Assembly: GCA_977030845.1 (NCBI GenBank)
Contig: OZ365115.1
Coordinates: 5,890,001 to 5,954,000 of the forward strand
Direction of reading: 5' to 3'
DNA: 64,000 nt
Source: Fimbriosthenelais zetlandica
Taxonomy: Eukaryota
The position numbers and the translations under genes were made by a program. Below are positions 1 through 64,000 of the stretch, in pieces. The notes under the pieces were generated by a model. The model did not search any database, had not been told where the DNA came from, and saw nothing but the letters and a program-made list of their open reading frames with translations. The first letter of the stretch is position 1; each line of letters starts with the position of its first letter.

Positions 1-413
1 ACATGCAACTTGCGAAATCTTGAAAAATTCAAACCAACACAGTAAAATCTATATTTAGTGAACACCACTTAGTCCCATTAAAGGAACTCCTCAGGATGGC
101 GAGTACCTTTATGCAACACCTGAGATAGTACCATCTTATGCGATGACAGATCAAATCTGTTTAGAGAACACTTGCAAACGATTCCCCACCCCAGTCACCT
201 GAGAATTCACTATATACAGAGATTTTACTATATTATGTAATCAGAAACTTTTGAAAGCGCCATGTAACTTGAGCATAGAAAAGGAGAGAAAACCAAAAGA
301 TAATTCAAATAAGGTCATCTAAGTTGAACATAGGACAGGAGACAAAATCAAAAGATAATTCAGATTAATTAAATAACTTAATATTCTTAGACCACCCAGG
401 AGGTTATCTGATT

Positions 414-1226
414 TTACGTACCCCCACATCTCTCCTGAGATTCCCCAGCAAAAGTGTCAGTAAACATGGTACTTGCACGCAGCTGGGAACGCATTCTATA
501 CCCAAGTCTGACCGGAGTTGTCTGTGGTGAGCGGGGACGAGCGGGAGCAGGTGGGCTGTTCATGGGAACCATCAAACGGGGGCGAATGTTGAGGCGATCG
601 GGCGGGGATGGGACAGCGTGAGACCGGTTAGTGGGAACAAAGAAATCTTCTCGTTCTAAGGTGGGAGAGGATGACATGGACATGTGATGGGGAGGACGTA
701 TGCCTAGGGATGTGTTGGGATGAGTAAGAGAGGGGGGTGTATGAATGACTGGAGGGGAAGGCATGAGAGTGGGAGGTAGCGATAACGGGGTGTTCATGCC
801 ACATCTAACTGAGGCAGACTGGGTATTATTGCCCTGCTGTAATGTTCCACATGGCCGAAGAGTAGAAGGAGGTGGTGGCAGCCTTGAAAGGCCTGCAACT
901 GTCATACCTGGTGCCTTCCATGTTTGTGGCGGCCATACATGCTCTGACATTGGTGTTGGGTTGGAGGAAGGTGCATAGTAGTTGGTAGCGGGCTGGCCGG
1001 GCTGTGAGTAATAGACTATGGGCTGTCTGGGTCCATAGTTAACAGGTGCCGGGACGGTTGTCGGCGCTGCTTGTATTGGCGCTGCTTGTATTGGTGCTCC
1101 TTCATGATAGAATGTAGTTGAACCTGATGGGCCTGAAGGGGCTGGGGGTCCTGACGATGGCATTACAAACTGTGGTGGACCCACCAGTCTGGGCTGGGCC
1201 CAATATCCATAATGTGGAGCAGTCAT
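414..1226 (-). CDS. Proline-rich, low-complexity protein of unknown function (probably one large internal or first coding exon)
   Basis: 270-aa open frame rich in P/S/T/Y/Q, with an internal 15-bp duplication (AAPIQ AAPIQ). It is bounded by an acceptor (ctattttag|, exon starts 1243) and a GTACGT donor (exon ends 422). An upstream exon at ~1670-1778 ends in GTAAG in a compatible phase. No recognisable domain. Confidence 0.5.
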   Translation of the reverse strand: MTAPHYGYWAQPRLVGPPQFVMPSSGPPAPSGPSGSTTFYHEGAPIQAAPIQAAPTTVPAPVNYGPRQPIVYYSQPGQPATNYYAPSSNPTPMSEHVWPPQTWKAPGMTVAGLSRLPPPPSTLRPCGTLQQGNNTQSASVRCGMNTPLSLPPTLMPSPPVIHTPPSLTHPNTSLGIRPPHHMSMSSSPTLEREDFFVPTNRSHAVPSPPDRLNIRPRLMVPMNSPPAPARPRSPQTTPVRLGYRMRSQLRASTMFTDTFAGESQERCGGT

Positions 1227-1985
1227 CGTGGAATGGGAATGATCTAAAATAGATGAGGGATCTTTTCATGAATGAATTTCTCCCATGCTTGCTCAAGAGT
1301 CTGCTGAAATCAACGGATATTAAAGTGGCAGACCCCGGGCAGACCATGGCCATGGGCGATAATAGGTGCATTGTTTATAGTTACTTATATTTCTGACCAT
1401 ATTCTCAAAGTCAACGAGCCTCACAGAAACAGCTCATGATAGAAACAGACCGATTAAAGTCGATTAAGAAGAGTCTATGATAAAACAGATAAATACCGAT
1501 TATATAGAACGAGTAGAGAGGGTTTCCTCAGCCACAGGCAGTGTGGCTAGGCATGACCCCAAATCGGCGCGAAATGAGGGACAGTTATCATGCCATTGGT
1601 ATTTAAAATAAGTTCGACAGGGTCTAAAACTTCGAACATAAGATAAATAAACTAGAACGCGTTCACTTACCAAAATCTACAGGAAGGCATTGAAGAAGTA
1701 CACCAAATAATACATGTTTCTTCAGTCGTAGGTCACGTTTTGAGATCTGTTCCCACGAATGCTCGTATCTGCCACCAACTGTTAAAACTAGAAACTAATG
1801 ACCTACATACCAGAACTAGGTCACTAGATCCGGTTGTCTCCCGCCAAGACTCAGATGTACTCAGAAACCTCTCCTACATTATTTCCATACATACCATAGA
1901 TAATACTTTCCATAAACATAGAAATATATCTCTGTCTATGTCTATGCCTCTTTCCTACTACCCCCGCCCATCCCCCATCCCTCAC

Positions 1986-2350
1986 TGTTACAGCGCGGGA
2001 AACCTAGCGCGCGACTGTCCCGCAGCGAATGAGAAATCCGACGCCCAACGTGAAAAAAAAATAATAGAAGCAGAGTTCTTCTATAAACAAAATTTAGAAT
2101 CAAATCGATCTATCTGTTACCAACAATACAAAGTGAAATGAGTTATAAATAGCACTATTAACGTGTTACCCATATTTGGCCCGTGATAGTTCCTGTCTCG
2201 TGGCTGTGAGTGACTCGAGTGTGACACTGTGACACTGTGACTGTAAACATCGATTGGCTGGAAACCAGATTGTTTTTTACAAGAGAAAGTTATCGAATGT
2301 CTAAAGTATCTACCCATTATGTGAGCCAGTATTTTTCTGGCTGCAGCTTG
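1986..2350. promoter_or_regulatory. Candidate bidirectional promoter between TERB1 and the proline-rich gene
   Basis: CpG-rich patch at ~1990-2060 and outward-facing splice donors: minus GTGAGG at 1985 and plus GTGAGT at 2351. Inference only. Confidence 0.35.
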
Positions 2351-2429
2351 GTGAGTGTCATTTTATAAATAAGTATTGCCTGCTACAACAAGTAGTGCTA
2401 CGGCCTACGCCCACGTCTACGAGAACGAG

Positions 2430-5400
2430 ATGGAGAAAACAACCGGAGACAAAATATTAGAGGGTACACTTATCTTAAGTATAATTCTATTTGACTATTT
2501 TCTGTCCTTACACAGCACACTAATTCAGGTAGGCCTATAACCTACTAATTAAACGTTTAACTAGAGAATTATGGCCCATTGGCTATAGAGTAATTAGTAG
2601 CCTATCGATCTACGATTATGATTAATCATTTGATCGAGATCGATTTTTAATTAATATAGATCTAGACTTATATTAAATCTCACATTTTTAGAAATGGAAA
2701 CTGACCTTCAACTCCTCTTGGAATGCCTCAGGTGTCAAAGCAATGATCCTGTCCAAGCAAAACAAACCCTTCTTGCAATTGGGTCTTTGTGTTCGTCCAA
2801 TTGTAAGTATCACCGATAAGCATTTGCCCCTATAATAACTAGTACCGGGTAGGCCTAATAGCTGACATTATGTTATCCTCTTCCAGACGTCATGATCTTA
2901 CCATATTGTTATTTGTAGACAATGACAATGACAATGAAGTTGGTTTTATTGACTCACGTAGTACAGTGTATGTCAGCACCATGGTTTGAAATGACTAGAT
3001 CTAACGTCACTAATGTAATCTATATGATCTATGTCATTCTGGATTCAACTTCGAGTAGATCTGGCCACTCAAAAATTAGATTATTTTATTTCACTGCCAG
3101 GGAGAAGTGAAGGAATTTGTGACCATTCTGCATGAAATTACATTTTTAATCTGTGTCTGTGCTGCAGACCACCATACATTACATTTTGGCGGTTCAAACT
3201 TAATTTTAGTGGACAATGAATGCGAAATTGAAGATGGTGAATGGAGCATGGTATTAAAACCGGTCTGACTCGTTCTAAATAAGTGTTACAAGGCACTTTG
3301 TTGAAGTTTCATAGTCATAGTATTGTTTCAATATAAAAAGATATAAATTTAGAGTTAGGGATTAGTGCAAGTGCAGTGACAGTTCTTGAAATGTAGCTCC
3401 CCAGTAATATTCACCCGCCCAGACGGTGATTCTTTACTACCAGCTTTCGGTATTTCTGTAGCTTCTGTAATTGTGGTTGTTGGAATTGTGGTTGATTCAT
3501 TTTCTGTGTCGGTCTTATCATGACCAATACACAAACCAGTCGTAGGGAAGTGGCTGCAATCAAGGTTTTGTGGCCACTGAAAACCATATTTGTTCAGGAC
3601 TGGTTCACAGCCCTCCCTCGCTGTTTGACACAGGGCTCGACATGGAGGAATTGTGTCCTCAAGAACAGTGCAGACAGGGGCGTACACAGAGCAGAGGAAA
3701 AATCTGAAATTAAGAAATGTTAATTGTTAATTTGTATACCACCTCTAAATAGTATAAGTTTAATTTTAATTCTTGTTCATCCCCAAATCATTGGTGATGC
3801 ATTCATTTAGGCCCAATATGTAATAGTTATACAGTATATATAAAAAACTTAGATCCTTAGAATAGACATCAAAGCATCAAGAAAACTTCTCAAGAATAAT
3901 TTCTTTTTTATATATTCGAAGATATACATTTATTATTCAATTTTTTACAAATGAAATATCACTCAAATAGGGGGTTAATTTCTATGGGGAGAAATATCCA
4001 AACCAATTACATTCAGAGAATTCAGTCTGGAATGATTTTAAATGATAAACTTACTTCAGTACTGGAGAGCATTGAAGTTTTACCAACGGAAAGAACTGAT
4101 GGATTTCTAGACCTGCGTCATCCTGCTTAACATGGCCGAGCATGTTGGGATATATAGTCATGTTGTAAGGCAAGCCTCCACACAGTGGTATCCTCAGTGG
4201 CTCACATCTTCCATGTCCATTCTCAGCGCTAAAAACAATCGCTATGTTAATGACGAACATCAGCACATTCTGAATTAAGGCCATGTTCCTGTTTTTCCAA
4301 GATGGATTCAGTTGTATTTAGCTCAACTGAATTTATATTTTATATGTGTGATATGATATTCCCAGTTTGTTCACTATCAGAGTTCAGAGTGGGCAAAGAG
4401 CAGATGATGATAGAGAGCAGAATACATGTGTTATATGAGTCAAGCTTAGTGTTCATATAGGGCAGTAGCAAGAACCAACCTGACCCACAATGGCACATTA
4501 TTAGAGCTTATCATATTGGCTAAATAGTGATTCTCATATATTATTATCTATGATTATTGGCCAACTAGCGAGCCCCAAAGAGGACGTCCAACGAAGACAG
4601 TTTAAGTTCTGCGGGTGTAGGTTGGTGAACCTTGCCACAGCAGGGGGTATTTAGGGTGGGGTATTTAGGGTGGAAAGTGTCATGTCAGACAGGCAGAGAA
4701 ATTATTTCCTGATATCAATAATAGTGGTTTTTAGTGACACTGCGCTCAGTGGCCGCACCTATGAGTATTAATCTTACTTGCGCCCCTATAGGTATTTATG
4801 CGCGCCAATGGCCAAGATCAATCTCTGGATCATTTCTAAGAAGAGGAATTAATTTATGCAGAGAATATTAAATTATACCCTTTTCACACGAAACAGAAAA
4901 AATAACTAATACTATTTTAACATTGCAGTCAGTAGCAGGGAAGTTTTAAGGGAGAATGGAGGCATTAAATTCATTCTTAACTTGCTCCTAACCACGCGAG
5001 TGACAGACATAAAAGAATCTACTCTCTTCACACTGGGATGTGCTGTGGAAAACACACGTTAGTATCCAGGCTGCTTAATAGAACTTAGTGCACAAAAATG
5101 TTATCATTCACTAAAGTAGAATATTTCTTCTGGAAGATATTTTACTCAGGTATAACATTACTTATAAATTTGTGTGCCTCCTGTTTAAATATAGATTAAA
5201 TAAAATATTTCAAAAGTTGGATCTAATAAATTAATATTTATAAATTTATTTGGGATTATTTTGGTTGAGTATAGTGCCCCCCACTAAAATGACCACCTCA
5301 TTATATGATCACACTTGGCACAGTCCCGAGGGTGGTCGTATTAGTGAAAATGAAATTAATCATACATCATATTCTCATCGAGTGAATGAAATATTCTTTA

Positions 5401-8400
5401 CCCTCAGCCTATTCCCAGATGGTGTTGTCTACGGGTCCTGTCTTCACGTTCATCAATAGTTTGTTAAGAGATTCTCATGCCAGTCCAAGACAGCTGCAGG
5501 TTACATGTTTCTTACTTCTAGGCCTCGTCTCTAACAACAGTAAGTATAGCACAGATAATAAGCTGCTTCCAGTATCATATGAATCCCTCAATTTTCTATC
5601 TACTGAAATAAGGATACCATCTTTTGTTAGACTTGGATGGTACTGGAAAATTGAAAGTTATCTTCATAATTTGTGCTTGTCCAAGATGCATTTCATCTCA
5701 TGAATAGTGGTTTCTGACTGTCTCCGAATATTCCCATTATTGGTCATTGGTGTAATATCTTTTTAATTGAAACGTATTTCCCAGGTCAAGGACAGATGTT
5801 GGCTCGGACATCAGAATGTCTAGATGCACTTTTCCACATTTTCAAGTAAGTTGTATATCTCTTCATCATTTGCCCTTGTGTTGAACATACCTGCCAAAAT
5901 AGCTGCCCACTCCCACCCCACCAACCCCCACCTCATCCCACTCGCCCACACGCCCACACGCCCCCACACCTCAACTAACCTAAGAAAGTCCTAACCAGTC
6001 ACGGTCCCTGATCATCAGCTCTTCCAGTAGGAAAGAAACATTTCTATTTCTAGAAGTTAAATTACCAATCAGGCCAGAAAAGGCATATATACACATACAT
6101 GTACGACTTTCAGACTTGCCATTTTCTTTAGTGAACACCCTCCACTTGAATAGTCAGTACATGGTCAGCAGGCAGGCCTGAGAAAACGGTCGGCCAAGTG
6201 AGAGATTTACCATAAACAGAAGCACATTTTCTTATCATACTTTTACGAGGAAAATGACTGTACTTATGTACCATCCTACTAATTGTTTTATATTGTACAT
6301 CGTGTGTTTAGGACCAGCTTGCCGACCAATGAAGCAGCTCTAGTGACGAGTCAGGATGAGGAGTCCTGGTTTGAGGAGTTAGAGACTCAGAGTGTGGAGG
6401 TGTGGACGGCTGCTACTAACGCTATCTCTGGATGTCTCAACAATCCTCAAAATGGTCAGTGTGCACTGCTAAATAAGCTTATAAACTATAAAACTATTCT
6501 GTGGGCATTTGCAGAACATTTTGTAACATGATTTTTAGCACTACTTAGTCTTATTTCTTATATGTCTTTATTTAAAATATAACATGCCTGTAGTACCTAA
6601 ATTTACTTCCAAATGATGATCAAATCATAACTGTAATATGTTAATTTCTAAATATTTTTTCTCTGACCAGATGACAACCAGCGACTTTGTGCTGCCATCT
6701 TTCCCCGGGCCTTTGCTTATCTCCAGGGCCAGTGTAGTCCTGCAGTACTAAAACCCATCACTTCACTCATAGGCCTGGCTGCTGCCAACAACTGTAAGTT
6801 GATATTATCTTTTTAATCCATTTATGAATTTATACTAAAAATCCTGAGGTTTTCAGCCTAATCCCAATGGTGTAGCAGTGACCGCCTTGACATTCTTTAA
6901 TTTATGCTTTCACTACACGTGTGGGTCTGGGTGGCTGAATGATTAGTGTGTTTGACTAGAGTTGTTCCCTATTCCCAACAGTTGGACGTCCTGAACTGTG
7001 TCTAGGCATACCAAGAAGGGTCTCTACTATCATGAGTATGTTAGGATTATAACCAAACACGCCTACCTACCCACTCCAATCCAGTGCTCCCCCCCCCCCC
7101 CACCTCCCCCCCACCACCCGACACACACACACACCCCATCACCAGCCCAACCCCATTGGTTTGGTAAAGCCTGACAAGTACTTCAGTGTTACCTTATTGT
7201 CATCATCTACCTAGCTCATTTGGGTAATTTCGGGCTTGTCCAGTTAGGTGGGATTGTTTGGCCATGAGCATGTTACGTCACAGGCCCTTGTAAGATTTAC
7301 CTCTGCAGTTCAGGGAGTCCAACTGTTGTGAGTAGGGAGCTAACTCTATTCGAAGCTCAAATATCGTGGAATCGTGTATATAAAACAACGATATTTTATG
7401 GGATACCAGATTTTATTAATATTCACTATCTGGAAATATTATATTTTGTTTTTAATTTTCGGTATTTTTCGAAACTTTTGGACTCAGATCACAACCAGCA
7501 ACGTGTACAGAAGGCTGGAGGAGTGAAGGTGCTCATGTCGGCCTTACATCGCTCAGTAAACCGAATACAGCAAGCTGAACACCAAGATATGGCTACCTAT
7601 ATCATATCTACACTCGACACCCTCATCTCTGACAATGGTAAGTGAAGCTTTGAGTGGAAGTATGGTATTTATATCACATAATATTTTTTATTCTATTCGT
7701 AAATATTTTGTTATAATTGTAGGTGTGCTGGGTAAGGAATGTGTTATGTGTTATAATTTTAGGTGTGCTAGGTAAAGATCGTTATGTGTTATAATTGTTA
7801 ATGGGCTAGATAAGGAATATTATGTGTTATAAGCTAGGTATTTAATGTGTTATAATTGTAGGTGAGCTAGGTAAGGTTGTGTTATGTGTTATAATTGTAG
7901 GTGAGCTAGGTAAGGAATGTCTTATGTGTTATAATTGTAGGTGAGCTAGGTAAGGTTGTGTTATGTGTTATAATTGTAGGTGAGCTAGGTAAGGAATGTC
8001 TTATGTGTTATAATTGTAGGTGAGCTAGGTAAGGTTGTGTTATGTGTTACGATTGTAGGTGAGCTAGGTAAGGTTGTGTTATGTGTTATAATTGTAGGTG
8101 AGCTAGGTAAGGAATGTGTTTTGTGTTATAATTGTAGGTGAGCTAGGTAAGGTTGTGTTATGTGTTACGATTGTAGGTGAGCTAGGTAAGGTTGTGTTAT
8201 GTGTTACGATTGTAGGTGAGCTAGGTAAGGTTGTGTTATGTGTTATAATTGTAGGTGAGCTCGGTAAGGACTGTGTTTTGTTTTATAATTGTAGGTGAGC
8301 TCGGTAAGGAATGTGTTCAGTTAGGTATGGTGATTCTACTCCACCGTCTACTCACCTCCCAAACGTTCCACTCCCACAACCTCCTCAGATTTATCATCAC

Positions 8401-11400
8401 CCTAGGTCATCTCCTGGAAAATTCAGGTAATCGTTTTAAGCTAACATTTTGAATTCTCTCTCAACCATGACTTCCTTGATCAGTAATTTAGGCCAGTTTT
8501 AACAGCTTGAACAAACTTTAAGTATGGATGTTATGTTTTAGTGGAGAGCAGACATCAGTTTACAGAAGCGGGTGGCATGGCTAGCTTAGTTGGTCTACTG
8601 ACCAGAAGTAACGATCCTCAGCTTGTTAACGCTGCCAAGTACGTTCTCCATCACTGTGTTAACGAAGGTCAGTTCTCCACCATTTTTCTACACACAGAAC
8701 CTGCAACTAAGTTAGATTTAATGCAGTTCCTCAGAGAAATCACTCATTAGTTTGTGTTCTTAATATTTGTATAGGAACAAACCAAAACACTGTTAATGTG
8801 GAGAAGGAAGATGCAAGCAAGAATGAAGTACCACCCCTCCATGATACGCAGGTTGCTAATTCAGCTCCTCTAGCCTCAACTTCCAATAGTGAGGCCCAGA
8901 GAGTGTAAGTATTTATTATCAATTTCTCATTATAATCGAGCAATTGTACTGCAATTGCTTCCCTTTTGGAACGGATACTCAAACTGAAGCTTTTACATTC
9001 TTGAAGTTCCCGTCTGATTTTTGTTGATTAAAATGCCTCTTTCTTCTTCCAATATTTAGTTTAAAATTCATTCAAGATAGATCCTTTACTAATTGATAAT
9101 TCAGGGAGAAGATGATTGATGACAAGTTGAAGGCGTTAGAGAGACGACTCTCCAAAGATTACGTGGAATCTGAACTGTCTGTGTCTCGTTTATGTCAGAC
9201 AAAACCCAGCACTGTCACCCTTCACTCCGACCCTCGTTCATTTACCTTGGATGGGAATAACACCATACAATCTATCCAGCAAAACCTACCTGGCTCCTGT
9301 CAACCTCATGGATCTATCCCTTTGCCAATGTCCCACTATCAAGCCCCTTCTCATAATATCAATGCCGTGCAAGCTTCTGGTGATTTTGTGGTCCCAAACC
9401 TCATGTCCACAAGCATCCCTCTTACAAGCCAAACACAGATATTGACAAATATGACTGGGAATGTCTCTCAACCATCTCAAAACCAAGAAAATAAATATAT
9501 TACATACAAGGGAGCGTCCAACCGGGGCATGACCATGCCACTACCAGTTTCAGCAACAGATGAACATCCTGTGCCTAAAGTTTCTGGATATTCAAGGCGG
9601 CAACAGCCAAGAAATGAATTAGAAATTCAGTTGGAAAAGGTAACAATATTTTGCATCATCATTTACTGTACTAATTTCTTTCCTATTTCATTAAACAAAA
9701 TTCAAACTTTTGCTCAAAACCATTATCTAAAATAATATTCATGTGCCTCTAGCTCTCCCTAGTTCTGAACTCTTAGGTTTTTGTCATATTTTGATTATTT
9801 TAGGAAAGAAAATTAAGGAAAAGTATGGAAGCCAAAGCAAGAAATCTCGAGCAAACCTTGAAAGACAAAGAGCGGAAGGAAAATGCGCAAGCTGTAGCAC
9901 TGGAATTGAAAAAGCAAGAAAGAGCAAACCTGAAGGTGAGATATTTGAAGTTTTTATTTCTTTTTTTGTTCCATATTGGTCAAATGTTTAGACAGAATAC
10001 AAGAGCATTCTTATTTATGCTACTCAATACTAATATATCTTTTTTAGCAGAGAACAACCCTTCGAAAGGATTTACGACATGCCCCTGAAAGAAAGACTAG
10101 AAGTGAAATTTTGTCCTTTCTCAGTGAGGAGGATATCAAGTCTCCCCTCATGTCCTCTACTCCGAACACCTCCCCTTCATCCGAGGACACCAATCCCCAA
10201 GATGGAAGACAGGAGAGGAGAGGCAAACTTATCGACAATCCCAGATCTGATAAAGACATTCGGAAAGATGCTAAAATTCCTAAATGTGGCCGAGAGGAAA
10301 AGAGACTGGAAGGGAAAGACAAATCAAAGCAGGCAGGTAAAGCCAGAAAGGAAAGTGTTCAAACACAGAAGAAATCTGCAGAAAATCTGGAAGAGAGTGA
10401 AGAAAGGCTGGAATCCAGTGATTCAGAGAAGTCCCAGAATAAAACAGTTGGACTCCAGACACAGATGTCACCAGTGGTAACAGTAGCAGGACCAGGCCCG
10501 AGTGTCTCTGAAACGCCTAAAAATAGAAGCCAGTCTATTGGAGTACAAACCCCAATCTCCTTCAATGCCCCTCTACTACCACCGCAAACTCAGGAAACAC
10601 GAAAAGAAAATTGCTTCCTAGCTCCCGACTACCATGGATCCCAATCCACACCAACAAAACCAAACCCAACATACACTCAGGTTGAAGTAATCTACTTTCC
10701 AAGCGCATTAGATTCGCCCAATGCCACGCTTATGCCAAGGGTTGTCTCATTGGTTCCCAAGATTTCCTCAAGGCCAGAAACGCCCCAGAAAAATGATTCT
10801 TCAATGATGAATGATTCAATGATAATACGTACACCTAGATGCTCGGTGAAGAAGATAAAGAGCAGACTAGAACCGAAGACCAGGTATTGTTGTACCCCGA
10901 TTAAGAAACCTCGGAGCCTGTGCTCTCCTGCCATACGACAGTCCAGTGGTAAATGTGGAGTTCCAGCAACCCCTGGTAGAGAATTTGACATCCAGTTGCT
11001 TCAAGCTGCTAAGGTTTCAAACAAACAAGTTCCTAATATTCAGAAACAAGTTGCGTCAAGTATTGAAAGTCTTGAAGGAAGATTCCTGAGAACTGAAGGA
11101 AACAGAGGACGGGGTAATGAAGAATTTGAGACTCCCAAGAGCAGCAGGGGAGAGTTTCGACCCCCAAAACTTGTCCACTCTTCGACTTCAAGTCTTCGCA
11201 GGATTGTTCATAAGCATGTTGATCGAAATGAGCAGAATGTACGAGATGATGTAGATGAGCTAGAGATGCAGAACCAGGGAGATCAAATCACTGATACTGG
11301 TAAGTGAATAACGAGTCTAGCTCATTGTTGGATGCTCCTAAATTCCCTGTGCAAATAGATTTTCACTGTCCTCCTCTGCAGATACCTATTTTAAAGAGGC

Positions 11401-13343
11401 CCTATTTAATACAATATTGAATCTATTACTAACTGCAACTGCGACAATTTTCTGCCTTGGCTAGGTGAGAGGGGGATGATGGAAAATGGTGCTGAAGTGA
11501 ATGCAGGTGGAGATTACCGAGTGTTGCACCAACAAGAGAACAGGCCACGCAAAAACTCCAAATGTCCTGGTAATTGTTTTACTCATACATACAATACTTA
11601 CACAATTTCTGCTAGAATATTCATACCTTAAAATTATTTTTGAGGTGACACCAGATACAAATTAAACTAGAATCTCTTTGCAGGCTGTAACCCACCAGAA
11701 GATCTGAATGAATCCTTGGAGCACAGTCGTGAGTACCACATCATGATTGAGACAAACCCCTACACATGTGCCATGCATCGACAAATACGAGAGGAACGTG
11801 AGTAACTTTAAGGAGATGGATATTTAAAAGAAAACCATGAACAATCATAAAATATCCCAAAACTTTTCTGTCGGCAGATCACATTGACATATTGTCGACA
11901 ATTATCAATAAGAAAATGATACATGTATTAGTGTCGTTACAAAATTAGGAAAACACTCACCAAACCTGTATTGATGTGAAGAGCTTGAAGAATATGGCGT
12001 GCATTATAATGCATTCCATATACATTTATCATCAGATTATGCAAGCTAATCGCGTCAGGTTTTCTAACATCCTTTATAGCTCTTTTAATTCTTTCTCCAT
12101 CAGAACGTAGCAGAGCCCACGTGATGGTAGAGAGAAATGAGAGGCAGTGTCGCCCGCTCATGGCTCTCCAGAATCAGTCCAGAGAGACAGAGACAGACAG
12201 AGAGAACAGGGATCCCTACGACATCAGCCTCCTCTCTGACTCGGATGATGACCGGGTCAGTCTTTATTTTTTCATACAATTTACGAGCTAGATGAAATAT
12301 ATTGAGATTTTTTTTATTGCACAAATTTCGACAATGATGCCGGTTTGGTAAATATATAATTAAATTAAACAAACATGCATATTGCCTTTTACTACTACTG
12401 CAAATAAAGTTCTCCTACTTGACAATATTCTTGGATGGACTTACAGTCTTGCTCCCTCAAAAAATGTAACGATATTTAAAATCTTTCATGGTGATTATAT
12501 TATATTCTTTCAGAGAGTGTTGCCCCTCTCTCCAGACTACCAGCCTAGATTAAGAGTTAGAGCCTCTCCTTCCGACGGCGGCAAACGTGGAACTCCGCCT
12601 CACAGGAGGGCACGGGTGCCTTATACAGGGCAAGAACTCTTCAATCTGAACGATGTATGTTCCCATTTTCAAATGTTAGTCAAATGATAATCACCTAAAT
12701 TTGGATGCTTTAAAGTTTTATGACAATTTGTTAAATGAATAATATGCATAAAATCTTTGGTTACTATTTCAGGGTGTGCGCAAGTTAGGTAAATTCTGGA
12801 ATCAGATCTTGGTCACTTACGAATTCCATCCATCGCGTACCGCTGTAGACCTCATGGAAAAATACAAACGTCTGCAGGTACGGTGAAGATGCTGCTAGAT
12901 ATCATGATCCGTAGAATAGATATTGTAGGCATATATTATCAATCTTAACTCCAGGCTTAATTTGGAGAATAGTAATAGCCTGCACTAGTTAACGCAGTAC
13001 CCGACTAGAGTCGCCACTGTACCATGAACTCTGTTCTATGAATTCTGGTCTGAAAATCTCCTGGAAATTGCTTTTAACACATCCTTTGTAATGATAAAAT
13101 AAATAGTCACTTTCTCTCTCGTTTTAATTGTAGCGAAGTCAGCAGCCCGCAAGCCGTTCGCCGCACCCACCCCCACCCAGGACACCTTTCTCCATGGCGG
13201 AGGAGAGACGTCTCATTCGGGGTGTCAAACTCTTTGGACACAGGTGGAAAGTCATCGCTCGCGCCTTCGAATTTGCTCCAAACCGCGAACCGCAGGATCT
13301 CAAAGATCACTGGCGGATCATGCAGCAACAAGCACAGAGTTGA
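2430..13343 (+). CDS. TERB1: Telomere repeat-binding bouquet formation protein 1 (TERB1/CCDC79) ortholog, ~1338 aa, 20 coding exons
   Basis: Exons 2430-2463, 2692-2802, 4929-5057, 5408-5539, 5785-5845, 6312-6454, 6671-6793, 7488-7637, 8295-8426, 8542-8667, 8775-8904, 9105-9639, 9804-9935, 10048-11299, 11465-11569, 11684-11797, 12104-12255, 12514-12654, 12773-12877, 13134-13343; total 4017 nt, all phases compatible. The translation contains [55 protein letters not shown] and [26 protein letters not shown]. These match human TERB1 as I recall it (EMKTDLNLLLECL, LVSNN, CVNNPQNDENQMFC, IGLTLANN, RCSGC..PYQCDRH, GVKKMGNHWNSIL..RKAVDLAHKYHKL). Confidence 0.93.
3355..4284 (-). CDS. Secreted Frizzled cysteine-rich-domain-only protein (Fz1/2/7-like CRD, 192 aa), nested in TERB1 intron 2
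   Basis: Exons 4284-4055 and 3703-3355 (579 nt) splice to ...CSPVLK|[25 protein letters not shown].... The protein is a hydrophobic signal peptide, a 10-Cys CRD ([36 protein letters not shown]), a Thr-rich linker and CHCTCTNP*. No 7TM or netrin domain. Minus-strand AATAAA at 3090-3085. Confidence 0.9.
6957..7348. mobile_element. MITE-like element: ~42-bp imperfect terminal inverted repeats (6957-6998 and 7306-7348) in TERB1 intron 7
   Basis: tagagttgttccctattcccaacagttggacgtcctgaactg versus the reverse complement of the right arm, tagagttagctccctactcacaacagttggactccctgaactg. The interior is non-coding with a poly-C tract. No TSD confidently identified. Confidence 0.45.
7088..7155. repeat. 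Poly-C / CA low-complexity tract
   Basis: ccccccccccccc...cacacacac visible directly in the sequence. Confidence 0.8.
7711..8310 (+). repeat. 39/40-bp tandem minisatellite derived from the intron 8/exon 9 junction of TERB1
   Basis: Unit ttataattgtag|gtgagctaggtaagg(ttgtg/aatgtc)ttatgtg. Twelve well-conserved AG|GT junctions at 7861, 7900, 7940, 7979, 8019, 8058, 8097, 8137, 8176, 8215, 8254 and 8294, plus degenerate copies at 7722-7850. No unique spacers. Confidence 0.95.
12605..12877 (+). other. TERB1: TERB1 Myb domain 1 (vertebrate-TERB1-like), split by intron 12655-12772
   Basis: [52 protein letters not shown]. Confidence 0.88.
13134..13343 (+). CDS. TERB1: TERB1 terminal exon encoding a second, telobox-like Myb domain
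   Basis: Strong acceptor ttctctctcgttttaattgtag|; phase 0 matches donor CAG|gtacgg at 12877. Translation [74 protein letters not shown] follows at 13592. Confidence 0.85.
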   Translation, partial: RSQQPASRSPHPPPPRTPFSMAEERRLIRGVKLFGHRWKVIARAFEFAPNREPQDLKDHWRIMQQQAQS

Positions 13344-13591
13344 ATCTCCAAGTAGGTCGCCTCATTTTTCTGCTTGCCTCAAATGATACTTACAATGTTG
13401 AAAATGAATGCCAACTATTTCGTGACTATTGGTTTGTATATAGACTGCCTGACTGTTCAGCCATATGACTTGCTGCACTTGGCTTAAATTCTTATTGGAT
13501 ATCCGTTCGAATATTATCTAAAATGATCACTTGTTATTCGTATGAAGTGTACAAAAATTATATGATGTGTCGGTTCCAATCGTTGCACTGA

Positions 13592-13597
13592 AATAAA
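13592..13597 (+). terminator. Candidate polyadenylation signal of TERB1
   Basis: AATAAA ~250 nt after the TGA at 13341-13343. Confidence 0.4.
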
Positions 13598-14560
13598 GGA
13601 GGCTAAAGTTTTCAGAACATTTGGAGATTTATCTCCCGAAGTTGAAGTCTCTTGAAAAAAAAAAAATATACTTTGGTTATTATTAATTATTACACATATA
13701 TATACATTCCAAAATGGATAGTTGACATTTATTTCTCAAGATATGTACATCTGTTCTTTGATTATATTGGATAAACTTCTGATTAAGTTCTACACCAAGG
13801 CTGCCACTTGATTCTAATCCCGATAAAAATTGTAGCAAAGTGATGATAAATTATTTGGGGGTTAATATGACAATTAATATATTATAGTCTATTTAATACA
13901 CTACATATAAATCATTTACACCAACATACGTATGCACAACATACGTTCTTCAAAGCATAAAAATGGAGAAGATATATGGATATATGCTTAGCTATACACA
14001 GACAATATCATGATGGTTCGTACTAGCTCTTTTGGATCAACAATCTAATAATTCTTATCGTATTAATTTGAAGATTGGGTATTCATATAATTGATATACC
14101 TTCATGACTCAGTTTCTGTGTGGACCACTTCCCTCAGGATAATATTTTACAGGTGTCACAGTCTAATGTTGCTTTATAATATTATATTGGGCTGGAGACC
14201 AGAGAGGGCAAATGTCTGGTTCCGTGTGTGATATAAGGTAAATGTCCACTAATGTGCTTGAAAGTGTTATTATGAACCAATAATATGTACATGATGAACC
14301 CCCAATTTGGATAATACTCTGATTAAGTCCAGTGCTTGCGGTGAAATAAAAAAACTCTTAATGTCTAGGGGACCTGATCGTGCTCGTTCATGCGGATGGG
14401 GTGACTGCAAGCACTGTCCAGTTCTGGTATAAAGAAAATCATTAAACATTTAATTTATTCTCAGTTTATAGAGACTGAGTCTGATGTGTATCAGTGAAGG
14501 GGTAAAGGGGTAGAACTGTTGATACTAACAATGTAAGATTTACATATCTCTCTCCTCCTG

Positions 14561-17500
14561 CTATGGTAGTACATGTACCGGTATGGCATCTTTAGGCATG
14601 TCATACTTGGCTGGAGTTAGACCTCCATATTCCCCATTTTGACTCGAGGAAGAATATATCGGCCTTAACGTGGCATCGTCCACATCATTTTCCCCTCTCT
14701 CCTCTGCCAGGCGTGCCCGACCGAGGATGCGTTCCATCCTCTCTCGTTCTCTCTCTTCTTCGTCTCGTCGAGCCACCAACTTCTTGATGAAGTTGAACAC
14801 CAGTAGATCTATGAGTTCAAACACTGTCAGCACACTGCCCCCTAGTAGCAGACCCATGAATCCTCCAACATCACCTAGTGAGGAAAAAGGCCAAACATTT
14901 CGACATAATACTTTCGCAGCAGTTTGCCAGGGAGATTGAAATTTAGCAACTGACAATCATGAGGAACTGAAAGGAGTTTGCTTGGTATGGCCTACCTAAG
15001 AATTGTGTTAGTTCATATGCACGTATTTGTTTCACTGTTTGGTGCTTCAGTTGAGCAAAGTAGACATCCATGGTTAGGAAATTATCCCTGTATGTGAACA
15101 AAACCAAAATATTTAACACCAAGGCAATTAAGGAAGAGTTTTATCTTGTATTGCTTTGTGACAATCTTACTATGACACTGAACCCCTTCAATGTACTGGC
15201 AGAATTCCAATTCATTACTCTGTGGCAAATATTTGACAATCCATGACAATAATACTCACAGTACAAATCGGTGGGCTATACTCCTCTGCTTGACAAACTC
15301 GAGGTATGCTGTCTGAATATCAGCCATGGAGTCAATAAGCTTCTGTTTGTTGAAAATGAGTTGCTCCTCAAAACTGTCCACTTCCTTCAACAGTTGATCA
15401 CAGAAGAACATCAAGGCATCATGGATGTATCGCTTAGCATGGTCTCTCACAAAGATGCGCATTGTCATATCTCTGTTCCATACCTGACAAAGAAAATACA
15501 ATGCTATAATTAAACAAGATACTGTGTCTTTGGAAGCCATGAATTTTTCTCTGGTTATTTCTCACATGCTGCGTTCTGGGGTGATTACATTACCTTCCAG
15601 TGTTCTCGGCCTTTATCATTGACTCTCTCTGGACTGTCCAGGTTGGGTATTGGTTCTCGCCAGATCTTCATCTTGCTTGATTTTTCATAGAATATGAAGT
15701 CATCTAGGTACTTCTCCAGGTGGTTTGCGTCACGAAGAGCTTCCATATAATACTTCAGTAAGCTGTCTCGAATTGACTGAAATAACATGAATGGCATATT
15801 GATAGTGTCAAGCCACTAAATGAATCTGCATGTTATTTTATTGGCTTATCCATTGAGGGACTCCTGAACAAAATATGATGTTGGCTGTTACCTCAACAAA
15901 GACATTGAGTAGCCTCTATCTAATAATTTATCCATACTTATGTTAAACATTGATATGTAACAACTTTGTTTGCAATATTACCTGTATGCTTGAGCGAAGA
16001 GGAGTTGTAAGTCGATTCTCAATCCGTTCCACAAAAGTGTTGATATTGGAAAGATCAGTTGAGCTCTGGTCATCTGGCTTGAACTGTTCTAAATAATCCA
16101 GTTTACTCACTTTGTTATAGATGTATTTCTGGTACAGGCTATTTACATTTTCTTCATCCTGTTCAAGAATATGTGATTCAGACGTAAGGTTATAGTTATT
16201 ACCAAGCAAGACATTTTGCTGTTTAAAGACACTTAGTTCTTTGGTCATTGATGCCATACGTTGTCTGGTCTTCTCTAGAACCATGTCATACTCCCCTAAA
16301 CACTCCTTCAGGGTGTTGAAATAGGTCATGTAGGTAAAAATCCCTTCCCTCATTTCGTTGACCCGCTCTTTATCAAAAGGACCTAGTGTCTCTCCATCTG
16401 TCTGATCCTCAAAGCCCTCCAACAGTAAGGCAGCTCTCTTTAATGTTGCTGACACTTTGCTCAGTGAGTTATGGCACAATTCCTCATCAGCAAATAGAGT
16501 TTTGGGGAGTTTCCTCGTTTGTCTGTTGATCTGCATGGCAGGAGAGCCCTGTCCATTCTCCTCAAGGTCCGCGATGAGACCCTGCAGGGTCTCGTGCATC
16601 ATTTCAGACTGAGTGATGCATCGACGGGAGACCTCGGTGAAGAATCGGTGCGTGGCGTTTTGTCTAATTGAGAGAGTCAGAAGCTGATCTACTTCCTTCA
16701 AACACACCTGAAAGCAGAGTTTGATGAAGTCTCGGTTAGTTTGAAAAACAAAAAGTGATCTAATACTTAGATAAGAGCAGCTGGTCTTGCATATTGGATG
16801 TACCTGTCAAAACCTATTCGATATTCTTCACCACCTATTCGATAGTATCCCACTCTATATACCATTGTGTTGTGTCAAACAATGCCAGAAATGAGCTTAG
16901 AGTTGTCTTTCTTAGCAATTTCAGGCACAATTTAATGGTTATTCTATCCAATTATACTTGACAAAAGGAGGAAAATATTTAGTTTTAATTCTCAGCCTTG
17001 GTGATTTGACTTGTTTTAAATGTTGCACTTTAACCGTGATGAGACTTACCTTGGTATCACCGAGGTAGATGTGTAGGAGATCTATAGTATCAGAGTATGA
17101 ACTGTTATAGGCGCTGGAGTAACTCTCTACGTCCTCCAGTAGGTTCTTTATGTCGGCTATAGCCAGGTCTACCAGCGTCTGTGAAGCTGTGTCCATCTTA
17201 GCAAACTTAGAGGATTTCATATCTCCCAGGTTGGAGCGAGCATAACCTATCAGTTCCTGATACTTCTGTAATACATCTGTTGGAGAAAAAATTGAAATCC
17301 CAATCATGTTTAGGCAGGATGACATTAGTAAATTGATGTGAGAACTATGCTACATTTGCATTTGGAGTATATAATTGATTGTGGCTTACTTTTCAGAAGT
17401 TTGAGATCGTCTTTGAATCTTTTCTCACTGACCCGTTGTTTGGCATCCAAAGCTTGGTGGTAGCGGGCACGAAGGTTCTCAACATTATTACCCCGCAGTA

Positions 17501-20500
17501 TATAACCCACACTCAAGTAGGACAGACTGGCAGAGGAGAGCGATGGTTCAAACACTGTCTGATAACATGGTTTTGGACATTTACACTGTTTATGACCTAA
17601 ACTTGGTTTATCTGGAAAATGGAAGATATTTATAAGAAAAAAACATGCACAAACAGGCAATTCCATACGATTATAGTAAATTGCCTGTTGAGGGATTTAA
17701 CCCTCGTACAGGTAAAATAGATTACAAATCTCTGGACTTACTGATTGCAGGCAATGCGCAGTCGAAGTATGTTGTCAAGTTACAGATTGGTGGGTAATCT
17801 GAAAGTTGAGTATACAGTACATTAAACGTACTTTTTATACCTCCTAATTCTGTGGTTAAATCTATATCAAAATGATTTAATATTACTTCGGGCAAATATC
17901 TGCTGACATATCTCAATATTGATTACATACCTCCTAAGACAGGCATGTATGCGTCACGACATCCACATTGCTTGATGACATCAAATGTCTCGCATTCCCT
18001 CACACATGCTGAATGGATGTACTTGTCATAGAAGTAGAGATCTTTGACGGCACAGTCTCCCCAAGGTGCTTCCAGATTCTCAGCCTGGAAATTATAATTT
18101 CAAAATTCCAACTGGTGCATTTTGCCAGAGAAATAAGGAAGACCAATTGAAGGCAGTGAACTTAAGAACTTGACTATTGCTTAGTGCAGTAACACACACC
18201 AACTGGCTGGCCTGGTTTAAGAAATGAAATTTAAGCAATTGAAAGCGTTATTTTTGGACTTTTTAGCACTTACCTCGTTTAATCTGATGCCTACCAGTGT
18301 GTGAGTGCCTGGAGGAATAGCAAAGCCCAGGTCCCGTACCTGCGGTAGCTCTTCTTTGGTGTGAAGAAACACCTGGAATGTTTAAATCATTTTATACGCA
18401 AAGAACAATAAGAAACTCATTGCCCTGTGGACAATTGTGATTGTAAAGGTTCATTTGTGACCGACGAGCCTAAATATTTCAATTGATAAATACCTTGATG
18501 CCAGCATCACTCTGTGGTCCATTCATATAGTCGTACTGCTCTATGTTCAATGTGAGACTTAGACCAAATCGTGAACCTGTGGAATGGCGAATCACAGAGA
18601 TAATACACTTATATCTCTTATAACATATAATTCATAAATCAAGACTATCGTGTATGTTGGAAGCTAAATATCAAGAGATACTCGACCTGTTTTAGCTGTT
18701 TTCACTATATGTTTCCTGTTGTTAAACGTGTAGCAGACGCCATAATCTGTCACCTGCTTAGTCAGGTTCACATACGAACATGGATGGCCTTCCCATTTAC
18801 AACTGAAAAGAAGTTGATACGAGTAGTTTGATTTCATTGAGTCCTCATTGGACATGCTATCTGAATGAACCATAGGGAATGAAATGAACATTTACCTGTA
18901 TATGAAATCCTGCCCTTGGTGGGCGGTCCTCATGTAGATCTCTGTCAGATTCATTGCTACACCTATTGGTCGATTTGTTGTTGGAGGCTTGTTGATGGAA
19001 TGTGCCACATTATCGCTAACTTCATCTACAGCTGGCTTGATTTCTTCAGTCGTATTCCCCATAACTGCAGATATATCAGTGAATACATAAGTGAAACTAT
19101 TTACCCAAAATACTGCGAGTGAAAAGACACCAAATGAAATGTTTAGGCATACTTACTGTTACAGGAAATTTCGTCTTCTGCTTCATGACAGTTGGGCACC
19201 CCATCACATGCCAACCCGTGTGGTATACATGTGAACTTAGCTGTACAGGTGGCCTCTTCCTGAGAACATGCTGGCAAAACACAAAAGTACTCCTTGCTCG
19301 GATAAAAGTGTCAAAATGCAGGCAGCAAACGGTTTTGCTGGCTCACATTGTTCTTTTGGCACTACTGCAGAACTATAAGAAAGTCTGTGAAAGTGAACGG
19401 GAGAACTCTGTTCTTTAGCCCCGGCAATGAGAATGATTTCATGATAGTGGTTATAACAGAACTTACTGATGTTTGGACATATTCCTTCTGTAATGATGAC
19501 ATCATCGAGTCCACCTCTCATCTGCTCACCACTCATCACAAAACGTAACCGGTAATAGCCCTCAGGTACCTCAATCTGAAACAGTGAGAGTTTTACTGGC
19601 TTTTTATCAAATCACCTTAATTGAGGGATACATGCAGACAAGGCTAGAGATATTCAGCTTGAGCCAGCTTTGAAATTTTCATCCCATTCAGAATTTCAAT
19701 TCAACTTTTTGTCATTCAATACATTGGACTCTGTATGATGTCCTTGCATGACAAAATCTCATCACAGAAATCTGAGAAACTGTCGCACAAACTGTTATAC
19801 TACTGTAGAATAACTTACCTGCGCTGTGTGCCATGAGTTGTCAGTAATGGCACGCACACTCCACACTGTCTCCGGGGCATCCCGCCAGTGGTCCAGGCTT
19901 AGAGATAAGGTATTCACTAATGCCCCCTGGTGGCCAGTGCCCTGGAGGAAATAATAGAAGTGTAGGCAGGAGGTGTTGGTTACCAGTTGGTAGGGCGATA
20001 ACAGCATATTGGATGATTTGTGCTCCAAATGGTCACTCGTCCTCAGATAGTAAGATCCTGAAATCAAATAGTTGATATTTGTATCTTACTGCCTCCTAGG
20101 TTGATTCTGGTGAGATTATGTAATTCTCTGAATACAAGAAATTATAGATATGTTCAGATGGAAGTGGTATTCTATGAATGAAGCCTTACCAGGCGAGGCA
20201 TCACTATATTCCTTGCTTCTGATCCATTTGACGGGCCCTGATGAGGCATCCTGATACCCACAGTAATCCTCATCCACAAACGTGCAATTAAAACTGCCAT
20301 ACACTTCTACAAGACACCAAATCAAAGTACTTATTAAGGCATTTTGCCATTTAAACTGCACTTTGCATGATATCAGTGCTTGAAATAGAACAAGATATTG
20401 CTTATTGCCCTGAACTTCTAATTTTAAAATCTCAGTCTGTACTTCTCTCACCTTCGTCATAACATTTTCCGGATTTCATGTTGATGTCCCTGATGCCCGC

Positions 20501-23500
20501 ATGTTCTGGTGCCTGCTCGGCATAGCGGAATTCAAATATGAGACCATATTCATCCGGTGACAAGTCTAGGCTCACCTTATGCCAGGCCTGTTAGTAACAA
20601 ACAATAGTGCGTGACAAAGTAGTACAAACTGACTGAAGCCATTTTTTCCCTTGAAATCAGCTTAAGTAACAGAAACATATGGAACAACTATTTATATTAG
20701 AAAATGTCAAAAGTCAAAAGTCAATTGAAACACTTACTTTCACCTGACCATCATGGAGTATGTCCACCAACATCCTTTCTTCAGTTTGATTGTAACTATG
20801 GACAGTAAACCAGTTATGAGACTTTGTCAGAGAGAACAATATTATATAGGATTATTTCCTCAAAAAATAACATGTTCAATGATAAGAAATATCACAGCAG
20901 TCCTTACCTGTAGACTTTGATGTCCACGTATCTGGTGAAGAAGTAGAAAGTGAGACAACTCTCATTGACGACTTTCTCTATCGGTGAGACTAATCTGCTC
21001 CAGTCTTGTTCTCTTGGCCGTAACTTGAGGGTGTTCTTGACAGTCATGTAGAAACCTGAAAAGATATGAATGATTTGTGAAAGAGGACATACAAGTAGTC
21101 AATCTTTTTACAGATTGTCTGGTTGCAAGATTATTCATTTTGAATACAATTTTATGCTCAGGGATTGAGTCTGAATCCTAAGAGTACTTACTGACTTCCT
21201 TGTCATCTTCGTCTTCCCACTCCTCTGTCCCTGTTCCATTGCCTTTACTCAGTGTGTTGTTGAAAGATTTCATTTCTTTCTTTTCCTGCTCCTCATCTTC
21301 ATCTTCCTTGTCATCAGGGGTGACTTTTTTCCGCACCCAGATCTGATGGAGGTTGGATGACATGTATTTATATCCACATGCACATCTATCGAGGAAGGAA
21401 CAGCTGATACCAAACTTCTCATGTGATTCTGAAAGTGGATTGAAGATTGTCAAAATACTGTGCCAATTACTCGACCTCCCTTTTCCAAAATCCTGGATCG
21501 GCCCCTATTATCCTCAAGGAAACCAGAATTTCATTCTAATCAATATGCCCCATAATTCAGTGTCAAAATTAAGTGGGAAACGTCCAAATAAAATGGGGAA
21601 ATGTCAAAATTAAGTAGGGAAATGTCAAAATTAACTTGCCCTGATGTTTGCAAAAGTGAATAGTGTCATGATTGTGCTGAATGACAGAGCAAAAGTTATC
21701 AAAGTTCGTGCTACGACCAAAAGTCATGCCAAAGTTATAGAATCTGGAAAAGGGATCAGATTGTCAAAGCAAAAGTTGTGACTGTCTAGATGTTCTCTAA
21801 AAGATTGGAATATTGCGGCTTTCTATATTCTATTGCAAAATTGCCAAATCTCGAGATGAAAAAATCCAAACTGTTTCCCCGAGGCCCATTACAAATTAAA
21901 GACTCGGCTAGTTACCATAGAGCTTATATATGTTGAATCCACCATAGTTCTGTGAGAGTTCCAGGTCCCAATTTTCACAATATTTGATGTAGCAACGTCG
22001 TTTTTTGAAGTTGAAAGCATTAGCACCGTAGGTACGGGTGATATGCATACAGCCACGCACACTTACACGCCGAGTAGTGTTGACATGAAGACACCTACTG
22101 GCCAGGCCCCGAACCTCATCATAGACCAGCCGAAACTGATAACCACAGTCTGAACACAGAAGAAAACTTAGCAAAAGCATTCACAACTACAGAGATGACA
22201 TTCAATTAGAAGCAAAGAAAATGTGTGGACATAACTAGTGGTTTTATCCAAGCCATTGAATTTGTCAATACCTGAGACCATTTCCAGGAAATCATCAATC
22301 CATCCATAAGCAATGTTTTTTGTAATCAACCATCCAGACAAATTATAAAAGGGAGCTATACTAAGCCCTATATCGAACCCACAATAGCTTTTCAAAGCCC
22401 AATTCTGAAAGAATTTAGACTAAGTTTGGCAGACCTAAGTTGTTAAAGACCCATGGGGTGCCTAAAGAGGTGCATGGTGATGGAGAGGGAGTTGGAAAGG
22501 AAGGAGGTGAAGTGATTTTAACATATTCAAAAACTTACCATTTCCATCACTAAACTCTTTGTAGCATGAGCGGCAGGGGACTGTCGATGCACACATTTGT
22601 ATAGGGTCAGGTGGCACTTCTGGTTCCTCTGTTGCATTTGGCATCATTGTTGTCATAGCCATCGTAGTGAATTGCTCAGTGGTTACAGCATCAGTCATGT
22701 TATCTGTGGAATTGTCGGTAGTGACATAGTCCAAGGTAGTTAGCGTCTCCATAGTGGTTGCTGCAAAGATGGGATGATTAGATACAAGAAAAGATAATAT
22801 TTTCTGAAGATACATCATGATCTCAAATATCACCATTATCCTATTGCTGCAATCGATATGGGATATTCTACATTAGAGACACTACAAGAAAGCACCAACC
22901 TTCTATTTCTCTGATGATTTCTGTACAGTTTTCCGTCAGCAGGGTGATATTATCCACCAGTATTTGAGTCAAAGAAGGGTCTCCAAGAATGGCACTGAAC
23001 ACCAGGTTATAGGTACCGTTAGGCAGCATGATGTGTGTATAGTTCCACAGTCCACCACTGGTGTCGGCACCTAGAGTGCAAATCAGCTCCCTACCCTAGA
23101 ATATGGATATGACAAACAGGTGTTATAGGGATATGGACTTACTTCTGTATATTCCTGCCTGGAAAAATATTCTTCTATACCGGAAACGAAATTGAACATC
23201 ACTTGTCCTGCACCCAAGCTTTGTTTCAGTGCAGTAGTAGAATTTAGTATACGGTAATTAAGGTAACAGTACCTGGTAGGCTATGTGAGTCGTCTGTAGG
23301 AATATATCAATGGAGGAGCCTTCAGTGAGCAAGTAATCTATTCGTATACAAGTCTCTGATGTCATATTCAGTGATGGTGACATTAGAACACTGACGTCAC
23401 CTTGACGTGCATCACTGACCAACACTCCATACACCCCGTCAGTACCATCTGTGGTCATCAATTTAGAAAGTCAGCAACGATAAATTATACAGAAATTACT

Positions 23501-26500
23501 CCCCAGCAGAAAGATAAGAAACATTTTAGTTGAATGGTTTGGAATGAGATTTGAAGGGTACCAACCAATCAACTGGGGGACCCAATGAGGGCCAGATACA
23601 GTTCTGTAGCCACACGCTTTGTCATGAGAGAAAGTACATCCCAAGCTTTTGGTAAAATCTGAAAATAAGACAAGATGGCTGATAAAAGTACATTTATACA
23701 TCAATACTAATAACATTAAGATGCGTGAAGTATAGAGTAGTCACTTACTACAGACGGCAAACTCATCACTGAGGTCTCCACAGTCATCTTCACCATCACA
23801 TATCAGGTCACTTGACACACACCGACCATTATCACAGGCGAACTCCACTTCACGACAGGCTGAACGGTGGGAAAGGAGGACAATAGTTAGTCACCAATAT
23901 CTATTGCAATATGCCATATGTTGGTAAATGAAGCAAAAACCGGATCAGATTTTTTTTATAATCTTAAAGTTGATGGTAGTTGTCAGGGCTATGTTAACAT
24001 TGGTTTGATAAGCAGAGATATTTTATTGCACCCGTCCCATGATAATCTTTGTGGATTGTTACCTCAATTGAGCCCATGCATGTATGAATTGCTTGTACAA
24101 GGCAAGGGATGAGGACATTGGATCAAGTGAGAGTAAGAAAGGTACCCTGCCATATAAACCTACCACAGAGTGGAATATCGCAGTACTCCATCTCTCCCGT
24201 ACTCAGGTCTGTTATACACCAGGGACTGCTCGGATCATCATCCGGGTTACGACAGTAGTTCTCCAGCTCACTGATCGTCTTGTCCACTAACTGGGCGTCC
24301 TGAGACCGCCAGATCATGGGGCGCAGAAACGGTGGCACCAGCTCCCACCTAAAACATGAAATAACTCATTTCACAATAAGGTCCTGTGAGGTCAAACAAA
24401 TTGAAATGATATATCTAGGAGGTTGGGATATAGCTGCAGGCATACCTTTTGCAGGTGGTGTTTGAGGCAGTGGTGGAGAGGTACCCTGCATAGCCTTTAC
24501 CAGATACTGATTCTTTGCAGGTATGCTCTAAAATGTAGAATATCATATATCAGACAGTATTTTGGATATGTGATTAATTCCGATGTACATATGGCACTGG
24601 AATATAATCATACTCCTTCTTACATGGATTCCTTTTTATCTTACCGGTTGGGCAAAGCCCAATTGTGACATCATCAACAGCCACATTTAGGAGCTCGTTG
24701 CTTTGGCTCGTAGCAGCCTCCAGTATAATTCTATAGTAACCAGTAGGCAGACGCTGGATGCCACGTTCCCATAATTGAACAGATCTGTTAGAGAGCGAAG
24801 AATGAAAGAGATAGTCAAGGACATGAACATCCAGATCGATGGCCAATGTGGAACTGTATATCAAGTTGACCTTTAACTCGCCTATACTGCAAACCCAGCA
24901 GGCACAAGACGTCTTCACAACGTCTTTAGACGTTGTGAGGACGTTGTATCTTACTGATGTCAGGAACAAGGGCTCAACAACTTTCGTACAATATTCTTGC
25001 CCATTATGTGTACCTCAAGTGACTTAATTAAATGTGCCCGTGTCCCGCAATTGTTTGAGCAACAGTTTATAAGATTTGGTTGTTGCCTTGGCCAGGCCCT
25101 TCAATCTCGACCTCACCTGCTATTGGGACGATACTGATGCGACCATATTGTAGTGATCTCACTATGGTGAGACTTGGTCTTCACGTTCAAGGCGCCCCCT
25201 CTCAGCTGATAGTAGAACTGCACACAGGTGGCGCCATAAGAGCTGATGTAAGGGGAGACGAGGTGAGCGAAGCTACCAGGCTGGTTAAACTTGGTGGCTG
25301 CTAGCAAGTAACTTCCAATACCTGTTAAAACCAGTCATCAAATGTGCTTAAACATTGCAGCAAGCGTCTTCTCCATAATTATTGTTCAACGCATTAAACT
25401 TAATGATTCATACTTACTCGACATGAATGTATGGTCATATTGTGGAAATTTAACATCAGCCCGCGTGTCTTTATTGACAGGCTTCCAGGATAAAGACTGA
25501 GTATCCTCTTTTACAAAAGCACACAGACCATCCTCAAAACTACAACTGGCAGAACTTTGTACTGTAAAGGAGATCAAATCATAGTTAAACCATGTAACTC
25601 CAATGATGATTCTTCAATTGAAAATTTGGATGAATTGGAAAGGATGGCACACCAACCTTGGCATTTCTTTCGATGGAAATGATCTACATACATTTCCTTC
25701 ACAAAACCTTTGTCTGATGACGTCATATCAGCAGGAGTGACGTAACATGTGGCTGAGCGTCTGTCGTACACAACTGAGCAACATGAGTCGCCATGACGTG
25801 TGAGACAGAGATGACGACATACCTTGGCTGACACATCCACATACGTGGCTAATGTATCTGGCACATCCACCAGTCGTTGGTTGGCAAAACGCTCAAAGCC
25901 AGTTTGCCATGATTCTGCAAGATCATGGAAGATTGTACCAGTTCAATTGCAGCATTTTACTTTTATTTATTAGTGTATTTTATTCATATGGTAACCGAAA
26001 TCACAAATTGATAATCTTTGAGATGAGTTATTACCTTTACCGTCAGTTTCATTTTTCTTGACACCTCCACTCTGTATTTTTACAAAACTCTCTTCAACTA
26101 TGTCCAGCAGCCCGAGTCTGTGTGTTGCCGACATTCTAAATGCACAGAAAAGACAAATTTTATATCATTGGGCATACAAATATCATTGGACATTTGACCT
26201 GGAAATTAATAAGAAGCAATGATCGTAATGTGATCGTAATAGAGCAGTTACCTGAAGACATTTTGGTTACAGATGGTAACTGCTGGGAAGCGGACATCAT
26301 CGGTGTATATCACCTCTACATCCACAGCTTTAGGATGACTGTAGAGATACGTCAGGCGATCTGACATGAACCAGAAGAAGAAACTGGTTGCTAACAGCAC
26401 CACTGTAGTCCATAAAACCCTGGTAAACAGAAATCATCGGTACATAACCCAGCATAAACCATGTACACATTCTGACAATGCGTTCCACTGCCATACAGCC

Positions 26501-28641
26501 CTGGTTTTTGCAGTGACGTTAAACTCCAATGAAACAACAAGCCTTGGACATACTGATTGCATATATAGACTGATGAGCACCTATATTATTAGCTCAATGC
26601 CAGATTCTGTGCCCTCCGGGACGACCCCTATAACCAGTAAATGGTTGATTGTGTCATATTGCTTGCAATTAAGCCTAGCAAGAAACTAGCTGCACTGGCA
26701 CCATTGTTACAAAATACCATATTGAATGCATTTTCAAATCAGGAGGGATCTTTTTATAAAACATCCCATTAAATAAGATACGTGTATTCAGTGAATTAAC
26801 TGACGAACAGGAATCGTAATAGAGCGAGTAGATGAACTAATATGCAGATATGTAGAGCGAGCAGATGATCAGCTCAAACTTATCAACCAAACCCAAGCCG
26901 CAGTTGATAGATATGTCATGCCCTCATTCCTCTGGTCACCCATTGAATTATTGCTGACATACATAATAATATCATATCAGTCAGGCGCGAAAATCCCCAA
27001 TTCCCTCCAGTCCTCATCCATATGCGAATGTGGAAACAATGGTGTAGATGAATTAGGTCTGCGCATATAGTGCACACACTACCCGATACATGGTTAGTAT
27101 GATGTGGTGTGTATACCCCAAATACCAGTTACCTGGGTAAAGATATGTGTAAAAGCAAAATGGGAATCGATTGTCACACCAGTATAGTTCACAGCCTGGT
27201 AAAAATAATTTACCAAACTTTTTGCATTCGATTGCCTTGACTTCACCCGATTTATATGCATGACAAAATTCCCCACAATACTTTCACTTGCTAATGTGAA
27301 TAGTTCTGAGTTTTGAAATTCCTGTTTAACTAATGATTTATGGGGAATCGTATGCATAATTTTAAACCGGACACTGCTACCACAAACGGATGAACAAGGT
27401 AAAAAGGCCATTCATCATGATAACTGTCAACAATGGCTGATAACAAACAAGGTTTGTTGTTCCTTGGTGATTAATTTCTCTGTTGATGAGGTGAATTCGT
27501 TGTTATATTCTCACCAGGGAATAATGACACATTGTCATAATCACCTAGCCCATGTATTGCTTTTACATCCTCTTTTGTGTTTAATTATGCCAGTTTTGGT
27601 TTCAATTAATTTGGTGTTGCACTCCATGCACTTGATTTTCATCAGTAGGCTACAGAAAATGAGAAGACGTAAGAGAATCAAGGAGAAAATTGACGGATGT
27701 ATGTGACGCCTACAGTTTCTCTATTGAAAGCAGTCAGTACCGAAATATTTTCCTATTATATACATACTGCCAGTATAGAAAAATATTCTAGGTAGGCCTG
27801 CTGCAGGCTTGATTTCTAAAGATCTGCAAATCTGAGACATTGGAAGTAGGCTACATGTTCTAGAAAGAGCAAGACATCTTGCACACTGGAATAGGAAGCG
27901 TTGAATGTCGGCTATACCTTGGAGAGTTCACATGGTGCATTCTGATCATTGTACCCCTGAATGAGCGGGTGTTTTAGTTATCTTCACAGAACTTCACTCA
28001 GTATGAAAGTTGATCAGAATTTCACTGGACTTTTGGCCACCTGTATCTTGGGGAAGTATCATACGAAATACCTGGGGATGAACCGAAGATGAAAAAAACA
28101 GAATAGAATATCTGAGAAATTGAATGTTATAAAGTTTACCTTCGTGATATGTAGGGTGTGTCGGCTGTGATGTATCTTACACCGTGGAATGTTGTGTCCT
28201 GGGTGAACTGAAATATCAGTGCTGCCCACGATTTCTTGTTGCCGTTTCCATTTCCTAGAACGAAAATGAAAGCTTCGATAAAGATATGCTGCCTGCACAT
28301 GAACGTGTTACTTTGTGACAGAAAAAGTTGACCTTAATTCGTATTAGAAGTTTTCAAATTCAATGAAGGAAGATTGATCACAGAATGTGTTTGATGTAAA
28401 ACTTACCACTTGAACCATTGGGACCACCCATTCTTTCTTTTAAGAAGGACGCAAACACAGAAAGTTTGGATTTCGGAGCCTGAAAATGAGCAAAAGTTGA
28501 AAAATAAGTCCATTCTGCGATATAAAAACACAATAATCCATTGTGAATCTGATAATTGGTATCCAGCCCATAATCAGATTATGCAGGTATAATTTGTTGG
28601 GCGATACTTGCCTCAGCTCCGTACGTATTTCCTCCTGCCAT
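14561..28641 (-). CDS. Giant DEG/ENaC (ASIC-like) amiloride-sensitive channel subunit, ~2165 aa, 40 coding exons
   Basis: Exons (high-low): 28641-28612 (GC donor), 28479-28407, 28254-28140, 26419-26252, 26135-26041, 25914-25657, 25561-25418, 25321-25117, 24784-24645, 24527-24446, 24348-24164, 23859-23749, 23658-23566, 23448-23273, 23095-22900, 22760-22539, 22461-22435, 22355-22236, 22149-21916, 21428-21192, 21055-20908, 20795-20738, 20587-20452, 20306-20190, 20057-19819, 19575-19467, 19270-19157, 19064-18896, 18802-18687, 18576-18494, 18372-18274, 18084-17931, 17798-17742, 17611-17390, 17276-17050, 16707-15982, 15776-15594, 15483-15260, 15087-14996, 14874-14561; total 6498 nt, open throughout. 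Hallmarks: [13 protein letters not shown] (HG motif), TM1 [48 protein letters not shown], Cys-rich thumb, [10 protein letters not shown] and TM2 [24 protein letters not shown]. Confidence 0.9.
19157..19270 (-). other. LDL-receptor class A repeat 2
   Basis: [36 protein letters not shown]; this frame is not in the ORF track. Confidence 0.85.
19467..20306 (-). other. MAM domain 4 (3 exons)
   Basis: [28 protein letters not shown]...W...[18 protein letters not shown]...[13 protein letters not shown]. Confidence 0.88.
20452..21428 (-). other. MAM domain 3 with an acidic internal loop (4 exons)
   Basis: [12 protein letters not shown]..[acidic insert]..FYM..RLVSP..SCLTFYF...AWHKVSLDL...LIFE...[13 protein letters not shown]. 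Confidence 0.82.
21561..21635. repeat. Short intronic tandem repeat (~20-21 bp, ~3.6 copies)
   Basis: tgtcaaaattaagt(g/a)ggaaa repeated, with one divergent copy. Confidence 0.7.
21916..22149 (-). other. Second, divergent PAN/apple-like module
   Basis: [45 protein letters not shown]; the cysteine and aromatic spacing resembles PAN, but the assignment is tentative. Confidence 0.5.
22900..23658 (-). other. MAM domain 2 (3 exons)
   Basis: [12 protein letters not shown]...SVLMSP..TCIRIDY...W...[12 protein letters not shown]...[13 protein letters not shown]. Confidence 0.82.
23749..23859 (-). other. LDL-receptor class A repeat 1
   Basis: [36 protein letters not shown], with a complete DxSDE calcium motif. 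Confidence 0.93.
24164..24527 (-). other. Kringle domain (2 exons)
   Basis: C..GKGYAG..STT.S..TCKRW...[17 protein letters not shown]...EYCDIPLC, six cysteines. Confidence 0.93.
24645..25561 (-). other. MAM domain 1 (3 exons)
   Basis: CSFEDGLC..W...DHT...GSYL...AHLVSP....CVQFYY...W...[12 protein letters not shown]...[11 protein letters not shown]. Confidence 0.88.
25657..25914 (-). other. PAN/apple domain exon within the channel finger insertion
   Basis: FERFANQRL...[23 protein letters not shown] (C-x3-C...C-x-S-x2-Y...C pattern). Confidence 0.8.
26252..28254 (-). other. DEG/ENaC HG-motif exon and TM1/beta1-beta2 exon
   Basis: 28254-28140 encodes [38 protein letters not shown]; 26419-26252 encodes RVLWTTVV...[14 protein letters not shown]. 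Neither appears in the supplied ORF track. Confidence 0.9.
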
Positions 28642-31600
28642 GGTAGTTTGTAGTGCCACCTAACAGTAACAGGTAATTCCCGTAGTGTCATACAATGTGG
28701 GATGTAGGCAGAGGCCAACCATGCTTACGGTAAAGACAAAGGGGCCTTATTGTGTCCCCATCCCTCATATTACCACGTATGTCTACCTTTCCTACCCTGT
28801 CATCACACATTGATATGATACATGAAGGCATCTGCCTCTTACAGTCCATCTAGTCACTGCCTTTTTGTCTACAAGGCCCAACAGCTCCCCCACCAATCAA
28901 AAATTACAAAAATTCATCTGCCCCTCGACATGACGTATCGAGGGCAACAAGGGCGAGGATAATATCAACACCTACCCGTTACTCTGCTGACGTGATCGTG
29001 TTACCACTTCCTCTTGACAGGACGGCCCACGACCAACAGTCGCACCGGGTGCTCGGGCTGCCATATGCTGTGGGTATACATTTCCACTAATTTCACATTG
29101 ATGGTTGTACGGGGAGGGTGTCGCATGATTGTTTGGAATAGGAGGAAGGGTCAACATACGCCATCTGATTAAAGTAATCCCAAGAGGGCCTTAGAGTCAC
29201 TACCCGTCCCACTGCCCTCTGTTGGTAAATGATCACAGTGCCACCTAGGGGCTGAGGGATAGGGCACTTCCGGTTGAGCACAATGATTAATGAAGTTATC
29301 CAAGGTTGTAGGTGGTGGCCTGGTCGTCCTGGGTTGTCGAGGGTGGTGTACGGGTATCAAGTAGATACAAATTGAATACTAATAGATTTATGGTAAATTG
29401 AATAGAATTTGATCATCAGCAAGAGGTGGCCAAAGTCTTAGACCTAGGCAATCATTTACCAAAAATGAATTGGCTCCTCCCGACTATCACAATGCCTTCA
29501 CTGAAGCATATCATGTGATGTCCCTACTATGCTAGTAGTCCTACTTGGTACCGCATCATCAATTTCAATGCCATCAATATTTTTGGTAACCTCAATGAGT
29601 CTTGAGAGTTCTTGCAGCAAGAGGTGTGATACCATTTGAGATGTAGGCCTGTTTAAGTGCCCTATCCCCTGACATGCAGGCTTATTGGTTGTAGAATACC
29701 CTCTACAACACAGCTAACACACAACTAGTACACACACCAGTAGATAAAGTGCCCCCAGTGTCAGTATTTGCCCTCCCGGCCAACAGATGACTCTGTGTAC
29801 CCTCATCATCCTCTACATTCCATCATTGTACACCAGGGGGAGCGGTGACGCTCAACATTTTTTAGAGCTCACATACTACATTGACTCTATTTGGTCTTTT
29901 ATAATTTGTGTGAAAAGGAAACTATGGACAGTTCTAATGGTCAAGATGAGCTGTTTTGCCTTAAAAACGGTCATCATCAAAATGCACTCCAAGCAGTTTT
30001 TTATGATCGAGTTTCCTGCTCTAGCTAATAAATGAAATTAGTATCAAAGCATTGAATGATGAATTTTAACATTCATATAACTTTATGGAGTCCTTCTGCT
30101 GAACAGGCTATTATTCTGATGATATAAAATTGTACTTGCATGCTTTTGAGCCCTTAAGTAGCTTATTGCTAAATGCATGAATCAACCTGATCAATTAATT
30201 TCATTCGCAGGTTCCATTCATCGAATAATAGTGAGGCCAAAAATGCTCACTGATATTTTGTCACAGTCAGCAAGTGCCTGTACTAGGTAGAGCGAAAAGC
30301 GGGCTTAATTCCTCAGACTTTCAATGCAACGTCCTATACTATTGCATAAAACAATGTTCCCACAAGTGAAACTTCAATGATTTGAAGGCTATTTTTGAGC
30401 AGTGTTCTGTTGCTCTTGGAATCTCACAATAATAGGTTCATATACTTGAATCTGAAAGTTAACACAGGTAACCCCCCAAACCCACCAACACCAAAACTGT
30501 AAATCTCATCATTTGATGCCACCGGTTTATCAAGGCCATGGTTTGGGACCTTATTGCATGGCTCTTGTTGAATATCTGTGAACCATGAGCAGCTCTTGGT
30601 TGCCTGAGCAGCTCACTACCGCCACCACTGGTTTACAGAGGAATTGAGCAGCTAGCAGAACACATACTCCCCCTGGTGCAGGCCTGGAGCAACATTTGTT
30701 ATAATATATGGTTAAGCATACATGGCCGGCTCTTCTGCAGTGGTCTTCGGCAGAAAGTTGACTTTGAATAAATGATTAAAGCACCAGATAAGACATACAA
30801 ACAACATTATCTTTATTCTGGACCATTAAAACACAAACACTTAAAAGTTGCTTATGTGCGCTGCTTTACTATGATATAATATGGGTCTGGCAAGGGTTCT
30901 TCCAAGGGCTCGAGAATAATACTTCTTCTCAACAGGAATTTACTGTGATTCACAGATGACACTTATCAGATATATACAAAATTACATCCTCCTCTGACAA
31001 ATCTGGGTTCAGAGTAAGCGAGAAGACTAAAACGAATAGAAACACATGAGAGAATCCTCTTCAAATGTCAATGCTGGTAGCCCTGGTTAAATGCCAGATA
31101 AAGGACAATATAATTTACATTTTTTCGTACAAATAACACAAAATAATGGTAAGGAAGAAAGAACAGAAAGACAGAAAATCTCCAGGCCTTACCAGTATAA
31201 AGCTAAGTGCTCGATATTGCCTCATTCTCTCACTCACTGAACCAACAACATATTATTATCAGACATCAAGATTTACATCAAAGTCAGCATCTGTATCTCA
31301 TGGAAGCACTTTACCACACTGATTGCGATCAAAAGACAATGTTAATTTGAAAACCTTCTACTTGTCTAGATAGCCAGAATGTATACCACTGGTTCATATA
31401 TGTTGTACCCTGCGTTTTGCAAACTCTGCCTTATAGTGGTCTACCACCTACAATTAGCACTGCATTCACGAGTACTTGCTATGTTTCTCGATCTTTCAAT
31501 CTCATCATTTTAACTATATTGTGTATTGTACACACAGCAATGTATATCCTCTTACGGGACCGTCATTAAGCAAGAGCATTGAAATCGTATTTCAATATTA

Positions 31601-34600
31601 AAGGTCTTCTTCTATGATTCTTTAATGTTAGGAAATGTTGTAGACAACATGCACAAAAATTTTATTACATAGAAACATGAACCAGAATAAGATGTGTAAA
31701 ACCTAATTAAGTATTATATATTCAGAAGTCATTCATTACCTATAAGTCTTAGAAGACTTTCAAAAGCTGTTTATTGGGTAACATGGCTACGATATTTCAG
31801 GTTTTAAGTCCAAGTATGACCTTCTGAAGTTTAAGAATCAGACATGTAAATGCCATAGGACTTCCTTTTATCATCTATACATCGAAAGTAGGAAAATTAA
31901 ATAGATACTTTCCTTCGCATTCATTGATGACAGTCTGCCACTGGGCTGTCATATAAAAACATGGAACATGAAATACATTATACTGATCATTCAGAAGCGG
32001 CCTCTTGTGTAAGTCCTACCTTCAAAGTATATGCATTTAATGGCAGCAGAAAGCGCCAATGTATTTTCTATACTTTCGAGCATTTGCTGGCGAGGCAATG
32101 AAACATCCCTGCAGCAAAGACTAATCCTTTTCAAGTAATATTCCTGGAATAAACCACTTTCTCCTTTACTGAATTCCACCAATAACAGTAGGCCTATGCT
32201 TTGTCAACTATGACTTTCTAAATAGTGAGGCCCACTTTGGTAACCCACAAAATACTTTCCAAAGACTTTTTTCATGGCCAACAATTCAATCGCGCCAAAG
32301 CAATGATCAAGCGTGACCCTATACGAAGTATGGGGCCTGAAGCAAATGTCATTGAAACTCAAAATGCAAATAATTAAGAACAATTGTCTTTGAGTCTAAC
32401 TAAAGTTCCAGGGATTTTATGCCTTCTGTGCGTAGTATCTCAATATCTGAGAAAAGTTTTGCATGCTCCGTTTGTCAGCAAAATTTAATAGCTTCACTCT
32501 GGATTTAAAGATCTTTAACTGAAGGGTTTAGAGTTCTTCACATATTCAATTTTTTAAACCAAATAGTTGTCAAAGCGGAGGCAAATGTCAATATACTGTC
32601 TGTGCTAATCTATTTAGAAAGGCATTCAACGAATTCCTCAAAAATGGCATCTGATCGGGAGGTTTTCTCTGTCTCCATCCTTAAGCCTTATTTATTCGTT
32701 ATATGAATTGAAGGTTACATTAGGATTGGTTTACTATAGGTCTATACATACAGAATATTTTAAAGTACTTTTAAAGAGACGGACTAAGTACAATTGTCCC
32801 TCCCAAAAACATGTTCAGTCAATATCACAATCACAACCACATAACTACCAATTGCAGTATCTATGAATATCTTGGTAGCTGAAGCATAATATTGAGATAA
32901 ACAAAATAAATTCCAATTAAGCAGGCATGGTAAGTAGGTCTTGCAGTCAACCTTTCCATTCTGATAAATCAGTTTTAAGCTTCAGTCTTTCCCAGTATGT
33001 CATCAACAAAATTACCTAGGACATGCATTCGTTTTAGGAATCAAATATAGGTCTATGCAACAACCACACCTGATCAGATTGGAATAGTGCTATTTAGTGC
33101 TTCTATGTTAACAAAGTCTTCATTTTACAAAATGTATAGAAACTCTAGGGTAAGAATATTTCGGCTACTGAATTAAGTATAAACATTACCAGCAGCAGTA
33201 ATCCAGCTTTCGATTTTCATTGTTAGTTCTTGGAATGATCCAATGTAAAATACCACGTCCTTAACATATATCTTACATCTAATCAATCGGTTGAAAAAGA
33301 AATGTCATTCCACTTTGACTATTCCTCTGACATTTCATATTTGAATAACATTTTCCTCTCTCGAGAATTCTTCAAACAGGATATATATTTTCAAAGAAAT
33401 TTCTATCGATCCTGGACTTATATAGATTCATAAGAAGATGTCACAGTGTATCTTTTCTTTTTCAACCGAAAGTTTCCGCGATTTAACATCTCCGGTCCTT
33501 GAAATAAGAATATATAATTCTTGTCACCCTACATAAGAGATATCACTCATATGGTGTGCGTGAATTGTGAGAAAAGTCTTCCCATCGAAGACACAATCTA
33601 CAGTACGTTAATTGGAAATCATCTACCACAATCCACTGATTCATAAATGCTCTCAGGTATTCAAGGATAAAGCTTGTAATGTATACAGCGCTAAGCCTGA
33701 CGTCATGTATTCACATCTTAAGCATTAGAGCCAGGCTGAGTCGAAACATGACTTCAGCTCATTTCAATATATCAAGAAGGTATACTTTTTGATATGTTAG
33801 TTGACTTTTCGCCCCATGGATACAGAGTCTAGCAAATGCATCGTGTATTATAATATGCCACAAAATGACTTACATAACTATAGATCGACGAGGCAGCTTC
33901 AGTCTCCTCGCGAACCATAGAAGCGATCTTTGCTCTAAATCTAGTACGGTATCAAGTTTATATTTATAGATGGTCACATACAATCGTGTCGTCGTGGTGG
34001 AAATGTTGGCAACAATTTAAATACCCCCATTGCCCTTGTGGATACAGTACTGGCATATTTAATACTGTAACTTTTAACATGGAAAAGAGAAACCTTAATT
34101 TCTCATTATGAATTAGAAGTTATTTCTCAATGGGTAAACGACGCCGGAATAAGTACAAAAAAAGTCCTCAAATTAGGAATAAACAATAAAAATCCATTCT
34201 AAAGTATCGATTTTGAATGGACTCATTTTATCGATATTATTGCTGGATGATAAAGTCACTTACAACAAAGTACGTTATGTCTACACAGTTATGGTAGTCT
34301 TCAACCTGCCTGAATGTGCAGTCTGCCTGAAATTGACAAGTCCCATGCCCACTGGACCATTTCCCCGATGTACGTCAGTCATATGCCAGGTCCAACTGTC
34401 AACTGTTTAAGGGCCATTGACAGGCAGACCTGACGTTGCCTATGTCAAGAAAACAGTCCAGTAGACTGAAAATATCAAGATTCCACTCAAATAAAAAAAA
34501 ATCTTCATGTCATACTGTACATAAGTAACGTAAATAGATGGTGTGTCATCCATCATAATAAGATTACCTAAGTAGGAGTAAGGTCTCCTTGCAAACATCA

Positions 34601-35524
34601 GTTGGTGATAATCATCCCCGGAAAAATGTCTGTATTATAATTCAGCAGCTGATTCATGTAATCCTTAACATCGTGTCGAAATGTACTGAAAACGGACAAA
34701 GCTACGGTTCTTTGTCCTTCCACGTCCAATGGATACACATTGGGTGTCAATAAAATAGCTGTGGCTACTGAGTCATCTTACCTCAACATGGTCACCGTTC
34801 GCGTAGCAGACAAGCTTTAGCTGAAATATTCATTATCAATCCTAAAGTATGGGTAAAAAACAGAATGGACGAGGCTGAGGCTTGCCTTACTACTGACTCG
34901 TACCAGTCTGTGAAACTCATGACATGAAAATGGCCCAAAAATGTGTTAATGGGTAATTAATTACAAGAGCAGCCACCAGGGCTTTGTTGATGGAAAGCTA
35001 AAGGTCGTTTTGCTGTAACCAAGGGAGACTAGCTCCCTGGGACTTTTGTAGAATGAGCTTTCCTACACCGTTTAAAAAGACAAAAGGTTATAATTGCAGA
35101 TATACAGGCAAACTACTATTAGGCAATCAGGTTTGTCTCTACCATAACCTATTGAGTCTGGAATCTCGTCCAAAGTCCATTTTTTCTATGTACACAGGAA
35201 ATGAGAATGAATTTTGGTGAGGCACCAACAAGGAACCGGAAACCACAGTTGCAATGGCGATGTCCTCATATTCATTGTTCGTGAATGATAGCTACATCTT
35301 TGTAACTGATTTCCAAACAACCCAGGGTTGTAATGTGGCCTGCCTTTGTTGTGCAGTAAAAGAGTCATGTCTAAGTCAATATTCAGGCTAGGCAATGATA
35401 ACACAGGAAAAAGGTGCTATCAAAATGATGCTGTATGGTAACGGATTAATGTACCTTATACATCCTACAGTGGATGGTTGAATACATACCCGTACCAGTC
35501 AGTATTATTTATCATCCTTTACCG

Positions 35525-38119
35525 CTAGGTGGGTGGCACCATGTGGAGGAAGAGGGCAGTCTGGACACAGAAGGCCAGCACAAAAAACAACCAGAAAAAG
35601 ATGCGGTCGCACAATTTACTTATTAGCTTCCATTCAATCTCCACTCTGTCAAGGTCAAGTTCACGTGATCCATAGCCGCGATGGTCAGAGCGATGGTCGC
35701 GAGTCTTGCAGTGGCAGCAGCAGCCGCACGTGAGGGAATCCAGTTCGCCGTCCGTGATTGACATCACGTCCACCTGCCGTCCATTGCAATCCTGCTTCCG
35801 GTCGCGGGAATTGCGGGAGCGTGGGGGCTCTGGAGGAAGCACACTTCCATTGGCATACATGCGCACTGCGATGATTGAAAGCCATCTGGGCGGGCGCGAG
35901 CCCGAATCCTTCTTTCCGTAGACATTAGTGGTAATAACCGCCATGACGAGTGCTATAGTCACCATCACCATGGTCGACCCGAAGAACATACCTGAAATAA
36001 GCAGGTATGGTATATGTCATTTCCCTTTCCTTCCCTTCCAGTATACAGATAATTCATTAGTCTGAAGTTATTCTATTCAACAACATTGTGTTGTCTATGT
36101 ACAAGTTACATTACTTATAAAAATCTATACAATCTCGACCTGTACTGGAAGATTTAAAATTGCCTGAAATGGTAAATTTTATGAAGTTTTCCTGATTTTC
36201 CTGCCACCTACCTAGTACAGGGATAGCGTCCGGTGTAGGAGGCATGGTCTCTCCTACCATCAAAAGGAAGACCACCAGGGCCAGCAAGATCGTCGTCTCT
36301 AGGTTTACTTTCTCTCCGGATTCAACCGGGAGGAAGAAACCTAAAAACGAGATAAGAAATATCAGGAAACAGGGGGCGATCAGGTTCACGATGTAAAAAA
36401 GACTGCCTCTGCGCATGTGGATCGTGAACGTTACATCTGGGTAGGGCTCCTTGCAGCAAGCATAATACTTCTCGTTGCGCTGAGCGCTTATTCCATCTAC
36501 CGCCCATTCCTGGTTCTCTGGCCTGTAATAGACGCTGTTCTTAAAACTCGTGTTGTAGAGTACATCCAACTGGTCGCCGCTAAAGGTCCACGATATAAAA
36601 ACGATCTCGCAGTTCTGCGAATCAAAAGGGAAGTACTTGACATTGAGGGTACAGTAGGTTTTGATGAGCGCTGGATAGAGCCAAAGAACATCTCCACTTG
36701 CTGACACAATCGTATTGGTGACCATAAAATCGTTAAACTTGTCACCAGCACTGCAAAAGAGAAGAGAAAATGATTTAAAATTAACTTATATGACCAAGCA
36801 TATACTACATGGACAGCTTATGATATATAGTTTGTCTTCCAATGCCGTCATACTTCGGTAAATCTTTCTTTTGATATGATAATGGTATGTACAAAAAAGG
36901 CTAGCAAATAGCTATAGGCGACATACTGGCATATGTTTCTAGGCCAGCCTATTTGAAAAAGTCCATGTGCATGTATCCATGTGCTGATTTGAATGCTGCA
37001 TCAGACACACTTGTCCATGTAACGCCGTTCATTTAGAAATGAAAAAACACAAATACAAATATTGATTATTCTAATCTCCAGCTGAGAATGCCTTTACTGC
37101 TGCCACATGCACAGTAACCAGACGCTCCTAAGTGTCTATGTCTCATCTGTCCCCTTACTACAATCATGCAGGCCCCAGATATCAGGGGAATTGGGAGGAA
37201 ATTGCTTCATTTTCAACCCTTAAGCCCTCTCAAGTGTTTTTTGCGCTTTTTTTGTCAACCAAGCCAACATAAATCAAGAATTGACAAATGCAGTGGGTGG
37301 AAAGTAATTTTAAATGGTACACTAAGTTAGTGCCAAGCGACAAACCGTTCTTGGGACAAAAATTGATTGCCAGTCTCCCCTTATTTCAGTCACGTCTGTC
37401 ACATATTAGTATAAAGTTGGAAAACTCGAGGGAATCAAGGAAACTGAAAGCAAATGAACAAGTTGTCTTTGTCTGGCAACGCCAGCGGGGAGAAGGACAG
37501 ACGGAAAGACAGAAATTGGTGGACGTACAAATTGGAAATGACTAGATCTGGAGTCCATATTTGGTTGGCTGGAATTCTGATCGTGCTCACTCCCCCATAT
37601 TCGGTTGCGTTCCACACTAAGTACTCGTCTACCCATCGCTGAAAGAAAAAGTCACTGTCAGCTTCCAAAGAAAATGCTCCAATCTCAATAGTAAATTCAT
37701 ACTATAAATTGGTCAACTGTAGGCCTACTCAAGTTATGACTGTAATTTAATATCAGATCTCTAATGAATCAAATGATTTGGATATAAAACGCTGACTTAC
37801 CTGACGGATAGCGAGTAAACTAGTGAACGTCTGTTCTTTTTCGTTCTGCAAGTGGAAAAATATGAAATAAGACGACACATTTTTGTGGATCAATAAGAGT
37901 TGTATCTCAATATAATTTAGTTTTCATAATAATTATTGTGAATGCCCACCGTATCCAGGATGTGGTAGAGTGATATGGCCACGTTGACGTTGACAGGGGT
38001 GGAGTCATTACGTACGGGACGTGTAGTTTTGTCATAGTGACGTAATATGAGACGCTTGATCTTGTATTCGTTGGATCGCACCACTCGTGACTTCCGCCGA
38101 GCATTTTTCACTCCACTCA
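35525..38119 (-). CDS. Nicotinic acetylcholine receptor alpha-type subunit (divergent, alpha9/10-like), 5'-partial
   Basis: Exons 38119-37950, 37845-37801, 37638-37529, 36750-36212, 35991-35525. Motifs: RPVRNDS, WTPD, Cys-loop CTLNVKYFPFDSQNC, loop B WTF, loop C YYACCKEPY (vicinal cysteines = alpha type), M1 YIVNLIAPC, SGEKV-M2, M3 and M4 (DRIFFWLF). The phase-1 acceptor at 38119 implies an upstream signal-peptide exon that I could not identify. Confidence 0.93.
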
Positions 38120-41100
38120 CTGCAAAGAAGCGAAAAATCAATTTATATCTAGCCATACTATAGACCAATATCAAGTGAAATATTAAGGTTTAAGGCCTAA
38201 TATTGATTTTTTTAAATTATCAATTTCTGCAATTACATATTGTTGCCCAGTGGTAGGCAGAGCAGGAGCTACTAACGCTAAAATGGAACCACGATTGAAC
38301 AATAAAAACATTCCTTCTAAAGGAATTTTTGTGAAAGAAAAATATGCAGGAAGAGTTTAGCCTAGGCGATTGGCATCATATCACATTTCACCAAGAAGCC
38401 AACCAGTCATCATGACAAGAAACCAAACAAGAGGCCACTGACCCACCGCCCCCTGTCCAGTACACAGAGTGGACCCTCCTAGTTGACTCTTTTATGTCCT
38501 GCCTGGAAACTCAGATCTGATAGTGTCTGATAGTATCCATAAACCGTCTAAACCTTGTTGCCTTTGCCCCTGGCCGGACCTGAGCATCTAAATTGCTTGG
38601 AGAAGATTGCCAATGGCCTGCCTTGCCTTCTCCAGCTGATCGGATGATGGGCAAGCGTCTCTAAGAGCATCCGCCTCATTCCTGTCAGGCAGCCCCAATT
38701 GTTGCACTGGCAACAAGACAGTTGCAGCCAATTGTTGCCTTGGTAACAAGTTGGCCCCATTTTACCTTCCGAGGTTCTGGTTAAGTCTCATGAGGAGCCT
38801 TACTGTCACCGTGTGGTCAGTTTGAAATTTGACGATGATGTTTGTCATTCTTAGTTTACTTTTGGGTGCGTAATTGTCTAATCTCGTGAGGAAAACCAAT
38901 AACGATGCATCACAGTAATGTTTGGGTGATAATAGTATTTTATTCCTATCCTGGCTCTATATGTTCCGCACATCTGCCACTTTGTGCATGACCAGAACTC
39001 GTTTTGTCCAGAAAACCACTTCATTTGACATGCATGTTAAGCAGCAGTTCTGTTACAAGGCGCTTTTTCCTTAGGAAAAACCTGGTCTAAGGAAAAACTA
39101 AGGGATTTCAATATGACAATGACTTTACAGATTTGTTACTGGAAGAACGTGTGTCTCGCATCATTTGTGAGACACAATAAAATATGTAGATTATCCTTGT
39201 GGATGTTTCCTTATCTCACTTGTGATGCGACCCGGAGTATATCCTTGTTAGTCTGGTGTTCCCCTTGGGGCTACGATCTCGTGTCTCGATCCCAGAACGA
39301 ACCCAAAACGCTCCCAGTTTTCCATCAGAATGGGCACCCATGCAATTCCCAGTAGGAAGTAACCACAAACCCCCCATTCTTATAGACGATGCATCAGCTT
39401 CCAACCCACACAAACCAACTTGATATATACTTGTGAAAAGCTGACGTCAATTTCGTTGTTTCTCAACTCCTGTTTGACTACCTGGCCTTCTGAAGCTGTA
39501 TCCAACTGATAACAAGTGGACAAACAGCCGGCCACATTTATCGTGGTTTGCCGCCATTTGTGATGTGGGTCAGGACATGATGAATGGCTTATCACTCATT
39601 GTTCTGATGTAATCTTACAGTCTCTCGTCCTGGCTTTATCAATGTCTGGCACTGTCTACACCTGTCCCGGGAGACCGGGCGGTTAGAGGACGCACTGGGT
39701 ACGGCGACACCGCCACCCCGCTCTCCCATAAATGTCCCAACACACCAACTCCACCTGCAGGGGAACACAAGTTCAGCCAATGACATGTGACAGACACGAG
39801 TTAATGGACTCTGTTTTAACTGAATCCCAATAACTACATTGATGCTCAGTTATATATTATGTAGTCCCATATACCCTTCCATATCCTGAAACTTTCCACA
39901 TATATATTTTATATATTTCTGAAGGTATCTGGATGGTATCTTCAGAAACCAGGGGTAACTTCTGTAAAATCAATTTGAAACTACTATACTTCCAGCAGCC
40001 TTGCCCTCCCCTTCCTCTCAACAAGTTTGTAAGTGTTGCAAGCAACTGACCATCAGCTGTGTCGCTCGGGGAATGCCGATAATGACAGACTAATGAACTT
40101 TCTACCAGGCCTGATTACATACTGTCAACCTGATACAACTTATAGTTTCTTGTAGATCTATACAAGTATCAAAGTCAACCAAATAAAGCAGTATGATGAA
40201 AGTACACATATAAAAACTGTCATTTCTTCCATATTGACATGAAATAATTTTTCCTTCAGGATTGGTATAGTAATCATTACAAGCTACCAATTCCAGTACC
40301 TGGTACATGACGGAACTAACATACCTGGATACAAAGCGATTGGGATATGTTCCTATTATTTTTCAGGAGGCTGATCAATTGATTATGATCAATTTAGAAG
40401 CCAACCTGACATACAAGGACACCACAAATGGACCTTATTTCGGGTACCATCCCCAAAAGTATCTCATCAAAATGTTTTTAAAAGCATCTGGATTCCTTTT
40501 ACAAGATTCACAGCAGTGCTGATACATTTTGCATTATGTTTTACAGTGTATAAATTGTAATTTGTGTGGGTGTGTTATGGCAGGACCAGCAGAGTGAGAC
40601 CCCCTCTGGTCAGATTTCAAGGACGGGGAATAGAGAACTGGAGAAGCAGGTAATCATCTAAATGGCGCCAATCTCAGAGCTTAATCAGTGATAAGCAAGC
40701 GATGGCTGTTCTGATTAACTGGCCTTTTCCTCCTCAGGACTTCCTATTATAACTTGAATCTTAAGTCTTGTGGACCTTACTGCACTTACCCTGCACAATA
40801 TAATTGCTCCAACTGTTATGCATTACGATGTTCCATGCAAATATTGCACATTTTTTGCATCGTTTTTGCTACATAGTTTATCAGTTATATAGGCTACGTA
40901 TAAGAATTCGCTTGCCAAAGTATCGAGCTGCAAATGCCCCAACAAAATCTAAGAACAAGTGGGATTTCTCTAGTACCACAGATCACCCATTAACAATTTA
41001 TTAAAAGACGTTGAACACCACACGTGACTCAGTTGCCATGACAAACCACTTACCCATGTTTTTCACCTTTTTAAAAAGACCTAAGTTTTTCTTGAGGGTC

Positions 41101-44100
41101 ATAATTTATTTGGAACCTATTCATTATTCCAGACAGTCAACCAGACAAAAATATCACATTGGATTATTTTTATCCGATGATCAATTATATCTCCGACTGG
41201 CCCGAGAGTAGATTAATTTGTTTATTTCCTCAGGCTGACTGAATAAATATTGGTTTTAATCAATGTAGAAACCAGATCCATGTCATTGTCACAGGATTTT
41301 GATCCAACAAAGAGTCTTTTAAGTATTGGCTTTTTTTAAGGTCGGAAGCTGCGGGTGGGTAGCTTTTTTGTGGGAGATTAAAACTGACTTCTCACCAAGA
41401 TAAATGACCCAGAGACGAGGCAATGAGAAAGGGGAAGAGAGAGGGGAGGTATAGGATATAGGAGGATAGGAGTGGGAAGTAGGGAGAGACTCTGTGTCAT
41501 TTGGCAGGACATGCAGAATTGAAGCTCCCGTCCTTGCGCCCCCTGCTGTATGCTCATGACAGTCACGTTGTTCTGCCTTCAGGAGACCACCTCAATTGTT
41601 GGAGATGATACCAGAAAAGATGAAGAATACACTCATCTATCATCACCAGAAGCCTGCTGGTTGTCACCTGTAATGAGGGTGATTTCCTCTAATTTTGTAC
41701 ATGCTCAGATGAAGCTTCATGTGTGAAGCTAGCCTTGTTAAATCTCACGGCTCTGTGCGCAGCCGCATTGTGAAACAGGGTCACTGTGTTATGAAGGATA
41801 AAGGGGCAGATGACGGACAATTCCCTCAAAGGCTCCTGTCACTGCATGCTCAATGACCCATGTATAACAACGGCAATCTGGATATGAATGACATCTTGAG
41901 TCTTGACACCATAATCACGTGGTGCAGCCTTCTGCAGTGCATGATGAAGCATTCTGTCTTTGAGAGATAGATCTAATTCTTCTGTTCACCCGTGTGATTT
42001 CTGAAGTGCCTTTAACTCGGTTCTTCTTTAGTGTGCCCATGCATGAAACGTTTCGAAATCTGCCACCTCTCATCTGTAATAATTTCATTTCCAATTCTGT
42101 TTTGCAGGTCTATTTCAATTAAATAATCTCATTTGATCTGGTTTATTAGGGTTTGCGATGAATCATGAGGGAAAACCAGGCCACATGTCCAGGACCTTGA
42201 CAGGTCCTATAACACAATAAGACCATATAGAGCAGGACCCTCTGGTCAGAATCCACCTGTTGTTGGTAGACTAGGGTATGAGGATAGAGGGGTGTCTGGT
42301 CAGGCTGATAAGGGTCCACCCCAGTCTCACAGGGGACCATCAGGGCAGGTTGATAAAGCCATATTTGCAACCCTGGTAGATCGTAAGCTTCCCCTTCATG
42401 ACTTCATCACACCACCCAAAACCAGATATGTCAGCCGATCAGATGATGTTCTCACGAAAGTGTCAAACATTTTTTCAGTAGTTTGGAGTTTTAACACTAC
42501 TATTATCAATCACAATGTAAATTGTTCTCAACGGAATCTATTTGAAACTGCTGATGAAGGCTCTGAATTACACAATCTTGCTGAGTCATTTGATACCTCC
42601 TTTATTAATTATACCAAGTTGAGGTTTTAATGAAAAGATTTGAAAAAATATAATACTCAGGCAATTGTTTCATTAATTGGGAATTGCTTCATCCCGGAAA
42701 TAGCATCATTTGCAGCAACCCTGCTATTCAAAACAGTTCTCTTTGTATCTCTGAATGTTTCTTGAAGGAACCAAGTCCACTGTACTGAATATACGTGTAT
42801 ACCCTTTCACATTGTTGCCAAGTACACCTCTCTGACTGGCCATTTGGTTCCATATTCCACCGCCGCCACCTCCTCCTCCATTTGGCACTGCACTATTATT
42901 GCCACCCTCCCTGTGACACATCAACACATCAATATCCATCCGATCTGAAAACGAACATGTCTTCTCCAGCCCCTCTCACACCGATCACTAAGTCTGTGTC
43001 CTGTAGACACTGTCCTGTATCTTGCGCTAATTGGTGGACGACATCATCCAAGAATGCGGCGCCGACAATTGTTCTGGTGCAGCGGAGAAATGGCAATTTC
43101 CTGTCAATGACAAAGGTGAGCCGCGGAATGACGTCCAACGACAATGGTGCGACTCTAACTAAATGGCGGTTGGCAGGAATTGAACGATTCATCAGCGCCA
43201 CCTCTTGTCGTGCCAATGAACTGTTGCTGTACGCACATGACACAGACGTCTGTGGGGCTCGTTCTCAATAGACCCAACTTGTGTGGGCGATAATAGGGAT
43301 GCAAGAGAAGGCCACTCAATGTGGCTCCTTTACCACAGAGTACAAGCATGAAGATCCTTATCTGTATGAAAGGAGAAGGAAAGCAATACACGGAAAAAGG
43401 TCCTTTAAGACTTTTTCTTATTCTTCAAATTGTGTAGGCAAAAATGTTAGGCCCTGAAAAAAGTTATGCCTCCAAGGGGTTGCTGTTTGAAGCTCTGTCT
43501 AGGTGGGTTGTGAACATGATAATTGGGTTGGCCAGTGCAGACTTAAATCCCAATACACTTGTTCACTTATCCGCCATTGCTCTGATCATTTTAGAGGCAT
43601 CAAGGACAGTGGACCTTGACTATCCCCCTGCCTTTAACATATAAGGGCACCATTCCGTAGATGTCTCTTTCCTTCCTCCCCCGTTCATTTAAATCCCTCC
43701 CTCCCTCCAACTCCATCCAACCCCCCACCAGGTAATTGGTTGAGAAGAAGGTAAGTTAATTTAGCCGCTTCTGAAGACCTCCTGCCAGATGAGGCATCCT
43801 CTAAAACATCAAGGACATGACCAACTTCCGGTCTATTCCCACATCCTCCCCCTGATAGGCAATGATATTGAGGAAGTGGTCGGAGGGGAGGCTCTTCACG
43901 TCTGCAAAGTGACTTGCTGACCAAATATAGATTTTGAACATTTGTAAGAAGAAGTGAACTTTAGTCCACCTAAAGATACGAGTAAATCAGAATGACGGGA
44001 ATTCCTGTAAATGAAACTCATTTTTATCACCTTGTAATTTACTATCCTTGTAAACTCAAACTATTTTTTCTTATTGATTTAAAAAAATTTGAATATAAAT

Positions 44101-47100
44101 ATATATCTTTTTGAAGTCCCTGAATTGGAGGATTGAGCACTGGGCTCTACTCTGGAGGTTATTCAACTGTTGGACCCACTCACCACTTGTTAACCCTGCA
44201 CCCATTGTACAAACATTATTACAGACACCTTTTACTATGGAGAACCTTTAAACCACCCTTAAGTCTAGATATCTACAATGTCCGTGCCTAACTAAACAGT
44301 CTTGGACTCCTCCATGCCACAGCTTTGCATCAGTAAATCGAGGGCTTTTATTTTGCCCGACAGAGGTCGTTCAGGCATGTGACCAATCGCATAACCGTTA
44401 CCATCGCGCGTCCGTTCATATCAAGTCCATATGAAAGAGCACATCCTATTGGCTGCCAGGGGAAGAAGGTTCAATGTCATGGCCGGAGCATCTATCTGGT
44501 TCCTATGTGTGTCGCTAGGTGCGGTCTGAGGCGTGGAAGGTCAGCTGAACCGGAAGACGAGCCAAAGCAAACATAGAGAGAAGTTTGGGTGCCCATGGCG
44601 AGTTGCACACTTAACCCAGAATGTTTATTCAATTCCAGATCACTCTCTCCTCAGGTGAATCAAAGCACCAAGAGGCACATAAACAAGCTGGAGAATGCGG
44701 AAGTCCTTTAGTACTCGACAAAAGGGCAAAAGAGTCTGTTGGTCCAACAATCCCTGGCTTTGTAACTCGGTGACCCTGGTTTGGCACTCGCTGACTCAGC
44801 TGGCCCATCCCATGCCTTTATGATCATAAGGGATCAGGAGAGAAAATGAAGGCAATGATGTCAATGTCCATATCTTTCTATGTATCTCTATTTGGGAACA
44901 TAGAACATGGTATGTTTTAGTTTCTAAGACATATATGGAGGGAAAAATCAGGGAAGAACTCCCTAATAGACCTAATAAAGGTATTTTTCCTCTGGGAAAA
45001 GATATTTATAATATCTAAGCATAATAATATTATTATGACATTACGTACTCTCTTCAAGGAGTAGGCTACACTCTGTGGGTATATGGAATACCCAGCAATA
45101 CTGGATATATATGGCAATGTTTCCTTTCATGTAAAGGGGTCTTTGAAAATGACATGATCTTAGTATACCCCTACCCTTCTCTTTAATGGATGGGCTGCAT
45201 TCCTGGCTATGGCTAACATCTTTGTCCCCCAGGCAGCCAGAGAGTATGAATGTATATTTGACTAATACAGTGGCTCCCCCTTTCTCTGGAGGTATCTGCC
45301 ACACTTACAGTCTTCACGTGATCGACTCCAGAACGTCTACAAGTAATCAGCACAGAACCAAATTCCTGGTTCTGTGTCTCCTGGGAGAGAAAGTCCACTC
45401 CTCCTGGCGCCATGTATAGAGACATTGTCCACATCAAAGCTCTTAACTGTCCCAAAAAGGCTCTCCCTCAAATTCCTTCCACTAACTGTATATGAAAAAT
45501 GATTCCGTGAACTCCTTCCCCCGATCAAGTTGTATACAGCTTTCACATGGTTGGATTGACTGCCCGAGTCTGGAATCTAGGTTGAAATACTTGCCAAACT
45601 AAAAGGAATAACGTGGGTGAGAAGTAACTAGCCTAATTGCTAAATTAACACATTTAAGTGTGACACTCACAGTTGCATTTCCTACAGTGTTATATATACT
45701 GTATCTGTCATTTGTCTTTTTGTGTTTAAATATCTTGTTTAGGCTAAACAAACAAGGTGCAGTCTTCCATTTCTTGATCTAAGTTGCAATTGCTGTAAGT
45801 GATTCTTCTTATTCAGACGTCATAGCTTTCCCAGCAGAACTGCATGGAGCTAGATAGTATCGTCCCATGAGGGCACTTCCTGTCTGCACACTCAACCAGC
45901 CGAGAGTCCCTACCTCCCCGAGTCAGGCACGGTGCAGGGGTAGAGAGGGAGGAGGGGGTTGAGCATTTTGATGTATTTTCCCTTGTGCTTTTCTAAAGAG
46001 ATAGGGTCATATATTAACCTCAAAGTAGGGCCAGGCATTGGAGGATCATGAATGGAAAACTAAAGAGAATGTGCCGCATCTAATCGTTTACTTCAGCCTC
46101 AATATCGCCCGGCGGTCGGCTTGTGTGTGCAGGTCATCACCAGAGCCACTTCCGCCGGTCATGGTCCGTCTGTCAAAACGGGGCTATTGAATCTTTATTG
46201 ATGTGAGGTTAGATGCAGAGTCAATCGAGAGTCACAATACCAAACCATGGGAAGGCTCGGCCCAGTGATACATCAGCCCCCAGACAACATAGTCCCAGGT
46301 CGTGTTACCACCGACCACGACAGGCCACTGCCTCGTGAATAAGTTCATTTCCGATAATTTACATCTAATTTCCTCTGGCAATCAATGACGTTAAGCCAAT
46401 TACTGTTGGAGAAACCGATTGGTTTCATTTCATGGAGCTACAGTGATGCTGTAAAAAGGGTCATTTTCGTCTTAAAATCACCTTGAATTTATCTTCCTTT
46501 CCCTATAAAATTGTTTCCTTTCACACAATTTGCCCACCTCCAGATCATTATTTATGAAATCACTAAGCTATCTACTCGTGAAGAAAGCAATTGGTAATTG
46601 CATAATCTATCACAGTTGTTTAGCTGTGTGTTAAATATTTGGTAGGGAAAATTAATCATGAAAGGAGCAAGACTATTTATTTATAATCTTGTTTAGGCCT
46701 ATTATTAAGTATGGGGAAAATCTAGTGTTTTATCCTGCGAGGGCGACAATTTACCTGTTCCAGATGAAAAAATGACTTGTTTGCAGTAAAGTAGTCACTG
46801 TTGCCTTTTTCTCAATTATGGCACTGCCGTAGGTTTCACACATGAAACTTTCTTCTATTAATGTCCTAGTGGCCTACAGGCCAGGAAGAACGTGACCAAA
46901 AGTAGGACATCTATTCCATAAGGCCATTAATGAGACTCTCAAGCAGATAAAGCCAGCGTAAAGATCTCAGTTACTCTTCACACAGGCCCAGTTAGAATGA
47001 GAGGGACGTGTCACCTTCACCCGATCATGTTCTTGCCACCTCTCGACATTCTTTATACATTACCTGGCCAGGGAGTGTTACAATGGCACATACCCTCATT

Positions 47101-50100
47101 ATCACTCACTGCACAACCTCGCCTACATGGTACATGGTCGGGCATTATTCAATATCCCATTCCAGTAGTGTCTTGCGGTGCATCATGAACCTTTCCAAAT
47201 AACATCAACTGAGCAACTACATGACCGTGTCAGTTGATTTATGTCATCCACTGATCCACAGTTTTATCAATTGTTCCAATTGAAATGGAGTAAATATAAA
47301 GTAGTAAGTACCTGCTAAACTCAATGAGAAAAACGCTGCCCCTCACTTCCTGGTTATCATGGTGCAGGTGGCGCGTGGATCAGTGTTGAACATCCCCACT
47401 TCAACAGCTCGTGTATTTTTTCTATGCAAGACTTTTTTCCTCAGAAAGGAACTGAGGTAGATTTTCTATACCGTGTTCAGTGATCAGACTAAGTAGGGGG
47501 GACGACTAGTGTAATCGGATCGTGGTAATCATATTTAATGGCAGCGATTTAAAGTTGTATTACTGGGAGACGCCTCTAATTATCATAGGCCCCAGCGTTG
47601 GTTCACAGTCAAAGCGTTCACCAGCCAGGGCTTGATGCTTTCTAGCTTACAAGTAGCTGGCGAACCGTAATTAAGGCCTAATGGTGGCTGTGTTGAATGA
47701 CTGGGACTAAGAGGGAACTTTACTCTCACAAAACAGGCTCTATTCTTCCCCATTGAGGCCTCTCCACCCTTACAACTGGCCTCTTTTTGTAGATCATTCA
47801 TACCGGGCTTATTTTTCTTGAGAAAACCGCCATCAGTAGCACTCACATCAGAGAATCCCTACTTGCCTCCCCAAAAACCTTTTTTTATACCTCCATGGCA
47901 GCTCCTTTTGTAAACCCATTTTGCTCATAATGACATTTTTTTAGGCCGACCTCATTACAGAGATCTGGCGGGGTGGCCTTCCTGGCACGTGTTTCCAGAG
48001 GTCAGTCCATATAAAACTGATTCCACTCAACTTCTACATGGATCTGGCTTCTTGGTGAATGTCTTCAGATCCATAGTGCGTGGAGTATCAATTACCATAG
48101 CAACCGCAACCGACCCTTCACTCACTTCTTTTCCCCACCACCCATAAGGGCCTTTACATTGCCTGTCCTCTTCTGGCAATTCCCACCTATTCTATCTGGC
48201 TCCTTAGTGAATGACCTCGATATGCTATGTAATGCTATAATGCCAAATAGGTATACATATGGTCAGTAAGTTAACTGTCCAAGTCATATTTGACGTATAT
48301 ATTTGTAATTAGTGACCTGGGTAGTAGCCAGAGTAACTGACATACTGATTTGAATCTCTACTGTGGTTTTAGACATGACATTATAAATGCTCTACTCCAA
48401 ATGAAAAAAGTTCATAACTTACTTTCTCCAGAATTTCTTTAATTGCGTTAGCTGTCCATGAATGTGGCGAGCCACCTAATTTCAGACTATTGAGGATGTA
48501 TCAACCCACTCCAATGAAGGTTTTTGGCCACCCCTCTGTATCAGAGATGCTTTGTCTAGGGCTTACCTCTCTAGATCAGGTTAGAAATGCCGGAATCCAC
48601 AGTTTCCTTCCAGCAAGCCTTGAATGACCGAATTTTCCAACCATGCAGAAAATAGAATAATGACATTTTAAGCAAGCCGCCCGTTTGATAAGATCAAGCC
48701 ATTCGTTGCAGATATGAAGGAAAAAAGGCGATCAGGCTCATGGACTGTTTGAATTCCTCACAACCTAGGCCATCCCTATGAAGATAAACTCATGGCCTAA
48801 TAGTAGATCGCCAAGCCTCCTTTACAAGCTCTCCTCTCATGTATATGACTATAGAGGGACACATGTGGATGTCCCATAAGAGTATTAAGTATTTAATTAA
48901 GTGAGGCTTCTGCAGTGCAAGGCTCCCTTTCTATCTGTTTACAGTGAGTCACAGAATAAGTAAAAGTGAATTTGCCAACTATCCTCTCGTAGCACCAAAA
49001 AATTTAATTCAATGGGCATAATCACCAACGACTTCAACAGAGCTTTGTCATGCTGTCTCGATATCCTTGAATCTCCACGCTCAAATTTATATTCTCTAAA
49101 CGTATGTATCATATATATTGTTTCGGTATAAGCCTAGTTATGAGGAAAAACTCACGGAGGTTTCATTTATATTTGGAGACTGGAAGTAGGACCAACATAA
49201 TTAAGATAAAGTCTATTGAAATTCAGATAGAACTTTCTGGTTGCCTATACATTTTCAAGGTTAGGCTAATAGACATACATTGAACGAGAAACCTGATTTT
49301 TCCTATGAAATCCCATGACAGAGGGAGAGATATTCCATGCAACACATCGCCACTTCCGCTGTGTACCCACATAGTGACTCACCAACAATTGTGGCCCAAT
49401 CCCTGACTTCCGGTCTGCGGGTAGGAAAGGAGGCCAGCAGAGCGAATGGCTGCAATACGGCGGATGTGGCTCACACTCAAGTGTCCTTGTGAAGGGCACG
49501 TGTAAAATGACTAAGGGAAACTGTGGGACAAGGAAGGATGAAGGAAGTGACAGCTAACATTTGGCGGAACATGTTTCATAAGTTGAATGGAGTACAATAA
49601 TAATCTAGATCAAAATGTTTGAAAAGATTTCGCCCACCTGTAACCTTGTCAGTTCAGTGTGCATATATTTCCACTGGCAGATTCACCTTAACTTTCCCCT
49701 TCTCCCAATACGCATGTATACTTGTATACATCACACTTATAAGAAGTCCATCTCAGTGCTAATCAATCAATCTCCGTGTTTATCTATGTTAGTAAAGATG
49801 ATCTATCAGTTCATAGTATACTTTTAAAGTAAACTAATAGGTTCTGGATGTTAGTTTCAGTGGATTTATCACAGATTCAAAGCGTGCACGTTTAAACAAT
49901 TACAGTATCTAAAAAGAAGGACTTAAAATTCAAAATGGTGATGTCCTACTAAGCACATGTTGGATTTTACAGTATTCGCTCTCAACCTGGTCGAGAAAAA
50001 GCAAGTACACTCCCCCGGTGGTTTGAAGACTCATATAAAAGGATGCAGATGGGCAGATGTAAGAGTCGAAGCATGTCATATCAATAGTTGAAATGGCTGT

Positions 50101-53100
50101 TCTTTGACAGGAACGTGTTAAAAGGTTACAAGGTACAGACTGGGGTGTGATGACGTGTTTCCTTGTTTACATTTAGCAAAACTAACAGGGGCTAAACACA
50201 CTGATTCCTAGCCATCCATCAGGACCCCTAACGGAGCTAGTTACAAGCGAGGAGAACGGTGGGCACCTTCGGAACGTGCCATACATTCCATGCTCGAGCT
50301 AACCCAGCCAAATTACATTCTATCCACCAAAGTTTATATCATCTACCCTTTGGAAATGTAAAGGTTGGATTGCATTTAGAGCTGAGGTGGAAAGTTGCCG
50401 TGATAACCACAATGAAGGTATACGTAAAGTATAATATGAAAGGACACCTCAAGTGCACCTTAGGCCCCAATTATTTCTGCTATTTCTTTTGGACTGGGAA
50501 TGATTCTGCCACTATGAGAAATATGAGTCTACAAGACTACATAGTGGGATGTAGCTCCCACCGGGACTGACACTTTGTCTTGCATTTTCTCATAAATGCA
50601 TTGACTAGCTTGAGTGGAAATATGCAGGCTATTGCACCTGCACCGTGGTTGGCAATTAAAAACAGCTAAAATTTGATCATTTAATATTTACTCCATCAAC
50701 GCTTCAATTTAGTACAAGCAATTTAGTACAAGCGAACAGATCCATCCTGCACCCACCCTCAGGTCTGTGGAAAGCTCACTAGGCGCCGCTAACACATCTA
50801 ATTGTTTTCATCAAAGCCTGGTAATGTAATATGGAGTCCGAGACATGTTTTGAGCTGAATTTTGCTACATTGTCTGGAAACCAGCAGTGTTAACTACGTC
50901 TATTTCTACCTGGTTCTTAGATCTAATGGACCATTTTTGCCCAAAAGTACTTCCGCAAAATGGGCCACAAAATGATCATAAGCCACATAATATTATAACA
51001 GTTTAAGTATCACATTCTCTAACATTCTGTTATCCTCTATTATTCGTCTCTTTCATTGCAACCAATGCTCCTAACTTACACGACGCCAAGCCTTGTACCA
51101 CCTAGTGAGCCAGCGTCTGGTCAAAATAACTCCCCTCTTAGTGATTTTTTTAGACCATGTGACTTACCCAGAAGGCCATGCGACAACCGATACTGCGGAA
51201 GTCTCGTTCTCGAGATAAATGAGAATAAATATCTGAAGACTTAGGGTCGATTCGCAGCATGAGCCCCACCTTATTGCTAATTGACATGGTGGAACTTTGC
51301 CTTTTAGATGTCGAGGATTTTGATACTCGGTATCATCAGCACTATGACTCGGTTTCATTTGATAAGCTGTTTTCCTGAATTAGTATAAGTTATGGCATTT
51401 CACCCATTCCGATGAAAATACATTACCAAAGATCAAGCATATTGAAAGTCAAAATGTAGTCTGGGAATTGAAATTGCATATATATATACGCCTCAGGAAA
51501 GGTCGAGAGGAAAAGCGAAATGGATATTTCCAGTCCGATTGACTACTTGGAAGCCTATTAATCATTAGAGTGTGCAATTCAATGCTGTGTCTTGAAAATG
51601 ACGCTTCATAAGCTAATTACAATCCTCCCACACCCATCGGATGCACGAGTGTTATAATCAGAACAAACACCCCTTCAAGTGTTAATTTGCAAAGGCACTT
51701 GGTGAATAATTAGAACTGTCCAATATATGGGACATTCTATCATTTTCACAATTGTAATGCCCACACATATTTTCCATATCATCTCTCATAATATATCTAA
51801 TTTCCTTTAATATTTGAATTTTTTTTTTTTCATTTTCTTTAAATAAAAGGGTTAAAAAAGCAAATTTCTAACAGTCGATATAGATTCAGCAAAGACAAAG
51901 ATTTTGTTAATAATGTTTGCCATTCTAGCCCTGGACTCTGTTTACGGAACAGTAGGGAACAAGGGTATCGCTGTGGTAATCTCCTGAACCATTGTCATCA
52001 AGAAGGCTTGTGTAACTATGTATGGCCCAGTATTAAGAGGATTACTGCAATTCTGATAGTGGGCCTACTTGCTACAGATTACCATTGGTGCAGGGATGGC
52101 TCACTTTTGCATCAAAGCTCTTTGGTTTACATAATTATAGCTCCATCTCATGATGCATAATGCCCTTCTTTCAAACAAACATTTACTCAATCAAGGCTTT
52201 CAGGGTTTAACTCCTCAGAGAGTAGCTTCCTTGGACACTGACACCCTAGATCTTCCAGGAATGGAAGACCAATAGTTTTGTATCATAACATGAGTGTTTA
52301 TGAGCATATCAATAGATGTATGTGCAGTTATCTCTCGTATGAACCGTGTGTCATTGATATCCATGTAAACATATGATAATTGTGATGAATACTCATGTCA
52401 AAATAGTTGTGTTAGTTTAAGACTTTGACCCACATGTATTTTGTACAAGCCATGTGGTTCCATGGGGCTACAGGTACGTGTCCACCACAAGTCCCCACTC
52501 TAAATACTACATAGAAAATAAGAGCAAAAGTGTTTCCATTATTAGTTTCCCGCAATCACAACTTTGACCCAAGACATTGGGTAAGAAATATACCTAGGAC
52601 AGACGTTCAAATTGTGTTCCATACCTAATCATGAGCTCCAAGTGATTTCCACAAGTGAGGATGAAACATTCTAGTAATGTTATCAAGGTCGTTTAGCCTC
52701 GTTTGTCATGTGTGTCTGGTGGGGAGACTGACAGGTAGTTGATAATGTCTACGGTATTAACTGCCGGAAATATCAACCACAGCCAAGCTTACCTCATCTA
52801 GTTTTCCTGTCAGAATGGATTAAAAATTCAATCACTGAAGACGCATTCTGAACTGACACTTACATTTAACAGTTACAAAGTATCACATTCTTACAAAAGG
52901 GATTCATATTCAAATTGAATTAGTCACAGAATTGAATCAGCATCGTACAGGAAGTAAAATTCTAAATACAGGGTGCAACCTTCTTGCTTGAGAGAAGGAG
53001 AGACTTCTCTCAGTGGACTGTAAGAGGTCAGGAGTCATTGAGTGAGCCATAAGAAAGGCTGGTCACTGTCTATTCGCCTCCATACAGGGCATAGTTGGGG

Positions 53101-56100
53101 GAGTATGCTGCTCGGCTTTGATTATCTGAAGTATCATTCAACATAAAGCAAGTGGTGCTAAATGTGGGTTGTACTTACTGGAGTAGAGGCTCATTTTTCT
53201 ACCTCACTGCCCAATCAATACATGATACGGCCACTGGCAGGGCATGTTTCACAAAGGTCTGTGCCACCCCATGTTTTTTTCCTGTATACAATGAGGGAAA
53301 TTTGAAGGACAGGCGAATAGGCATCAGACAGAACTGAGACGGAACTGAGGCCAATGAATTCATTTACCCTGGATTATCCCTGATGATATACTTGATAATT
53401 TAAAGTGCAGATATATGCTCATTGCATGCAAACTCCCTGTGTTGAAAATACATTTCACAGCAATTCACACATGTCCTTCAGCAGTTCCACATCAACCTAT
53501 ATACTGTGCAGACTCATCTGACCTTATTTAGTAGGGGTTTCGCATGATGTTAATAGAAAACAGGACCGAGGCCAAAATAATTTTGAAACATTTCCGAGAT
53601 GTAATCTAAAACATAGTAACAACATATGATGGGAAATGTTTCAGAAGTTCTATATGCCAGGTTTTTTTGTCTGAACCTGTTTAATGTCATAATTGTTGAC
53701 ATCATTGACCAACAAAAGCTCTGCTCAAAACTTAGAAGTAGTATAGACAAATGCGACTTAAGGGGCGTATTGGGTATTGGCGACAGTAGCACTCGCTGCC
53801 TTGAAGCAGCTGCATGTCGACTTTGAGGGGTCATTGAGGGGTTGGGGAGGACCTCAAATGTGACGGCCCACACTGAACAAGCCTCTTAAGTTTTTGCTCT
53901 TCAGTTGCTTTTTCCAATTTTGTTGTCAATTTACTTCCACAAATCAAGAATTTTTTCCCCTTGTCACCCATGACGCTGAAGGATCTCTTCAAACTCCCTT
54001 TAAGTCCAAGGGAAGTTCCCCCACATCCCTAAGGTCCGGAAGTGGGAATTTACCATATATAAAGGGTTTAACTTTGGGAAGGGACCGTTCCTTATAGAGC
54101 TAGCACTTCCTAATTCTGGACCGTACAGGGACTGTCCCTAGCTGCCCACCACCCTTCCCTCTCCCCCGACCACCCCAAATCAGCCTTGCATGGCCTTCCA
54201 CTATACCATTCCCACAGAGACAGCCTCTGTCTATTCATTGTCCCACCAAACGGACCTAGTCATCTAAAGACAAACCTATTCAATTACTGTATCCTTGTCC
54301 TCGGCCTTCTGCCTAATCCGTTCACTCCCAGAACGACTTTGTAATGGGCGGGCAGCGCACTGGTTCAAACCGCTCCCCTTTTGTCCCCATTTCTCGTTAT
54401 CAACACGTGATAGACTCCCATTTCTGCTACACCTAACACAAATAAATCCACTTCCCAAAGAAATAGATAGCGACCAATTCTTTTAGGATCAATTGGTCAT
54501 TTATTTTACCATAAACTTCCCTAGGGATATTATTTTACTTATCTAAACTACTGCAAGAAATATGTCGCAATTAAGAGAAATATTCAAATAATGAAGGGCT
54601 CTAGTAAGCACCGTAAATAGATAAATGGCTAACATGTTTTTAAAAATATAACAAATTTCTAATTGGTCAGGGTACAACCACTCGCTCTTGTGCTTGCTAA
54701 GAAATCTGAAGCAGTCTCCATTCTACCATGCCCCTGCATCAAACTACTTCACTCCTTCCGTTAAAAAGGTTTATAATTCACTTTTGATATTATTTTTCAA
54801 GTTATATGCTTGAAATTTCTGGCATCATCTTTATCATTAAGAGGCTGTACTATACCAACACCCTGCCCTCAATACCCACCGTGTGAACGCTGACCCTTGT
54901 AGGTCATAGTTAGCCAGTTGACCACTAGGGCTGTATCACACGGGCCTCCACCATAAACTGGGCACCTCCTTCTATTGCATTAAGGGATCAATAGCCATAA
55001 ATCAAAGCCAATCAAGGAGAGTTTTTGACCTAGTTGATTAGTAGATCAGATATACCAGACACTGATGTAAATCACAGCATCACGTTTGACTGGGGAGGGG
55101 CTCTACTGGTCTCGCTGATGGGCCGTATATACCCCCTTGTCCTTGCCTATAGTTGAGGTACTACCAGGGATCCCGTCCAAACTGAATACTAACATGTACT
55201 ATAACTGTATAAAAACTGTATACGGGATATGTTGATCCCCATTAGTTTCTACCCCTTATACCAGAAACCAATATTTGGAAATGGTAAGGCACGGAGTCTG
55301 GAAAGAGCAGTGTCTGGTGAAAAGACAGTGACTTTAGATGCGGAAGAACTCGTGTCTGGGCCCAGCCATTCACTATAGAAGGAACAATGCTTCCAATAGT
55401 GGAAAACTTAATGACTGGAAAGGTCTTTAAATACATGCATAGTACAATGTTGTTTCACCAGTAGTTGAAAAGCATCAAATTTCTCTTTTGAAATCAATGA
55501 TATGCTGCCAGACAATCAAAAAGTATTTTTTGTGATAAAAAAGTAATAGTAATGTTTGTATTGGTGCCTGATTTCAGGACAAAAAATGATATATTCCACC
55601 TTATATAGCAGAGTGATAATGGGGCTCTGTACTGCTAGTGAGTGAAGCCACATTAGTCGGACATGTTTAGCTTGGCTTTTCCTACAGAGAGTGTTTTTTT
55701 GACGGCGGGGCCAGCCATTGGTTGCCGTGTGTGTGAATTGGCCTCAGTTCATAATATCCATCCTTTGGCAAGTTTTGCAATTAGTGTGCTTTAGCTTTAA
55801 AATCCGGCTGGTCGCCTCTGGGCTAGACCCCAGCATCGCTTCGCTCAGCCTGCTGGTGGAGAGGTTAATGCTGGTAGCTTGGATAGGCCATGTGATGCCG
55901 TTAATTATGGCAACCAGGTGGCATTCCAGCTCATATACCCAGTATAGAAACACTGGATGGTGCGACTGCCAATAAGTACAATGTTGAAACGTCAGTGATG
56001 TGGGTAATATGTAGAAATACAGCCTTATAACATAGAACATGTACAGATCTGGCTAGTGCTCATTAAATGGTGTTATTTGAGTATACTGTGGAATTATACC

Positions 56101-59100
56101 TCTCACAGTTCTTGTTATAGGTCAATGATCATTCTTGCTTTTAATAGAGTACATGTATAGTCAGAATCTGGATTGATTGGACTCTTCTCCGTAAGCTTAT
56201 CAAAAGCTAAAAATTCCTGGCATTTCATGAATACTGACATAGCTTCTTATTGCGCAATTCATATGGGTTCAATTCAAATAGCGATTGAGGCGTAGATATC
56301 AAATAGGTATATTAGCTGGAAAATATCTCGTATAAACATATTACAACATGCTATATAATGTATGTAGACCTAAGCTTGTCCATCATGGTGGGCTATGTAT
56401 GCTAGGCTATGTAAGGGTTTGTAATATGACTGTAATAGATAGCGGCTCACATGATGCGTTTAGACTGGCTTATCTCGTTATGTTAGTTTCCATCAGTTAT
56501 CTATAGCACTATGGGAGCCCAGTAAGCTATAGGTCTATAGTTTTATAACTTATTGTTGTAACCCCCTGCTTCTACCATACTCAAATATACCCACTGCCCC
56601 ACTCCCCAACCTATCTTATAGTAGTGTGCTTCAAGCCCTTCCAGCCCCAGCCAAAAGCCTCGCCCCGCTCTGTTTGCATCTGCGGACGTCAGACATCCAC
56701 TGCATAAAATCTGAGAAAAGTACATCAATAATTTTCTTTTAAAGCCAGGAGGTATAAGGGGAGGCTGAGATGGAGGGAGGTCGCCTCAGGGGGCTACAGA
56801 GGATGCTTCTATAATAGTATAATGGCCTTCTTCATCCCATCATGTATGCTAACATGGGGGATGGTATATGTCAAAAGGACCAGCGCTTATTTTCAAAGCA
56901 CCCCCAAGTTTAATTAGTGAACAATATGAAAATGACATTTGGTTTTAGATACAAGTCATTACATTGTTCTCTGTCCAAATTAAAAAAAATACACATGCTG
57001 ACAAGTAATATTGGGCCATGGCTTAATACTCATTTTAGCCTATTATGGTTGTGCAACGAGCTGCCCGAAATTAGTTGTTAGCGTCTACATATACCCTATG
57101 TTGTTTCTCTATAGAAAATAACCTGTCTAAACCAACCTAGTCAATTATACCTTTAACCTATTAGCCCTCGACTCTAATTCCCCTCTTCTCGTGTTTCTTT
57201 TATTCATGTATTATTAGGTGAAGCCTTTTCTCATTAGATTAGATAGCTGGACATGCTTTCAGTGATTCCCACTTCATTGTGCTGGTCTTAAGGCCTCATC
57301 CTCTCCACCTATACTCTCGTCCTGATCAATGTTCGCCGGTCATACGTACTGTAAAGCTGATGGAATGGTCCCCACCTGCTACTGGGCATCTCACAAATTA
57401 ATTCTTCTCTCACACCGGAAATGATTCGCCTCCTCGTCGTGTGGCAGTTTTATTGGAGGTTTGTTTGTGTAGAGGTGGCAGAGTGTGAGGCCATTCTACA
57501 TTTGGACAGTTGGCCATCAGAGTAAAATAGAAATCCTGATGCTTGAAATTCCTAAGGAAGTAAAGATGAGAGACCCAGGTCTGAGGACCCCTTTCACCTA
57601 CTCACATGGAAATCAAATGCAAAATTAATACGGGCCAGAGAATTGGGTTTTGAAAGAATTTGCAAGTTGTCCGAGATGGGAACAATGAAACTGCCTGCCT
57701 CTGACACCATAGTTCGAAATTACCTCATGACAAATTAATCACTATATTCACGTCTCTTTTAACATGATATCAATCCTCTTACATCCCAAAGAGATACTAC
57801 TTGTTGTATACAGGACAGGAATCAAAGCAATGAAAGGAAAGGCAATGACAAAAAGAGAATTTAACTTTCATGAGGACAACAATTAATGCATATTCAAGGG
57901 GGCTACAGACACAATAATAACAGTATTCCTTTCCCTGAATGTTATTAAAGGAAATTGGGATGTTCAATGTCTCTCAATGGCTTTCATTTGATACCTAATA
58001 CTCTGTAATGCCAAAATCCCCATTTTTGAAACCTGCTCTAGGCCTATATATACTATTATACATTGTATACTTGAAAAGAACAATTCATTTCCAATGTTAA
58101 AGTCTATGGAAGATCACATTGGATGTGCCTATAAGACACCCATTGAATGTGACATACCTAAATATGATATACAAACCAAGGCAACAGACTTGTCAGCCAT
58201 AATAATACAGACATAAATCAAATCCCCTGTATAGACCAGGCTACTTTATCTTTGGTTTTCATACGTGATTAGTGTGGCCTCAATAGGCATTGATCCTAAT
58301 TCTAATAGACTCCAAACCACTACCACCTACCCTCCCTCAAACCTTCAATGCTGGAGAGGAGCCGTAAGGGAAGGCATCCATGAGCATTCAGTCAATTAGT
58401 ATTTGAGTACATTTTTACTGTGATGATATTTAGTAAGGGAACTATATAATGGCTCCCAGATTACCACAGCTGAATCCATCATTGATATCACATATTCTAC
58501 GTAGAATTAATAGGATATCATATGTGAGCAAATAAACTTAAATTCCATAGCCTTAACTGAATATTCTATAAGGTCAATAGTACGATATTATCTGATACTG
58601 TATTCCAGTGTGGTGGACCATCAATTCAGTGTTTAAGTGGATCTAAATTGCTATGTGGCCATGCTTTACCAATTGATACGTACCCTAAAGATGACACAGA
58701 TACTCCATTTTCTATTTGTCATCACTAATTAATGAGCCTGATGTCTTCAAGATAAACAAGCTTTGCTCAGCTTCCAATTGCCTGCCTTGTGGCTGGCAGA
58801 TATCGACGGTCCCTTCACCCCGCCCACATTAGGTGTCCACTCCCGGGAGCTTTACTATACCCATGTCTCCCGCCCCAGATCTTCCCTAGAGGAGTTGCTT
58901 AATGTACTTAACCCTCAGTCAAATTAGCTATTAAACTGTTGGAAATTGCGGAGGAAGGGTTATATAATCGGGTACATGTGTAGACTACAAAATTCTCAAG
59001 ATCATGTGATGCATATAGACAAGGGGATTCAGCGTAATCAGTTTCACGGACATCGCAGATCATCGACTTTGTGAGTTCTAAAATAAGGAATGCAAGATTA

Positions 59101-62100
59101 CAGACAATTTGATTTCAAGCATTTCAGGGAATTAGTTCATTTAAGAACCGTTATTTTCGTGCTGGAAATAATATTTCTAATAAGGAATAAAATTTATTGT
59201 CTATATATTGGTCAATGAAAGTCTTCAGACTTGCATCCCTGCTAAAGTGAACTGCGAGTGTTAAATGTTTATTAGACTATATATCATAAATGATTAGTAG
59301 ATAAATACATAAGATGAATGTAGGGGGCGTTTCACAGTCCCCGGGACTTCCCCAACATCCTCCCCAGGGTGAAAAATCAGTAGGTCATCCAATTGTAGAA
59401 GGTGTTAATGCTAAAGTATCAACACAAATCAATTTGGTTTGGACTCTCCATGAATCATCTTGATTTGTGAGTCATACTTAAGGACTATAAGTAATGATTT
59501 CATTGGCATCTCATGCCATGTGTTCCAATGTTTCATAACATTTCTGGCATAAATTGCCCAAATTATAGCTCTCGTTATTGAAAACGCAATAAATGAGGAT
59601 GAATTGAGGATGCTTTGGCGATATTCTTACATACGGTTTTTTCCCATTTTTTTGTCGGCGCGAAGCCACAAAGCCATGGTGATACGTATATTTAAGTGTC
59701 TGGATCTATTTCATGAAGTTTGAAAATGCCCAAAGATCAAAAGTAACATTAATTGATTATGTCAAACTGGAGCATGCTGCATGTGAGCTCGCTTTAAGTG
59801 GTTCGCCTAATCATCCGCCATATCTTATATGCATAGAGTGCATATAAGGCGAATCTGGCTAGATGGGACTCTTCCATTAGTGTTTGGATTAAAATCAGCT
59901 AATTAATCACGTCCTGTTAATTGACTGGGATAACAATACAAGCCTCAGTTCAGATGGTACTTTTTTCCTTGCTGAATTAGCAGATTTATCCCGCCTTTTT
60001 CTCCCCATCTTTGCCTATAGCTGCTGGCGATTATGAATTTTTCCATAAATGTGACCAACATTAACAAATTTCTTTCTTGTCCAAATGTAGATAAAAACCT
60101 TTCCATTTTTCATTGTGAAACTCCTGGCTTGACACAAGAGATAAGCCACTGCATGGATGAAATCCCAAAAGCTTTTCTTTTTGTGCCACTTATACGCCAC
60201 CGCAAAAATGGCACCCATCACCACTTTTCCTTTTGGGGGTTTTGAATAATGTGTATTCAAGCTCCCTACCGACGGCGTCTCAAATTAATCCTCTTACAAA
60301 TTGAAACAATATAGATCTTATTCAATCAGGTTTTAGTCAGAAAAAGCCACAACCGTTCTTCCCTAACGTCTTTTCCGTGGATTAGGATTTACATAATCTC
60401 ATTTCAATTTTTGTTGCCAGGATAATTTGTTGTTGCTTTCTGAATTGTAAAATGTTGTCGCTCAGACACGTGGAAGCCATGATAATTTGTCGTTTCATTA
60501 GGTCCTGTCTATCCAAGCTTGAAGGACATGCTACTCATCTCAAGATGAACAATTCATTCATGATATCTATATACAAATCGACCCAGGAAATCAAAGGCTT
60601 TGATAGACTATAGCTGACTACATAATTCATTAAGATTTAAAATGTTATAATATTATACCAAAAAGATTATACCAAATATCAAAAAACCTCAAATTCCTTA
60701 GAGTGTTTCATTCTAAATTACAATTAATAAGACGGTTTCCAAAAATATCTGTCCGAGGAATGTGTGAGTTTCCAGCTCGAAATTTGTGGAAATTATTTGA
60801 ATAGAGGCATTTTAGACAAGAAATTTAGCATTTACACACGATCTCAATATGCATCAATCTATGATAATTATGTCCCTGGGCAAACGGTCCTACTGATGAT
60901 AACCCAATAAGAGAAATTTACATTCCAATATGGCCTCATCAAAATATACCTGAGGCACTTCCGGATATATGACAAAATCTGAGATAGGAAATTTTCATTT
61001 GATTAGATTCCACATTCCAAATATTCCTAAGATAAAATTTTGCTGTTCAGCACTTCAAATAACTGTACTTCAAATCTGAAAACTGCCAATTTATCTATAG
61101 AAAAGGATAGTTTCCTAGCTTAGATTCGGTCCCCAAAGCCATATATTTTTACTGTGTTTTTGGACCAGTGTACCTATATAGTTACATTACCCAGTTCGTC
61201 AGTTACAAAAGGTGAGCTCATTCTCTGACAGTAAGCCGTTGATTTAGTTGTTAGACCCTATGGCCAACTCCCTTATTGCAACCCAAAGTGCCTCAAATAA
61301 AAGCCCTCCAGCTATTTGATTAAGCTGGGACTTTAAGCCATGGGCCTATTGATTGCAAATTAACTGGAAATGTTAAATGAATAATAAAATTGATTTGCTT
61401 GTGTTCACACGAGGTGGCGCACTATTGCGGGTGTCGCCGTACGATGAAGCAATTACACGAACCCAGGCAAATAAAGTACACCATGCTTATATAGACCGGG
61501 TGAAAATATCCCAGCTTGGCATTGCATGAAAATGCTGGAAAATACATTTATATTCCCCGTTTTAAATGCATGGAAAAGGACAAGCATTAGATGAATCGAT
61601 TAGCTGCATGGACGGGAAGGCCAAAATTTGTCAATTGATCCCCTTCTCAGTTTAGATCTATAAGGTTTTGTACTGGCAACCATTTATTCTGTATTTTCCC
61701 GCATTTACACATATCTCACGACTGTGTTTGATAAGTGGTAAAGCCATGGTTTCATTGGATTATAGTTTAGTGCAGTTTAATTTAGTACTAAGCTGCATAA
61801 TCTATATTCCCAACCTCAAACAACTTTAATGTATGTTCATAGAATACCACAATAACATGATAAATCACCAGTAAATTGTCCATGACCCATATTCCTGAAT
61901 GCATTGAACTCTGGTGATGCATATTGGCTCAGATCTTTGGTCTTTAGTTATAAGGGACAGCCAGGGAAGTGGAGGGAGTTGGGAGGGCATACCTTGATGT
62001 GAAATAATGGCAGCTCGGCTTCCATTCCCCGTCAGATTCTGTACACGACACTGTCAAGTGTCACCATGCAGCCTTCCAGCGCCCTCTCCTTCCTTTAATT

Positions 62101-64000
62101 GGGCATGGATGACATAGGCAAAGGTGACTCCAACTCAAACTGCTGGTAGAGTCCACTTTCTTGCACATATGGCATTATCACAATTGAATTGTCTTTGAGG
62201 AATAAAATACTCTGGGGCACTGCTTTAAACCTTATGACAGCTATACTTTGCCCCATACTATGCCGTATGGGGCAAGAATTCCCTGTCGGACACCAAGATG
62301 ACCAATTTATAAATCCTGCAAATGCTTTCAAGACCAAAATGCAACAAACGACCCTTGCACAGCAGTCACTGTCGAATATCGTCTTTGCCACCACTCAGAA
62401 ATGAATTATGATGCAAGTGATATTTCTACAATTAATAAGTAAAAAGCGGAGGATTTGGTTCTATACATGGACTTGTACAGTACTCAGTATAGCTGAAGAA
62501 CCTGCTGACGTGAGACGCCTGTCAGAGGTCAACACTGTCAAATGCTCTGACATAAATGAGCAGAGGGCAGAGGCAGGGCGGAAGCCATGCCGGTCCTACA
62601 TGCTGTCACTACCTACTGCCACCCTCCCACTCTACACTGTTATGTGTATATACTGCATTATTAACATTGTAGCTCCAGATTGTAGGCAAACAGTATTCAC
62701 TTCATTCTAGATATTCAATTGTAATTTATTGACTTTATGATTACATAGTGAAGTCTTCAATTTCTTATTTTCTATCCATCTGGTAGTTAGGCTTTGAAAA
62801 CATTGTCAAGAGAGCTGCAGTGTGGGTATACAAAATGGGGACCTACCTCATATAAAATCTCATTATATAACAAGGAAACTGTGTTAAACGTGTCTATTGT
62901 ATTTTTATGCGAGGTTTGTATGTTGGTTCAAGACTATTCTAGGCCAATAAATTGGACTGGCTGGTATGTGTCAGAGTAGAGATATATGTTAGATTGAATA
63001 GCCAGTGTATACAAACTGCTCAATGTCAAGTATTGCATTTTCGGCTCTTTTCCCCGAATGAAATCCAAGAATCTATTAAACTATCATCAAAATACTTCAA
63101 ATTCCAGATTTATACAAGGTCCTGTTTCCCAGAATTGCTAAAAAGAATCCGCCTTATCTTGATTACACTCATTGAGATAGGTGTAACAAGGACGATCTTC
63201 CCACACTATCTTTATCGCCTCTAATGTAATGAAATTTCACCAATTTAATTTCCATTTAGTTACCAAGGGCCTATCGAGTTGTTAATTTTGTTATTATTGG
63301 GATGTTCTATTATAGACGAGGCCTTTTTGTACATAGTCCAACAGATAAAGTTTATATACAATGTATCGGCAGGCCTCAAGAGATTGTAAGCAATGTAGAG
63401 TGCCACTCTAATGGCAAGATCTATTAGATATTCTGGTAAAGGACTTCTGATTGCTTATTATGTCACCTGCTCATATTAACATAAAGCACTGGGGGTGAAG
63501 AGGTCGAGCTGTGGGAAGATATTGTGCAAACATCAGTAGACATTATTGTCATTGCCTTTCTTTATGTAATCACCCATTTACTGCTGGATCAGCCTTGGTC
63601 AAGACCCTCATTTTCCTGACCCACATTCCCATATATCCTCTCTCCTCCCATTCCCATATCCTTCCCCATGCATGCAGTCTTCAACCAAGAAGGTCAAGTA
63701 GGGGGCCTTGACTATAGTCGTGGAAAGCTCACCTTTGCTGGCCACTTTTTTCCATCATCCCAAAGCTTTGCCTCCTTTTTGATCCAGCTATTGGTCTATT
63801 TTTAAACCCTGTTGGACAATAAAGTTGGCCGATGTCCTGGTGCGATGCGTCCTTCATGTGCACGCGGGCATATTATAGGCCCGGCGGAAGCTAACCCCAC
63901 AGTCAGTTACTCCGGATCGAAAGCATTATAAATCTTGGGCCAGAGGTCCCATCAAGGCCTCTACTATCTGATAGGAAGAGAATATTGAAAACCCAGCAAT

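Follow-up and report, generated by a model that had tools for sequence, protein, structure and literature searches.

A predicted annelid DEG/ENaC channel subunit carrying an array of PAN, MAM, kringle and LDLa modules within its finger domain

A gene on the minus strand of the 64,000-nucleotide stretch of DNA analysed here (the window), from the annelid Fimbriosthenelais zetlandica, quite likely encodes, as a single unit, an intact subunit of a DEG/ENaC channel, about 2,085 amino acids long, whose finger carries a cassette of extracellular modules and whose knuckle carries a second insertion. Subunits of this superfamily usually comprise some 500-800 amino acids, and the predicted protein is roughly four times the usual size. 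The predicted gene runs from position 28431 to position 14561, and its 37 exons are joined by GT-AG introns into one open reading frame of 2,085 codons whose sole stop is terminal. This chain of exons is a hand-curated model built from the genomic sequence, the less certain points of which are a weak donor at 23566, an acidic stretch within the exon at 21428-21192, and the start exon.

All of the DEG/ENaC hallmarks that were tested are present, namely two transmembrane segments (TMs), an HG motif, an FPAVTxCN motif, matches to the Pfam ASC profile in the correct order, and a GGS selectivity filter. The putative first coding exon (28407-28431) opens with an ATG in good context and contributes eight codons before a phase-1 donor that is in frame with the next exon; it is the least certain exon of the model. 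The cytoplasmic N-terminus continues on the exon at 28254-28140, where the HG motif (TTFHGVRY) precedes TM1. The following exon (26419-26252) encodes TM1 and the beta1-beta2 segment, with FPAVTxCN lying after TM1. In Pfam scans run on stop-free pieces of the minus strand, this exon matched positions 21-79 of the ASC profile (26251-26433, E 2.4e-13), and its matches in the PDB were ASIC5, FaNaC1 and ASIC1/2. The hydrophobic peaks at amino acids 48-66 (TM1) and about 1990-2008 (TM2) are the only transmembrane segments of the predicted protein, leaving a large extracellular loop between them. The curated model places a first finger helix, resembling alpha1, at 26035-26135, on an exon that ends in phase 1.

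The remainder of the channel lies downstream of the cassette, beginning with a Pro/Thr-rich linker and an alpha3-like finger helix at 18896-19064 in the curated model. Six exons (17742-18802) then encode the beta-ball, palm and thumb, with matches to ASC positions 136-188 (at 18667-18891), 197-233 and 273-321; these and a further match to positions 351-387 fall on successive exons in profile order. The predicted channel core has 13 cysteines, and ASIC5, the annelid FaNaC1 and ASIC1/2 are the best solved relatives of its pieces in the PDB. A beta12 exon is modelled at 15087-14996, and the final exon (14874-14561) encodes TM2 with the GGS filter (of the G/S-x-S type), the C-terminus and the stop codon; it matches ASC positions 431-454, and the profile match continues to TM2 over 14564-14956.

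Between the thumb and beta12 lies the second insertion, of about 510 amino acids, helical and situated at the knuckle, which follows the end of the thumb (CxCPKPC) on five exons at 15260-17611. Open frames homologous to this region are found in many other assemblies, in several cases within a single exon. Apart from one spurious bacterial repeat protein, a protein search with the knuckle exon alone returned open frames of exon size, and no full-length annotated family member. A search with the PAN piece of the cassette, confined by its length filter to targets shorter than full-length proteins, gave no match. Six further related loci (L001, L003, L007, L010, L013 and L014) have long introns or lie on short contigs, and do not extend into the cassette region.

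The finger cassette comprises 20 exons from 25914 to 19157, which together encode 3,183 nt, or amino acids 138-1198 (1,061 residues), between the alpha1-like and alpha3-like helices. Its modules are arranged in the order PAN, MAM, kringle, LDLa, MAM, a Thr-rich linker, a Cys-rich PAN-like piece, MAM, MAM and LDLa, with 50 cysteines and 18 N-glycosylation sequons in all. In PDB alignments the insertion point corresponds to ASIC1 residues from about 100 to 170, that is, to the finger, and the ASIC alignment of the beta-ball, palm and thumb piece begins at about residue 170. Because one frame runs through all 37 exons, because the introns that border the cassette are only 120 nt (finger helix to PAN) and 92 nt (second LDLa to the next channel exon) long, because no additional transmembrane segment is found, and because a second species shows the same collinear order and intron phases, assignment of the modules to the finger of the channel ectodomain rather than to a neighbouring gene is well supported by the gene structure. 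Every module border is in phase 1, and phase 1-1 exons shuffled into a phase-1 intron could thus have given rise to the array.

The original prediction had described a channel with a PAN-MAM-kringle-LDLa cassette in its finger, and had placed these modules within the ectodomain of the channel and not in an adjacent gene. Both statements agree with what was found here, the former through the Pfam matches and the single 37-exon frame, the latter through that frame, the short border introns and the layout of the second species. The exon ends predicted at 26419-26252, 25914, 19157 and 14874 recur in the curated model. The cassette is in frame, as had been proposed, but the accompanying counts of 22 exons, 3,351 nt, ~1,117 cassette residues and ~2,165 residues overall are here revised to 20, 3,183, 1,061 and 2,085. 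Much of the difference may be explained by a shorter third exon of the first MAM domain (24784-24645), which is backed by a contiguous frame in the second species.

Most of the individual modules can be recognized by profile. The PAN (apple) exon at 25657-25914, phase 1-1 and 120 nt downstream of the finger-helix exon, matches PAN_1 (PF00024) with an E-value of 1.5e-7 over 25577-25942. The kringle (PF00051), with its six cysteines, occupies two exons (24527-24446 and 24348-24164), the second of which alone matches the profile at E 7.9e-12 (24126-24365). The first LDLa module (PF00057; 23749-23859, six cysteines, E 2.3e-11, profile match 23744-23890) possesses a complete acidic calcium cage, DDCGDLSDE, whereas that of the second (19157-19270, phase 1-1, E 3.9e-7, profile match 19146-19310), which lies 92 nt upstream of the next channel exon, is less canonical (NCHEAEDE).

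The four MAM copies are mutually related (pairwise z of 2.7-17) and conform to PF00629, with four cysteines each, the profile support for MAM2 and MAM3 being weak when each is taken alone. MAM1 consists of exons 25561-25418, 25300-25117 and 24784-24645, with profile matches at 25389-25613 and 25116-25334, and MAM4 of exons 20306-20190, 20057-19819 and 19575-19467, with a match at 19798-20085 (E 1.9e-9). MAM2 (23658-23566, 23448-23273 and 23095-22900), the first exon of which ends in the weak donor, matches the end of the profile at 22871-23095 and is related to MAM1 with a z of 7.9 and to MAM4 with a z of 16.9. MAM3, which includes the acidic low-complexity stretch, spans four exons (21428-21192, 21055-20908, 20795-20738 and 20587-20452), pieces of which match the profile weakly at 20907-21098 and 20435-20590. 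Between MAM2 and MAM3 the curated model has a Thr-rich linker followed by a small C-x5-C-x2-C motif (22539-22760), and then the Cys-rich module at 21916-22149. The latter is called PAN-like from its cysteine spacing and from an unreliable alignment in which only three cysteine columns are shared; its similarity to the first PAN module is not significant (z 1.2), no Pfam match was found in either species even at an E-value of 10, and an AF2 model with a pLDDT of 45 was unusable.

The predicted finger array is conserved across two species. Matches by tblastn to contig ctg144453l of ENA assembly ERZ25070786 keep the order of the gene from TM1 through TM2, all of them on one strand and within about 15 kb, and the intron phases are equal at both cassette borders, the finger-helix exon and the second LDLa exon having the same phases as in F. 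zetlandica. Identity is highest in the channel itself, at 72-73% for the TM1 exon, 73% for the alpha3-like helix, 70% for the beta-ball, palm and thumb (with all 13 cysteines kept), and 83-88% for the beta12 and TM2 exons. In the cassette, identity is about 30-60% and nearly all of the cysteines are kept, including those of PAN (6/6), MAM1 (4/4), the kringle (6/6), LDLa1 (6/6), the PAN-like piece (5/5) and MAM4 (4/4); LDLa1 is 62% and MAM4 50% identical to its counterpart. The second-species kringle is a single exon, 51% identical, with PDB matches to the kringles of plasminogen and HGF at about 1e-10 per domain. A Thr-rich stretch with a similar Cys motif is also present, precomputed MAM matches exist for two open reading frames corresponding to the MAM2 and MAM3 regions, and another has a weak precomputed PAN_1 match. 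Single open frames in the second species bridge joins of the curated model in the kringle, in the last three exons of MAM3 and in the beta-ball exons, and the junction of the last two MAM1 exons likewise agrees with a contiguous frame.

Each module, like the channel exon on either side of the cassette, is bounded by phase-1 introns, with equal phases in the second species, such that any skip would stay in frame. The cassette could consequently be an alternatively spliced option, the main product being a channel of about 1,020 amino acids and the giant form a minor or tissue-specific isoform of possibly variable module content. This arrangement is rather unlikely, as the modules have all strongly conserved their order, their cysteines and their open frame, which shows that they are translated, and the border introns of 92-120 nt resemble ordinary constitutive introns; in any event it is compatible with a giant channel gene and no replacement for it. 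A truncated product is far less probable. Retention of the intron after 19157 would reach a stop within five codons of reading through the donor, and would yield a type-II membrane protein of N-terminus, TM1 and cassette, an adhesion protein or receptor on a channel anchor without a pore. The downstream channel exons are, however, intact, 70-88% identical between species and with 13 of 13 cysteines kept, which argues that the full product is under selection.

Genome-predicted multidomain architectures are often artefacts, and MAM-LDLa proteins may be common among invertebrates, considerations that would favour two genes misread as one, a MAM/LDLa/kringle protein, secreted or membrane-bound, then being encoded within an intron of an ordinary channel gene. 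Yet the cassette has neither a start codon with signal peptide nor a stop codon of its own, lies 120 and 92 nt from channel exons whose strand and frame it shares, and retains identical arrangement and phases in the second species at about 30-60% cassette identity; a nested gene is thus highly improbable and was rejected. The reading of the gene as a duplicate that is decaying or non-functional, within an expanded family, was also rejected as scarcely credible, given 6,258 nt of coding sequence with no internal stop, 36 of 36 introns canonical, and pore and gating motifs intact.

The annelid subunit thus shares with the ASICs, BASIC/ASIC5, FaNaC, ENaC and degenerins two TMs, the HG and FPAVTxCN motifs, a Cys-rich beta-ball, palm and thumb, and G-x-S in TM2, and differs from them in its length, its ten finger modules and its helical knuckle residues. 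In the alpha and gamma subunits of ENaC, extra sequence (GRIP) in the variable alpha1-alpha3 region of the finger contains an inhibitory tract that is released by proteases. The site of insertion is the same in the annelid gene, but the GRIP domain is small, rich in beta structure and furnished with furin sites, whereas the annelid insert is an array of independent modules of adhesion or ligand-binding types. Addition of extracellular modules to a DEG/ENaC protein has a parallel in the EGAS proteins of Caenorhabditis elegans, which carry EGF modules, are of unknown function and gave no currents in oocytes (PMC10424705). The EGAS proteins come from a nematode and are far smaller, and the parallel does not imply that the added parts are homologous. 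The peptide pocket of annelid FaNaC1 is made up of finger helices alpha1-alpha3, the beta6-beta7 loop and a segment of knuckle helix alpha6, and alpha6 of the adjacent subunit adjoins the finger (PMC11026163). The two elements of the ligand pocket in annelid and mollusc FaNaCs (Malacoceros FaNaC1, PDB 8on7), finger and knuckle, are those enlarged here, although the ligand of FaNaC is a tetrapeptide that fits a small pocket, and in the present gene some 1,060 residues of modules replace the finger loop, perhaps together with the alpha2 helix.

The modules themselves have other relatives. The cassette shares its module types and its phase-1 module exons with the MAM-LDLa ectodomains of ALK/LTK, MALRD1 and enteropeptidase and with the PAN-kringle proteins plasminogen and HGF. 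All of these are receptors, proteases or secreted factors, in which the modules do not lie in the loop of an ion channel. In the MEC-4/MEC-10 touch channel, coupling is thought to involve the matrix proteins MEC-1, MEC-5 and MEC-9, which have EGF and Kunitz or collagen modules; there the matrix-binding modules are on separate proteins, whereas the annelid channel would have comparable modules in its own polypeptide. In the literature searched, no description of a DEG/ENaC channel combined with MAM, kringle or LDLa modules was found, in keeping with the original prediction, which knew of no characterised channel of this architecture. Of the modes of gating that it had offered, by a protein ligand, a protease or a matrix tether, the protease version finds no support, because a furin-type R-X-K/R-R motif is absent from the whole predicted protein, in which RKK, KKRR and RKK are the only basic runs.

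The chain leaves the channel at the finger and also returns to it there, so that the array is probably a long loop or hairpin, glycosylated and placed at the outer upper corner of every subunit, with three such arms in a trimer. Its most likely role would be to bind a protein, glycan or matrix partner, with binding or a mechanical pull passed to the gate, as suggested by peptide-gated relatives, whose pore opens when finger helices alpha1-alpha3 move relative to the neighbouring knuckle helix. Alternatively, the arm may merely anchor or localise the channel. A tentative model is that the giant annelid subunits are self-contained receptor-channels, in which the finger arms and possibly a helical mast of three knuckle insertions bind a matrix or cell-surface partner, and binding or mechanical pull directly opens the pore. 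If so, tether and channel would be one polypeptide, a design not known to have been described for any ion channel family.

How stimuli are coupled to DEG/ENaC channels is debated, in particular the need for an extracellular tether in mechanical gating, and the candidates known for this role are proteins distinct from the channel. The annelid channel is predicted to have module types of the protein- and matrix-binding kind built into the finger, movement of which opens the pore in structures of a related annelid peptide-gated channel. The gene would provide a clear case of exons shuffled into the interior of an ion-channel domain, and its conserved design may serve as a natural test of whether the pore can be gated by force or binding at the finger alone.

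The minus-strand DEG/ENaC channel gene of Fimbriosthenelais zetlandica, whose exons run from 28431 to 14561, carries a long array of adhesion-type modules within its own coding sequence. In Pfam scans of stop-free pieces of the minus strand, positions 21-79 of the ASC (channel) profile match at 26251-26433, and are followed from high to low coordinates, all on the same strand, by PAN_1 (25577-25942), a MAM in two pieces (25389-25613 and 25116-25334), Kringle (24126-24365), LDLa (23744-23890), the end part of a MAM (22871-23095), further MAM pieces (20907-21098, 20435-20590 and 19798-20085) and a second LDLa (19146-19310). The ASC profile resumes at positions 136-188 (18667-18891) and continues downstream through 197-233, 273-321 and 351-387 to 431-454, the last in the TM2 exon (14874-14561). 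Because the ASC matches break at 79 and resume at 136, the modules, here called the cassette, sit between those positions of the channel profile. All DEG/ENaC hallmarks tested were found in the translated gene: the HG motif, TM1 followed by a ten-residue motif and an alpha1-like helix at the N-terminal end; an alpha3-like helix that precedes C-x6-C, the Cys-rich beta-ball, palm, thumb and CxCPKPC after the cassette; and the beta12 strand and a TM2 with a GGS filter at the C-terminal end. Among solved structures, the core pieces come closest to ASIC5, annelid FaNaC1 and ASIC1/2. Numbered as in ASIC1, the exon upstream of the cassette ends at ~100 and the one downstream begins at ~170; this interval, where the cassette is inserted, is the finger. 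Since a hydrophobicity scan reveals TM1 and TM2 only, the entire cassette, with its 50 cysteines and 18 N-glycosylation sequons, is extracellular.

Several features of gene structure bear on whether the modules and the channel belong to one gene or two. Only 120 nt separate the finger-helix exon from the first cassette exon, and 92 nt the last cassette exon from the next channel exon; with cassette and flanking channel exons sharing strand and frame, no space is left for a promoter, signal-peptide exon or terminator. Phase-1 introns bound every module at both ends, as well as the flanking channel exons, and with every border in phase 1, modules could be skipped in frame. Judged from sequence, such uniform borders are the signature of exon shuffling, in which 1-1 modules enter a phase-1 intron. 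Translation continued past the final LDLa exon (donor at 19157) reaches a stop after five codons (19146-19157, minus strand), so that a retained intron would yield a hypothetical product consisting of a TM1-anchored cassette without a pore.

The gene model, derived by a dynamic programme combining splice sites and codons over two rounds and then curated by hand against the reading frames, consists of 37 exons with GT-AG introns throughout, totalling 6,258 nt and 2,085 aa, with a single, terminal stop. The cassette occupies 20 of these exons (25914-19157; 3,183 nt, aa 138-1198). The exon ends of the original prediction are reproduced by this model. The totals of that prediction, 22 cassette exons with 3,351 nt and a protein of ~2,165 aa, are slightly larger, and much of the difference may come from a longer form of the third exon of MAM1. 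The short version of that exon (24784-24645) was used; it possesses a strong polypyrimidine acceptor and, when joined to the preceding exon, gives a near-gapless alignment with a contiguous frame of a second species. The model is uncertain at the start exon (28431-28407), at the donor at 23566, which is weak, and at a low-complexity, acidic, D/E/K-rich stretch of ~40 aa (21192-21330, minus strand) within the first MAM3 exon (21428-21192). Nothing in the second species aligns with this stretch, which is either a loop specific to the lineage or an error in the exon model.

That second species is represented by contig ctg144453l of ENA ERZ25070786, which was rebuilt from loci L006 and L012 and is among the relatives recovered with the knuckle exon (below). 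The contig possesses the whole design on one strand, from TM1 exon to TM2 exon, in ~15 kb. The order is TM1 exon (73% identical), finger helix, PAN, MAM, kringle, LDLa and MAM, then a Thr-rich stretch with a small Cys motif, a PAN-like piece, MAM, MAM and LDLa, followed by linker, alpha3, beta-ball, palm, thumb, knuckle insert, beta12 and TM2. Its finger-helix exon ends in phase 1, with an intron of ~97 nt before the PAN exon, and its last LDLa exon is phase 1-1. Each of three regions that are spliced in the window (the kringle, the final three MAM3 exons and the two beta-ball exons) is an unsplit open frame in the second species, confirming the corresponding splice joins. Identity between the two species is 28-62% in the cassette modules and ~42% in the knuckle insert, as compared to 70-88% in the channel core. 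Nearly all aligned cysteines are retained, in MAM1 (4/4), the kringle (6/6), LDLa1 (6/6), the PAN-like module (5/5), MAM4 (4/4) and the channel core (13/13), with MAM3 retaining only 3/5. Near-complete cysteine retention in open frames argues that the modules are probably translated and folded in both lineages.

The identity of individual modules is clear to differing degrees. The four MAMs are mutually related (pairwise z 2.7-17), the second-species kringle matches plasminogen and HGF kringles, and the first LDLa carries a complete acidic calcium cage. For the module labelled PAN-like, Pfam gives no match in either species, the similarity to PAN1 does not reach significance, and modelling with AF2 gave a pLDDT of 45. 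The first PAN domain closes with R-K-K-C-Q (25657-25680, minus strand; R-R-K-K-C-Q at ~915-938 of the second-species contig), a motif that does not fit the furin consensus.

A complete cassette was observed in one species besides F. zetlandica. The knuckle insert, a helical insertion of ~510 aa in the same channel (15260-17611), was pursued by searching 1.84 billion representatives with its large exon; at least 24 relatives were recovered, all exon-sized open frames on unannotated animal contigs. A single exon of ~1.5 kb encodes the entire insert (CxCPKPC to ...H-x-FVL) in several species; in the window and some relatives it is divided among about five. The assembly ENA ERZ25767047 (loci L001, L010 and L011) contains at least two distinct knuckle-insert genes, with introns of several kb, far longer than in the window; one lies on two contigs encoding identical protein, which are probably haplotigs. 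The protein entry NPA72570.1 (P0009), which bears the title "MAG: hypothetical protein, Gammaproteobacteria bacterium", is an animal DEG/ENaC knuckle exon, and a near-identical contig of the same 90% cluster (JGI 3300005095, L005) has beta12 and TM2 exons downstream; the bacterial entry probably derives from the annelid host, its DNA having been binned with the genome of a symbiont. Elsewhere in the window, two large exons (35525-36725, minus strand) encode a nicotinic acetylcholine receptor alpha-type subunit with a Cys-loop and vicinal YxCC. They share 97-98% identity with ORFs on ENA contigs; the best named matches of exon 36111-36725 are Capitella, Paralvinella and Helobdella at 79-82%, versus 46-47% for molluscs, which marks the source of the DNA as an annelid. 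The window also holds a long ORF rich in proline and long ORFs rich in Ser/Pro/Lys, at 414-1226 (minus strand) and 9112-11307 (plus strand).

No characterised channel of this architecture was known to the original prediction, and full-text literature searches found no paper in which a degenerin/ENaC is joined to MAM, kringle or LDLa. What comes closest is the EGAS group of Caenorhabditis elegans ('EGF plus ASC'), an uncharacterised set of channels that gave no currents in oocytes (PMC10424705).

The two insertions fall at alpha1-alpha3 of the finger, for the module array, and at the knuckle, for the helical insert. The peptide-binding pocket of annelid FaNaC1 is built from three elements, namely the dynamic helices alpha1-alpha3, the beta6-beta7 loop and the alpha6 segment of the knuckle, and the finger is adjoined by alpha6 of the neighbouring subunit. 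Closure of the outer finger initiates the rotation by which the pore opens, and ENaC has its sites for protease and ion binding at the same finger/knuckle corner (PMC11026163). Gating by protease, as suggested in the original prediction, is unsupported, since a search of the protein for a furin-type site found none. Each subunit would bear, in the form of the cassette, a long glycosylated arm that exits and re-enters at the gating corner, and that may fold as a hairpin of two five-module halves with the Thr-rich linker between them. Such an arm might instead anchor or localise the channel, but in the favoured reading it would transmit to the gate a mechanical pull or its engagement with a partner, be it protein, glycan or matrix.
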